Shown here piece by piece: positions 1 through 64,000 of a stretch of 64,000 bases of DNA. Within the stretch, counting starts at the first letter, position 1. The number at the start of each line of letters is the position of its first letter. A model generated the notes under the pieces. It was not told where the DNA came from and made no database searches. It saw nothing but the letters and a program-made list of their open reading frames with translations. Source of the DNA: Podarcis liolepis (taxonomy: Eukaryota). The translations under genes were made by a program, and so were the position numbers. The DNA lies in assembly GCA_965112155.1 (NCBI GenBank), contig OZ218100.1, one strand, 5' to 3'.

Positions 1-397
1 TTTTGTTTTTGAGGCTTTTTTGGTTGATTCGTTTTTGTGACTCTGTGGAACCCAGTTCTGCTACTGATTGATTGTGTGACTGTGGAGATGGATAAAAGCA
101 ACCCCCCCCCCAATCCAAACAATGACTATCATCAGTGCAGGTAAGATTATTTTTTTTATCATCTACAATACTGTATTATTTATTTTATACTACAGTACAC
201 TGATTATTGCTTTTATTTTATGGATCAGTGGTCTCGTTAGATAGTAAAATTCATGTTAAATTGCCGTTTTAGGAGTTGTGTTTAAAAGTCTGGAATGGAT
301 TAATCTGTTTTGCATTACTTTCTATGGGAAAGCACGCCTTGGTTTTGGAACGCTTTGGTTTTGGTACGGACTAAGTTTGAGAACCAAGGTACCGCTG
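1..397. mobile_element. Right end of a TcMar/Tigger-like non-autonomous element (left end outside window)
   Basis: Ends ...gagaaccaaggtaccgctg followed by TA; TIR similar to the CAGTGGTACCTCGGTT element at 17963. Confidence 0.7.
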
Positions 398-639
398 TAT
401 GGGATTGCTCTACTTGGGAGCTACTCCTGCATCACTTGATGTGTGTGAAATGGGAGCTAAATTCTCACAGCTTTTCCCTCAAAACCATGGAAACATCATT
501 TTTTTAAAGACTGGAGATTTATAGTCTCTTGAAGAGATACAATTACCAGAATTCCGTGGAAGAAATGTAGATGTTTTCTAGTGCATTTTTTCTGCTTGCA
601 AACGAAACCATGCTCTGACCTCTTCCTAGTCTTTCTCCA

Positions 640-1702
640 CACTGATTCACTCAGTATTATTTTATTCACTGGTCAACAGTATGGAATTCTTGTTGAAGGC
701 ATGAATGGTGCATTGTGCCTTATGACGTGCAAAAATTGATATACTGAAGGAATCCAATGATTGCATGAAATGTGATGGAGAAATGGGAAAAAATAAGGGT
801 TGTTCTGAAAGTAATGATCTGAATCTTTCAAATCATGTACGATGTAAAGTTGACACAGAACACACACCTCCATGGGATATAAGGAATACAGTAGCAACAA
901 AGAGAAGGGACAAGCTTTATTTCATAATTTCCCCCCCTTTTTTTCTGCAAGCAAAACTGCTTTGATATAAAATGAGTCCAATGATACAGTGCTATCATCC
1001 ACTCAAGCAAAAGAAAACCTCACGCTGACGTGAATGCAGATTATACTGGCATTCTGATACAAGTGTAATAATTCTAGATTCCAGATGGTGTCTGGCCTTT
1101 AAAGCAATGGCACAGAAAATGCTGCAAAATATTGGAGTACTGTACTGAAGTACTGGCAAGTGCTCTTTAAGTAACTCTCTCTGTGAATTCTCTGTAGGAT
1201 AATGTTTGATTAACTGCAGTATGAACTGTGTCTTCTGGTTCTTAGTATCCCTGCCACATGCCTCTTCGAGTCCACTGTGTTAGTTCAAAATGCATAATGT
1301 TGACTGTTGTCTTTTTCATTTGTATTAAGACAAAGTTATGAGGTATCCTTTACTGTTAATCTAATGATGAAGTGACAGGCCTTGTTGACTTAGGACGCAA
1401 AGACAATTGTACATTCAGTAATTGCTTTTAGTGATCTCTCTACACATTACTGCAAACAACTGTTAGTTACATTGGAAAAAAAACTTTCTCCTTTTCACAT
1501 ATGATATGGCATAAACGAAACAAAATTTGACAAAAATCATACACATAAAATAAACAAGACAAATACACAAATAAGGCCATCTGCAAAATTAAAAATCCAA
1601 CTCTCGTAATATTTCACAATAATTTCTACAGAATATTTTACATCTTAAAAACTTAAATATTTAATGCACAGGAAAAAGGTGGTCTTGACAGAGCCAACCA
1701 CA
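640..1702 (-). other. DST: DST 3'UTR (about 1.05 kb, 3' end approximate)
   Basis: AU-rich, repeat-free stretch after the stop codon, bounded by AATAAA at 661-666; cleavage site inferred. Confidence 0.65.
661..666 (-). terminator. Probable distal polyadenylation signal AATAAA
   Basis: + strand tttatt at 661-666; another AATAAA at 916-921 and ATTAAA at 1660-1665. Confidence 0.55.
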
Positions 1703-1968
1703 CTATCTCTTGGAGGACTTGTCTAATTTGCTGGCCGGCGACTTTCTTTGTGGAGTTGGAATTTTGGAAGGTTTTCCAGATGCTGAGCGAGAATTGGGTC
1801 GGGGTGTTGGCCTAATTGGGGTATGAACAGTCTCCGATACATCCGAGCACACAGACTGAATTTCTGAAATGTCAAAATCAGATGCGTCACTGCCCCGGCG
1901 GCTGCTTGCTCTGCTGCCAGCCTTGCTTCCTGCTCGACTTCCAGGTCTGCTTGGTGTTTTTCTGGTGT
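1703..1968 (-). CDS. DST: DST last coding exon: GSR repeats, SKIP (SxIP EB-binding) motif, stop TAG
   Basis: cag|AC ACC AGA ...; [21 protein letters not shown]; PSKIPTP; TAG at 1703-1705. Confidence 0.96.
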
Positions 1969-4900
1969 CTGTATGAGGAGGAGAAATACACCCATTGCAA
2001 TTAGAGTGAGAAGGGATAACGAAGGCTGATTCTGTCCTGGCATCATCAAGAGCTTCATGGTGCTCCATTATGGGCAGCCAGAAGTCTACTCAAGCGAGTG
2101 CTGCTCTTTCATTACAAACCAGAGGATAAAGCTAACCGTGGCTACTAGTCATGGCAGCTTCTATCTCCGAAGACTAGTGGTTGGGTTTCACTGGTAAGGA
2201 GGCTGCTGCTACACTCACATCCTGATTGTGGGCTTCCCAGCCTGATTGGCCATCGTGAAAACATGATGCTGGACTGGATGGACCTTTTGTTACATTCAGC
2301 AGGGATGTTCTGGATGCTACCCACTGGGCACATCAAGTATGCCCTGTTTCAATCCTACATGGGTACACCAGAGCCCCTCTGTTATGCGCAGCCGGTGGAT
2401 ACAAGTCAGAGCAATCTACTGTTTTCAATGCCAATATTTCCCCTTTAAAGTGCTTTGCATCACAAGTGGAACTTTTCACTCTAGCTCCTTCTGCTCTGGT
2501 ATCATGAAACTCACAAGTTAGACATGATATCAATATGCAGTTCCAATTTTACATCCCAGCTTCAGTGAACCAGAATTTCATCAGGACCAAGGCCTTGATT
2601 CAAAGCAGGATCTGCCACATTTCAGCCTCCCAAAGAAGCAGATCCCACGCAATGTGTGTACATGCAGTAGTCTACCTTTTACTCTGTGTATTAGGTACTA
2701 GCCTCCCAGAGACATTTATTCCAAGCTCTCCAGTGCTCACCTGCAAAATGTGCCCTGACTCTTGTAGCTGCTGTTGAAATGAGGCTGCTGTCTTCTCCAG
2801 AATGGAAACCCTTCCCAGACAGATATCCTGGCAATCTAAGTTTACTCCCTTGTATTGGAGTCCCCTGTAGGACACAAGGAGAACTGAATGAAACAAACCC
2901 ATTATGTTCTGCATCAAACAAGAGCTGATTTTAGGACTCCATCCATATCACCTTCTTCGGAACATGCATGGCAAAGAAAAAGCTATTCCAAAAAGTGATG
3001 ACATAGGAATATTTAGTTAATGAGTTGGAAAGGGAACCAAATGGTAATAATATCTAGTATGTAAAGCACTTTACCTGTCACTGTATCTCTTCCTTCCCTC
3101 CCTCAATGTTTCCCAGTTACCAATTTTTAGTTTATAAGCTTCTTGAGAGCAAGAACCTGGTTTTGCTTACATAACTTGGTAAGGTGCTTTGTACACTGAT
3201 GACATTGTATAAATGAACATACAAACAAACAAACAAACAAACAAAAAGAATGGCTTTTTATATTTACATGTCAAGATGTAATATACCTGCCAACTTAGGA
3301 TCACACTTCATGTATCTGATGAAGTCAACTCTAAACTACAAAATCATGAGTTTACTCTATGACAAGATATTTTGCTGTTTTTTCTGCAACAATGTGTAAC
3401 ATGCCTATGCTTCTGAAAAATGCATCAGTGTGTGGCTAGTCTGAAGGATCACTGTGTAGTCATCAAGGCAATATGGAATTAATTCTGACCAGGGAGGACA
3501 ATTAAATTGCTGTGCTGACACTTCTTTGGTTTGCTAGTAATAGCTAAATGCAAATAGGAAGTTTACACTGAGGCTATGCTATCTGCTGAAGTATGGAGAA
3601 AAAGAAAGCATAATATTAGAAACTGTCAGCAATTCATATTCTGTATTGTATTTTAAATCCTGTGGATATTTAGGAGTAATAATTCTATACATGTAATAAA
3701 TGTATTTTATGGGAAGGATAGCTAAGTAGGTGTTTCGCTACCTAGTAAGCAAAGCCATACAAAAATCTCAGGTTAGTTGTAGGAAAAGCTGGAGGGAAAG
3801 TAGCAGAAGTGGTAGCCGCCACAATCAAGAGCAGTAATAACACATTCTTCTCAGCGCTAACCATTGATGTACTGCATACTCTAATATAATTTTGTATTAT
3901 GTGAGAAGACAGCAGTATTATGTCAGCAGGAGGCAGTCTACTGATTTAATCTTTGGCTCCTTAATCAATAGTAGACTCTTTCAATCTTTTATGTATTTCA
4001 GTTCTCAATATTCCCTTGTTCTAAACAAGCAAGGCTATCAACCATTTCCCTATGAGAACTGAGAAATTATAGCTTGGGTTGTTTCCCCAGGGTTGGCACT
4101 TAAAGATACTTCAGATCCTAAATATTTTGGTGGCTGCCACCTACCCAGTGTTCCACAATCACCAGATAATTAATCTTAATGCACTTTTGTACCATGAGGG
4201 TACGAAGTAAGGCATTCTTGGCGGCTCCTTGAGATATATGGAACTTCTTTCTTTTGGAGGACTGAGCCAGACGCACTGTAAGATATTTTTATTTTCACTC
4301 GTTTTTAATGGTCAGGGTAAAGCAGATATGGGATAGTTGCAATGCAATCTCACAAATTTACAGTGGTGCCCCGCAAGACGAATGCCTCGCAAGACGAAAA
4401 ACTCGCTAGACGAAAGGGTTTTGCGGTTTTTGAGCTGCTTCGCAAGACGAATTTTCCTATGGGCTTGCTTCGCAAGACGAAAACGTCTTGCGTTTTTTGC
4501 AAGTTTGTTTCCTTTTTCTTAACACCGTTAATACAGTTGCGACTTGACTTCGAGGAGCAACTCATAGAACGTGGTGTGGTAGCCTTTTTTGAGGTTTTTG
4601 GCGATTTTTGAAGCTTTTCCAAAACTTTTCCGACACCGTGCTTCGCAAGACGAAAAATTCGCTAGATGAAAAAACTCGCGGAACGAATTAATTTCGTCTT
4701 GCGAGGCACCACTGTATCTAGGTTTCCTAAGCATAGTATTTATAATTTCTATTTTAATGCCATTTCTTGCTCTGAGCTGTTGGGATGGGATGGGATGGGC
4801 TAGAAACTAAACTCAGGCCCTAGTTCAGACGGAATAGAAAGTGTTTTAGTTTATTGATTTTGGTGTGCTTAGCTCTGAGAGGCCTAAGTAATAAATGGGG

Positions 4901-7900
4901 TCAAACAGAGCCAGAACACCAATGACATACTATTAGGTAAAATAATATTGGACTGACTTACTGTTAGTGGAGGAATCTGAAACTTCTTGCATTTCACATA
5001 ACTTTTCATTAGGCAGAATGGTACTGCACCAGGATCTCATATTTATCTAACTGCTTATCTAGAGCAAACTAGATGATTTCAGTTATAAATATCTTAGACT
5101 CCACATGTACAGAGCTGATTCCTAGTTTGACCATGGTTATATAGAATTTAAAACATGCTCATCAAGACCCAAACAAACTCAAATGACTGATCAATTTATA
5201 GATTTAAAAAGAGAGAAAGTAAAATTGATGGATAGAAGATTGAAAACAAACAGAGTGCATTAATATGTAAGGAAGGTACAGCACAGCTGGGCAAGGAACT
5301 GTAGTGAATGTTAGCTAACAGGATAGTTTTAGTGAATGTTAGACTAGAATATCCATCCATTACTGTACCTCTGTGGATGACACTTGATATTCAGAGCACT
5401 CTGGAGGTTTACAAGGAGATGATGTTTTGCTGTTTATCAACCATGGTTTACCATAGTTGCGTGTTAAATGATGGGGTGTCTGTATGGAACAATGGCAAAT
5501 CACAAGGGTGAAGAACAGGCGATGGAAAACAATGTCATGGAGAGGAATATTCAGATTATGAATACTGAATCTCACAGTAAAAGTCAAAAACAAAATGACA
5601 CCAAAACAAAGCAGGAACAGTTGACAAGCATTCTATACAAAAGAGAATGTATGTGTGCTTTTTAAAATGCAATGGTGGGTTAATGGTTTTTTCATTTTCA
5701 CTCCCACTTTTCTAATTAGCTTACATGTTTTTTCCCAGGCTTGCACGACCGCTGCGATTGTAAGGGAGGAAACGATAAAAAACTTTTGTTAGCTTTCTTT
5801 GAAAAATAAAATAACCAATATCTCCCCTATTTGTTTTAGGGTAGCATTATTGCGAACTGTAGCAAGCTTGGCCTGATTTTATTAACTGCATTAAATTTCA
5901 GCTGCACCACTCCAGTCATACCTTGGGTGTGCTGGCCGCAAGAGCTGATGTTGGAGCTCCTTGAGCAGGTGGATTTGACACAGACATGGATCTGTTGGGT
6001 GAAGCACCCCTTGAAGAAGGTCGTGATCTGCGTCCCCTTTGTCGGAAGGCAGCCATGCTTTGGCTAGCTCCGTCTGCCAAAATGAATTTCTCACGTAGCT
6101 CCATGTTCGTCCTCCCTTTAGCTAGAGGATGCGAAAGAGAGAAATCGAAAAGTCTGATTATTTCCCCAGCTGCCTGTCCATATCGCTGGCTTTGCTAGAG
6201 CTAAACAAACAGGCCAAACAATTCAAACACATTAGTGAGTAATGCATTTGTTTGAGACAAAAAAGTTCATTTGCAGAATATGCGCATCTAACATTTTATG
6301 CTAGCAAAAGATGAACTGCGCATCTAACATTTTATGCTAGCAGAGATGAACTGCTGTCAACATAAATCAGCATGATAATGGAATGGCTCAACATGCTATT
6401 TGGTTACCAATGCACAGACTCAACCTGAAGACCCATTTGACTAATGCTACCACTGTTTGGATGATTCAGAAACAGATGCTGGCTATGATGAGTAAACATG
6501 GAGAGAAAAGCATAAAACCATATTAGTTCTAAGCTATATAGTAATGCAGTTGGGCAACATGCAATGACAAACAGAAACTCCCAAACTGTAAAGAAGTGAT
6601 GGGATGCTGGGCACAGACAAACGCAGGTATAGAGGCAAAGGTGAGAACTTCCCACAAGGTTCAGATGCGTAAACAGGTTAGCATTTGGTTTTCTCTGTCT
6701 TAATGGCAATTGCTTTTGAAACACTCTTTTCGAGCGTGTCAAAGGAAATTTAGAAGCAAGCTCTCAAGCACCAGCCAGTGCAATAAGTGTTAAGGCTAAA
6801 AAATGTGAAACGTGAAGCGTTGTGTTAAATATATATTTGTATATATCAAAGCAGAGTGGGTAGGAAATGGAAAAGAACATTAAGAACAGGAGAGACAAAG
6901 AGAGGGGTTTGCCAACCTATAGTAGGCTGAGTGGTAATTGAAGAGTTTGATTCCGAACGTAACATTTTACTCCCATGATGATGAACTAGAAAAAATGACA
7001 CAGGATATGGGTCATATTAAAAGAAAATTGTTAGCAGGAGAAGAAATCAATTACAGCAGTTGCATATGCAAGAAGATTCAAAGCTGCAGGCCAAGGACAG
7101 ATCTTAAGTGATTAAAAGTTCTCGCTAAGTGTAGGAACATGGAGCAAGGTCATGGAGTTTTCTTCAGCAAAAGAAACCACTCTTGGTGTAAGCTCAGCTG
7201 CAGACAGTCCCAATGTCATCATGTAGGTAAAAAAAGAAAGCAAGTGGTTTCTTTGCCATCTTCAAAAAGGGATGTTCTATCTTCATACTTCTTAAGGTTG
7301 CATGAAAGGAGGACACAACATACCACACAGTGCTTTAATAGAATGAAACCTAGTCACCATTAAGACACCCAACAGGTTTGCATATGATTTACAGTTTCCA
7401 CATAAGAGCTAGTGTTTCCATGGCAGATTTGATGAAGAATGTAATCTTACGTTCCATCCTTTTGAGACAGGTTTATCTCTGAAATTATGTTGCCCTTTGA
7501 AAGGGATTTTGTGGGTAAAGCACCCCACAAATGGAAAACAAACAACAACAAAAATTCAGATTCAGTAATACTGAAAATCACAAATGAACTTTCCTTGCTG
7601 AAAATCTGTTTCAGAAAAAAAAATAATCTCTCCATATTGACGCAATTTACACATAACGCTAAACCATGGTTTATGTTAGTGATGAGCTGTAGTGAGCTCT
7701 GGACTTCTCCCCTGCCTTGTCCTCCTTTGGTGTGGCCGTGAGAAAGGATAAGAAGCTTCTGCTTCCACTTTAAGTAACTACAGTTTTGCATGGTGTCCAA
7801 ACCTAGATGTCCAAATTAACTTTAACTATGGTTTATTGAAACAAGTCATCTTCTTAAACTATGGTCTGAAGTTGGCTTGTTTAAATAAGTGGTTAAGATT

Positions 7901-10900
7901 AAACACATTTTGTCCAGATCCAGATGATAAAAAGCTGTGGTTAATTTAAAACAGAAGTTAATGCTTCCTTGTAGTTTGTGCTGGAGGAGGAATGGAAAGG
8001 CATAAACTACAGTAGCAGCCATCACATTAAATATAATAGTTTTTGGAAATTCAGAGATCTTCCATATTTGTATACACTGGTGTTGAAGAACCTAATTCCT
8101 GTAATGGGAAGCTTGGTGATAATCAGCTGGAGATACCAACTGTTGTTGTTTTTTAAAAGCAGCAACAATAAATATGTCAAATCAAGTACTGTTCACCTGA
8201 CTTAGGTGGAACATGGGTGGATTGTAGGCATCTCACAATGTAGGAATAATATAGCACATCTAATATGTTTTTATAGGAGTCAATTATATTCAGTCAGAAT
8301 GCTACATTCCACTTTCGTCCTGTTAAGATTCTTCAGAGTAGAGTATGAGATGGGATGATGGAATCAGGTGGATTATCAATGCAGGCTGTGTAACGATCTC
8401 ATTTATTCCTGTACAGCAGGAATGTAAAATGTGACTCAAGCATAACGTAATTAAAACAGAATTGAAGCAAGTTTTCCACCAGAGGCACAGTTCCCTCTTT
8501 TTCTCAACACTACAGGTAACATCCAGTCATATGATCGTTTACTAAACAGCAGGAATTTTAAGTTGTAGTTTCAATTGTATCTGATAAAATGGTGGCTGGA
8601 TAAGTAAGCATTAGCCTGATTAAGGAAAAAGAAATATATATCCCTAAGAAGCATGTATACCACTACAATGTTTACTTTTCAGTCTGAACTTGCAGCATTA
8701 CGTATAGAATTCACAGTTTTAACTACAGAGAAAAATAATCTAATATATGCCCAATAATGTTTTCTGTAGCTACTTTTCATTTTTGAGAAACAGAACACTA
8801 CGTTCACCACCCCATTTTAACATTCCTTTGTACATTCACAACATAAAACTGGGTGATGCCCTTTATATTATTCCCTCTGGGATTAGCAAGTAGTCGCTAC
8901 TTTACTTACCATTTCCACTGAACTTCTGGAATTTTGCCCCCCAAAGTGATTGCTTCACTTCACCTCTTGGTGAGCCTAAAACCCAACCAATCCCATGCCT
9001 ACTGCATTCTATCAACACACACAGCAGGCAGACCTAGGACCCAGAAATGATTTCAACTAAACCCAGGCTACCTTCTTCTGTGAATCAGGTTTTAGGCTTA
9101 TAAGGCTGTTAAGATGCCACAGTGAAATCTGCTTACAAATCTGGGCGCAATTGCTTAGAATCCTTGGAAGATCTAGGCCACAAACCAGTGAGCCATCAGC
9201 TGTTCACCATGAGCCAGGCTACATGTTACACTCACCATAAGAGTGGTCCCACCACACTTTCTGCTCTTCCCCCCTCCCAACTCTGAGGAAAAATTAGCTA
9301 ACAAGAGAGAAAAGGGGAGATAACCAATGGACAGGGAAGGGAAGCCAGCACTTCCTCCTTTCCTGTATGTGTGGTTTCTGTGTTCCTGACAGCTTCTCAT
9401 TCTGTTGGTGTGTGAGAGCCAAAGAAATTCCTTGCATGTCAAGCTCTCACATGGTGAATGCAATGCATAGCCAGAGTATACAGCAGAGCTTTCCAAACTT
9501 TTCATGTTGGTGACACACTTTTTAAACATGCATCATTTCGGGACAGTAATTCAGTTTTGCATCATTTCATGACACAGTAATTCAGTTTTACTAGCAAACC
9601 AGAGATTAAACTAACCCCTTTCCAGCTCTGGGAGGGGCATGGGGAGCGTTTGTGTGACACACATAAGCACTGCAGCCAACACATTAACGTGTCGCGACAC
9701 AGAGTTTGGAAAGCTCTGGTCTACAGTATCTTCAGTAGGTAGTCCTTAAAAATAGCAAGATGTATATAAGTAGGGCATCGTAAGTGAATCAGTGTTTAAC
9801 TAAACCAGGGATTTATACAGTTTACATTTCATCCTTCTAACCTCTACTACCTTAGTTAATCCATGACAGCAGTTGTATATACACTATTAATGGGTTTAAT
9901 AGTCATATGTAAAGAAGTCTTCCTACATACCTCTGCAAGGATCATTTTTCACTAAGAACTCATCAAGTGCCATCCATCCGCCTCCAACTCGAACCATAAC
10001 AGTGCTCCGCAGAATGCGGACAAGACGGAGTTGCTGGGAGTCACCAAACTGTGCAGGAAGACAGGAAATCAAGCTCAAGGTTTCCTACAAGTTCTAAACA
10101 GCACGGTGCGCTCCAAGCCAAGAGGGTTAAAATTAGCCACGCACAATAAGCTCCTAAATCATTAGTAGAAAAATCACCAAAGAGTTTTGCATTATGCATA
10201 TGGTAAAGGTTGTTTTCAAGTTGAATGCAACTGCATTAACCCAAAAGGTAGCAATGAGATTGGTGGGGGAGGGGAGGGAGGCAGAGCACAAGGGTATAAT
10301 GCGGCTAGGTTTGATTGCCCCCCCCCCCTTGATTCTTGAGAGCCACATGGATGTTTCTCAGATCTTTTCAAAGGAGAAAAATTAGTCATGTAATACATGA
10401 AGCTACTTGGAATTGTACTGTCAATACTAAAACCTTCACTGATCTCTCCTTGAAAAAATGATAAGAATATTCCCACCGAAATATGGATTAGAACTCATTA
10501 TGAGGACACAGTGCACATATTACAGTGATGACCGCTGAATAAGTCAGAAAAACAGACGTTTATTGTTATTTCATAATTTCTTTTTCACCCTCTTGCCTTC
10601 TGGAAAGCTGCCCCTTAGAATAGCCACTAAGGGCATTTCTAGGCAAGTGTTGTATCATGTAACAAATAGAATTTTTGTGAGGGTTCCAGTTATCTTTCTT
10701 CAGGGATGCCCTTCTTCCAAGGGTGCTATTTTTTTTAGCATTTTGTGACCATTCTCCCACACATTATGTGTATTTCTATAGCCAGTGTGAGAAGTAAGAA
10801 TAAGCTGGATTAGGGCAATGGCCCATCTAGGCCGTCCTGTTCTTACATAGCCATCATGGCTAGCAGCCTTAAATAGCCCTCTCCTCCATGAATTTGTCCA

Positions 10901-13900
10901 ATCCTCTTTTAAATCCATCTAGGTTGGTAAACTATCGCTGCCTCCTGTGGGAGTAAGTTCCACAGTTTATGAGCTGCATGAAGAAGTAACTTTCTTTTAT
11001 CAGCCCTGAATCTTCCAACATTCAGCCTCATTGGATTGCCAAGGGTTTGAGTGTCATAAATTAGGTAGCTATTGACCCATTAGTGGCATGTCTCCACTTT
11101 TCTAGTAAATGTTTTTACTGTCTATTTTATTCTTTTAAGTTTCATTTTTCTTACTTCGTTAGATGCTGGCTGGACTCCATTATACTACCCCAACACGCAG
11201 CATTTTAAAGTAAACCAAATAACTGGCCAGCACCAGCAAGACTATCCTCTGAACTCAAAGTAATAATGCTGCAATTCTGTGAATACTTTATATTTGTAAA
11301 AAAAACAAAACCTTTAAAAAAAACAACAACTTGAAGGCTGCAGACTCCCCCTCCCCAATGCTAGAGCTCACATCTCCTTCCAGAAGGATAGTCTTCCCAA
11401 TTTTAATGAGGTGGTAATTTTCAGTTGCAAATACACAGCTTCACTAGCACAAGTATCAGTTTAGAGTTGGGAGGGGGGGAACCAAACAAAAAACCCCTCG
11501 CATGGTGGGGGCAGGAGCTGGCATCCTCCAAGGGTCTAAGGCAGTGGTGAAGAACCTTTTAGACACTGAGTGCCCAAACTGCAACCCAAAACCCACTTAT
11601 TTATCACAAAGTGGGATAATAATGATTGTCTGCATGCACACATACAAATAAGTATAAATAAACCCAGCCAGATGGATGGGGTATTATTATTATTATTATT
11701 ATTTGCTCTTTTTTGTTACTGGCAACCCAGCAGCCGCAGCACTTATGTGTGTTGTGAAGCAGGCCGTTAGGCAGAGCGCTCTCAGGATACTTTCCCTGCA
11801 TGTGGGTGTGTGGGTGTGTATAGATGTCTGTCTGTTTCTCTCTCTCTCTGTGGCCCCTTTGGCGCTTCTCTCCTGAGCATCGGAGAACAAGAGAGAAGCA
11901 GAGAGGGAACAGAGAGACAGACAGAGGACTCAGCGTGGGACTCGGGGAAACCCGCAGCTGGCAAGCGACTGACCCATTCACCAGGGAAGCTGGAGTCGCT
12001 ATGTTGGGTTGGGGCTTGGGTGGGCAGGAAGGAGAACTGAGGCTCATTGGCTTTGCAGCGTGCAGGCAGCAAGGTCTCCTGTTGTGAGGTGTCTTCAAGG
12101 AGCAGCTCGCCTCCACCCCTTCACTTCTCCCAGCCCCTCTTCATGACATTCACTCCTTCTGCACCTTGCCCACCCTCTCACTGGCTCTCCCTCTTCCCCA
12201 CCTGGTCTGCGCTCTCCAGAACAGGAGAAAGAGCAACCTCCTTCTGAATTCAAAAAAAGGAGGAGGGAAAAGCAGGGAAATCAGGCTTATGCAAAAGCCA
12301 GGCAGAAGCATCCCGATGTGGCACGTTGCAAAGCTGCCCCCTCTTCCGTGTGTTTTGCTTTGCACAAGGGTGGACCAGCGTAGCGCTCCCCTCCCTGGCA
12401 TGGGAGGGCAGGCTCCTTCTCCACCCCCACCCCGCTCTGCATCTTGGATCTTGAAAACAGCAGCACAGCCCGAGCCTGCTGTTTGTCCTCAAGGGTAAGA
12501 GACAGACCCTTCTGTTAATTGATGGCTAGCTGAGCTGCCGCTCCCCGCCAAAATAAAAAATAAAAATCCAAACCTGCTTCGGATCCAAACCCACACCATC
12601 ACAACCCACTGTCTCCATGCTTCCTTACCCAGCGTCCTGTCTGAAATTGCAGCATGGGGGGGGGAGCTGGCTGGCTAGCACACAACTCTCCCCCATGCTA
12701 CTGTGGGCAGCGTGCACTCAGGGAGCGTTTCCTGCCCACATTTGCGGGGGGGGGGGGCTGCACATCCGCCAACCAACTGGTTGGCGTCATGCAACTCCCC
12801 TGATGCTGCTGAGGGCGGCATGCACCTTAGGGAGCATTTCCCACCCGCATTGGCATGGGGGGAGCGGCTGTCCCTTTGCCAACCCCCAGTAACAGCCCTG
12901 CATGCCATCTTGCGCGTGTGCCATCAGAGAGGGTTCTGAGTGCCCACTCTGGCACGCATGCCATAGGTTCGCCACCACTGGTCTAAGGAGAACAAGTGTG
13001 CAAAATTGTACTTCTGCTGTACTTTGTCAAAAGCAAAGTTTTAGGAAGTACATAAATGCTGGTCCTTCAATTTAGTGATTTGGAAATGCTGCAAAATCCC
13101 TTAGGCCTCTTATAGCCTGTCCACATGTTCTTATGCAAGTAGTTTGAAAGCATAGCTCCGCTCTTTGAATGTACCATGCATTCCAGACATACTTCCTTTT
13201 AACACATATTTCCTCTCTCCATATTAGTTTTATAACTGGTTTTGGTTTTAAAGCATTAATGTGCCAGTTATGCAGAAATCACCTGAAAAGGAATGCTCAA
13301 ACAACATTCTTTCCAAATGTTCACCGCACACACCACACACCAAGAAAAACAACCGATTCCCCTCCCAAATATCCTGGAGCCTTAGCAAAATTTGTTGGTG
13401 ATCGAAAGGACTCATTACACTCTGTTGCTTCGTATATTAGTACACATGGTGAAAATCTCTGCACCATTATAGCATAATTTTCAGGCTCATTCAAGTGGCT
13501 TAAAGCCTACTTCTCCCAATCCATGAATGTAAACACATGTTTGCATTTGGGGCAACACGTTTAGCCTTAATCTGAGATATGAATGAGCCTTCTGGCAGTG
13601 CGCACAGACTCTTTCCTCTTTAACATACTGCAATAAGCCAATAAGTCTTCAATTAACCATAATTTCCTGTTATGTCCAAAATGGGAAACTATGGTTAACA
13701 ATGTTCAGAACAACCCAGGATCTTAAACCATGGTCTGAAGCTGGTTTAAGATCCTAGCTTGTTCTGAACATTGCAGCCATAGCTTCCCAGTTCAGATGTA
13801 GTGGGAAAGTACAGTATGTTTAATTGAAGGCTTATTGCAGCATGCAGAGAAGAGAGGAGGGAAGAGCAATGCAAGGACAGAGTGTGTGGGCAACAAGGCT

Positions 13901-16900
13901 CATGCATACTTTGGTTCAAGATGCTGATATAGAATGATCTGAGCCAGGCCGATAGGGAACTAAAATATAGTATAAGGATGGCCACCTGAGTTTCTCCTTC
14001 ACTCTTTATATGCACATTTCAAATCTCCTTTCCATGACATTAGTGTCAAATCACTAATACATAAAGTGTCTCCAATAATTCCAGTGGAAGCCTTACACTA
14101 CCATTGCAAAACGCTATGAATCATAGCTAATGTTGTCAGACTGTAACTGAGAGACCTGGCTCAGGTGGCAGTAAGGTTTCCATCAGCAGAATGAGGAGAA
14201 AAGCAGGTTTGGGATATTTCCCCCTTCCCCACTGCAGACCCCCCACAGTCTCACTAAATCCGCCATGGAGGGTCCAACCCTGTGTAGCAGATTTAAAGGA
14301 GGGTTAGCTGCAGGGGGAAGGGGGAAATATCCCAAACCTGCTTCTCTCCTCATTTACATTCCCCACTGTAATAGGAATGTGTTCTGCTCTTTTCTTTTCC
14401 TGCCATTGTGATTCACCCCAAACTGCTGCACAGCACACCTGCAGGTCTGACCATTACAGCAAGTGGAGGAAGGGAAGGACAACAGGACCAGGGGAAAAAG
14501 GGCGGGACAAGCCATGGCTGCCTCACTTCTAACTGTACTGTGCAATCTGAAAAGTGCACTAGCAGACTGCAGGGTTACAACCTTTAAATCCCAACCAATG
14601 CAAAAGACCTCACTCTTCCATATTATCAGTCCAACTCATCCAAATCTCTTGTCCACCTCCAACTGATCCTCCATTACAGGTAGGATCTCAGAGCCACCCT
14701 GTTCCCTGGGAGCAAAAAATAGTCCCGAGGCATTCAGCGCTTCTTAGCTCGGATTACTGTGATATGTAAGACCAGATTCTTCATGTGGGTACCTATGGGG
14801 AGTTCTTCCCAAAGATCACACTAGAATAAAATGCCAGATTTCATCCTTGGAAAGAAGCTATGGTAATCACTACTTGTTTTACAGCCAAACCATGTAACTG
14901 AGTTTAATTTTTCATGTACCTTACTGAGACACAGCTTAAGCAAAGGGAGAAAGGCATGTTACTTTTGGGAACCAAACAAGAAGAAAGCATATAAAGTTAA
15001 TAAATCAAAAATACCCAAAGTAATTAGTGGCTGAAGATTTTCTTTCTTTCTTTTTTTCCTCACAAGATTTTATGCTGCATCAACTGTATTTTCTGATGGT
15101 CCTTTTTTTGTGGGGGGGATGTGCTCCACTGTATATGGCAGCTCCTGACTAAGTCTGGGGAGATTTCCCTTTGAGCCAATAAAACCTGGGAGATTGTTTT
15201 GGGAAACCCCTTCTGTCATCATTCTGATATTTTGGGGCGCTTACCATTCCCCCCCTTTCTTCTTTCTCCGAGCCCATTTAGGTAATTAACTTCTACTACT
15301 GTTGTGCCAAATGATCCCTAATCTCAGGTGTCACTCTGCTGTGGTCAGGAGTAAGCAACCTGCCCCAGTCCCCCAACTCCCATTTGGAAGTGGAACATTT
15401 CTCTCCCCATTTTCCAGACTGCACAATGCTTCAACATTGCCACTTGCAGCTCCAGTGCTTCCTGTCTCATTCATTTAATGGTGCTGGGGCAAAGCCACAC
15501 TCACCCTCCTGAAGGAAGCAAGAGAACAAACCCCCTTCACTTTATCTTCTAGGAAATCAAGAACATCGTATCATGAAAAAGGGAGTGGCTTTAGAATTGG
15601 GAGCAAAGTGGGCTAAACAAAGGCAAAAGTTAAGATTATATAATGTATTAGCATGGATGGCATGAGAAGGAAAATTTAGCTTATTGTACTCATGTCAGAG
15701 TAGGTGAAACTTTAAATCACAAATGGGATTTTTTTACACTGCATAATGTTGAGTAATCTCATTCTAAAAACCTATATAATCTTCCTTTACTATTAGGTTT
15801 CACAGGGAATAGATTCTAAGAAAGGATGATACAGCAGAACCTCGGTTTTTGAACATAATCCGTTCCAGAAGAACGTCCAACATCCGAAACGTTCGATAAC
15901 CAAAACCTGAACCCTCAATACAATAGAGAAACTCAAAACGGAAGCCGCGAAGTATGTTCAGCTTCCGAAAATTGTTCGAAAACCGGAGCAGTTACTTCCA
16001 GGTTTTCGGCGTTCGGAAGCCGAAACGTATGACAACGGAGGCATTCAACAACCGAGGTTCCACTGTACTAACTTCTAAGAAGCAAGAAGAATGAAGGACT
16101 GCACATGAAACAAAACAGAAATAGGCAGTCTTTACCTGGGATGCAGTCTGCATGGTGCCCAATTTGCAGTGATGGTTTTTATGGAAATGCAATTTCCCTA
16201 TTCAATTTCTAATTGAATGTCCTTTTTTGTTTTTGGCAAAAGCTTTAAAAAGTGCAAGGTCCTGGATCATCTTACAGTGGAATGCAGCATGGAAATTTAA
16301 AGGATACTCCATATATGAATCACAGCAAAATCTTAACAGCAATTCCAGTGTGTAAACCACAGGAAGAATGCCCAAAGGCATTTGCACTACCAATTAATGC
16401 AGTCTATTATCTGGTTCCCTTAAAAGTAATCTCATTAATGAGGCAGCAGCAGGCAAAAAAGGCAATTCCCAAAACAAGGAAACCAGTTAAGCATTTCCAG
16501 AGAGGCATCGTAGCTGACCAACAATGAATTAGCTTAGGGTGAAAGGGTAGGGGAGGACAAACCACTGCAAGCTGAAATGATGATGTATTAAAAGAATACT
16601 AGGAACTCCGTAACACATTCCACTGTTTATACCTGATTTCCCAGGAAGAACTGACAAGAGATGGAAAATGGGAGAAAGACATAATTAGTGTAACAGGAAA
16701 TCCTCTAGAACACACTCTAACAGCACATACACATTCTACATCTTCCAATTTAGTATGTAGCTTAGAGATGTGCCGATAACATCAGCTGTCTGGGCTGTTA
16801 ATGCTGTCAGACCTGACTCCTATGACACCTATCTATTGCTTGCTGCATAATCTGATTTCCTTCCGCCAAATTCTCAATGGAAAATGATATTGCTGAATTG

Positions 16901-19900
16901 AAATGAAAGAAGGGGATGACAATTTGGTAGATCCCCCCTTGATATCTACTTGCTGGTTTTTCTGGCACATTTTCTATCTAGAAAAAGGAAAGCATGCTTC
17001 AATGAAATCAAAATCAAACAAAAAGAAAAGACAGGATGGTGATGACAGAGTACAACTTTATTCAAATATGTTTGGAAGGCTAATACACTCCCAACTGTTT
17101 GCTCTGTTGGGAAAATAATAATAATTCTAATTCAGAAGTTAATGAATGTTCCACTATAAAACCTTGAAACCTGTAGGTATAACTCGGTGCACGCATGGAA
17201 TATTTGTAACAGGCATTAAGCTCTATTACTTGGAAGTTTCATCAAAACCCAGGCTCCTTTGGAAAGTTATTTACAATTCCAATGCAAGAAAAGATTTATT
17301 GTGACTTCGGTGGTATAATAGTAGCTTTTCTTCTTCTTCAATCACAAGCTAAAAGATCAGATGGGGTGATTAAAGAACAGCTGTGGTGCATGAGGTGGGG
17401 TCCTGCCACTGCGGCACTCTGTTGGCTGCAGTGGTGCTGCCACTTGCTGGGGATGCAATGGGGAGCCAGAGAAGAGATGAGGGCAGGAGACCACTGGGTT
17501 GACAGCAGTGGTGGCCACAGGGGCACATGCATCTGCGCCTACCACAACTACTCTGCTGCCACCTCACCCCAGAGAACGATAGCACCTGCAGCCAAGAGGG
17601 TGGCACAACAGCAGCATCTCACTTCATGCACTGTGGCTGGTGAAAAATGCAATAGGGTCCAAAATGATGATGATGATGATGTTGTTTTAAAAAAGAGAAA
17701 ATACCTCAAATTCACACTGTATTATTAATTTAGTTAAATTACTCCTTTGCAGAACAGGGGAGTCTAAATCCAACAGATAACATGACTGTTTTCTATACTT
17801 ACTCTGTACTTGTTATCACCAATCTGCTCCACTTGGAATCGCTTTGCGCATTTACATTTTGCTACCTGCCTTGTCACCTGTCAAAACGACAATCAGAAGC
17901 AAATTATATTAATTGCCATTTATGGTAAGTTGTGGAATCAGGTCAAGAAAACAATGGGACTACAGTGGTACCTCGGTTTACGAACTTAATCTGTTGCTGA
18001 AGTCTGTTCTTAAACCAAATCCGTTCTTAAACTGAGGTGCGCTTTCCTTAATGAGGCCTCCCGCTGCCAGTGCCCTTCCACTGTTTGGCTTCCATTTGTA
18101 GACTGAGGTAAAGTTCACAAACCGGAACACTACTTCTGGTTTTGCAGAGGTTGTAAACTGAATAGTTCATAAACAGGGCTGTTCGTAAACCGAGGTACCA
18201 CTGTATAAGTTCAACATGCAATTCCAGAGAAAGATACTTTAAGAAAGAGGCTGAGGGGCGGGGAGAGGGGAGGGAGAAGAGCACCTCATCTTCAATTTTG
18301 TCGGCATCTGTCAGAGGCTTGTATGCATCTTTGTTCGGATGAAGTGCTGCTACAAACTCGTAGTAGTCAATATAGCCATCACCATCTCTGTCAAAGATAT
18401 CCGCTACTGCACTCATTTCCAATCGACTAGTAGGAAATTCTGCAGATGAAAAGAACAGTTCAAGTTAAAATGAACAACTCTTACCAATAACCTTTCGGGA
18501 AACTGACTTACTAGCATTCCAAAACTCTGAGGAATTAAATTTAATATGCAAATGATCGAACTTTGCTTCAAAACTTACTTGAAGAAAGAATCCCATCAAT
18601 AAATTCCTGTCTGGTTATCTTTCCATCCTGATCTTTATCGATCCTCCTAAAGAAGTCCATGACTCGAGATTTCTTATGGTTCATCCAACGCATATACTTC
18701 TTCCGCCAAATATCAAAATCAAAGTTGGCAAATTCTTTCAGCTTGAGACAAAAGGAAAAATGGGAAAAAAGAGGTGAACTGTCTTGTGAGAAATACATAT
18801 AATCGTGATGCTAAAGTTCAGAGCAGATGTTAATGTGCAAAGTGTAAGTCAACCTTAGGAACCTTTCCCTTGCCCTTCCCAAAACCCTGTTCCCTTTTTT
18901 TGAAACTAAAGTATGAAGGGGGCTTACAAATCCTTAATTATCACTATGATCACCATTCAAGTAACTCTAAACCATGGCAAACTCTGACAAGGAAAGTGGT
19001 GAATTTGTTCTGAAGGGAGTACAGGGAAAGCGGAAGGAGCATACATCCCAATATTATGTCTACACAACACCAATGGCACTCCATGCTGATGTCTGCTTAT
19101 GTGATATATCTCCATCACAAAAAAGCAAGGGAGAAATTAACATAATTAATGTAAATTGCTTTAAATATAATTAATGTAAATCACTTTGAATTACCTTTGC
19201 AATAAAAGTGAATAATTATAATGATGCACAAGCAGGGCTTTCACATAATTGGGTGTTGGTACGCACTGACCAGCGCATAAGCTACTTCTGCCTGTCAGAG
19301 GAAGGGTATATGCCTGGTCCTCCACCACACGAAGAGGAGTGGCCAATAAGACATGAGCTAAGGCTTAGTTATAGCAAACACATCTGTTGTTTACTGACCT
19401 CCTCTAATCGGTCTAAAGCATCATTAAGTTTCCTTCTTCTTTCCAGAGCCAGAAGCCAGACTTGCTGCCATTTGCTGACCAAGAGGTTCACCCGTGGATT
19501 CTTGGTTTCAATCTGAGCCTGTGCACCTGAGGGGTACATGCTTGGTGTTGGGGAACGCTTTCCTGTTAAAATACAGGAAAATGTACTGTACTTCTGCTTC
19601 TCAAGGCAATGCAAACAAAAGGTAGCATAGCATACATGCTTGTTTCTATAGGAAGAAGGGAGAGGCCTAACATGCCTGTGATTCCAGGCGCCATCTAACA
19701 GAAGGGTAGGTTTGGCTTTAGGGCCACAGCTTCCTGACCCTGTAGACAATCCTGTCCACTTCATAAATCAGAAATAGTAAGTTAAATTCTGACAGCTTTT
19801 AAATAATCAGTTAATGACTAAAGGCAATGATATATGTGATACCACATTATATATAAATGTGAGATCATTACTTACTTCCTCCTCTTCCTTTATCCAGTAC

Positions 19901-22900
19901 AGGAATATGAGAATGAATTGGACCAGATTCAGCTGCTTTCCTTTTATGCGTCTTAGTAACCTTATCCACATCAGGCTGTTTTCTAGTCATTTCCTCCATG
20001 AATGTCTGCAATTAAAGGGTGGTTGCTTTGGCTAACAATGCACAACAATAATTTGCAACATACCCTGTTTGGGGGTACAAAGGTTCTGATCCAGATGTCT
20101 GTGGGATCTCCCATGTATGCACAGAACTCCTACTTCACATGCTGATTTCTCTCATATCTAGATTAGCATCTACATTGGATACAGCATCTCCTTGCTAACA
20201 CCTGAATGCCTACACAACTACCTTGTCTGCCATGAGCACATGGATGAGAACAACAATATGGGCTGTGGCTTCTTGAGCTACATGCTCAGATTAAAAGAAA
20301 GCACTTCCACCAACATCCAAGTGTTCCAAAGTGCATGTTTCTTCCACAATAAGGATATTGATCTCATGTCCCAAATAGTAACGACAAAGTTCTCCTAACT
20401 GGCTTACCGACAAGGAAAATACTCAACTTTGACTTTATGAAGGAACTGTGTGGTCCCAGAACAATTCTAAGGCATATTGTAGAATGTAAAGTTGAACACA
20501 AGCAATACAGTGTTATCTTACAGTCCAGCTTATTTATTGTTTTCAATTTCTTTTTCTTTGCTGTCCTGTCTCTTTATTCTAAAGGAGAAATCAATTGCAC
20601 GGTGAATTGGTGCACTGGTTTACTGTGTACAAGAACAGAGCAGTTTCCCTTAATATTGCTTTTCTTCACCTTTTACCAGGACAATGCTGTACAATACAAT
20701 GAAACAACATAAATAAAAACAGAAGGCTACGTGAACCAGAACCCTTGTTTGATCATGTGGCCAAAGCATGTTTTTTTAATTGCTTATTTAAAAACTTCTG
20801 TTTCACCTGAACTTCCAAAATACGCATATGCACATAAGTACATTGAAGCTGACTAGTTTGATCATAATCATAGCAATGGCCCTCTTACCTGATGCTCAGC
20901 TATGAGTGCCTTAACATCATCAATCTCCTGAGGAATGACTTCCTTATCTTTTTCACTAAGTGTTGTCTCTGCCCACTGCAACCAGGTTAATAATGCTTCC
21001 AACAGCTCTTGATTAGCGATAAGTGCAGCCAGGGCCCCTGCCAATCTCTGTTGATGTTGCTTTGCCCATGCTAACACCTTGAAAAGAAAAGTATGCATGA
21101 TATTCACATTCACACAACCCAGGGCTTTGGGTGTTCCATTACTTTCACATGAACAAATTTGGCAGAATTATCAAAGGACTGCTGAGCAACCACATTGGTG
21201 AGCTCTGTGAGTAGAAGCTGGAACTCTTTGCACCCCATGAAGAGAAGTACAAAAAGAAAAGTCACTGCCTTTTTACTGTGATCCAAAGGTTTCTAGAAGC
21301 ACAGAAGTGTTGGAAAGCACTGCTGTGTTTAATGATTGGGTATTTAGTGTTGTAACATTTTGAGAATTATCACACAATACTCCTTAATCCTTGACAAATG
21401 GCCATAGTGGTTGGTGCTGATGGGAGTTGGAGTCCAACAATGTCTGTAGAACCACAGCTTCCCTATCCCTTTTTCAAGGCTTAACTTCTAATTCATTGTG
21501 ATTATCTCTGAACATGAACTGATCTGGGGAGTGTTTTACTTCTTCCTCAAGAGACATTTGCAAAGGAAGAGCCAAAACCAGCCTATTACACATGACAGCA
21601 TGAGTATGTTAAACATTTTGCTCTCGACAGCTGGATTGTTTCCTCACAATATAAGTGCCTTGCTAATTGTCAGTTGTGTTCCAAGATATCAAAGACTGAT
21701 TATTATTACCAGAGAGAACTTGCTAGAGATGGACTGACCTCTTCAAACCTTGCTCTGATGATTGTTATCCAGTGCTTAATGGTAGTGATGGAGTCTGGGT
21801 GGCAGATAGCCAGGATGGCTTCTCCCATACCTGTGGCTTTCGTTAGCTCAGCCTTTTTTTCTTCCAGTTTTCTCATGAATTCCTAAGGCAAAAACAGTGA
21901 TTTCAATTAGGTGCTGGCAGTGGTTCAAAGGTAAAATCCAAGTGATTTCAGACTTTGCTGGTTTAGCCAAAAAGAGCAGATGCCTACACTGAATCACTTG
22001 GCATCTGAACTGATCCAGTGGCAGGGAAGGAAGAAGAGAAGCAAAGCATGAGGAAAGTGATTCACTTATTAAGAATATTTTAAGATCCACTGTAGACTAA
22101 GGGCTAATTGAAGAGACAAAATGCATGCTGGAGTCTGCAATTCAATACTGCAATATTTATGCACACACACACACACACACACAACTTTGTGAGACAGTAC
22201 TACTTAGATGTCATAGCAAGTTAATTACTTTTGGACATGTTTCAGGAAACCCAGTGGGTTGATTATTTAATCAAACCACACACTCAACTCAGAGCACCTC
22301 TGCTCAGTTGTATAACTGGGCCAGCATATATTTATGCAGACTTCTAGGGACCATTCACTGAATTCTTGGACTGCAGGATGCTAACATGTCGACTGCAGAA
22401 GTAACTGACCTACTGAGCTATCTAAACCTCCTTTAGGCCAGACTGTGTGTTGGATCAGGCAAAAGTGTCCCTTCACTCAACTCTCCTGGCTGAGACAGCC
22501 TCCTGCTGCCTGCTGAATCATCCAGGGACGGGGGGGGGGAGGGGGTTCCTGATGGAGGGAGTGGGCAGGGCTATGCTGACTTGAGATTCACTGGATCCCA
22601 AGCCAGTTTCACTGCTATTGTGTGACAGCATCTGGTCTGGACTGGACCCGAACATCCTTTACCCTCCACGCATCTTCCATTATTCTCACCCTGAGTAGCA
22701 GGACTTACGGATATGGCAGTGGCCTTGCTGCTCCACAAAGCCCCACATGTGGGAGGATGGCGCCCTGAACCAGGAAGAAATCAGGACCTATCTATCTGGG
22801 TTACGAACTAATGCCAACTTCCCTGTGGCACTTGTTTCCTGCTTCCTGTGGATAAGGAATAGGGGATGCAAGCGTCTCAGGCCCACTTTCACTGGGGTTC

Positions 22901-25759
22901 AGATAACAAAAGAACAGTCCTCTTCTTGAGAATTTTGTTTGAAATGCTCAAAGATACCTGAGAATTCAGATCTCCCACAAATGCCCTTCTATTTGTAAAG
23001 TGACAAAACACAATACAGCCTTTACTGTGATGGTCCCCACCCCCAAAATTCCTCCGCTGCGATAAGCAAAGTTATTATTTTCCCCTTTTAATCAGGTTTT
23101 GAGCCCACCTGGATATTTTGGCTGCTGTGTTCTCTGCTGTTCTTTTAGACTATCTTCTATATTTTATGGTTTTTTTACTGTGCACATTGTAAGTTATAGG
23201 CCCTAAGTCATCCTATGCTGATATGGAAAATCAGAAAGTGAATTAAGGATATATAACATTTTTCAAGAGAAAAGATTTATGAGACTTTTGAGTGGTGTAG
23301 GAGGTGGACTAGGGTAGAGAGAGCAAGAGCATAAATGTCTTTCCCTTCATACCTAGTTTAATGCATTGACCCACTGTGCCTATCGGCCCCAAAGCCCACA
23401 AGGAGAGGTAAAATCTGAATTATCTAGGAGACCTAACCTCTATTAAACCAAGTGCAATTTTTTTTAAAGGGTAATTGCTTGTGAAACTGAGCTTTTCAAT
23501 ACAAAATAAAGGGCTGAAATGCCTTCCTTGATAGAGCGGCAGTCAAGTAACCCCACCAGAGTAGGGTAAGAATTTTAAAATGTTGCTACACGAAAAGATT
23601 CCTATTAGACATTTCCTTCACAAAAACAAAGGGGAAAGCAGCAGAACTAAAGTATATGATATATTTAGCTTTAGATAAAAGTATGTTTGAAGATACTCCA
23701 AACTTCACATTGTGTTAAAATGCGTCTTCACTCAGAACTTCTACAGCTTGTAAATTTTTAAAGTGTGGTTTACATTTTAGCTGCCGTTATTGTACGTTGT
23801 TATCCTGTGTTTACGTATTGCTTGCTTTGCCTAGNNNNNNNNNNNNNNNNNNNNNNNNNNNNNNNNNNNNNNNNNNNNNNNNNNNNNNNNNNNNNNNNNN
23901 NNNNNNNNNNNNNNNNNNNNNNNNNNNNNNNNNNNNNNNNNNNNNNNNNNNNNNNNNNNNNNNNNNNNNNNNNNNNNNNNNNNNNNAGAGAAAATCCAAA
24001 GAGAACCATCTGGAGCCTGTTCAGAGGGAATGACAGTAAACAAGATATTCTCTTCTTCATTACCAATATAGCGTCTGGCAGCCTTTCAATGATCTCATTG
24101 TATGGTAACAGATACATAAAGACTAGCCAGGGGGAAAAAATGGTGGAGCTGGAGGAGTAGCTGCACAAATGGCCTGACTCATAGCGTAGACCGTTACCAA
24201 AAGAAAAGAAAAGAAAAGAAAAGAGAGAAAAAGGTGGGGGGGAGAAAGTGGGTTGGGAGTGGGGAATGACAATCCAACTGAAAGCGATAAAACTATGGGA
24301 AGAACTACATGTTACAAGAGACAAAAGCAGCAGCTACACATCTCCTCAAAAATACATAGCAAAACAGACCACATGATGTGATGATGTGGTTGCATTGCGA
24401 ATTTTCCCACTCCACTTCATTTACTATAATCACAATCTCCCTTAGCATGCAGATCTGTCCTAGACTAGTGTAAACAAGTAATGATCTGCACCTTCTGCAT
24501 GCCTTGCTCTTATCCACTATAAATGAACTGCCAGTGGTGTGCTAGCCTGGTGGGTCATAAATTTTGCAGACCTTGTTCAACAGAGGGGTATAATGGCTTC
24601 ATTCTTACCACCTGACTTCTATGACGAGCACTATAAATATTTAGCCAATTACCCACCTTCTTATGCCTTTGTCCTGAAGTGTTTCCTGCTAGCATTTCTT
24701 TTTTCCTGGAAGAGAAGGCTCAACCCACTGGGAAAGTGGCCTACAAAGTATGTATGTAAAGACTGGGAGTAATAGGAAGAGAATGAATTTGCTACTAGAA
24801 TTCTGCTGAATCTGACTTCTTGGATAGAGAGGATTGATGGCCTGGGACATGGTCTATGCCAGACTTCAAGGGGTATGAGAGGTTCTACTGCAGTTTAATA
24901 ACTGTGTTGCTATGAATATCAAGAATTTTATTATGGTTTGGGAAGGAAACATTTAAAGTAAGTATACTGATTTTAAGGTGCTTTAGCTGATTGAGTTATC
25001 AATCACCCATCAAAAGTTTTCCACGAGCCCTTATTTCTAGGAAAGAAACTAATTTTCATTGCCAGATACAAATAAGTCATAAATAGTTTTATTTTATTCC
25101 GACCTTTTCATAAATCTAGTCTCAAGAGCCAGCACTGTCTCAATTATCTCACTCACCCGATGCTGATCTATTAGAGTACGCAGAGACTCTTCATCATCTG
25201 GGAGATTGCCATGGAAACGAAGGGCCTGTTCAGCCTCAGCCAGCCATTCCAGAAGAACGTGCACAACTGAGTGGAATTCTTCCGCCTGTAAAATGAAAGT
25301 GGAAAAGAAAGTGGGGGGGGGGGGGAGAGAGAATGCTGTAAAAGGGATCTGGACTGAAAGAGTACAATGTTGGATTCCTCCCATGAACAATGAACCTGTG
25401 CCCAGATTGGTGGAATCATTTATCATTCAGCAATGGAGGTACATTAACTTTCCATTAAGGAATCTGACATACAGCACTCTGATATCATGGCTGTAAAAAT
25501 GTCACATGCTTTTAAAAAAGGATTTAATAAAGCCCATAGGCCTGTTTGTGCATGCTTTTAAATATATGATTGATAGCATATGTGAAAGTGGAATTCAGAG
25601 CAACCTGCCTTCACACTGACAAATTATCAGGTGGAGTCATGCTAGTGAATAATGTTAATTACTTTGTGGAGTGGGGGGAGCTAACCGAGGCTGTATATAG
25701 AAGAGCTGAAAGCAGTATCACTATAGAGTTGTCACTGCCAGTTACAGCCTTTGCATGTT

Positions 25760-25798
<39 letters not shown>

Positions 25799-28700
25799 TT
25801 GCAATGGTCTTTGGTCAAAATGGTTTTTCAGATTTTGGTAGTGCTTTAAGAAGTGTCAGAAAAAGGCTGAGCCTCCAGCTTCAAGTGGCGCAACATGAGT
25901 TAGTGAGGTATCTATGTGTGCACTTACTGCATATACCTAATGGACAATGCCCATAACCACCACATTACTCTCCCTCAGGAGTGTCTGGAGGAGTTTGGGA
26001 ACTGTTTTGAAATTATTTTCCCGATATTTTTTAGTATATGAAAGCAGCAAGGCTTCTGCACATGTAACTCTCTACAAAGAAAAAACAGAATGAAGTAAAA
26101 AAAAAGTAGCACCGGCCTATCTTTCTCCTCATGATTCAATAACTTTTTAAAAGGTTTCCTGTAGGGCAGGCTATTTGCAATTCAGTCTAGTCAAGAGCAC
26201 CACTCCACTGACATGGCCTCGTGAAATAGCTGCAATTAGCAATCAGGACTCCTGTTTCAACTTTAATGTCTTTTGCATAAGCTGCCTTGTGCTTATCTAT
26301 CCATTGCTTCACTGTGGACTCCTTAACTTATGCAGAACCTGGTGGCACAGGCATGGCACAGACAAGGCCCTCCTTGTCTCGTCGCTTCCTATGCGGCAAT
26401 GATACCCAGTGAATGCATTCCCAACCCATGCATAGGCTGCATCTGATTGAAATAAGTGTAATTGGTTCATTCTTCACCTGGTGGAGGGCTTGTTCCAGTC
26501 GTGTTTGCTTGGAGACGGACAATGCACACACCGTCTCCCACCGAGTGCCCAGCTCCTGCATCTGGACCTTAACCCAGGAGGAATCATCACGACTACCTTC
26601 TATCAGTTCACGAGCAGAGCGTTTCAGTGCCTGGACGCTGCCTGTCCTTTTCCCCAGTTCCTTCTGGAAGGCCTAAGAAAAGGAAATAAATGGTTCCTTC
26701 TATTATCTCCCCAAATAATAGAATAACACAGCTATCACAACTATGGAGAAAGTTCATTTTTATAGACTTAATTTTAAAAGAAATTAAACTTAACTGAACA
26801 TTATTTTGTTTTCTAATGTGAGTCCCGTAAATATTTTCATCCCCCTGTCTGGCTTTGTTTTATTCAATCCTTGCTACTCTACCATATTTGAATTTCCCCC
26901 TCACTTCTTACAAATCAGTAGTCCTACATATATTCCGAAAGAAACCGTTAGGTCAACAATATCTTCCTTATGCAATGTGGGATCACGTGAACACTGCCAA
27001 TTAAAAAAGAAGACAACATACTGAAAACCCCTGAAACTTTCACTAGGAATCTCGAGGCACACAAGGAACTGAAAACTAGTGCAAGCTTTGATAACGTGGG
27101 GCTCCTTCACTCTCCCTGCCTCTCTTATACTCCTACACTCTGATCCAGGGCTCCACATCTTCTGCAATATTTTGCTGAGACAGTTTCTTTTTGTCTCAGC
27201 AGTTCTATATGTGCAAAAGCATGTGTCCACAAATCTCTTGCTTCCTTTAAAAGACAAGGGGCAGCCCTTGCAGATGGTGGAACATGTGAGCAGCAGAGTT
27301 TCTGCATCTCTTATAAATGGATTGGACTAAAAAGCTAAGGCTGCTAATGCTATTACCCACTGCGTCTGAGAAACTTTCAAGAGCGTTTTTAGTTCTAATA
27401 ATCCGAATTAAAATCTGCATGAAGAAAAATGTAGCAGAACAACTTTAGCACTGAAAGCAAGTTTCAGATAAATCTTGTTCGTTGCAGTCAGCAAGCTCTT
27501 TTCCCTCTCCAGTCAGTTTTTATACCACAGGCCAAGGTTTTTAACCTATTGAACGGGCTCATCAATCTTTCTTAAAAGTTACAAATTGACCCAACAGGCA
27601 TTTACTCAAAATGCTTTGAACAGCTTGATTCAAAATAATATGAAAATGACTGTAATTTTGTAGCCATTACCTTGTGATTATCTATTAAGTTCATCACTAA
27701 ATCAATGTCTCCATGCACAGGCTGATCTTCGGCCAGCTGCGGTTCCACTTTGTACAGCCAATCTATGAGAGCTTGAAGAGCATCAGTAAATTGCCCAGAA
27801 AACAGCAGCGCTTCTTCCAGTTTGTTTTGTCTGAAATGGGAAAACAAGACAGACACAGTGAAAGAAGGGGGGAAGAGTGATTGCAGATCTACAGGAACCC
27901 TATGCCCATGCACTCAGCTATATGACTCTAACACCATAAATCTAGGTCTCTTAGGATTCATCCTACCTCCTGCAGCTTCCTTCATTTACAGCCTCTCCAC
28001 AGTAACAACATTTCTGCTTCTATCATGCCAACTACTAGTTCCTACTTCCTAGACCCCTCACCCTGCCTCCAATCAGTCGCTCTTCCAGGGGCTACATGCT
28101 CTTCCAGTTTTACCACCACCCCTTCCTCTCTTCCAACTGGGCTGGGGGAGTTTTCAGAGGTAACAATAAACAAAACAAAATATTCTGGCTTTATACACCT
28201 CTCTATCAAGACCAAGTGGAGGAGCCAAATGAATATATTGTTCATATATTCAGGAGACAAGATTTGAGCTCAAACCTAAAACTAAAGGAATATACAACAT
28301 AAAGAAAAGTGTGTAGGAGTTGGAGCATGCACTTCCCATTTTACAGGGCTCTTTCTTTTGAAATGGAGCTCTAAACCATCCCAGAGACCTTGGCTGAATA
28401 TGAAATGGGTCTCCTCTGCCTCCTACCACCCTTGGAAGAACAAACCAATACCTTTTCTGCAGCTGGCTTATTCTGAGATTTGGGCTCCCGTTTACTCTGC
28501 ATCCAGTGCATTTCCAATGTTGGTTTGAGAAACAGTGTACACATGATGCTAGAGATAATCCACACCTTTATCTAGCCTGTCATTCCTTATTAAATGCTGC
28601 ATTTCTGATGCCTTCTCCCCTTCCCAATCAGCTTCATCTTAAGCGAATAATGTGTACACAGTCTTAAACACTCTAAGGGATGGGGAAGTGGAGCCAAGAA

Positions 28701-31700
28701 CCTACATCCTCTGCTCAAAGTGAGACGCTCATAATTTTATTCTGACCAGGGACATTCTCTGAAGACCAAGGAAAATGGGATGATAAGGAGAGAGTGACCT
28801 AGCTACTGCTTTACAGAGCCTCTTTTAAGTAAGATGCAAAGCTTTTTTGTCTTACCTTTCTACAGATTTTCCACATACTGTATCCCATTTGTCTCTGAGT
28901 TCACTCAGCATATCATCCAGTTTCAGATTGTCATCAGCTAGGGAAGTTTTTTCTTTCAAAGCACGTCCACTTCTATTTGTGGTGTCATACACAGAATGTT
29001 TAGCTCCAAGAGCCTTCTGGAACTCCTGTTCAAGAAAGGGACCCAATATGAAGCACACAACACACATAACCTACAAAACTTATTTTGTGCCGTTTGGAGA
29101 CGAAGACCACACTCACGCATCATGGTAAGCCATAAAGCATGGCTTACAATGCATGGATGAATTATGCCCACTTCACTCTTCCCATCTCATGTGCAGAGGA
29201 AACGAATCAGCTACGATCCCTGGCTTAGCATCCCCTACCGCTTAGCGTTACATCTAAACCAGGGATCGTGGTTTGTTTCTCTCCCAACAAACCACAATTT
29301 CTAGCAAAGCTCCGCTTTTGGCTTAGCAGTCATGGCTTGTTGACAGTGAAATAAAGCATGATCCCAAAGCCAAGGATCAGGGTTTGAGTCTTCTGTGTAT
29401 TAGTAGGGAGGAAATAAACAGCCCAGCTAGGCGTGTTCATGGTCAATCATTATCTATGATTTATCAGATGTGTGAACAGGGCCAAACACAATGAATGAGA
29501 TTTTCATACAAACTACATTTAGCAAGGAAATATCATGAAATGTCACCGGGACATTTAGATTCCAGAACCCGCTGGCATTTATTCCAGAATATACCTCGTG
29601 TCCCTGGGATCAATAAGACTATCAATCAAATGACTTTAATTGAGCAATTAAAATAAGTTATGCAAGAGAAATGGTAGCAAGCCATTGGTGCTCAGCTTGA
29701 AGTGATAGTGCACAAGTTTGGACTGTCTTCTACAAAGCATTTACACCAAATCACTAGCATTCAAATCAATGTAGAAGTCCATATTAAATCATCTGAAACC
29801 CAATACCTTAGGTTTACTGACTTATGGACTAGAATAAAGAAGCTACACTGGAAAATATTATTCCATTCTTTACCATTAAAAAAGGAACATGACAAACCTT
29901 AGGTTATCTTGCATTCAGTACACTACTTAAGAAAGTATTAAATGCTAAATACTACAGAGAGTGAGTGCTCCCCATGTAAACAATCAAATGCTTGATTATT
30001 TCTGTATTGCTATCTCCTCTGGAGTACGGCTGTGCTAAGATTATCAAGATGTACATCTATCATGCTTTTGCAAGAAGGCACAAATAAGGAATCCGCCAAA
30101 TAAATGTTGGTCAGTAGAAACGCAAGACTCAATTTTGTGAATTCTTTGGTGGCTATATCATTTACAAATATTCTCTAGAATGAAACTCACAAGCAATTAC
30201 AGTCATTGAAACAAAAATGAATTATCCTACCAATGTCACTTCTGTAAAGTAAATGGAGGTTGACTTGTAATGAGGTGCATATTAACCTAAAAATGGGGGG
30301 GGTAGCTGATGTGGTGACCTAAATATGATTTGGACCTCCAATAGCCCCAACCAACATGACAAATGGTCAGGGATGATGGGTGTTGTAGTCCAGCAATTTT
30401 TTGAAAGTTCCAGTTACAGATAGGTAGCCGTGTTGGTCTGCCATAGTCAAAATAAAAAAAATATCCTTCCAGTAGCACCTTTAAGACCAACTAAGTTAGT
30501 TCTTGGTATGAGCTTTCGTGTGCAAGCACACTTGCGTGTATCTGAAGAAGTGTGCTTGCACACGAAAGCTCATACCAAGAACTAACTTAGTTGGTCTTAA
30601 AGGTGCTACTGGAAGGATTTTTTTTTTAATTTTTTGAAAGATACCCCTGCCTTAAAATATATCAATATTCTTTTTTTAAAAAAAAAATCCTTGAAAAAGG
30701 GATTAAGACAAACTACACGGCCCATTCTTTCTTCACTGACTTCTAAATATAACATGCAAAGAGCTTGGTGGTGGTTGGGGACTGATAAAAAGGCAATGAA
30801 TACTCCTTCAAATCTTTGGCAATATGTAACAAATATGAGACAGCTCATTTTTAAAATCTTCATCTCTCCTTATTTGACAAACTCCAAAAGAATGAAGCCA
30901 AGTTATTCCATATATCAAATAGAGCCTAGTCTACGATCTTTAGCCTTAGATACTAAAAGCATTAAAACCTTCAACAATGGCTCAATGGTTTACTTTATAA
31001 AAGGAAGATTGAAAACATGCAGCAACCAAAGGCATGTAACATACAAATATTTACTAAGAGGAGTAGCTAGGATTTTTTGAGGCTATTTTATGACTGTCCA
31101 TGTATCGGGGGAATGAGAGGTTAATAGAGGTGGACAAGTCAGTATGTTTCCAGTGTGTGTCAGTTTACCAAATGTGCATTCATAAATCCATTCCACCCCT
31201 TTTCTGAATTAATCTGCATTTTTGAATTTAAAAACAACATGAAAATTTGACTTTTTTTAAAAAAAAAAAATCTAAAAATGTTTTCCCACAAAACACCCAT
31301 TTCTAAACATACTAGTTGCCAGCTGAGTGTAAAAATCCAGTCCCGGAAGTAGACTGGTGGCCATTCTGAGCTCTTTTAAAACTCAAAATCCTTCCAGAAT
31401 GCATATACTAATGGGATTATCATCTGATCAGTGGTGAGGTCTGTAGTTCAGTGTTAAGACCCATCCTTTGCATATAGAAGATTCATTCCTGGCACCTCCA
31501 GGTGTAGAATATTCCTATGTGAAATCTGTGTGAAATCACATCCAGTTTGGTATAAGGCAGCTTCTGGTGTTCAGAAAAGGCAGTGGCAGTCATAATTAAG
31601 CAGGGCTGCTGGTTGATATGAATCCACTTACGCATTATCTTTTATTTATAGTGATGATCTTACCCATTCATCTAGTCATGACAAGTTTTAACACCCTCTA

Positions 31701-34700
31701 CATCCATATAGAGTCTTTGGCACTAGGACTCAGTAAACTGTGTATAATGAAGGGGAAAGTGCTGAAAGCTAATTCAAAGGCCTCAACAGTCAATTTTATT
31801 CTATTAAACAAAGTTCACACGCTGGTTGATTGTAATAAAACAAGGAATATTAAAAGTATCAATAAAAACAGCTAAAACAATAAATAAGAATTAGAGTTAG
31901 GTAAAAGAGGCTAAAACACACATCTAGCTTTCTGGATAGGCTTGACTAAACAAAAATGTCTTAAGGCAGGCTTCCTTAAACTCGGCCCTCCAGATGTTTT
32001 GAGACTACAATTCCCATCATCCCTGACCACTGGTCCTGCTAGCTAAGGATCATGGGAGCTGTAGGCCAAACATCTGGAGGGCTGAGTTTGAGGAAGCCTG
32101 TTTTAAGGGATGGCAGAAAGAGTACAGTAATGGTGCCTGCCTGATGCAGACAGACAGGGAGTTCGAAAGTGTAGATGCTGCCACATGGAAACAACGGTTT
32201 CTTACAAAAGGATCAAACCACCTAACAAGAAACACAGTGGAAGGCAAAACAACAACAACAAAAACTAGCAGTGGATGTCCAAAGCAAACAAAGCATTAAG
32301 AAAGAGTGTTTTGTTTTTTTAAGAGCAAGGTGCTAAAATTTGATTGACAATCAAGATATTGAGAGTGCTAGGCAGACCAAAGTAACAGTAATTCTTGGAA
32401 CTTCAGCATGCAAGTAGTTTTGCAGAGCAGATAATCCCTGTTCACAGTGTGTCCCTTTCCCTATATCCATTCAGAAGAGGCCCAGGTTTTAAAGATTACT
32501 TTTCATCTGCACATCACCAGATTTATGGAAAGGCGCTTGACAGCTGTGGACCCTTAACAGAAAAACTCTCTTTTCTCCTACTGCAACGTTCATTTGTGTT
32601 GTTGACAGTCCCATTGCATCTAATGCATTCCAAGTGGTGGGGGGAATTGTTTCACTAAAGCGATTAAGGATTTGTCCGTCAAACTGTACTTTACTTATTT
32701 TTTTGAGATAAGCTGGGTTGTTTTTTGTTTTAAAAAGTGTTACAAATGGTGATCCACACAATTTCTGAGCCCGCCTTGAGTGTAGTTAAACTCTAGCAGA
32801 TCCTATTGTCCTATAACATTGCACACAGGAAAAAAATAGTAAAGTGCCCTTTATCTTTTTCCTATGATTCTTTACTATTGTGCTTTTCCTTTCCACATGT
32901 AGTTTCAGAAGATGGAACCCTGCAGAGAAACCTCCCAGCTTCTATTTATTTTACAAGCTGGAAAACTGCCAGTGTTTGAATTTGATGGTGGCAAACATTC
33001 CAACCTAGTGACCAATAAATCTCCCTCCTCCTGCTAATTACACAGTGCTTGGTTCACTGGCTTTCCTGCCATCTGATTGGACAGCCTCTACATTCCATTA
33101 CCAGTGACTCACCTTATGCTGGGCAAGCTGCATCTTAATTTTGTCTGGATCATTTGCAATTTCAAGCTCTGTATCCAGAGTCTTTTCTGAATCATCCAGC
33201 CATTCAGTAAGTTTGTTCCAGGCTTCATGGAACTGTGGAAAAGGAAGATTTTCAATTACATACATTGATAGGCATAGATTATGCATTCAAAACATTCAAC
33301 ACACATTTAGCTTTGAAAAAATATTAAGGGTTGCATTCAGTTAGGTTTCACTCGGAGTGTATGCACTGAAATTAATGGGTCTGAGTCGGTCATGTCTACT
33401 AATTTAAATGGGGGGAGGGTGCAGGGTAGGCGAGGACGGGAAGTCAAGTTGTATTGGCAGAACTCATGCTCAGTCAGCAGAGTATAAGGTTCAAGCCCCA
33501 TGCTGGGAAAATCCAAGACTCCCAACCTCTGTTGACACAGTGACATATCTACTTGACCAGGAGTGGCCCTTCCTGGCCCGAGGGCCACTCTGAGGGTTGC
33601 TGAACCCTTCAAGGGCCACATACGCTCAGCACAAATGCAAATAACATGCTGCCACCCATGCACCCACCACATGTAGAAACATACACGATACATACACACA
33701 CATACACACAACATAAGGTAAAGGTAATGGGACCCCTGACCATTAGGTCCAGTTGCGGATGACTGGGGTTGCGGCGCTCATCTCGCTTTATTGGCCGAGG
33801 GAGCTGGCATACAGCTTTCGGGTCATGTGGCCAGCATGACTAAGCTGCTTCTGGCGAACCAGAGCAGCACACGGAAACGCCGTTTACCTTCCCACCGGAG
33901 CGGTACCTATTTATCTACTTGCATACCTAGAGGTCAATAAAACATGCATACTGTTTTTCTGCCAACATCGGTGCTGGACTAGGAAGAGGCGATCCTTTCC
34001 TCCTAGCCCAGGGCTGGAATGAGAACAAGAGGCCCCCAGTTACCCTGCCAATGTGCCTCTTCTCCTTTTGGCAAGGAAACATTGAAAGCAGGACCTGGAG
34101 CTCAGGAAACAGAAGGAAGTGCTTCTGTTTCTGTTTCTTGAGTTCAGTGTCCTATGTCTGGCATCACAGCAGAAGGAGAAGAGGCACCTTTGCTAATAAG
34201 TGGAGGAAGAGGTCCCAAATTTTCTGGGGGCAAGTAAGTTGCCTGACATAGCCTCATGGGTCCCATGTGATCCATGGGTTTGCCACTCTTTCCTTAGACA
34301 CACTATCTTGTTGGGATGATTCACACATATGATAAAGTGCTGTTGTGACGGTACTGCAATCATGCAGAGACTGTACTTCCTTATTTTTTATATGGGATGT
34401 TGTTTTGTTTAAAAATACCCCACATGACAACTGCAGCCCACATGAAAAACTAACACACATAATCAAAAGTTTGAGTTGCCTGCCTCATGTAGCCATCTCT
34501 CTGTCCCACCCAAATATGGGCTCTGATTTTCATCCACCTCCTCTACACATACAAAAAAAACTGAAATGACATGGCCCCTACACAGTCATATCCCTTTGAT
34601 AATGAGCCTCAGCCTAAGTTGAAACTACAAAAATGTTGGGAAGGCTAGAAGCACCCATGTAGAGAGGTTGCAATTTGTTTCAGAAAATGGTGTATTAAAT

Positions 34701-37700
34701 GAAGATGATTGTGAAAAATAAAATAAGGATGAACTTCCCATGCAAAACAGGAACACTGCTAATAAACATCTGCATCCATATACCACTCTGTTGCTGGGTT
34801 GGAAAGTAAAGATTCTACTTTCACTTTTGGTGTAGGGCCTGAAGAAAAAGCCATTCTGGCTCCCACTACTTGCCAAACCTGTTGAACTAATATTCCAGTT
34901 TCCTTTAGATGACTTAAAGTCATCACACTGTTCATTTAAACATGGGTTTAGTTACAGCAAGGTTACGCTCAAATTGTTATGGAAGACTTGCCACATTACC
35001 TGCTTGGCACGCTTCCTTGCATCATCCAAAGCTCTTCCTCTTTCCACTAAGCGCTGAACTACTTTTTCCCATCTACTCTGGACACTGATCAGCAGATTTT
35101 TAATGAGGACAACATCCTGTTTCTGGCTGAAGTATTTCAAATGTGTTCCAGTTTTGTCCAGCTCAATAATCTGGTCACGGTGGGCATTCACTTCATTGGC
35201 AAAGACCTTGTGAAAGAAAGAAAAAAGATAATATTTGAAAAGCTTCAGAGTCTTCTAGCACACAGATATATACCTAAGAAGTGATGGTGTTATTTGTCAG
35301 TGACACTATAAAATGTCACTTTAAAAAACTGTAAAATGTCTTTGGATTTTAAAGGTGCTGGCTTGCTTTAAACATTAATACAAGCCAGCCAGCCTGTGGG
35401 TCCAAGGAACGGGAAGAAGAAAGTTGCACATCTGTTGTTGTTTCTGTACATACCTTGTGTTCATCAATTTGAAATAAGACAGTATCCAAGATAAGACTTG
35501 GCCGAGAAGCTACTGTCAAGGTTTGCTCAGCTTGAGTAAGCCAGTTGATGAAGTCCTGCAGTGAGTTGTGGAACTCCATTGCCAAATTGAGAGCTTCTTC
35601 CAGTTTGATCTGCAAGAACACACCATAAATTAGCAGCAGTGGGCAGTTTATACTAGAAACCATATAAACTTTATAGAGAAATAAACCAAATCATGTCTGA
35701 ATGTAATTTGGAAGAAGGCCACTGTTGTCCTGCTGCCTACACCCCCCCCCCCCCAGTTTAATACTGGTATGCTCTGAATATTTAAACAACACACAAGGAA
35801 AGATATTTCTAAAAATATTTCAGCAGAAACTGACAAAACAGAGAACCTACAAGGACTGAGCAGGCAGAAGAGCATCCAGTGCCACATACAGATTCCTGCC
35901 ATTCAGTGATAAATGATGAGCCTTACAAATATTCAGACAGTAATCCAGGAACATCATTTCAGCTTTGATTCTGCTTGCATGAAAAGGGGATGATATGCGG
36001 TTGCATTGCATGAAGGATTAGGAAGATAAAGTTGGGAATTTGCACTATGGTGAATATCCTTTTTTGCACAACGCAGGTCTAGTTCAGACAACTTTGGGGC
36101 TGGTAAGTCTTTGTGCAGAACGGAAGCTACCCCCCTCTCTTCCACTGTACAGATTATTGCTGTTTCAGATGTTATGAGAGTGAGTGTTAAGCTCCTGTCC
36201 TCCCCACTATGGCACAATCAGAAGGAGAAATTCAGGAGGTTTCATTTTTATTTATTTATTAACTAGAGCCTTTCATAGCAGCCAAACTCATGTGTTTAAT
36301 CTTAACTATGGCTTGCCGAAATGAAAAAAAAAATTAAGCCATAGTTTAAGAAGCTGTCTTGTTTATGCAGTTTATGGTTCAGATGCAGTGCTAAACAGTG
36401 GTTTATCCAAAATGGAAGTGGAAGCTTTCGATCTTCCCCTCGGGGCGGGGAGGAGAGGGGAGTGAACAAGGACTCAGCTAGATTGTATATGCGATATAAC
36501 AGTGTCCTACCAGATGGCGCTGTGGAGTCCCGTTTTTCTCTACCTGTTTCCCCTGTTTAAATTTACAACGCATTTAACTGAAACACTTCTTTAATGTGTC
36601 TAGAGGCTAGTCTAACTGCAACTTAAGTTTTGAGGCTAGCTGTGACTTACTCCCTAATGCTAAATAATGGTTTAGTGATACAATGTGAACTGGGCCCCTT
36701 TCTCATACAGGTGAAGAATATAATGTGTTGGGTGTCAACATGGTTTGTCTACAATATCATACGTAACCGTACTGACTACCCAAGGTTTTGCTGGCCCAGG
36801 CCATCTAATACAATTGAAACAATCCTTTAAATTTACATTATATGAGAATGCAAATACTCCTTTTTCCAAGAATGGCTTCATTTGTTTGTTTAATCATTTC
36901 TGTTTCTTATGAACACATTTGTATTTCAGCTGTTTCAAGATGTAATTTATAGTCTGGCTCAGAGTAAACTGTTTATCTATGTTTGGAGTATTTTTTATTT
37001 TTTTATTTTTTTACAAAAGAATGTCCACTGCCATGGAAACCCATAGCTATGAGTAAGATGCTTATCCAGGAATATGAGGTCGCCTCCCAGAAGGCACGAG
37101 AGAGGCCTCATCACTTAAAACTTTTAAGAACTGCTATGTTCAAATGCCAGCAATAAAATTAAAGCATCAGTTCCAAGCTGACAGGATGATGGACTGGGTG
37201 GCTAGAAAGGATTTATTCATTCCTTAGGTCTGCAACCTATAGACTACAATAGGAGGTGTTTTCATTTACAAACATTGGTCTGCTGCCATGTAATTTATTG
37301 ATCAGCTTTTCCAGATGAATCATGGTGTGTGACATCATTTACAGGTTTAATTGCATGGGTCCCTAGCGCCTGCTAAAAGGAAAATTCTGTATTTGCAATA
37401 TTCTAATATTAAGACACATTTCAGAGAATTTCCCCATGTTCGATATGCAACATACTTTTCTTTCACTCAGCTTTGTTTCCACCGATTCCCATTTCTCTTT
37501 AAGATTATTTATGTCCTGCTCAACATTTGTTTCAATGGTCTCTAGGCATCTTGCAAGCATCTGTAGGCCCTTTTGCATCAGACACTTGTATGTTTCTTCT
37601 TTAGCTTCAAAGGCAGCACAGAGTTCCTAAACAAAGAGGGAAAGTATTGCAAAATGCATAAACATTTATTCGAAAATGTTACCCCCTTAAAAGCTTCACA

Positions 37701-40700
37701 TATTACTTTAAACATGCTAGCTATATTTTGGGGAGTTAATGTGAGTTGAACAAAGGAGGTGCCACTGTGCATTTCCAGACCTGGGCAGTCTGCAGCCCAC
37801 AACTAATTTCCAGGGGCATGGATATGCCACTTCTCCCTTCCCTCTCCAGGTTCAAAAGAGAGGCTAAAACAAGGGCTGTTCAGAACACAAGAAACAGCCC
37901 AGTAAAATCTGATTTATTACTTGTGTGTGTGACAGTCATAAGCTTTGGCCTGTGCCCTTAAATTTCTGCGTGAAATGAACCATCTTACCAGGCCATGGTG
38001 ATCAAAGCTGATCGAAAACAAAGGCATAACCACAAAAGATTGTGAAGCTGCATACAGAAAAACCCACCAGCTATACTTTGCATCTCCGCCAAATATGTAC
38101 TTATCGTCTAAGTTAGCTTTTCTAAGAAATATACACCAAGGCTCGGGTGCAAAGAAAGGCAGTTTGTGTGCCTTGTTTGCCTGGGGCTGGCTGTTCTATT
38201 TAAAAGCTGTTTCATTTAAAAAGGAAGTAGAAAAGCTCTCTCCCACACGTGAGTGCCATTTCTTTACAGTCCAGATATTGGTTGCAATGCTGCACATGCT
38301 TGCAGCGCCACTGAATGATAACCTAAATCTGAACCTAGTTGCAATTAAAAACTTACCGTATTTTTCGTCCTATGGAACACACTTTTTCCCCTCCAAAAAT
38401 GAAGGGGAAATGTGTGTGCGTCCTATGGGGCGAATGCAGGCTTTCGCTGAAGCCTGGAGAGCAAGAGGGGTCGGTGCGCACCAACCCCTCTCACTCTCCA
38501 GGCTTCAGGAGAGCCCCACCGCCAGCCCCACAAGCTCGGGGGACAGCGGGGAGGCGCAGCGCACCTTTCCCGCTGTCCCCGACTTGGTTAGAAGGCTGGC
38601 GGGGGGGAGAAGCCTGCTCCTCCCCGTCGCCAGCCCCGCAAACTCGGGGGACAGCGGGAGGCGCAGCGCGCCTTTCCCGCTGTCCCCCAACTTGGTTAGA
38701 AGGCTGGCGGGGGGGAGAAGCCTGCTCCTCCCCGTCGCCAGCCCCGCAATCTCGGGGGACAGCGGGAGGCGCAGCACTCCTCCAGCCCCGCACCTGGGGG
38801 GGGGAATTTCCCCCCTTTATTCCCCCCCCAAAAAATCTAGATGCGTCCTATGGGCCGGTGCGTCCTATAGGGCGAAAAATACGGTAATCTTATATTCTAA
38901 GTACAAGAGGGCAGGGAACTGTTAATGAGGTTTTGGCTCTGAACTACTTCATTCAGACACTGAAAAGAAGAATACCATTGTGCTGTCTGGTAACTTAGAG
39001 TACAGTCTTTGCCTCTGTGTACTGGTAACATGAGTTGTATTGATGAGGCAGGAAATAATAAATGGAGAAAGTTCTGCAATCATTGGCTAGCTTTTTTAAA
39101 AATGTCCTAACAAAAGCTAAGGAACAATAGAATAAGCTCTCAAATTTGAGACTGCAAGTAAATTCAAAAACAATCTGGTTTAAAGATGAGGATATACAGA
39201 AAAGAAAAAAAGGAAAAACTCAACTGTCTGAGCAGTTCTCATCATTATTTTACAGGGAAGAGAAAGACTTTAAGGGTATTCTTGATGACTCTAGTACTCA
39301 GCTAAACTTTATAGCTGAGTAACAGAGTCATCAACAATACCCTTAAAGTCTTTTTCTTCCCCATAAAATAATGCTGAGAACTGTTCAGACATACACATGT
39401 ACTGCTCAATCAGTTTTGCTAATTAGTAAATTACCAAAAAAATAAGAGTGTTCTCATTAAACCTTACAGGCATTTCACTTTGCAAATGTTTCACTACAAA
39501 CGGCCACAAAAGTTTAGCTTCCAAATTGGGACCATCTGCAATATTGAGATCCTTACCATATGGATATTAAGCTGTTCTCTTGCAGTCTCTGGTAAACCAC
39601 CAACTGGTTTTGATGCCAAAAGCTGACGCTCCGTTTCTGTCAGCCATTGTTGCAGATCTTCAACTTCACCATGGAAACCTTGGGCCTAAGTGATACATCA
39701 CCACAACATTTCAGAACATATTTCAATAACCTAACATGCTACATCAGCTAAGGGGTTGTAAATGTTGAGCCTATGAAATCAGACTTAAGGGGGGGGACTC
39801 TAAACCAGAAATGCTACTAATCCTCTGGAGTAAAAACTGCAAATTGTTGTCCATATAATGAAACAAGGTAAAATGTGAAAAAAAGAAGAAGGAAGGAAGG
39901 AAGGAAGGAAGGAAGGAAGGAAGGAAGGAAGGAAGGAAGGAAAGACCCACAAACATTTCATCACTTGTATGAAACATTTAATGGAGATATATAGATGTGG
40001 GTGTTTGCTAATTATATTTTATATTTCAAATAATTCCAATTGGAAATGCATTTTCTAAAATCATCCATACAGTAAATACGACTGCAAATTTTAATTACAG
40101 TACAGTTAGGCACAGACAGAGAAAAACTGCTGTTCAAATGGGTACTTAAGCACACAAACTCACGCTCAGTGATAGTTATGATCTATAGCTTGATACTTCA
40201 AATTATTGCTAGTTCTCCAAGGGCACAATCCAGCCAAAGTTATCCATTTCTGAGTCCTACAATTTCAATGACAGAAAGCTAACTAACTGGGTTCCCAATT
40301 CTCCTGTGGAAATCAGTAGGACTGTAAAAGAACCTAACACTGGCTGAAATGTGCTCAAATATATTAATTCAATGCAAGTTTATTTCCCTTTTATTCAGTT
40401 TCTCATACACACCTGGATCAAAGCACTGTCCAGCTGCAGCTTCCTCTTTTCTGTTTTTTCCAAGACATTTTGCCACCGCTGATTCAGAAGTTCCAGCTTG
40501 CTTTGCAGATTGCTCGCTTCTTCAACAGCACTTGACTGAATAAGGTCATTTCCTGCTTTCTTAACTGTTTCCACAGTGGACTGGTGAGCCAAGACATCAT
40601 TTTGCAGCACCTGCAGTTACAAACATGTCATGCCTCGCTGTATTTTAAAAACGCTAATTTCACTCAGTTGTACTAAAGTAGCAACATAATAATTTCAGTA

Positions 40701-43700
40701 AAAAAACTTTGCGGGCAGTATTTAAGAATAGAACATACAGGATTTAGAGTCTGCCTAAGGGAATGGGACTATCATTAATAGTTTACAATTATCCCTGACC
40801 TAACAACATTATCTTTACTACCAAAAATAACTACATATTTTAGTGTGCTCTATTTGTAAAAGCAGCTATAACTAAATTTAACCTTTTTTCTTTACTTTCA
40901 TAACTGTTTATACTCTCCTAATAGGAAAGGGTTTCTTACAACATTACTGTAATGGTTGATACAACGGGAATCCAGACATGATAGCATCCCATTAACTTAA
41001 CTAGGAGGCATGGGCATTCACAAGAATTATTTGAGGGAGGGGGGACCTGCTGCATCATGCCAATGGCCCGTCTAGTCCAGCATCCTGTTCTCACAGTGGC
41101 CAATCAAATGCTTCTGGGAAATGCACAAGCAGGACCTGAGCACGAGAACACTCCCAATCTCCTGTGCTTTCCAGCAACTGGTATTCAGAAGCACTGATGA
41201 GTCCAACTGTGCAGGCATATTGTTCATGGTTAGTAGCAATCAACAGCTCTCTTCTCCATGCATTTTTTCTAATCCTATTTTAAAGCCATCTTGGTTGGCA
41301 GCCAACAATGAAGGTGGGGGAGCAGCCTAATTTCTCCCCATGTAGTAGAATACTGTCTGCATATTTCATCTCCTATTGTGCTCCTCCTATTATCCTATTC
41401 ATTATAGAAACCTGCTATTTAAAAAAATGAAAGCTTTGAGTTTGAGGATTATGGTTCAGTCAAGAGAGAGGTGCAACTGCCTGTCCCCATGGATAGCTCC
41501 TCCTATTTAGGACCTCTAAGGATGGCTAAGTGGCCAAAGCATGGGGCATCAAGTGCATCAAGGCTCAAAGTATATGGGTTCAGGGGTGTTATGTAACATT
41601 CTGCTAATTTCTTCATGAAGTTATGCCAAGCTATCCAAATCTTCCTATATGCTGAACCCTGTGAGAATGGACGTTACATCTCAGGGATGGCTGCCAAATC
41701 AATTTTTTAGGGAGTTTGAAGAAAATGGTATTTAAGCCAATGGACGAATAAAGAGAATTTGCCATATGAAAATAGTGGAAATGGATGCTTGTTGCAGGAA
41801 TCATTAAGTGGATGTGTAACATTCAGATTTGGGGTAAGAGAAACGAAATTATATCACCATAATGGTCTTCATAGTGCAGGAAAGGGAAACTTACTGTGTA
41901 TGATGTGATTTAGTGAAGTGAGAACTATGTTTGAATATACTCTCACTTCTGTGTTACAATTCAAACATGGAAAAAGATTTATTATTCATTGTTTTAAATA
42001 AATGTCCATCAATTCGAAAAAGTCAAACTTTTATTACAGAAACAGGTGCCACTTTTTCTCCCCTCCACTCTTTTAGGACAATGGCAACTGCTTGCCAAGT
42101 TCCTGAATTTTTTGATGATCAAAGAGGAAGTACTCTCTAGCATGGAAGACTTAAATGAGCAGGAAGTACCTAAGAGTGAGTGTTTGCTGAACCCTTTCTG
42201 TACCTGCAATTCATTTATTAAGCCACGACAGGTATGTGATGCTTTGCCAAGAATACGTTTTTTTTAACCAATGAGATGTTCTGAACCATCCATGACTGGG
42301 AAACGTAAAAAAGGGAGGAAACAGCAATATCTATATGTTAGCAATTATGTTTTGTAATACAAATTTATCTTTGGGCTTGCATCCTTTGAAATCATGATTT
42401 GGTGATGTACGAAAATGCTCTTTGCAAATGTTGCCATAAAAAGGATCTAGATATATCTAAAGCAGTTAATCTCAGAATTATCAGTTACGTACATGATGTT
42501 TGGCCAGCTCAATTTCAATAGCCTTGGGGTCACCACCCACAGGTTTCTGTTCATTCAGCAGGTCCTCTGTATGGGTGAGCCATGCGAGCAACTCATCCAG
42601 GGCATGTTGGAACTGCCCCAAAGCCAACAAAGCGCCTTCCAGCTTATGCTGTAAAAAAAAGGGGGGGAATGGATGGAATTATTACTTTATGTTAAGGCCA
42701 CAAGTGATTTAAAATGTCCTTAGTTGCATCAAGCCTCAAATGAATGATTGCAATAAGGCAAGAGTGGTCAGCGAGGAGGTGCGTCACTATACACCTGGCC
42801 TCCTGGCAGTGGAGCTGCTTCCAACTATTGAGAGGTGAGGCAGCCAGCAGCTGCACAACACTGTGCAGGTTGAACAGCAGAGCCTATCTAGCACTCCCAC
42901 CAACATGTCCACCCAACACTCAACCTCCCCACCACCTTCTCCTGCACCCTGCTGGTGAGCAGCAGCAAATCCACTGCCAGGATGCCAGAGGCAAAGCGCC
43001 GCCCCGCCCCCTTGTCACCAACTGCTCCTGGAGTAAGAGATGCCATCCCAATTTTATGTAATGTGCTTGAATGCAGCAACATTATCTGAAAACAATTCTA
43101 GACAGGGGACACAAAGTTAAAAGTTCTTTTGCAATTATTTATTTTTAGAAATCCATCCCTGTAATATAAAAGGCATCATTTTATCATCCAAGGAACTTGG
43201 ATAGTTAGTCAAAGAGACAGAGTTGCTCAACACCAACCAGTGAGCTTTGTGTTTGGGTCAGAATTTGAAAATGGAGCTCCACCACCAGTCTCTCCCCATG
43301 TACCTCATATGTCTGATTTAATATTGTGGTGCAGCAACTTACAATAAACCACTGACCCTAAACACACTGGAATATGTCCTCCTGCCATCTGCTTGGGGCA
43401 GGACTAGAATATTTTTTGCTAATGCACTTTGGTGAACCCATAGAAATAAATAAAAATAACTACAGTGTACAGCTTCTAGCTTCATAGCTACAACAACAAC
43501 AGCCAGATTTGCAGGAAACATCTGCTGCCCGGAAGCTTATTGGAAACTGCTCCATGTGGCAGCTGTCTCGTTAGGTCAAATTGCTCTTCTGTAGTGGCTC
43601 AATTTGTGGATCGGAAGATTTTGACCATGCTACCCTAAAATATAGCCCAATTTAAAGTTTGCATTGCATTTCCATACCAGTGCAGAAAATCCCCTAAGCT

Positions 43701-46700
43701 CAGGGTTTCCAAACCCCTTTCCCTCCCATGACCACTAAAAAATGTTGATGGCCTTGGTGGGCCATTCCATGATTTTTCTGTCTGTTATAGCAACTGTAAT
43801 GTAACGTGCTAGATGCTGTATGATTTTAAGTGATATTTTTATTGCTTTTGTATTTCATAGAACTGTAGAGGTGGAAGGGACCCTGAGGGTCATCTAGTCC
43901 AACCTCCTGCAAATCAGGAATCTCAGCTAAAGCATCCATGACAGAGGGCCATCCAACCTACTTAAAAACCTCCAAGGAAGGAGAGTCCACCACCTTCTGA
44001 GGGAGTCCGTTTCACTGTCGAACAGCTCTTACTGTCAGAAAGTTATTTCCAATGTATTGTATTTTGCTGTATTACAATTTGCATTCCAATCAATTCAAAT
44101 TGTACTACACTAAAAATACAATGCAATATGTTAACTGAAAATAATAAATAAAAAACTGTTAAAAAGTAATATGAGTATTTGATGCCGACCTGGTATGGAC
44201 TACCTGAATGAAAGGCCACAGTTTTGAGAACTTCTTCCCTAGCTCATGCAATAAACTTTGACACACAAGTGAGTTTCCACGTAGAAACTGTTGCTATTGA
44301 AATTTCAGAGCACGAGTGCCAGAGAACATGCATTTCATGGCAACATAAGGCAGAATATTACCCTTTCAGTTTCCATTTACCTGGCGGCTAACAATTTTAT
44401 CCTCCAGACTTTCCCACAACAGCTTAAGTTCAGACAAGGGGTCTTGTACGGTGTGCTTATCACTCTCCTCTGTCACCTTCTTCAACAACAGCTCTGCTTG
44501 GTGGTTCAGCCGTTCCATTTCAATCTGCTGCTGATAGGCTTCTTTCTTAAATTGCTGTGGAAACCAAAGAAGACAATAGTCAACAATGAATATCACCCAG
44601 AGAAGAGTGCTTAGTAGGATGCTCTGTCCTTACTTCAAAATTGCCAAATAGGTCACACCGGATATTTCTGCCCCTGGATTTCCAACAACTAAGGCATGTG
44701 TTTTCTCCAAATGAGCACAGAAGGCACGCTTCACTCTTGCACCAGAAAAGAAAATGCATCCAGCATGCAAAAGCAGGAACTTTTAAAACAAATTTAAAAA
44801 TCAGTTTGTGTGTGTGCGCACGTGCATGCAGTAGCAGCTGTTTCACCTGAGTGTTTGTTTCCTGTCTTCCCAATGCCATCCATTCCTGCTGCTTACCAAG
44901 AGGGACAGTAGCAGAGCCAAGGCAACAGGTGTGGGTACAGCAGTGGGAGCATGAGACTGGGTCCACGACTGCTCCTGCGCCATGTCGAGCTCTTGTTGCA
45001 TTCACCCTACCTACCCCTCTTGGTAAGCAGCATGGCATTGGAAAGAGAGGTGAGAAACATAGCTTGTTGGCTGCGACAATGCACACGCACAGAGAGATAT
45101 TAATGTCTGCATTCATTGAGGGTTAGAATATAGCTTTACCTGTACAATGAGATTTTGTGGCTCTCTCTTGTCCGTTGTTAGATTTACCTGACTGTTGACC
45201 CAGTCTGCTCTGACATTAGTGTTGTTTTCTACAATTTTTGGTGGTTTTATTTCATGTTTTATTGGATTTATACTTTAAATTCTTTTAATTGTTTGACACT
45301 CATGTGGTTATGGAGTAACTAATCAATGTAATAAATAAATTAGCTGAATCCAGAAGCGTCTACCCCTTGTATTTTTACATGAGTCACAGTTCTGGGCATG
45401 CCTTTTGTTAACATCATTACATTTCTGAATTAGATGTAATTATAAATAAATGCAGAGATGTGGAAGAAAGACACTTCAGCAACCAATCACCAATGTGAGA
45501 ATGTGCTCGAGGCTTTAGTGACATTAGTTTCCCCACCAACTGCATGACTTATGGGACACACAGAATTTCTGTTGCTGGAGGAATGTTGCTAGCCTTAGAG
45601 GAAATGGCAACAGCCGTTCCAGGGGTCATATCCCGGTTTCCAAATGCACACAGCAGCATGGAGCTCAAGGCAGATAGCCATGTGGACATGTCCATAATAC
45701 ATCCTTATTCAAAATATCCCTACAATGTTTGCAAAAAGCATGGAGGAAGAAAAACCACCCAACGGAGAATTTTTTTCATCTGATATTAATTTTGGTTGTG
45801 AAAAAGACAAACTCTATATCATGAGTTTTGAATGTCAGTGGTTGATGTTAACAAATGCTTTCTCTTTTGTCAAAAGGCATTTCTTCAGAGCTTTAAAAAC
45901 ATGCTTATTGAGAAGGCTGTTAAACCTGTTAAGTACAGGGACCCACAGACCAAGAACAGCTATGCAAAACCAGATGAGCCAGACAGAGAAGAGGAAGGGA
46001 ATCCTTTGCACACCCGAAGCTTGTTGAAGATCCAAGGCAGAAGGATTCATCAATAACTTCTTTCTGCCCTCAGCACACTCTGCAAGTCATTGGGCGGCCA
46101 GCCAACACTCTCTGAAGCCTCCCTGCTGTGACCCATTCACAAAATCCTATTCCCTATCCAGACTAACATCTTTTACCAAAGATACACACTGATTCAATAA
46201 GAGAGAAGTGAGAAATGTAGAAGGGCTTCCCCCTCACCCCTGTTACTGTATACCCATGGGTCAAGGTGATGCATCACTATCACCACTCTGCCCTGTTTTG
46301 ATGATCTCTTAATCCCCGCTTTCATTTTTAGAAGTAATTTCTTAACCCTAATTTTCAATCTCCAACCCTTGCTGAGAGACAGGGCTTAAATATTGGCTGT
46401 TAAATTTCCTGTTTAATTTCCCAACATATTGAAGCCCTGCTTTGCACATACAATAACAGGGCTGGAGTGGATTCATCCAGTCTAATCCTGTGCCCTAAAA
46501 CAGGATATCCTATACCATCTCTGCTTCCTGTGCAAAGCACACAGCAGCATCCAGGTATTATGAAAAGAATGAGTCATATTTCCATTCCAAATATTGCTTT
46601 TAGAGTTGGCTGGGGATTTTGCTTTATAGTCCAGTGGGCTGCGGTGGAAATGAAGAGATCTATGAATGTTTAGGACTAATCCATGGTATGAAGAATGACA

Positions 46701-49700
46701 GGCTTTGCAGGAACTTGTGCACATTCTAAAAGGGAAGCTGGGTGTCATAAAAGTAATTGATGCAGTGATGAAAAAATAACTGCTCTTGAAAAAAATCCAC
46801 AATTAACTCGGAGAGGAAACTGATGTCATATTACTTTCAGACTCAGAAAGGCTGTAGATTTTTAAACAACATGCCCATATGAAAATAATTTACTTTTTGT
46901 TACAGACTGAATGCAAAGTGATTTGGAACACTAACACTAACAGAAATATGTACATTCATAAGAAGTTACTGTTTCATACCTTCATTTCTTCTGTCTGTTG
47001 TTTTACTGTTTCTAGGTCTGTTCCAACTGGTGACATCGCAGCTAATTTACTACCAGCGATATCCACCCAGTCAAATAGGGCCTGTAAACATATTGAATAA
47101 GAAAATCAGGTAAAATAGTAGTCTAAGTAATGCTATAGCATAGCCTCATAGTAGGTGCAACATAATAATAACTGATCTGTGAATGCCACTAAGCACTGTA
47201 AATTTGCTACTGAATAAAATTGTAAGTATTACAGGCAACAAGTGTTTCATGCTTGTCCAGTATGTGCATATCTGTGAACATGCGCATCACCACAACCTGG
47301 AAATGGTCTGAAGGGGGGGGGGCAGAGGCATAATGGGGCAGAATGGGCTTATGCACACTCCACTGATGTGCATGGCAGTCAGGAACATAACTCCCCCCCC
47401 CAAAAAAAAAAAAACAGTTGTTGCCTGTTCAAAGAATTTAGAATTTTCTGCTGGGTTTTTCCACTGTGACAACTTTTTGTGCACTTCTCCATTTCTGAAT
47501 ATAAGAGTTGTCAAACATTTTTATCCCTAGAAAACCTACAATTGGGGCATCGATGGAGAATCTTGTGGTGTCTTAAGAACTAACCAAATTATTGCCACGT
47601 ATTTGTTGCAATCCTGTAATACCTACCTGCGAATAAGTTTCATTGGGTCATGCCTAGAATTGAACTGTTAGTCTTTAAAGTGCCACAAATCTCTTTGTTG
47701 TTTTTGAGATAACAGATATTGTGATCTGGCTATCCTTCTGGAATGTATGAGTCAAATCATTTATTAAAATTCTCAAGATATCTGAAGGTCTTTAGAGGAA
47801 GCTCAGAGGATGATATTCACTCTCCCGGTGCCATATCTATGACTCAAGATGGGTAAAAATGCAGCAGAGGGAGCCAGATTTTCATAACATTCAAGGACAT
47901 TTCATAACATTGGATAGCAAAGGCCACTTCACTCCCCATTAATGAGGTGTGAACTACTACCGGGGATCATACATCAGCTATGCCTGAGCAGTTGTGTTCA
48001 CACTTCACCTCCAACTTGGCAGCAGGTATTCCATTTAAGAGCATGCATACATGTGCATGTCAATATATCAAAGAGCACCTCTCCCACCCCAATAAAATCT
48101 AGGAACTAGCCTGCTTAGTTCCATTTGGTGGGAAAGATCCACATCTTTTTGGAGTGTGCACTGCTTCTTCAAGTGTCTTCCAGACATAATGTCATACTGG
48201 AGACAATGCAGGATAAAGACTAAGAAACTGGTGGCTTTTAGGTTAGGAATTAAAGCCAAGTAATGAAAGCTGAAATATAGAAATAAGCACGTTGCTGGGA
48301 CCCTCTGGTCAAAGATAGTCTTTTTTAAAAAAACAAAAAACAAAGTCTAAAAAGTAATTGGGCATAATGTTACGGTGTTGTCCTGCCTCTTAACATTTTA
48401 CCATGGTCCAACGTGCAATGCAGTTTCTAATGCAGAGATGGGGAACCCTTTTTCCAGACTGTAGTTCACAATAGTGAGCAAGCCCAGAGGCAAAGTGGGT
48501 AAGGCAACTAATCTACAGTTTACCTTCATATAGCAAGCTTGATTCTACACACACTTACACACTCCACTCCATACTCTCATCCAGGATACTAAGAGGCACT
48601 ATCAGAGTTCAAGAACACAATCCAGCCAGGCATAAAAACACTCAAAGTGGGTATAAAGTAAGGTTGACTGTGACCTGGGGTGAATGCAAAGGGCCAGGCA
48701 GAGAGGGCTGAAGGGCTGCTTTGGTCTCCCCCGCCCAGGCATGAGGGTCCTCATCCTTGTTCCAACAGGTAGTTAGTTATTCTATATTTACAAGCAATGC
48801 ATGTGATCCAAAGCAGTGAAATGGGAACCTCATTTACAATTTACAAATGATCCAAAGATCTGCTGAGCAGATAAAATTTAGCAAGGCCAGTGATGAAATA
48901 TGATAATTTTGGAATATGTGGGATGTTGCTCACTGAATAGAATCAAATCACCATCAGATAAGTTATGGATGGCAACATGAGAACAGGCCTTCTCTGCAGT
49001 GGCACCCCGTCTGTGGAATGCTCGCCCCAGGAAGGTTTGCTTGGCGCCTTCATTATACACATTTTAGGTGCCAGGCGGAAATGTTCCTTTTTAATCAGGC
49101 CTTTGGTTGATTTGATTAACATCCTATGCCCTTTTAAAATGTGGTTCTTTGGGGGGGGGTTTATTGGGTTGTTGTTTTTATTTTGATTATATATTTTGTG
49201 GTTTTATATTTTGACTTTGTTCTGTGAACTGCCCTGAGATCCAGAGGTATGGGGCGGTACATAAATTCTAACAACAACAAATCAATAGGAATATGTTCAG
49301 ATTAAAACCTGGTTATAGGATCGGTAACAATCACATAGGTAAATGCTATAAAATTGACCTTCAAACCTTGTGATATGGAAAAGCTATCTTTATTGAAATA
49401 AGCAATTAGCAATCTTTCTAGAATTGATCTGTTGATCAAAAACTGACATATACATATTGTACAGTGGTGAGGAAAAAAAGAGATGTTAACATTTTAGATA
49501 AACTACTTTTAACATTTCTGTTCCTAGCACTGTTTAACCACTTTTCTTTTAAAAAATGCGCTTGAAAAATCATCAGCTAATTTTAGCCCTCCTATTACAC
49601 ACCCAGTGTACCTGAACTATAACCTGAACCTTATCAATAGATGGTTAGGAAGCTAGCAGCCATAAAATGTGAAGATATTCAATTATAGACATGCTTCTAT

Positions 49701-52700
49701 TGGAGACAAATTTCATGTCAACTACCATGACATATCAGCAAATTAAAATGTATAGAATCTACCAAGTGAATCTTTTGTCCAAACTACAAAGGACCTTGCC
49801 AAAAAAAGCTTAGCCCCCCCCCCTTTGGTTTGAATGTCACCATCTCACGTTTTGTCTGAGCTAAATGTATCGCAATGACCAAACTCTTTCAGCGGAGGTT
49901 CTCTTGATCTACTGATGCATCCTCATTTTACTGGCATATAGGTCTTGAACAGATGCAACAAAAAGTTATGGTTTTTCATTATGTGAATGACCAGCAGCAA
50001 GTCTCAGGATCATGTGCTCCTCATCTCCTTTCCCCCACTTCAAACGTGAAGTGGTAGAAATGTGAAGCTTTCATTATCGGTTTGTAACAAACCATGATTT
50101 CCTGTTCCATCAAAAACTGAGAATGTGAGGCATCCAAACCAGCATTTGATAATTTGCACTAACCCATTTGTTACAAACTACAACTAAAGCTTTACATTTG
50201 TTCCTCCAATGCATAAAGGGGAGGGAAATGGAAGAGGGGAAAACATGTGAATTTGATGATTGCCCTGGTTTGTACATGTAACAGCAAACCAAGGTTTGTC
50301 TCTACATCTGAACTAGTCACAAGGAAAAATACCTATGCATAGGTCAGTATCGTGCCCATATGATTTTCCTTCTACAGCAGCTCAGGGTGGAAAGAAAAAA
50401 GGGGAGGGGGTTTAATTTTAAAAATGCCCCCTGTGCTGTGGTTCTCTCTCTCTCTCTCTCACACACACACACTCTTTTAGGAGAAGAATAATATGCTAGG
50501 AGATCCAATCACACATCTCCAATGTAGCACATTGCATGACCCATAACATGCATTTAACTTTGGATGGTTCATGCTCTAATATACATATTTATTTATTGTT
50601 CATTTAGAAATTTAGCTGCCCCACCCTGTGTTTTAGGGCAGAGATGGAGAACCTGGGGCCCTCCAGGTGTTGCTGGGACTACAGTTCTCATAATCCTTGA
50701 GTGTTGGCTGTGTGGGTTGGCACTGATGAGAACTGAAGTTCAACAACGTCTGGAGGACCACAGGTTCCCCCAACCTCTTGTTTTAGGGGAATGCAACACT
50801 ATTATAAAATCAGGATCAGTAAAACCAACAGAATATCCACTAACATCAAATTAAAATACCCAATTCCACCGAAAGCCAGCCCGAACAACCAGGTTGTCTT
50901 GTGTTGCCAGAAAGAAGAACATAGGCTTGCATTTTGCCTGAGAATTCCTCATCATACAAACTTGGTATAGTAATAGAAAAATTTGGGGTGCTGTTACCAA
51001 GCAAATTCAAAAGTTGACGATCTAAGAACTTGCAGGAGGATGAAGGTGAGGTCACAATAGTGTACAACCATTAGGTGCTTTATAGGTTAAATGAAAACCA
51101 ACATTTTCAATTGTTCTGAACCAACAATTCGGAATCATATCAGGGGTCTCTGGCTGATTAAAAAGGTTACTCTTAAAAAAGAAAAAAGAAAAAAATAATA
51201 TTAGATAATGCTTGTAAATTTTAAAGATTAAAATAACCTTACCTGCAATCCATCTTGATACTGAACAGCCGCTTGCATTGCTTCCTCAAGCTTGTCAACA
51301 CGTTCTTTCCATGCTTTATTTAAAGCATCCCAAGCAGAATTTAGCTGCATTTTAAATGGAGATTCAGTTGAATAAAAAACTGGAAGGCAATGTCTATAAC
51401 CTATATATTAAAACTTAGGATTGACATTAGATTAAGGTTTCTCTATCTGCAATATAAAAATTATGCAAGAGCTTCCCTAATATTATAATAAGAGCAAGGA
51501 ACATTGCTAAATCTAGGTGGATATGTCTCTATCAAGGACCAGGATCCCCTCCACCCAAGTTTTTGGTGGCTTATTACCCTACCATAGTTAAATATGTGGA
51601 TGATTCCACTTATCAGTGCAAATTAAACTATGAGCTTCATAGGTTTATTTCAGTTCTGCAAAGTGCCTTGAAAGTTTCAAAATCAAACCAGAAGCCAGTG
51701 TGGTGAATTTTACTTTTGACTCCCCAAAGAACCCTGTTTGTTTGCCAAGTATTTAAATTAGGCACCATACATCAATTTAAAAAAGGAAACACCTTTCTAT
51801 CCATTTCATATGGACATAAAATGCCAAACAATTACATAACTCATACCTCATCTATGCTCTTGTTGACTAATGGTTTGTCAGGTTCTCCACATGCTGCTAT
51901 CAGCTCAGAGCCAAGGCTTACCACTACATCTAAGTCTTCTTGTAACCCATCTATCTCTTCTTTAATAGTCTAAAAAAGAGAAACAAAATGTTAGACTTTC
52001 CATAATATTAAATTTATTATTTAAGATTCGTTCAGAGTGGCAAACATTATTTGCTATCCATGAGTGTTTAACTAGCATAGCATAACACCATGCTGACCTT
52101 AAATTTTAAAAATATATTGATTTATAAAGAAGACGACAACATGAAGGAGGGAGTTTAAGACTAGGTTTTTCTTCACCCATTGGGCAGATGGCTGTTGTGG
52201 CAGGGGTTTAACAATTCCTCTGTATCCAGAACATTACAGGGACCGACATGTCCACCTGCTTAGAAAAACAGCTTTCAAATTCAATAAGCTAACATTGTAG
52301 CCATACAGTGTGGGAAAATTACACCATAATGCTAAGAAAATAAGGTGAATACTAGCCTCCTTTTAAACAAATTAGTAGGTCTGGCTTCTGAATATTATCA
52401 AATAAAAATGCAATGTCTCAATGTCACATGGTCCCAGGCTGCTATTATTTTCCTGTAATGAATGTTTATGACTTTTGTGAATAAAGGTTGGAAACCAGAG
52501 CTGTTTTAGGCATGTCCTATGGCAGTGAGATTATTTTATTCCCTGTCTTCCACTTTATCCCACACACATCCTACCACAGCAAATCACAAACGGCTTAGGA
52601 AAGTCCTCTCACTTCAACAGGCAATACTGGGAAGGGGAGTGCCTATCAGAAACATAAACCAAAAGACCAAACTTGTGCAGTCATTTGAACAGCAAGTTGG

Positions 52701-55700
52701 GAGGGAGATTGCTCTGGGTGAGAACGGATGGTGTTTTAAGGGTGATTAATGCATGAATTTCCCCCACTCAGTGGGTGAAATTCAACATCACACTATGCCA
52801 GGCTTCCTCAAACTCGGCCCTCCAGATGTTTTTGGCCTACAACTCCCATGATCCCTACCTAGCAGGACCAGTGGTCAGGGATGATGGGAATTGTAGTCTC
52901 AAAACATCTGGAGGGCCGAGTTTGAGGAAGCCTGCACTATGCCAATAACCCATCAGCAAAGGAATTTCTGCTTGTCAGATGCAACTATCTCCTTTTTCCT
53001 CCTTCTCCATGCTGTTCTGGGGGTTCCCCTGACCCTCCAGAGCAGATTTGAGAGAGGTGAAGGGGGAAGAAGAGGGGGAAATCTCTATTGAGCTAGCAGA
53101 AATCTTTGTGCTGGCTTCCATTAGCAAACTGAATCTGGCCCAATGCTCGAATCATCATTAGATGGCTTATAAGGGCACAATAGTCATCAGAAAGAACGCT
53201 GAGTCCTGCTGGGTTGAGGCCAAAGGCTTATCTAGTCCAGCATCATGTTCTCATAGTGGTTAATCAGATGCCCGCAAGAAGGACCTGTGCACAACAGCAC
53301 TTGTGATTCCCAGGAGCTGATATTCAGAGGCAAACTGCCTTTGACATTGGAGGTAGAACACAGCCATCCCCTTTCATTATTACTTCAAATGCATTTTTCC
53401 CCATGCAAGTCTTTTCATTCAGCAATGCATAGACTCTGAAGAGAAAAAAGGGCATTACTGACTAGTGCAGGAAGGCAAAAAAATGCAGGCCATGATTACC
53501 TGTAGCCATGCATTTGTTACACACAGAGATTTTTGTTTCTTAAAGAAGCAAAATAAATCCGCACAGATGGACTCTATATCTAGTCCTGTCCATATATAAT
53601 GGGTAATTAGGAGCTCCCACAATGTGAATGAACTGTGGAGAGCCTTGCACTGGAGATGGGAGGAGGCGGTTCAGTGTGGCTCATTCACATAGCTGGAAAC
53701 AATGGTTTCCTGTTACATCTGAACCAGCCATGATGATTTGTAAAGGAATTTCCGCTAAACATAGCATAACAATATAGTCCAAACCACTAACATGCTTATA
53801 CATGATTGCTAAGAAATATATGGGAGCAGGACAGTAGTCTAAGCCCAACAGTTACATTTCACCTACCTCTGCTGCTTCTTGCTGTTGCTTTACCACTGAA
53901 GGATCAATTCCAGCTCCTTCTAGTTCTCTGATAAAATCCTGAGTATCCTTAATAGTGGCTATGAGAGCCATGTGATCACACCAGAACTTCTCTGCTAATT
54001 CCATTGCATCAAGCAATTTGGCCTCCCTTTCTTCAGCCAGGGTATGGATGTCTTCCCACATAAAGACCATTTGATCCAACTTATCCTGAACCACTAGGAA
54101 GCAAAATATACACGGGCAGGTATATAAAGTTCTGCTTGTGGAAACTTGTTCATGCATTTATTTTGAAATGTAAAATTCTGAAGTCTACCTTTAGCAGATA
54201 TGTCCTTATCAGCGCCTTCTGAACGGGCAATCATCTCCTCCCCGCGCTGCTTGAGGGTTTCATAGACTGGCTGAAGTTTTTCAAGGTCGACAGACACGTT
54301 CTTATTTTCACCGATCTGTTCTTTAATCTTCTCAACCTCAGCTGAGATGGAAGGCGGTTGCCTCAAACGTTCAACAATGCGTTCTAGGCTCTCAGTGGTC
54401 GAATCTATCTTGTCATGGAACTATGCAGACAAATGGGGAGGAGGGAGAGAAGACTGGGTGAGTGACAGATTATTAGCAACATTTAAAAGGAATTGGGTCA
54501 AACCAGAAAAAAGCAAGTTATAGCTGAATGAACATGCTTAAAGCATCCTTAACTATTTTTGTGACTTTTTGTCTTTCTCAACAGATTTATGATCTTAGTT
54601 TAAGCAAAATTTATGTTTCCCAATCAAGATGTCCAAATCATATCTGTTTGTTAGTGAACTAGGCAGCTTTACAGTACAGACCAATTGTTATCTGTCTCAT
54701 CATCACCATGTATTAATACTATGTATTAATAGTTTCCTGAACATGGTTTTATAACACAGAGGGAATAACACATTTTTTTCTTTCACCTATCCTTTGCCAC
54801 AATGTGTTATGTCATTTAAAAAATGTCAGCAATTCACATTATTATTAAGTTTTATCCAATAAATATCCTCCTGCATTGGTTAATTACTGTTAACATTATG
54901 CGGCAGTGATTAATAGACATCGTATGAATGTAAGCATCTAGCTCCTAAGTAGGTAGGGTCAGAAAACTATAATGCAGTAGCATTACATTGGAAAGTTGGA
55001 AGTTGCTTCATGCCAAGTCTGACCAACAGTCAGTCACTGTCCCACCACCACTATTTTTGGCAAAGACACCTGGAGAAACCCTGGGCTGTCTTGACACCAA
55101 TTAGCCTCTTTGATTGTGTGCATGCATGAACAAATCACTATTATGTAGGATACTGGCTTTATTATTCAGGGGAAAACAATTCTGTAATTCCCAAATAGGA
55201 TAAGAATATTTCCATTTTTTAATTATGCCTTTCCTTCAAGGAACTTAATGGCACAGGGGGAAGGTTTGATTCACAAAAATACAATGCCCTTAATTCTTTA
55301 ACAGATAGGAAGAGCAAATTTATGTGCAATGATGGGCGTATTCACATATTTGGTGACGTAGTGTCTTGGCAAGTCCACTATGTATCTAGAGTCTATTGAT
55401 TTAAGATAACAACATCCTGCAGTTGGAATCTAATTGCTCTTCTAATAAATAATGTTACCTGGGTAGACTGAGAAATGGCTTCGTCCAGTGCCTGAGCTCG
55501 CTTTTTGACATCTTCTTTAATTCGACTATAAAGGGCATCAGCTGCTACATACTTCTCTTGGATTGAAAAACCTTCTCGCGGGCTCAGCTCCAGAAGCTGA
55601 GGTCCAGTTTTATTCATCTTATCTATATGAGGCTTGTGTTCAGCAATCAACTCTCGCAGTTGCTATAGCAAAGCAAAACACTTATCAGTATCTAACCCTT

Positions 55701-58700
55701 ACATCGCCACATTCCAGCTGTCTGTGCATCCAACACGTTCAGCTGGCAAGGTGGTCTAAATAAACAATCCCAGCTGCATGCTAAGACAAAGTATAACTCA
55801 TACTGGATATATCCATTTAGCCTTAGTGTTGTGTTTTCAGCTCTAGGCATATAATGTTTCCTTTATACTAGAAAAACAGCATTTTAGTCAACCAAGATAT
55901 TTAAAAGAACAGAATCTGGGAAGCAAAACAATATAACTAGTCAAAAGTATTCAGCCAGTTGTCCGGCACTCTAAATGATTTATTAAGTAATGGCATTCCA
56001 GAAGATACCAAATTGTTTAAATATGATTATAAATAGCTCGCTAGTGCTCGAGTGCTGTAACAAAAGCAAGCAAATCAAACCTCCAAGGTTACGTGAAGGA
56101 ATCATTTTAAGATCATCCAATATTTTTGAGACTCGTAGAAAATGTTGTGCATTAAAATGGAAGCAACGCACTGTTGCACATTTAAAGCATAACTTAACAG
56201 AACAAACTGTTATAGTTTTAAAGTTCACTTTTAGAAGGTGCTTCTGGGTACTTATTCTTTTGTTTGTCTCCAGTTTCTGTTGTATTCAGTATGCCTTCAC
56301 TACTACTCAATGAAGCTTTAGCTGATTTTTCTACCCAGAACACTCTCTATAATTAATCTCCAACTTTGCTAATATGAAGACAGCCATGTTTCTCTTTATT
56401 GCTGCACTCTGCCTAATCAGGAACCTCTGTCTTTTGTTAAGGCTGGAGGCAGAACTGAGTAACTGCTGGACTTTATGTTTCCAAAATTGGGGGTCAGCCA
56501 TCACCTCTTTCCCCAAAATCCTGGGTACAGACTGAGTCTGCAGCACCTATTCCAATCCAGCATGCAATCTCTCTTAAAACTGAATCAAAATGCAGACGTA
56601 GTGGCCACAACCATTTTTGTTGTTTGTTGCTGTCCCCCGCCCCCTTTTCCCCATTCTCTGCTTTACATAACATCCTGACTAAGAGTTCTGGAGAACTCAA
56701 AAGATTGTGATACTTTGGCTGGTCCAAATTAAGGTGTTTCCCAACTTTGGATTTTTGATTTTTTTTCCCTTAGGGAACACCACAGGTTGCTTTGCATTCC
56801 AGCTATTTTGGATACTGTTGAATATTCTCATTCCTTTAAAAAAAATGTAAATAATTTGTTCAGAGTTAGGCCACTAATTCACTAATCCACTTTTCACAAT
56901 GATTGCTCTGCCTTGAGAATAATCTCAAACTTGTGTTCATATTAAAATAGAAAATGTTTGTTTCATAATAAAATGAATTTTGGGTTGTTGTTTTTAACAG
57001 AGAGTAAAAAATATGTAAAATCTGATAAGTATTGGTTGGTTTGGTGAATATGACATGCTAAAGAGAGGGCTGCACTTCTTTTGACCTTTGGAATTAACAG
57101 CATTTTGTAAGACAACTGCAAACTTACCCGGTGCTCTTCTTGTTGTTGCTTTAGGGTTTCATATTCAAGAGCTGGTGCTGGAAGCTGTGATATTACTGTT
57201 TGTGTTTCCGTTAGCCATGGCCAAATCTCTTCATAAGTCTCCCAGAACTGACTGGCTAGAGACTGAGCTCTTTCTAGCTGCAGGTTCCTCTTAGAGTTCA
57301 TTTGACAGAGTGTATTATACTTCTGCAAGAGGTCTTCCAGCTTCTTCTATTAAAGAAATTACCAACAAACACCAGCATTTATATTTTGGTTGGAGACATT
57401 TACAAGATTACCATTGTGGCAGGTGACTAGTCTTGCTATATAACAGGGTGGGCAATCTTTTAGTCCTTTAGGGGGCAAGTAGGCAGGTGCTTGGGGGAGG
57501 CGTATCCCCCAAGGAGTTGTGGATTCAGCATTCCGGGTCCAATTCTATGGAACTCCCCCACGGTTGATATCAGGCAGGCCCTCTTTCCTGTTGAATTTTG
57601 AGTGTATACTGAAGGCCTTTTAAAATTTCAACAGGCATTTCAAGTAAGTTTTATGAACCTGCTGGATCAGGCCAATGGTCCATCTAGTCCCCCATCCTGT
57701 TCTCACAATGACCTGTGGAAAACCTGCATGCAAGATTCAAGCACAAGAGCACTTTTCCCTCCTCTGGTTTCCAGTAACTGGTATTCAGAAGCATCACTGC
57801 CTCCAACTGTGCAGAGCATAGCCATTATGGCTAATAGCCATTGATAGCTTTATGAATTTGTCTAATCCTCTTTTAAAGCCATGTAAGTTAGAGGCCATCA
57901 CTGCCTCCTGTGGGAGCAAGTTCCATAGTTTAACCACATGCTGCATGATGCAGCCAACTTGAGGCAGCTTAAGCTTTCAAGGCACATTTCAACCCCTCTT
58001 ACATAATCTTAGTGGGCTCCAGCAACATGGCTTAGGAATCCCTTACGCATGCAGATTTTCAAAGTTATTGGTAAGCAAGTGCAAATCATGCTCCATTACC
58101 TTCATGGTTTGTTTGTCCTCTTCCGTGCATGTCTTCATAATTTCATCCCCAGATGCAACAAGCTCTTCTATTGTATCTTTGTGTTTCAAAATCTCCATGG
58201 TAAATGCCTAATTACATAATACAATACTCTGGTATTAGGAATATGAGGACATAGAGCAAAAGCCTGCACTGTAATGGTTTGAAAATTAAATCATGGCAGA
58301 AAAAGTAATGGCCATTAATTATTGCATTACAGATGGAATCACATTTGTTCACCTTTTGAACTTGTAGCTGAGCAATGGTCTGGTCACGTTCAAGCCTAAT
58401 GTCACCCAGAGACATCAGTTTATTTTCTGTTTCCTCAACCCAGGCTAATTCAGTGTCGGCTGCTTGATCAAACTAAAGAAAATACAGAAAAAAAATAAAA
58501 AAGCAATTAATAAAAAAAAATAACTCCAACTGGATGCATAGAGGGTTTAAATGGAAAAGATATTTCAGAAAAGACATTTGATAAGATTCAGAGGTGCGGA
58601 TCATAGCTCAGTGGTAAGACTGCACTGGTTACATTTACACAGCCCCAAGTTTATGAGAACCTGTTTATATTTTGGATATCAGAACCAGTATAACCCTCAA

Positions 58701-61700
58701 TTGCAAAGCTGCCTCTAGGCCAGTTCTAGAATGGTGGGTATTTTAAGATGCAATGCTAAGGGAGTTGCACATAGCTAAGAATGTGTGTTGCAACACCTTC
58801 GGGAGGGGATAGAGGATGAAGCGATCAAGGTGTCAATGGCAACAAGATAGTGCCTGTTAACTTCCCTGCTAGACCATAAGCTTTCCACAGTTTGTGCATT
58901 TAGACCTGGAAGAGGAGATGTGGCCTCTTCACTTAAGAGATATGATGGAGGATGAGAGAAATCTGGGTATTCTTAAAGGGACAGGTAAGGCAAGGCAGAA
59001 TAGTGCAACATGCTTCAGTGGCATTGGTCAAACACATACAGAGTCAGAAAGGTAAAGATTGTAAGCAGTGGGCCAAATATCTTTGAATAGCAAGTGTGAT
59101 GTCTCTGTGCTAAGCTCAAAAGTATACGAAATAAACACAGTGATCATTCACAAATTACCGGTATATGCAACGATATAATTTTCCTCCCTTTGCTGTGATA
59201 ATTTAATGAAATAGGAGGGAAAAAACTTTGCCTTGAATGAAATTGAAACAAGTAGCTTCAAGCTTGCTGAAGAATTTTTGTTCAGCAGCTGCTGGCTAAA
59301 GTTTCCCTTTGAAGTTATTTTGTTGAAGAATAATGACTTTCAGGTCAGCAGCACAGCATCCTGGAATCAGTGCTAGTAGTTAAGAGTGTGAGGCTAGGTG
59401 GCTCGTTGCTGTGATTGAATATAATGCAGCTTCTTATAATAACCACACAGTTTGTTCTTATTTTATTAAATTCTAGGGCTCTCTGTGACACTGAGGAGTA
59501 TATCAAAATCAGCTTATTTCAGAAGTGTTACAAAGAGGAAGCAGGAAATGTCAGAGCCACATTATACTTTATACTTCAACCAGAATTCTCTGTCAAAATT
59601 CTCACAAACATCAAAGGTAATATTAATACTTGCTTTTCTTTAAACATCTCTTGCTCTTGTCCATCTTTAGGATTATTTCCCTGCCTCAATAGAGAGATTA
59701 TTTTTTAGTTAGGCTAGATCAATGGCATTAAAATCAATGGGCAGCAAAATAGGAATTGCTTCTTGGTAGAAGTTGACAGTCCAGTTGTGCGAACGCAAGT
59801 CTTGAGTATCTATAGCATACACATATTTCCCCCCTGAAAACCTTATCCTTTCAGAGACCACTAGTGGATTTCTTTCAAATGTCATTTTCCGAACATGCAT
59901 GGGAGAAGAGAGCAAGTTTGTGCCCACTGAGCTTCCCACCACCATGACAATACTACTGGCGGTACCCTGACTTCCACACTCTGGGGGAAGGTTCTAAAGA
60001 AGGGAGAGCCCGCTGTATGAACCCTGATCACACCCTGATCACAAAGATTAGCACCCTGATCACAAAGGGTTCTGACAGAGACAGAGCCTACACACAAAGC
60101 AGACTCCTCATTTCAGACCTTCCCTTTCAACATGTGGATGGCGCAGGGGAAGGGAAGCCAGGGTCTGTTATCCCACTAGGCACTGCTGTTATATGCAAAT
60201 GTTCCACCCTCAACTTTGTTTCTTCCCCTGGGCTCACCAGACCAGTTCTCAACTGAGCTCGAGAGCTTTGGAGAACTTTGAGAGCCTTCCCCATCCTGGT
60301 TCTTTCCAAACGCTTTAAAATATAGTTTCCATCACTGGCCATACTGACTGGGGCTGCTGTGATCTGGAGTCCAAATTATATTGAGGGCACCAAGTTAGAG
60401 AAGGCTACTGTAGAGCAATTGGTATGCTCGTGAAGCACAATATTTGAATGGTCTAGTTTAAGCAGACAAATAAATATACACAACAAGTTTCAACGTGAAT
60501 CATGTTCCTAAAAGAAAGAGGTAGAGAAACTGATACGGAGGATAACTGTTATTGGACCCAATCATGATGGTGGGAGCACATGCGACCTTTAGAGGTCATC
60601 AAAATTCTTCATTATGTCTGATGCTTTCAACATATGCTGGTTGAACAAGAAATAATCCTATTAAGCTGCTTGAGAAAGTTGATAATTTACATGTTTGTGG
60701 TGACAGAGTCACTTCCAACTGAAGGTGAAATTTAATGGATAAGCTGTCATATCTTATTCTTTAATTATGAATCATGACTGAAAAGCAAGTTACGTGGGTT
60801 GAGGTTTCTCCATGTTTTTCATGAGTAATTCTTTATCACACTGTTTAATCTATTTGAAACAAGCCACAAACATTTGCTGTCATCTCACATTTATAATCAG
60901 AGAAGGTACTTTTGGCCTGAACATTCTGTTTTGAAAGAGAGGCATATAAACTGAGTCATACTAAATTAAAGGGCCAACAAATTAGAAGCTCTAAAAAAGA
61001 AAAAGAAAACCTTCGAACAAAACACTGATGTGTATATTAAGCTCATTTTAATGCTGCCCACAACTGCAAATAATGTTTATATTTCCTGCAAAACTGCATC
61101 CACTGGCTACTGTACACATCTTTACTTCAACCATTCATTTACACAAGCTGATATATGACCTACATAGCAGCATAAATAATAAGTTACAGGGTTTGAGTTT
61201 ACAATTCTTTCTGTACTGAAATTCCCACTGAGATCACTGCATGATGCCACTCGTAATGCCTCTCAGTATGAGACTGATCTGTAATTTCTGTGTCAACTAG
61301 AAGACAGATGGCTACAACAATGAGTGGATTTGCTTTGGTCTAGGACTCATGTCTGACAACTATGACCAAGCTCTTTTCAAGTTTGGCCCCAGTTCTTGCA
61401 AAGACGTAGCATGCATGTGCCAATAATATGAACAGCAGCCTTTTCTTTTGGTACGGATTCCCAGATATACACCTGGATGTATTCCTTGAACAGATAAATA
61501 TACATATTTTTCCCCCTATCACGCATAGACTGAAATGAGAATTATGGTCATTTTTACCTGCTGTGATCTGAAAATGGCAGCATCAATTTCTTCCACTTTC
61601 TGAGTTATAGTGTCGCTCACTAATCTGTACCGTTCGTTGTCTTCTGTGATCATTTTGTCTATCCCTTCCCTTGCTCTCCATGGCACCAGTTCAAGCAAAG

Positions 61701-62584
61701 CACTGCTGACTTCGTTAAGAGTGTCCAGTAAACTTTTATTATCTTTTGCTTCTTTTTTCAGTGCCTAAAAAGGAATATTTAAGGTAAACAAATTAAAAAT
61801 AACACATTGGCGCAGAAACAAAATCTGCACAGCTCAAAGGTTCCACCCATGGGGCTTTTTTGGTTTTCTCCTTCTCCCATCTTCAGGTTTTTTTTATTGA
61901 GTTTAAGAGTACATAGCTGAAATGCTACAGCAGCAAACCAGAGCTATAAATATCGCTCTTTTCAACTTGGCTACCTTTGCTTTTGTTACAATCATGCTTG
62001 GGACCCCCTAACCTCTCACACTATCAATATAAATAAACAAAGGACCTACCTACATGATGCTGACACAAACCTCTAAACTAATAAAAGATGATAGTGCAAA
62101 AGAACAATACCCCATCTCTCTCTCTCCACCTCCCTCCCCTACTCTGAAATATGATGATGCTTCTTGCTTAGCCGGATGAAGGGTGAAGGGATGTGCATGA
62201 GGTGTGAATATATGCAAAAACGTCACAACTTCTGTGTAGCTGTACAAAGGGAAGTGTCACGCCTGTTGCTCCACCCATCTTTGCTGCTGGCAAGTGGCCC
62301 CTGGAACGCTGTCCACAAGCAAACACAGCATTTTACGCTCACCTTTTGTCTTTCTTGCGCTTGACTTAACTCTTCACCTTTGGGGACCTGCGCTTCGTAC
62401 GACTGTAATTCCACCTCAACTTTATCCAGCCAAGTGCAGAGTTTCTCATGAGCTGACTGCAGCTGACCAGAAAGCTGTAGAGCCTGTTCTAAAGTCTTGG
62501 ACACATCAGAACTCAGCTTAGTTATGTCCTTGTACCTTGTTTTAATGCCTTCCAATTTATCCTGAATTATGACAACTTCATCAC
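1703..62584 (-). CDS. DST: Dystonin (DST/BPAG1), 3' part of multi-exon gene: spectrin repeats, 2 EF-hands, GAR, GSR, SxIP; 5' part lies beyond the window end
   Basis: 37 exons, all GT-AG with matching phases, give one open frame. The C-terminus ...[21 protein letters not shown]...[23 protein letters not shown] and [25 protein letters not shown] match DST rather than MACF1 (recalled). Confidence 0.97.
2741..2864 (-). CDS. DST: DST penultimate exon [16 protein letters not shown]...AHFA, 124 nt, phase 0-1
   Basis: cag|GGG ACT ... GCA G|gtgagc. Confidence 0.95.
3221..3244. repeat. (AAAC)n microsatellite
   Basis: Read directly. Confidence 0.9.
4361..4714. mobile_element. TcMar/Tigger-like MITE
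   Basis: 22-bp TIR CAGTGGTGCC(C/T)CGCAAGACGAA, TA on both flanks, internal CGCAAGACGAA repeats. Confidence 0.9.
5369..5479 (-). CDS. DST: DST 111-nt exon [14 protein letters not shown]...SSTE, phase 0-0 (skippable)
   Basis: cag|ACA CCC ... ACA GAG|gtacag; [10 protein letters not shown] recalled from DST. Confidence 0.9.
5922..6121 (-). CDS. DST: DST exon (A)[12 protein letters not shown]...ASTPK, 200 nt, phase 1-0
   Basis: tag|CT AAA GGG ... CCC AAG|gtatga. Confidence 0.95.
6281..6351. repeat. Tandem duplication, 2 x ~36 bp
   Basis: tgcgcatctaacattttatgctagca(aa/g)agatgaac twice. Confidence 0.9.
6917..6985 (-). CDS. DST: DST 69-nt cassette exon (V)[22 protein letters not shown], phase 1-1
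   Basis: ttttttctag|TT CAT CAT CAT ... ATA G|gttggc; symmetric phase; peptide resembles a recalled DST isoform insert after DPCR. Confidence 0.85.
   Translation of the reverse strand, partial: FIIMGVKCYVRNQTLQLPLSLL
9484..9718. mobile_element. hAT-like MITE
   Basis: 16-bp TIR CAGAGCTTTCCAAACT; 8-bp TSD GTATACAG/GTCTACAG; internal ~30-bp tandem duplication. Confidence 0.85.
9931..10048 (-). CDS. DST: DST exon, GAR C-half [39 protein letters not shown], 118 nt, phase 0-1
   Basis: cag|TTT GGT ... AGA G|gtatgt; GAS2 signature MVRVGGGW. Confidence 0.96.
11542..12980. mobile_element. Non-autonomous hAT element, 1439 bp
   Basis: TIR CAGTGGTG(AA/GC)GAACCT; perfect 8-bp TSD GTCTAAGG (11534-41, 12981-88); no transposase ORF. 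Confidence 0.9.
14190..14354. repeat. Inverted repeat (47-48 bp arms), core of a palindromic MITE
   Basis: AATGAGGAGAAAAGCAGGTTTGGGATATTTCCCCCTTCCCCACTGCAG versus its near-perfect reverse complement at 14308-14354. Confidence 0.8.
15832..16065. mobile_element. TcMar/Tigger-like MITE
   Basis: Imperfect TIR CAG(CA/TG)GAACCTCGGTT, TA on both flanks. Confidence 0.8.
16633..16650 (-). CDS. DST: DST 18-nt microexon FFLGNQ inside the GAR domain (alternatively spliced)
   Basis: ACTAAT...ctttctcccattttccatctcttgtcag|TTC TTC CTG GGA AAT CAG|gtataa; peptide recalled from DST/MACF1 isoforms (NKYR-FFLGNQ-FGDSQQ). Confidence 0.9.
17803..17877 (-). CDS. DST: DST exon, GAR N-half [25 protein letters not shown], 75 nt
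   Basis: cag|GTG ACA ... TAC AGA|gtaagt. Confidence 0.95.
17963..18203. mobile_element. TcMar/Tigger-like MITE
   Basis: Perfect 23-bp TIR CAGTGGTACCTCGGTTTACGAAC, TA TSD. Confidence 0.92.
18285..18439 (-). CDS. DST: DST exon, EF-hand 2 ([12 protein letters not shown]), 155 nt, phase 1-0
   Basis: cag|AA TTT CCT ... GAT GAG|gtgctc. Confidence 0.95.
18579..18741 (-). CDS. DST: DST exon, EF-hand 1 ([12 protein letters not shown]), 163 nt, phase 0-1
   Basis: aag|CTG AAA GAA ... TCA A|gtaagt; canonical 12-residue EF loop. Confidence 0.95.
19399..19562 (-). CDS. DST: DST exon KRSPTP...DALDRLEE, 164 nt, phase 1-0
   Basis: cag|GA AAG CGT ... GAG GAG|gtcagt. Confidence 0.93.
19876..20005 (-). CDS. 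DST: DST exon [13 protein letters not shown]...DKGRGG(R), 130 nt, phase 0-1
   Basis: cag|ACA TTC ... GGA A|gtaagt. Confidence 0.93.
20889..21077 (-). CDS. DST: DST exon [10 protein letters not shown]...IAEHQ, 189 nt
   Basis: aag|GTG TTA ... CAT CAG|gtaaga. Confidence 0.94.
21739..21882 (-). CDS. DST: DST exon [10 protein letters not shown]...RARFEE, 144 nt
   Basis: tag|GAA TTC ... GAA GAG|gtcagt. Confidence 0.94.
22162..22183. repeat. (CA)n microsatellite
   Basis: Read directly. Confidence 0.9.
23835..23986. other. Assembly gap, 152 N, intronic
   Basis: N run; flanking exons join in frame (IDQHR|EFMRKL). Confidence 0.99.
25157..25285 (-). CDS. DST: DST exon AEEFHSVVH...IDQHR, 129 nt
   Basis: cag|GCG GAA ... 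CAT CGG|gtgagt. Confidence 0.94.
25762..25797. repeat. (GT)18 microsatellite
   Basis: Read directly. Confidence 0.95.
26478..26672 (-). CDS. DST: DST exon [11 protein letters not shown]...EQALHQ, 195 nt
   Basis: tag|GCC TTC ... CAC CAG|gtgaag. Confidence 0.94.
27671..27830 (-). CDS. DST: DST exon [12 protein letters not shown]...IDNHK, 160 nt, phase 2-0
   Basis: cag|A CAA AAC ... CAC AAG|gtaatg. Confidence 0.94.
28856..29025 (-). CDS. DST: DST exon [10 protein letters not shown]...GKSVE(R), 170 nt, phase 0-2
   Basis: cag|GAG TTC ... GAA AG|gtaaga. Confidence 0.94.
30408..30724. mobile_element. Penelope-like element remnant with a perfect 71-bp inverted repeat
   Basis: 30463-30533 is the exact reverse complement of 30548-30618; ccagtagcacctttaagaccaac motif recalled from squamate Penelope-type repeats. 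Confidence 0.65.
31434..31570 (+). mobile_element. Degenerate tRNA-derived SINE
   Basis: tgtagttcagtgttaagac...ttgcatatagaag...cctggcacctccagg resembles a tRNA-derived SINE head; boundaries approximate. Confidence 0.45.
31967..32100. mobile_element. hAT-like MITE (~135 bp)
   Basis: TIR CAGGCTTCCT(T/C)AAACTC; TSD TCTTAAGG/TTTTAAGG. Confidence 0.88.
33113..33232 (-). CDS. DST: DST exon FHEAWNKL...LAQHK, 120 nt
   Basis: cag|TTC CAT ... CAT AAG|gtgagt. Confidence 0.94.
33715..33923 (-). mobile_element. Sauria SINE, 5'-truncated
   Basis: (ACCTTT)-type tail read as ggtaaaggtaa plus the body gggacccctgaccattagg...ggagcggtacctatttatctacttgca. Confidence 0.88.
35000..35206 (-). CDS. DST: DST exon [10 protein letters not shown]...RKRAKQ, 207 nt
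   Basis: aag|GTC TTT ... AAG CAG|gtaatg. Confidence 0.94.
35454..35609 (-). CDS. DST: DST exon [10 protein letters not shown]...QIDEHK, 156 nt
   Basis: cag|ATC AAA ... CAC AAG|gtatgt. Confidence 0.94.
37456..37626 (-). CDS. DST: DST exon [11 protein letters not shown]...KLSERK, 171 nt
   Basis: tag|GAA CTC ... AGA AAA|gtatgt. Confidence 0.93.
38356..38884. mobile_element. TcMar/Tigger-like MITE with an internal GC-rich 108-bp tandem repeat
   Basis: TIR CCGTATTTTTCG(T/C)CCTAT, TA TSD; repeat units start at 38520, 38628, 38736. Confidence 0.88.
39225..39391. repeat. Long imperfect inverted repeat (~80-bp arms, ~8-nt loop)
   Basis: TGTCTGAGCAGTTCTC...TACTCAGCTA versus TAGCTGAGTA...GAGAACTGTTCAGACA. 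Confidence 0.9.
39557..39685 (-). CDS. DST: DST exon [11 protein letters not shown]...EQLNIHM, 129 nt
   Basis: tag|GCC CAA ... CAT ATG|gtaagg. Confidence 0.93.
39888..39942. repeat. (GAAG)n microsatellite
   Basis: Read directly. Confidence 0.95.
40413..40610 (-). CDS. DST: DST exon [10 protein letters not shown]...DSALIQ, 198 nt
   Basis: cag|GTG CTG ... ATC CAG|gtgtgt. Confidence 0.93.
42493..42648 (-). CDS. DST: DST exon [13 protein letters not shown]...ELAKHH, 156 nt
   Basis: cag|CAT AAG ... CAT CAT|gtacgt. Confidence 0.93.
43856..44047 (-). mobile_element. CR1 LINE 3' fragment, apparently nested in a degenerate hAT-like element (~43701-44236)
   Basis: catagaa (reverse complement of TTCTATG tail)...gtcatctagtccaacc...gaacagctcttactgtcagaaagtt. 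Confidence 0.75.
44381..44554 (-). CDS. DST: DST exon [10 protein letters not shown]...KIVSRQ, 174 nt
   Basis: cag|CAA TTT ... CGC CAG|gtaaat. Confidence 0.93.
46980..47081 (-). CDS. DST: DST exon [10 protein letters not shown]...QQTEEMK, 102 nt
   Basis: cag|GCC CTA ... ATG AAG|gtatga. Confidence 0.92.
48966..49280 (+). mobile_element. L2-type LINE 3' fragment
   Basis: ggccttctctgcagtggcaccccgtctgtggaatgc...gaactgccctgag...gggcggtacataaat plus short-repeat tail. Confidence 0.65.
50639..50780. mobile_element. Older hAT-like MITE (related family)
   Basis: ggccctccaggtgttgctgggactaca core; 8-bp TSD TTTTAGGG on both sides. Confidence 0.75.
51243..51344 (-). CDS. DST: DST exon [12 protein letters not shown]...QYQDGLQ, 102 nt
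   Basis: cag|CTA AAT ... TTG CAG|gtaagg. Confidence 0.92.
51847..51969 (-). CDS. DST: DST exon [13 protein letters not shown]...KSIDE, 123 nt
   Basis: tttag|ACT ATT ... GAT GAG|gtatga. Confidence 0.93.
52799..52934. mobile_element. hAT-like MITE, same family as 31967 in opposite orientation
   Basis: Perfect TIR CAGGCTTCCTCAAACTCGGCCCTCCAGATGTTTT; perfect 8-bp TSD CACTATGC. Confidence 0.92.
53867..54093 (-). CDS. DST: DST exon (V)VQDKLDQ...QQEAAE, 227 nt, phase 1-0
   Basis: tag|TG GTT CAG ... GCA GAG|gtaggt; preceded by a 95-nt intron. Confidence 0.93.
54189..54420 (-). CDS. DST: DST exon FHDKIDST...KDISAK, 232 nt, phase 0-1
   Basis: tag|TTC CAT ... AAA G|gtagac. Confidence 0.93.
55459..55662 (-). 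CDS. DST: DST exon [12 protein letters not shown]...AISQSTQ, 204 nt
   Basis: tag|CAA CTG ... ACC CAG|gtaaca. Confidence 0.93.
57128..57346 (-). CDS. DST: DST exon [10 protein letters not shown]...QQQEEHR, 219 nt
   Basis: tag|AAG AAG CTG ... CAC CGG|gtaagt (tandem acceptor possible). Confidence 0.92.
57655..57950 (-). mobile_element. CR1-type LINE 3' fragment (family also at ~10790-11050, ~41046-41300, ~53190-53370)
   Basis: Shared ctgctggatcaggccaatgg..catctagtcc..catcctgttctcaca and aatcctcttttaaagccat blocks. Confidence 0.65.
58100..58207 (-). CDS. DST: DST exon [11 protein letters not shown]...DKQTMK, 108 nt
   Basis: tag|GCA TTT ... ATG AAG|gtaatg. Confidence 0.92.
58353..58472 (-). CDS. 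DST: DST exon [11 protein letters not shown]...AQLQVQK, 120 nt
   Basis: tttag|TTT GAT ... CAA AAG|gtgaac. Confidence 0.93.
61558..61764 (-). CDS. DST: DST exon [10 protein letters not shown]...AAIFRSQQ, 207 nt
   Basis: ttttag|GCA CTG ... CAG CAG|gtaaaa; open frame; missing from ORF track. Confidence 0.93.
62343..62584 (-). CDS. DST: DST exon (spectrin repeat) [11 protein letters not shown]...QAQERQK, 242 nt, phase 1-0
   Basis: cag|GT GAT GAA ... CAA AAG|gtgagc; spectrin-like peptide in ORF track. Confidence 0.93.
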
Positions 62585-62821
62585 CTGCAATGCGAAAGGG
62601 GTATTTAACACACAAATCATCTAAAGCGACCAGGATATTTTTAGTGTTTAAGTCCACGGGTGAAAATAGAACAAATATTTCATCCTGATTAAGCTAGTTT
62701 TTCTTCTAAGCATGGAAGCTTCGCTGTGCACATGCAACTTTAGCCCACCCCATCTTATTTTAGATTGGGCTCCACCAAAATAAATCCAGGTCAAGCCTCA
62801 GCCAATCAGGATTCTCTAGGT

Positions 62822-62935
62822 CAGGGACGAGGAACCTGTGGCCATCCAGATGTTGTTGGACTACAACTCCCATCTTTGCATGATTATTGGTCGGCTCTGA
62901 TGGGAGTCCAACAACATCTGGACTCCCTATCCCTG
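62822..62935. mobile_element. Degenerate hAT-like MITE (related family)
   Basis: CAGGGA...TCCCTG ends; tccagatgttgttggactacaactccc core. Confidence 0.6.
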
Positions 62936-63945
62936 TTCTATGCACTGGCTCACGCCAATTAAGTCATCAGTACAAGCTAGGAGCCCTAATGACCTCTGAG
63001 TAGGTGACAGGCAGTATGGTAGGCAGAGCTCACTATTCATGGCTCAGGGTGTTTCCTGCTCTGAAGTTCAGAATTGGTCTCTCTGAATATGGGAATAACG
63101 TGATAGCATTCCAGACTAAGGAGCAGATGGATGGCCTTTCCTTCTAACACCGCATGGCAACTTTATTTGACTATATCTTTAAAACAACCAACTATGTCTT
63201 TTCTCCAATATACATGAAATTACACAAATATTGAGATTTTGTGGTATGTGCAGTAATTAAATTTAATCCATTAAAATAAGGCAGGTAATGAATCAACTGA
63301 CAGCGCTAATTACAATTAAGAACATTTTCCTCTTTGAGTGGCTATGTCCATGCAATTGCTGTTCTACAGAGAGTAAAAGTCAGAATTGAAACTGCACTGT
63401 TCGTTATACCATATGTTTACCTTTCAGTGAACAATTCAGGTTCTAATTCTGTAATTCATCTCCTTCTCTCCTCCCTCCCTCCTTCCCAGCCCCAAACTAT
63501 GTATATCTTGGAGAGTTCATGGAGTTAGAGACTGGAAAATTTAGAAGATGTTGGTCTACAAGCCAGACATGCTGTGTGCAATTGGAATGCAACTTTCCCA
63601 CAGTACTAGGTCCACTGTGGGGGAAGCAGCCTCTCTCACAGCAATAGGTAGACTGATTACTCAGTCCATTTTTTAAAAAACAACACTCTTTTTTAACATT
63701 TACTACAACATTCTTCTATATAGCTGTTTAAGCAGTCTATTTACTCCTTCCTTACATCTACTGGCTGAGATCCAAATGGACATGCATCATGATACCACAT
63801 ATTACAAACTGCTTTAAAATGCTTAAGTGCTACTCAAAAAAAAAAGGGAACTATTCAAACTATAATCAAATTCTTCCAGAACCATGCATATTCAAGTTAG
63901 GGGTGAGTGATCACACTCTTGTTTTCAAGAGTTTCAACTGAATAG

Positions 63946-64000
63946 GTAAAGGTAAAGGCACCCCTGACCATTAGGTACAGTCGTGACCGACTCTGGGGTT
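63946..64000 (-). mobile_element. Sauria SINE 3' end, runs off window
   Basis: ggtaaaggtaaaggcacccctgaccattagg..., same family as 33715. Confidence 0.85.

What the first reader, a model, noticed from the sequence alone, without database searches (positions are those of the whole stretch)
4962..16977. Possible combinatorial micro-exon 'dial' on the DST microtubule-binding tail
Seen: the five introns between the GAR N-half exon and the penultimate exon contain three frame-preserving exons whose peptides I recall from DST (18, 69, 111 nt). They also contain several further short AG...GT/GC units whose length and phase fit the host intron (24, 12, 66, 27, 15 nt) and a 4-nt frameshifting unit. I did not notice comparable units in the spectrin-rod introns, but that scan was by eye and less thorough. 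Known: GAR binds microtubules, GSR/SxIP bundle them and bind EB1, and spectraplakin microexons are tissue-regulated. Inference: the tail may be tuned by a larger, partly unannotated set of cassette exons.
Basis: partly seen in the sequence, partly recalled or inferred. Interest (0 to 1): 0.7.

Follow-up and report, generated by a model that had tools for sequence, protein, structure and literature searches.

The report
Fourth cassette microexon in lizard dystonin
The microtubule-binding tail of the lizard dystonin gene has three old, optional exons and a 27-base, positively charged fourth one that is likely real and would strengthen microtubule binding, while the other five proposed mini-exons are likely chance look-alikes.

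Summary
This is the 3' end of a lacertid lizard DST gene (minus strand). The 18-, 69- and 111-nt cassette exons are real. They are included and skipped from fish to primates and are shared with MACF1. The 111-nt exon was spliced both ways in a relative's RNA. Two were likely already published (mouse exons alpha/beta; no functional difference found).

One of the six proposed extra units holds up. The 27-nt unit at 5751-5725 (RSCKPGKKH) matches, 8 of 9 residues and at both ends, an insert in 10 of 21 Komodo dragon DST isoform models. It was in 0 of 31 lacertid models, and no junction to it was listed among 15 skipping reads.

The other five have no support. The 24- and 4-nt units are not conserved in one other vertebrate locus. 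The 12-nt unit lies in a transposon. The 15-nt unit has a very poor acceptor. The 66-nt unit is in no protein.

Such units are about as dense in rod introns at loose thresholds. Real exon-scale variation is confined to the tail. Verdict: likely four cassette exons, not nine; tuning of microtubule binding is untested.

The parts
17803..17877 (-). Constitutive exon, GAR N-half (75 nt)
16633..16650 (-). 18-nt cassette microexon (FFLGNQ) inside the GAR domain
   Evidence: Included 236 / skipped 23 of 259 squamate models. Paralogous exon in MACF1. Flanks conserved in L019. Absent from solved GAR chains 5X57 and 5VE9.
9931..10048 (-). Constitutive exon, GAR C-half (118 nt)
6917..6985 (-). 69-nt cassette exon (likely published exon alpha)
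   Evidence: Included 157 / skipped 102 of 259. MACF1 paralogue. Identity with alpha inferred from text of PMC4171495.
5922..6121 (-). Constitutive basic Arg/Ser-rich linker exon (200 nt)
5725..5751 (-). 27-nt microexon, RSCKPGKKH, net charge +4; likely real, rarely included
   Evidence: 8/9 identical to a 9-aa insert at the same junction in 10 of 21 Komodo models. Only match above 5/9 among about 128,000 six-frame 9-mers of the window. CTAAC at -41, pyrimidine tract, CAG acceptor, GTAAGC donor. 0 of 31 lacertid models; no joint listed in RNA.
5369..5479 (-). 111-nt cassette exon (published exon beta, by position)
   Evidence: RNA joints for inclusion and skipping in two raw runs and one contig set. 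MACF1 paralogue. PMC4171495.
2741..2864 (-). Penultimate exon (124 nt)
1706..1968 (-). Coding part of last exon: GSR repeats and SKIP (SxIP) motif
16954..16977 (-). 24-nt AG..GC unit; likely pseudo-exon
   Evidence: No alignment to the orthologous intron of L019 (score 21, shuffled mean 19.7). Peptide in none of 533 proteins. Not covered by RNA.
15505..15508 (-). 4-nt AG..GT unit with strong sites; likely pseudo-exon
   Evidence: Between two conserved anchors yet unmatched in L019 (score 19, shuffled 19.5). Not covered by RNA; a frameshifting exon would not show in protein models.
12629..12640 (-). 12-nt unit inside a dispersed hAT-like element (11542-12980); likely pseudo-exon
   Evidence: Multi-copy hits. 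Terminal inverted repeats and 8-bp flanking duplication; the one family copy aligned lacks the donor GT.
8910..8975 (-).
   Evidence: Strong donor, weak G-rich acceptor. Peptide in none of 533 proteins. Not covered by RNA or L019.
4962..4976 (-). 15-nt unit; likely pseudo-exon
   Evidence: Acceptor score -7.9, below all 33 constitutive acceptors; AGs at -8 and -11. 17 reads skip it and none are listed using it.

Best explanation
The DST tail has three ancient cassette exons (18, 69, 111 nt) and likely a fourth, rarely included 27-nt microexon shared with the Komodo dragon, while the other five units are likely background splice-site look-alikes. Shown: the exons' positions and frames, inclusion and skipping of the three in protein models, RNA joints for the 111-nt exon, and the 8/9 match of the 27-nt unit to a Komodo insert at the same junction. 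Inferred: the 27-nt exon is spliced just ahead of the 111-nt exon in some tissue of this lizard. It adds four basic charges in nine residues to a disordered tail of net +25, which would modestly raise electrostatic binding to microtubules. The 69- and 111-nt exons (net +1 each, Ser/Thr-rich) would act mainly as spacers or phosphorylation sites. The 18-nt exon would lengthen the hairpin just before the tubulin-contacting strand of GAR. The predicted result is fine adjustment of affinity, not an on/off switch.
For: Three cassettes: models; MACF1; RNA; paper. 27-nt exon; exon-scale variation limited to four tail sites. Against the other five. Charge values. Basic tails bind microtubules and phosphorylation of the GSR region releases MACF1 (passages of PMC3137072; PMC8012552). 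GAR binds tubulin through beta3-beta4-beta5-alpha2 (passages of PMC12084551).
Against: The 27-nt insert was seen in one species' annotation only: 10 of 259 parsed squamate models, all Komodo, one annotation run. It was in 0 of 31 lacertid models and in none of the anole, gecko, snake, Elgaria, Rhineura or Pogona models seen. Komodo DNA and reads were not seen; that such models rest on RNA junctions is recalled. In a relative's RNA, 15 reads skipped it and no joint to it was listed (threshold 3 reads, 8 joint rows hidden, tissue unknown). No MACF1 counterpart. All four mouse alpha/beta tails bundled microtubules and bound EB1/EB3 alike. The 24-, 4-, 12- and 66-nt units were not tested with RNA, and their conservation test rests on one locus.
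Confidence: 0.66

Rival explanations
1. The 27-nt exon is used in monitor lizards but is silent or vestigial in lacertids; its sequence persists because the intron before the 111-nt exon is under regulatory constraint.
For: 0 of 31 lacertid models; 15 skipping reads and no listed joint; flanks of the 18-nt exon stay about 65% identical over about 500 nt in L019, so intronic constraint near cassettes is real.
Against: Both splice dinucleotides, a consensus branch point and an open frame sit exactly at the ends of the Komodo peptide. Only 15 of 103 members of the main lacertid cluster could be listed. RNA depth was low.
Confidence: 0.2
2. The Komodo insert is splicing noise or a gene-model artefact at a conserved intronic site, and the tail has only the three known cassettes.
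For: One species of about 25 squamates seen; one annotation; not found among the 14 hits of the profile-free representative search.
Against: Noise would rarely give an in-frame 9-mer 8/9 identical across distant lizard families with matching ends.
Confidence: 0.09
3. One reading: most or all six extra units are real regulated exons, giving a large combinatorial dial with a 4-nt frameshift switch.
For: One unit proved likely real. Strict-threshold excess of short units in the tail (nominal p 0.024-0.036 in 5 of 24 settings). Fish DST has its own extra 39-aa insert after the 18-nt exon in 6 of 116 proteins. Microexons are often missed by annotation (recalled).
Against: No peptide of the other in-frame units in 533 proteins. 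No conservation for the 24- and 4-nt units. The 12-nt unit is in a transposon. The 15-nt unit has a failing acceptor and 17 skipping reads.
Confidence: 0.05

Closest known systems
Mouse Dst/Macf1 C-tail exons alpha and beta (Poliakova et al. 2014, PMC4171495)
   Same: [quoted passage not shown]
   Different: The parts read describe two exons and four variants, not the 18-nt exon inside GAR or a 27-nt exon. Figure 2 and Fig. S1 (images) were not seen, so alpha = 69 nt is inferred.
Komodo dragon RefSeq dystonin isoform models (e.g. XP_044277477.1, X1)
   Same: Nine-residue insert RSCKMGKKH at the same junction, always with the 18-, 69- and 111-nt exons (10 of 21).
   Different: One substitution (M/P); predicted models only; absent from the 31 lacertid models seen.
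Vertebrate regulated microexons (3-27 nt; neural SRRM4 class, recalled)
   Same: Length, frame preservation, cytoskeletal host gene, branch point at about -40; conserved flanks shown for the 18-nt exon.
   Different: No UGC within 25 nt of the acceptor of the 18- or 27-nt exon; tissue specificity unknown; the 27-nt exon has no sign outside squamates.
Solved ACF7/MACF1 GAR domains (PDB 5X57, 5VE9) and the GAS2 GAR-microtubule complex
   Same: Same domain; near-identical sequence to DST GAR.
   Different: Both solved MACF1 chains lack the six-residue insert, which is present in most squamate models seen.

Membership tests
Dystonin (DST) spectraplakin gene | Spectrin repeats, EF-hands, GAR, GSR repeats, SxIP in one frame; closer to DST than to MACF1 | tested here: met
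   MACF1 lies elsewhere, on C7
Cassette exon (18, 69, 111 nt) | Inclusion and skipping forms both exist | tested here: met
   Protein models for all three; RNA joints for the 111-nt exon only
Cassette exon (18, 69, 111 nt) | Deep conservation | tested here: met
   Fish to primates and MACF1 paralogues
Conserved microexon (27-nt unit) | Frame-preserving, canonical sites, branch point and pyrimidine tract | tested here: met
Conserved microexon (27-nt unit) | Orthologous exon in another species | tested here: met
   Komodo models, 8/9 identical, same ends; protein level only
Conserved microexon (27-nt unit) | Spliced in this lineage | tested here: inconclusive
   15 skipping reads, no joint listed, low depth, hidden rows; 0 of 31 lacertid models
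Conserved microexon (27-nt unit) | Tissue-regulated inclusion | not testable with these tools
   Tissues of the runs are not given
SRRM4-type neural microexon (18 and 27 nt) | UGC close to the 3' splice site (motif recalled) | tested here: not met
   0 TGC in -25..-3 for both
Conserved microexon (24-, 4-nt units) | Conserved unit or flanks | tested here: not met
   One vertebrate locus, L019; squamate-only conservation not tested
Conserved microexon (24-, 12-, 66-, 15-nt units) | Peptide in any isoform model | tested here: not met
   0 of 533 proteins; no other exon-scale insert in 247 squamate proteins
Conserved microexon (24-, 4-, 12-, 66-nt units) | Junction reads | not tested
   The RNA lay covered window 1650-6900 only

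The most novel reading that the evidence does not exclude
The spectraplakin tail keeps recruiting lineage-specific cassettes on top of three ancient ones: a 39-aa insert within GAR in fishes and a basic 27-nt microexon in lizards. The lizard exon is switched on together with exon beta in one tissue as a charge dial that raises dystonin's microtubule affinity, and hidden counterparts may sit at the same place in other amniotes.
Probability: 0.25. Interest if true: 0.6.

Novelty: new member of a known kind. Interest (0 to 1): 0.37.

Why it matters
DST and MACF1 tail defects underlie neuropathy and brain malformation, and the tail's isoforms have no assigned function. The finding gives one concrete, small, testable addition: a basic nine-residue microexon not found in my paper searches. 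It also points out that the common GAR form with the six-residue insert has no solved structure among the PDB hits. It does not support a large hidden exon code.

Tried and rejected
AlphaFold models of EF-GAR-tail with and without the six-residue insert: mean pLDDT 45.8 and 46.7, GAR mostly under 55, so not used.

Run search: no holder on record as RNA among 20; no evidence either way.

Metagenome pattern scan for the 18-nt exon: 44 loci. One was a tetrapod-like DST locus (L019), one had a spectraplakin exon layout (L014; L028 shares its flank), and the rest showed no exon similarity. More of L019's record was not available.

Viral-contig scan with a 17-nt pattern from the 27-nt unit: 6 loci, not examined further, taken as chance.

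Representative search with an 83-aa Komodo stretch: 14 hits, none with the insert among the 12 read or already tallied; two long hits were not read.

A second 27-nt AG..GC unit at 6200-6174 was rejected: it would leave a 52-nt intron. A resemblance of the shifted 24-nt frame to a salmon MACF1 insert (3 of 7 residues) was dropped: one protein, nothing similar seen in lizard MACF1.

A 15-nt unit at 14934-14920 beside a conserved intronic block was rejected: the AG..GT pair is not kept in L019.

Paper searches for the cassette peptides found 0 papers. Listings showed only PMC4171495 on these exons. Earlier scan notes: none.
Full report
**Setting.** The window lies on contig C3 of a 1.57-Gb genome and holds the 3' end of DST on the minus strand. 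Exons were placed with tblastn and splice dinucleotides. They splice to a stop-free 1,859-aa frame. With the three cassettes the protein is 99.2-99.8% identical to 7 lacertid DST proteins and 95-96% to two other squamates.

**The three recalled cassettes are real.** Among 203 DST-type proteins of the first 304 fetched, each was found both included and skipped, from fish to primates. In a squamate set, 259 of 268 proteins spanned all junctions. The 18-nt exon was in 236 and out in 23; the 69-nt exon was in 157 and out in 102; the 111-nt slot was empty in 26. These are predicted models, not independent transcripts. The lizard's MACF1 has counterparts of all three; a third paralogue on C8 shows none.

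**RNA.** About 12% of two raw runs and two contig sets from a close relative were laid on 1650-6900. Joints were: 200-nt exon to 111-nt exon, 1 and 6 reads; 111-nt exon to penultimate, 4 and 5; direct skip, 7 and 1. Run X7 had contigs for both forms (depth 38.5 and 32.3); X4 had none. Inclusion differed between the raw runs (Fisher p 0.027). Tissues are unknown.

**Literature on these exons.** PMC4171495 (passages and first part of Results read; supplements and figures not seen) describes tail exons alpha and beta in mouse Dst and Macf1. All four variants bundled microtubules and bound EB1/EB3.

**Background.** Splice models came from the 33 constitutive donors and acceptors, plus a recalled consensus table. 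Frame-fitting units were counted in 13.6 kb of tail introns, 36.2 kb of rod introns and 133 kb of upstream DST introns (phase 0 assumed there). Densities match at loose and middle thresholds. At strict thresholds the tail has 4 units against about 1 expected, nominal p < 0.05 in 5 of 24 settings and none after correction. One of the four is the 27-nt exon, and one lies in a transposon.

**The 27-nt unit.** Ten of 21 Komodo dragon DST models carry RSCKMGKKH between the 200-nt and 111-nt exon peptides, always together with the other three cassettes. The window's unit at 5751-5725 reads RSCKPGKKH. It is the only 9-mer above 5/9 in six frames of the window, and its AG and GT fall exactly at the peptide's ends. 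It has CTAAC at -41, like the 18- and 69-nt exons (6 of 33 constitutive acceptors have this). Against it: 0 of 31 lacertid models and no other squamate seen carries it, only 15 of 103 members of the main lacertid cluster were listed, and 15 reads skipped it with no joint listed. The listing threshold was 3 reads and 8 joint rows were hidden, so inclusion up to about 30% is not excluded. Komodo DNA was not seen. I put it as likely real and rarely included.

**The other five units.** A tetrapod-like DST locus from a metagenome (L019) aligns over about 500 nt around the 18-nt exon, but not at the 24- or 4-nt units. The 12-nt unit lies in a 1.4-kb multi-copy element with terminal inverted repeats and an 8-bp flanking duplication; the family copy aligned lacks the donor. 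The 15-nt unit has an acceptor below every constitutive one and was skipped by 17 reads. No peptide of the 24-, 12-, 66- or 15-nt units is in 533 proteins. Across 247 squamate proteins (89 distinct C-terminal sequences), the only exon-scale indels in 1,925 aa are the 6-, 23-, 9- and 37-residue ones in the tail. The 24-, 4-, 12- and 66-nt units had no RNA test.

**Mechanism (inferred).** The lacertid tail after GAR is 256 aa with net charge +25. The cassettes add 0, +1, +4 and +1. A basic tail binds microtubules in a GAS2-like protein, with electrostatics proposed by the authors, and GSK3 phosphorylation of the GSR region releases MACF1 (passages of PMC3137072 and PMC8012552). The 27-nt exon would therefore raise lattice affinity slightly. 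The Ser/Thr-rich 69- and 111-nt exons would change spacing or phosphorylation. Both solved MACF1 GAR chains lack the six-residue insert. By residue offset from the GAS2-microtubule structure (passages of PMC12084551) it falls just before the tubulin-contacting beta3 strand. My structure predictions were too weak to test this.

**Other papers.** Passages of PMC10897606 name a QKI-regulated DST exon 109 without saying which. Passages of PMC11285346, PMC11219738, PMC12262753 and 10.1101/2025.03.21.642423 did not describe these exons. The searches found nothing on a 27-nt exon. The library lacks most subscription papers, and splicing databases could not be consulted.

**Verdict.** A known alternatively spliced tail plus one likely genuine, little-noticed lizard microexon. 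New member of a known kind; interest 0.37.

Noticed in passing
window 14988-14950: Intronic block about 85% identical to L019, 1.7 kb downstream of the 18-nt exon (score 51, shuffled maximum 30). Not a conserved exon; possibly a splicing or enhancer element.
   Followed up: partly
G000:C8 about 293,000-296,000 (L007, L008): A third spectraplakin-like gene with EF-hands and GAR (90% identical GAR C-half), short introns and no sign of the 18- or 69-nt cassettes.
   Followed up: partly
P0057, P0089, P0125, P0130-P0132: Six fish DST proteins carry a conserved extra 39-aa insert after the 18-nt exon, inside the GAR domain.
   Followed up: no
P0153, P0155: Fish MACF1 models with further small inserts: 7 aa before the 18-nt exon in one, and about 11 aa after the alpha-like exon in two.
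   Followed up: no
window 5342-5314: Two CTAAC motifs 27 and 55 nt downstream of the 111-nt exon, resembling QKI sites (motif recalled).
   Followed up: no
P0563: Translated intron of a bird-like contig shows a Leu-Gln then ten mostly basic or polar residues then Val, about 255 nt before the 111-nt exon, near where the lizard microexon sits. DNA not available; may be chance.
   Followed up: partly
window 11542-12980, 4359-4716, 15830-16067, 9479-9723: Inverted-repeat-flanked elements in the tail introns; the first is multi-copy with an 8-bp target duplication, the second draws thousands of reads from elsewhere.
   Followed up: partly
P0110, P0111, P0222, P0225: Garter snake models have the 111-nt exon shortened by five N-terminal residues.
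   Followed up: no
window 16973-16950: The 24-nt unit has a second 24-nt AG..GT register shifted by 4 nt, with a weak donor.
   Followed up: partly
window 6281-6342: A 26-nt exact repeat at 36-nt spacing in the intron before the 200-nt exon.
   Followed up: no
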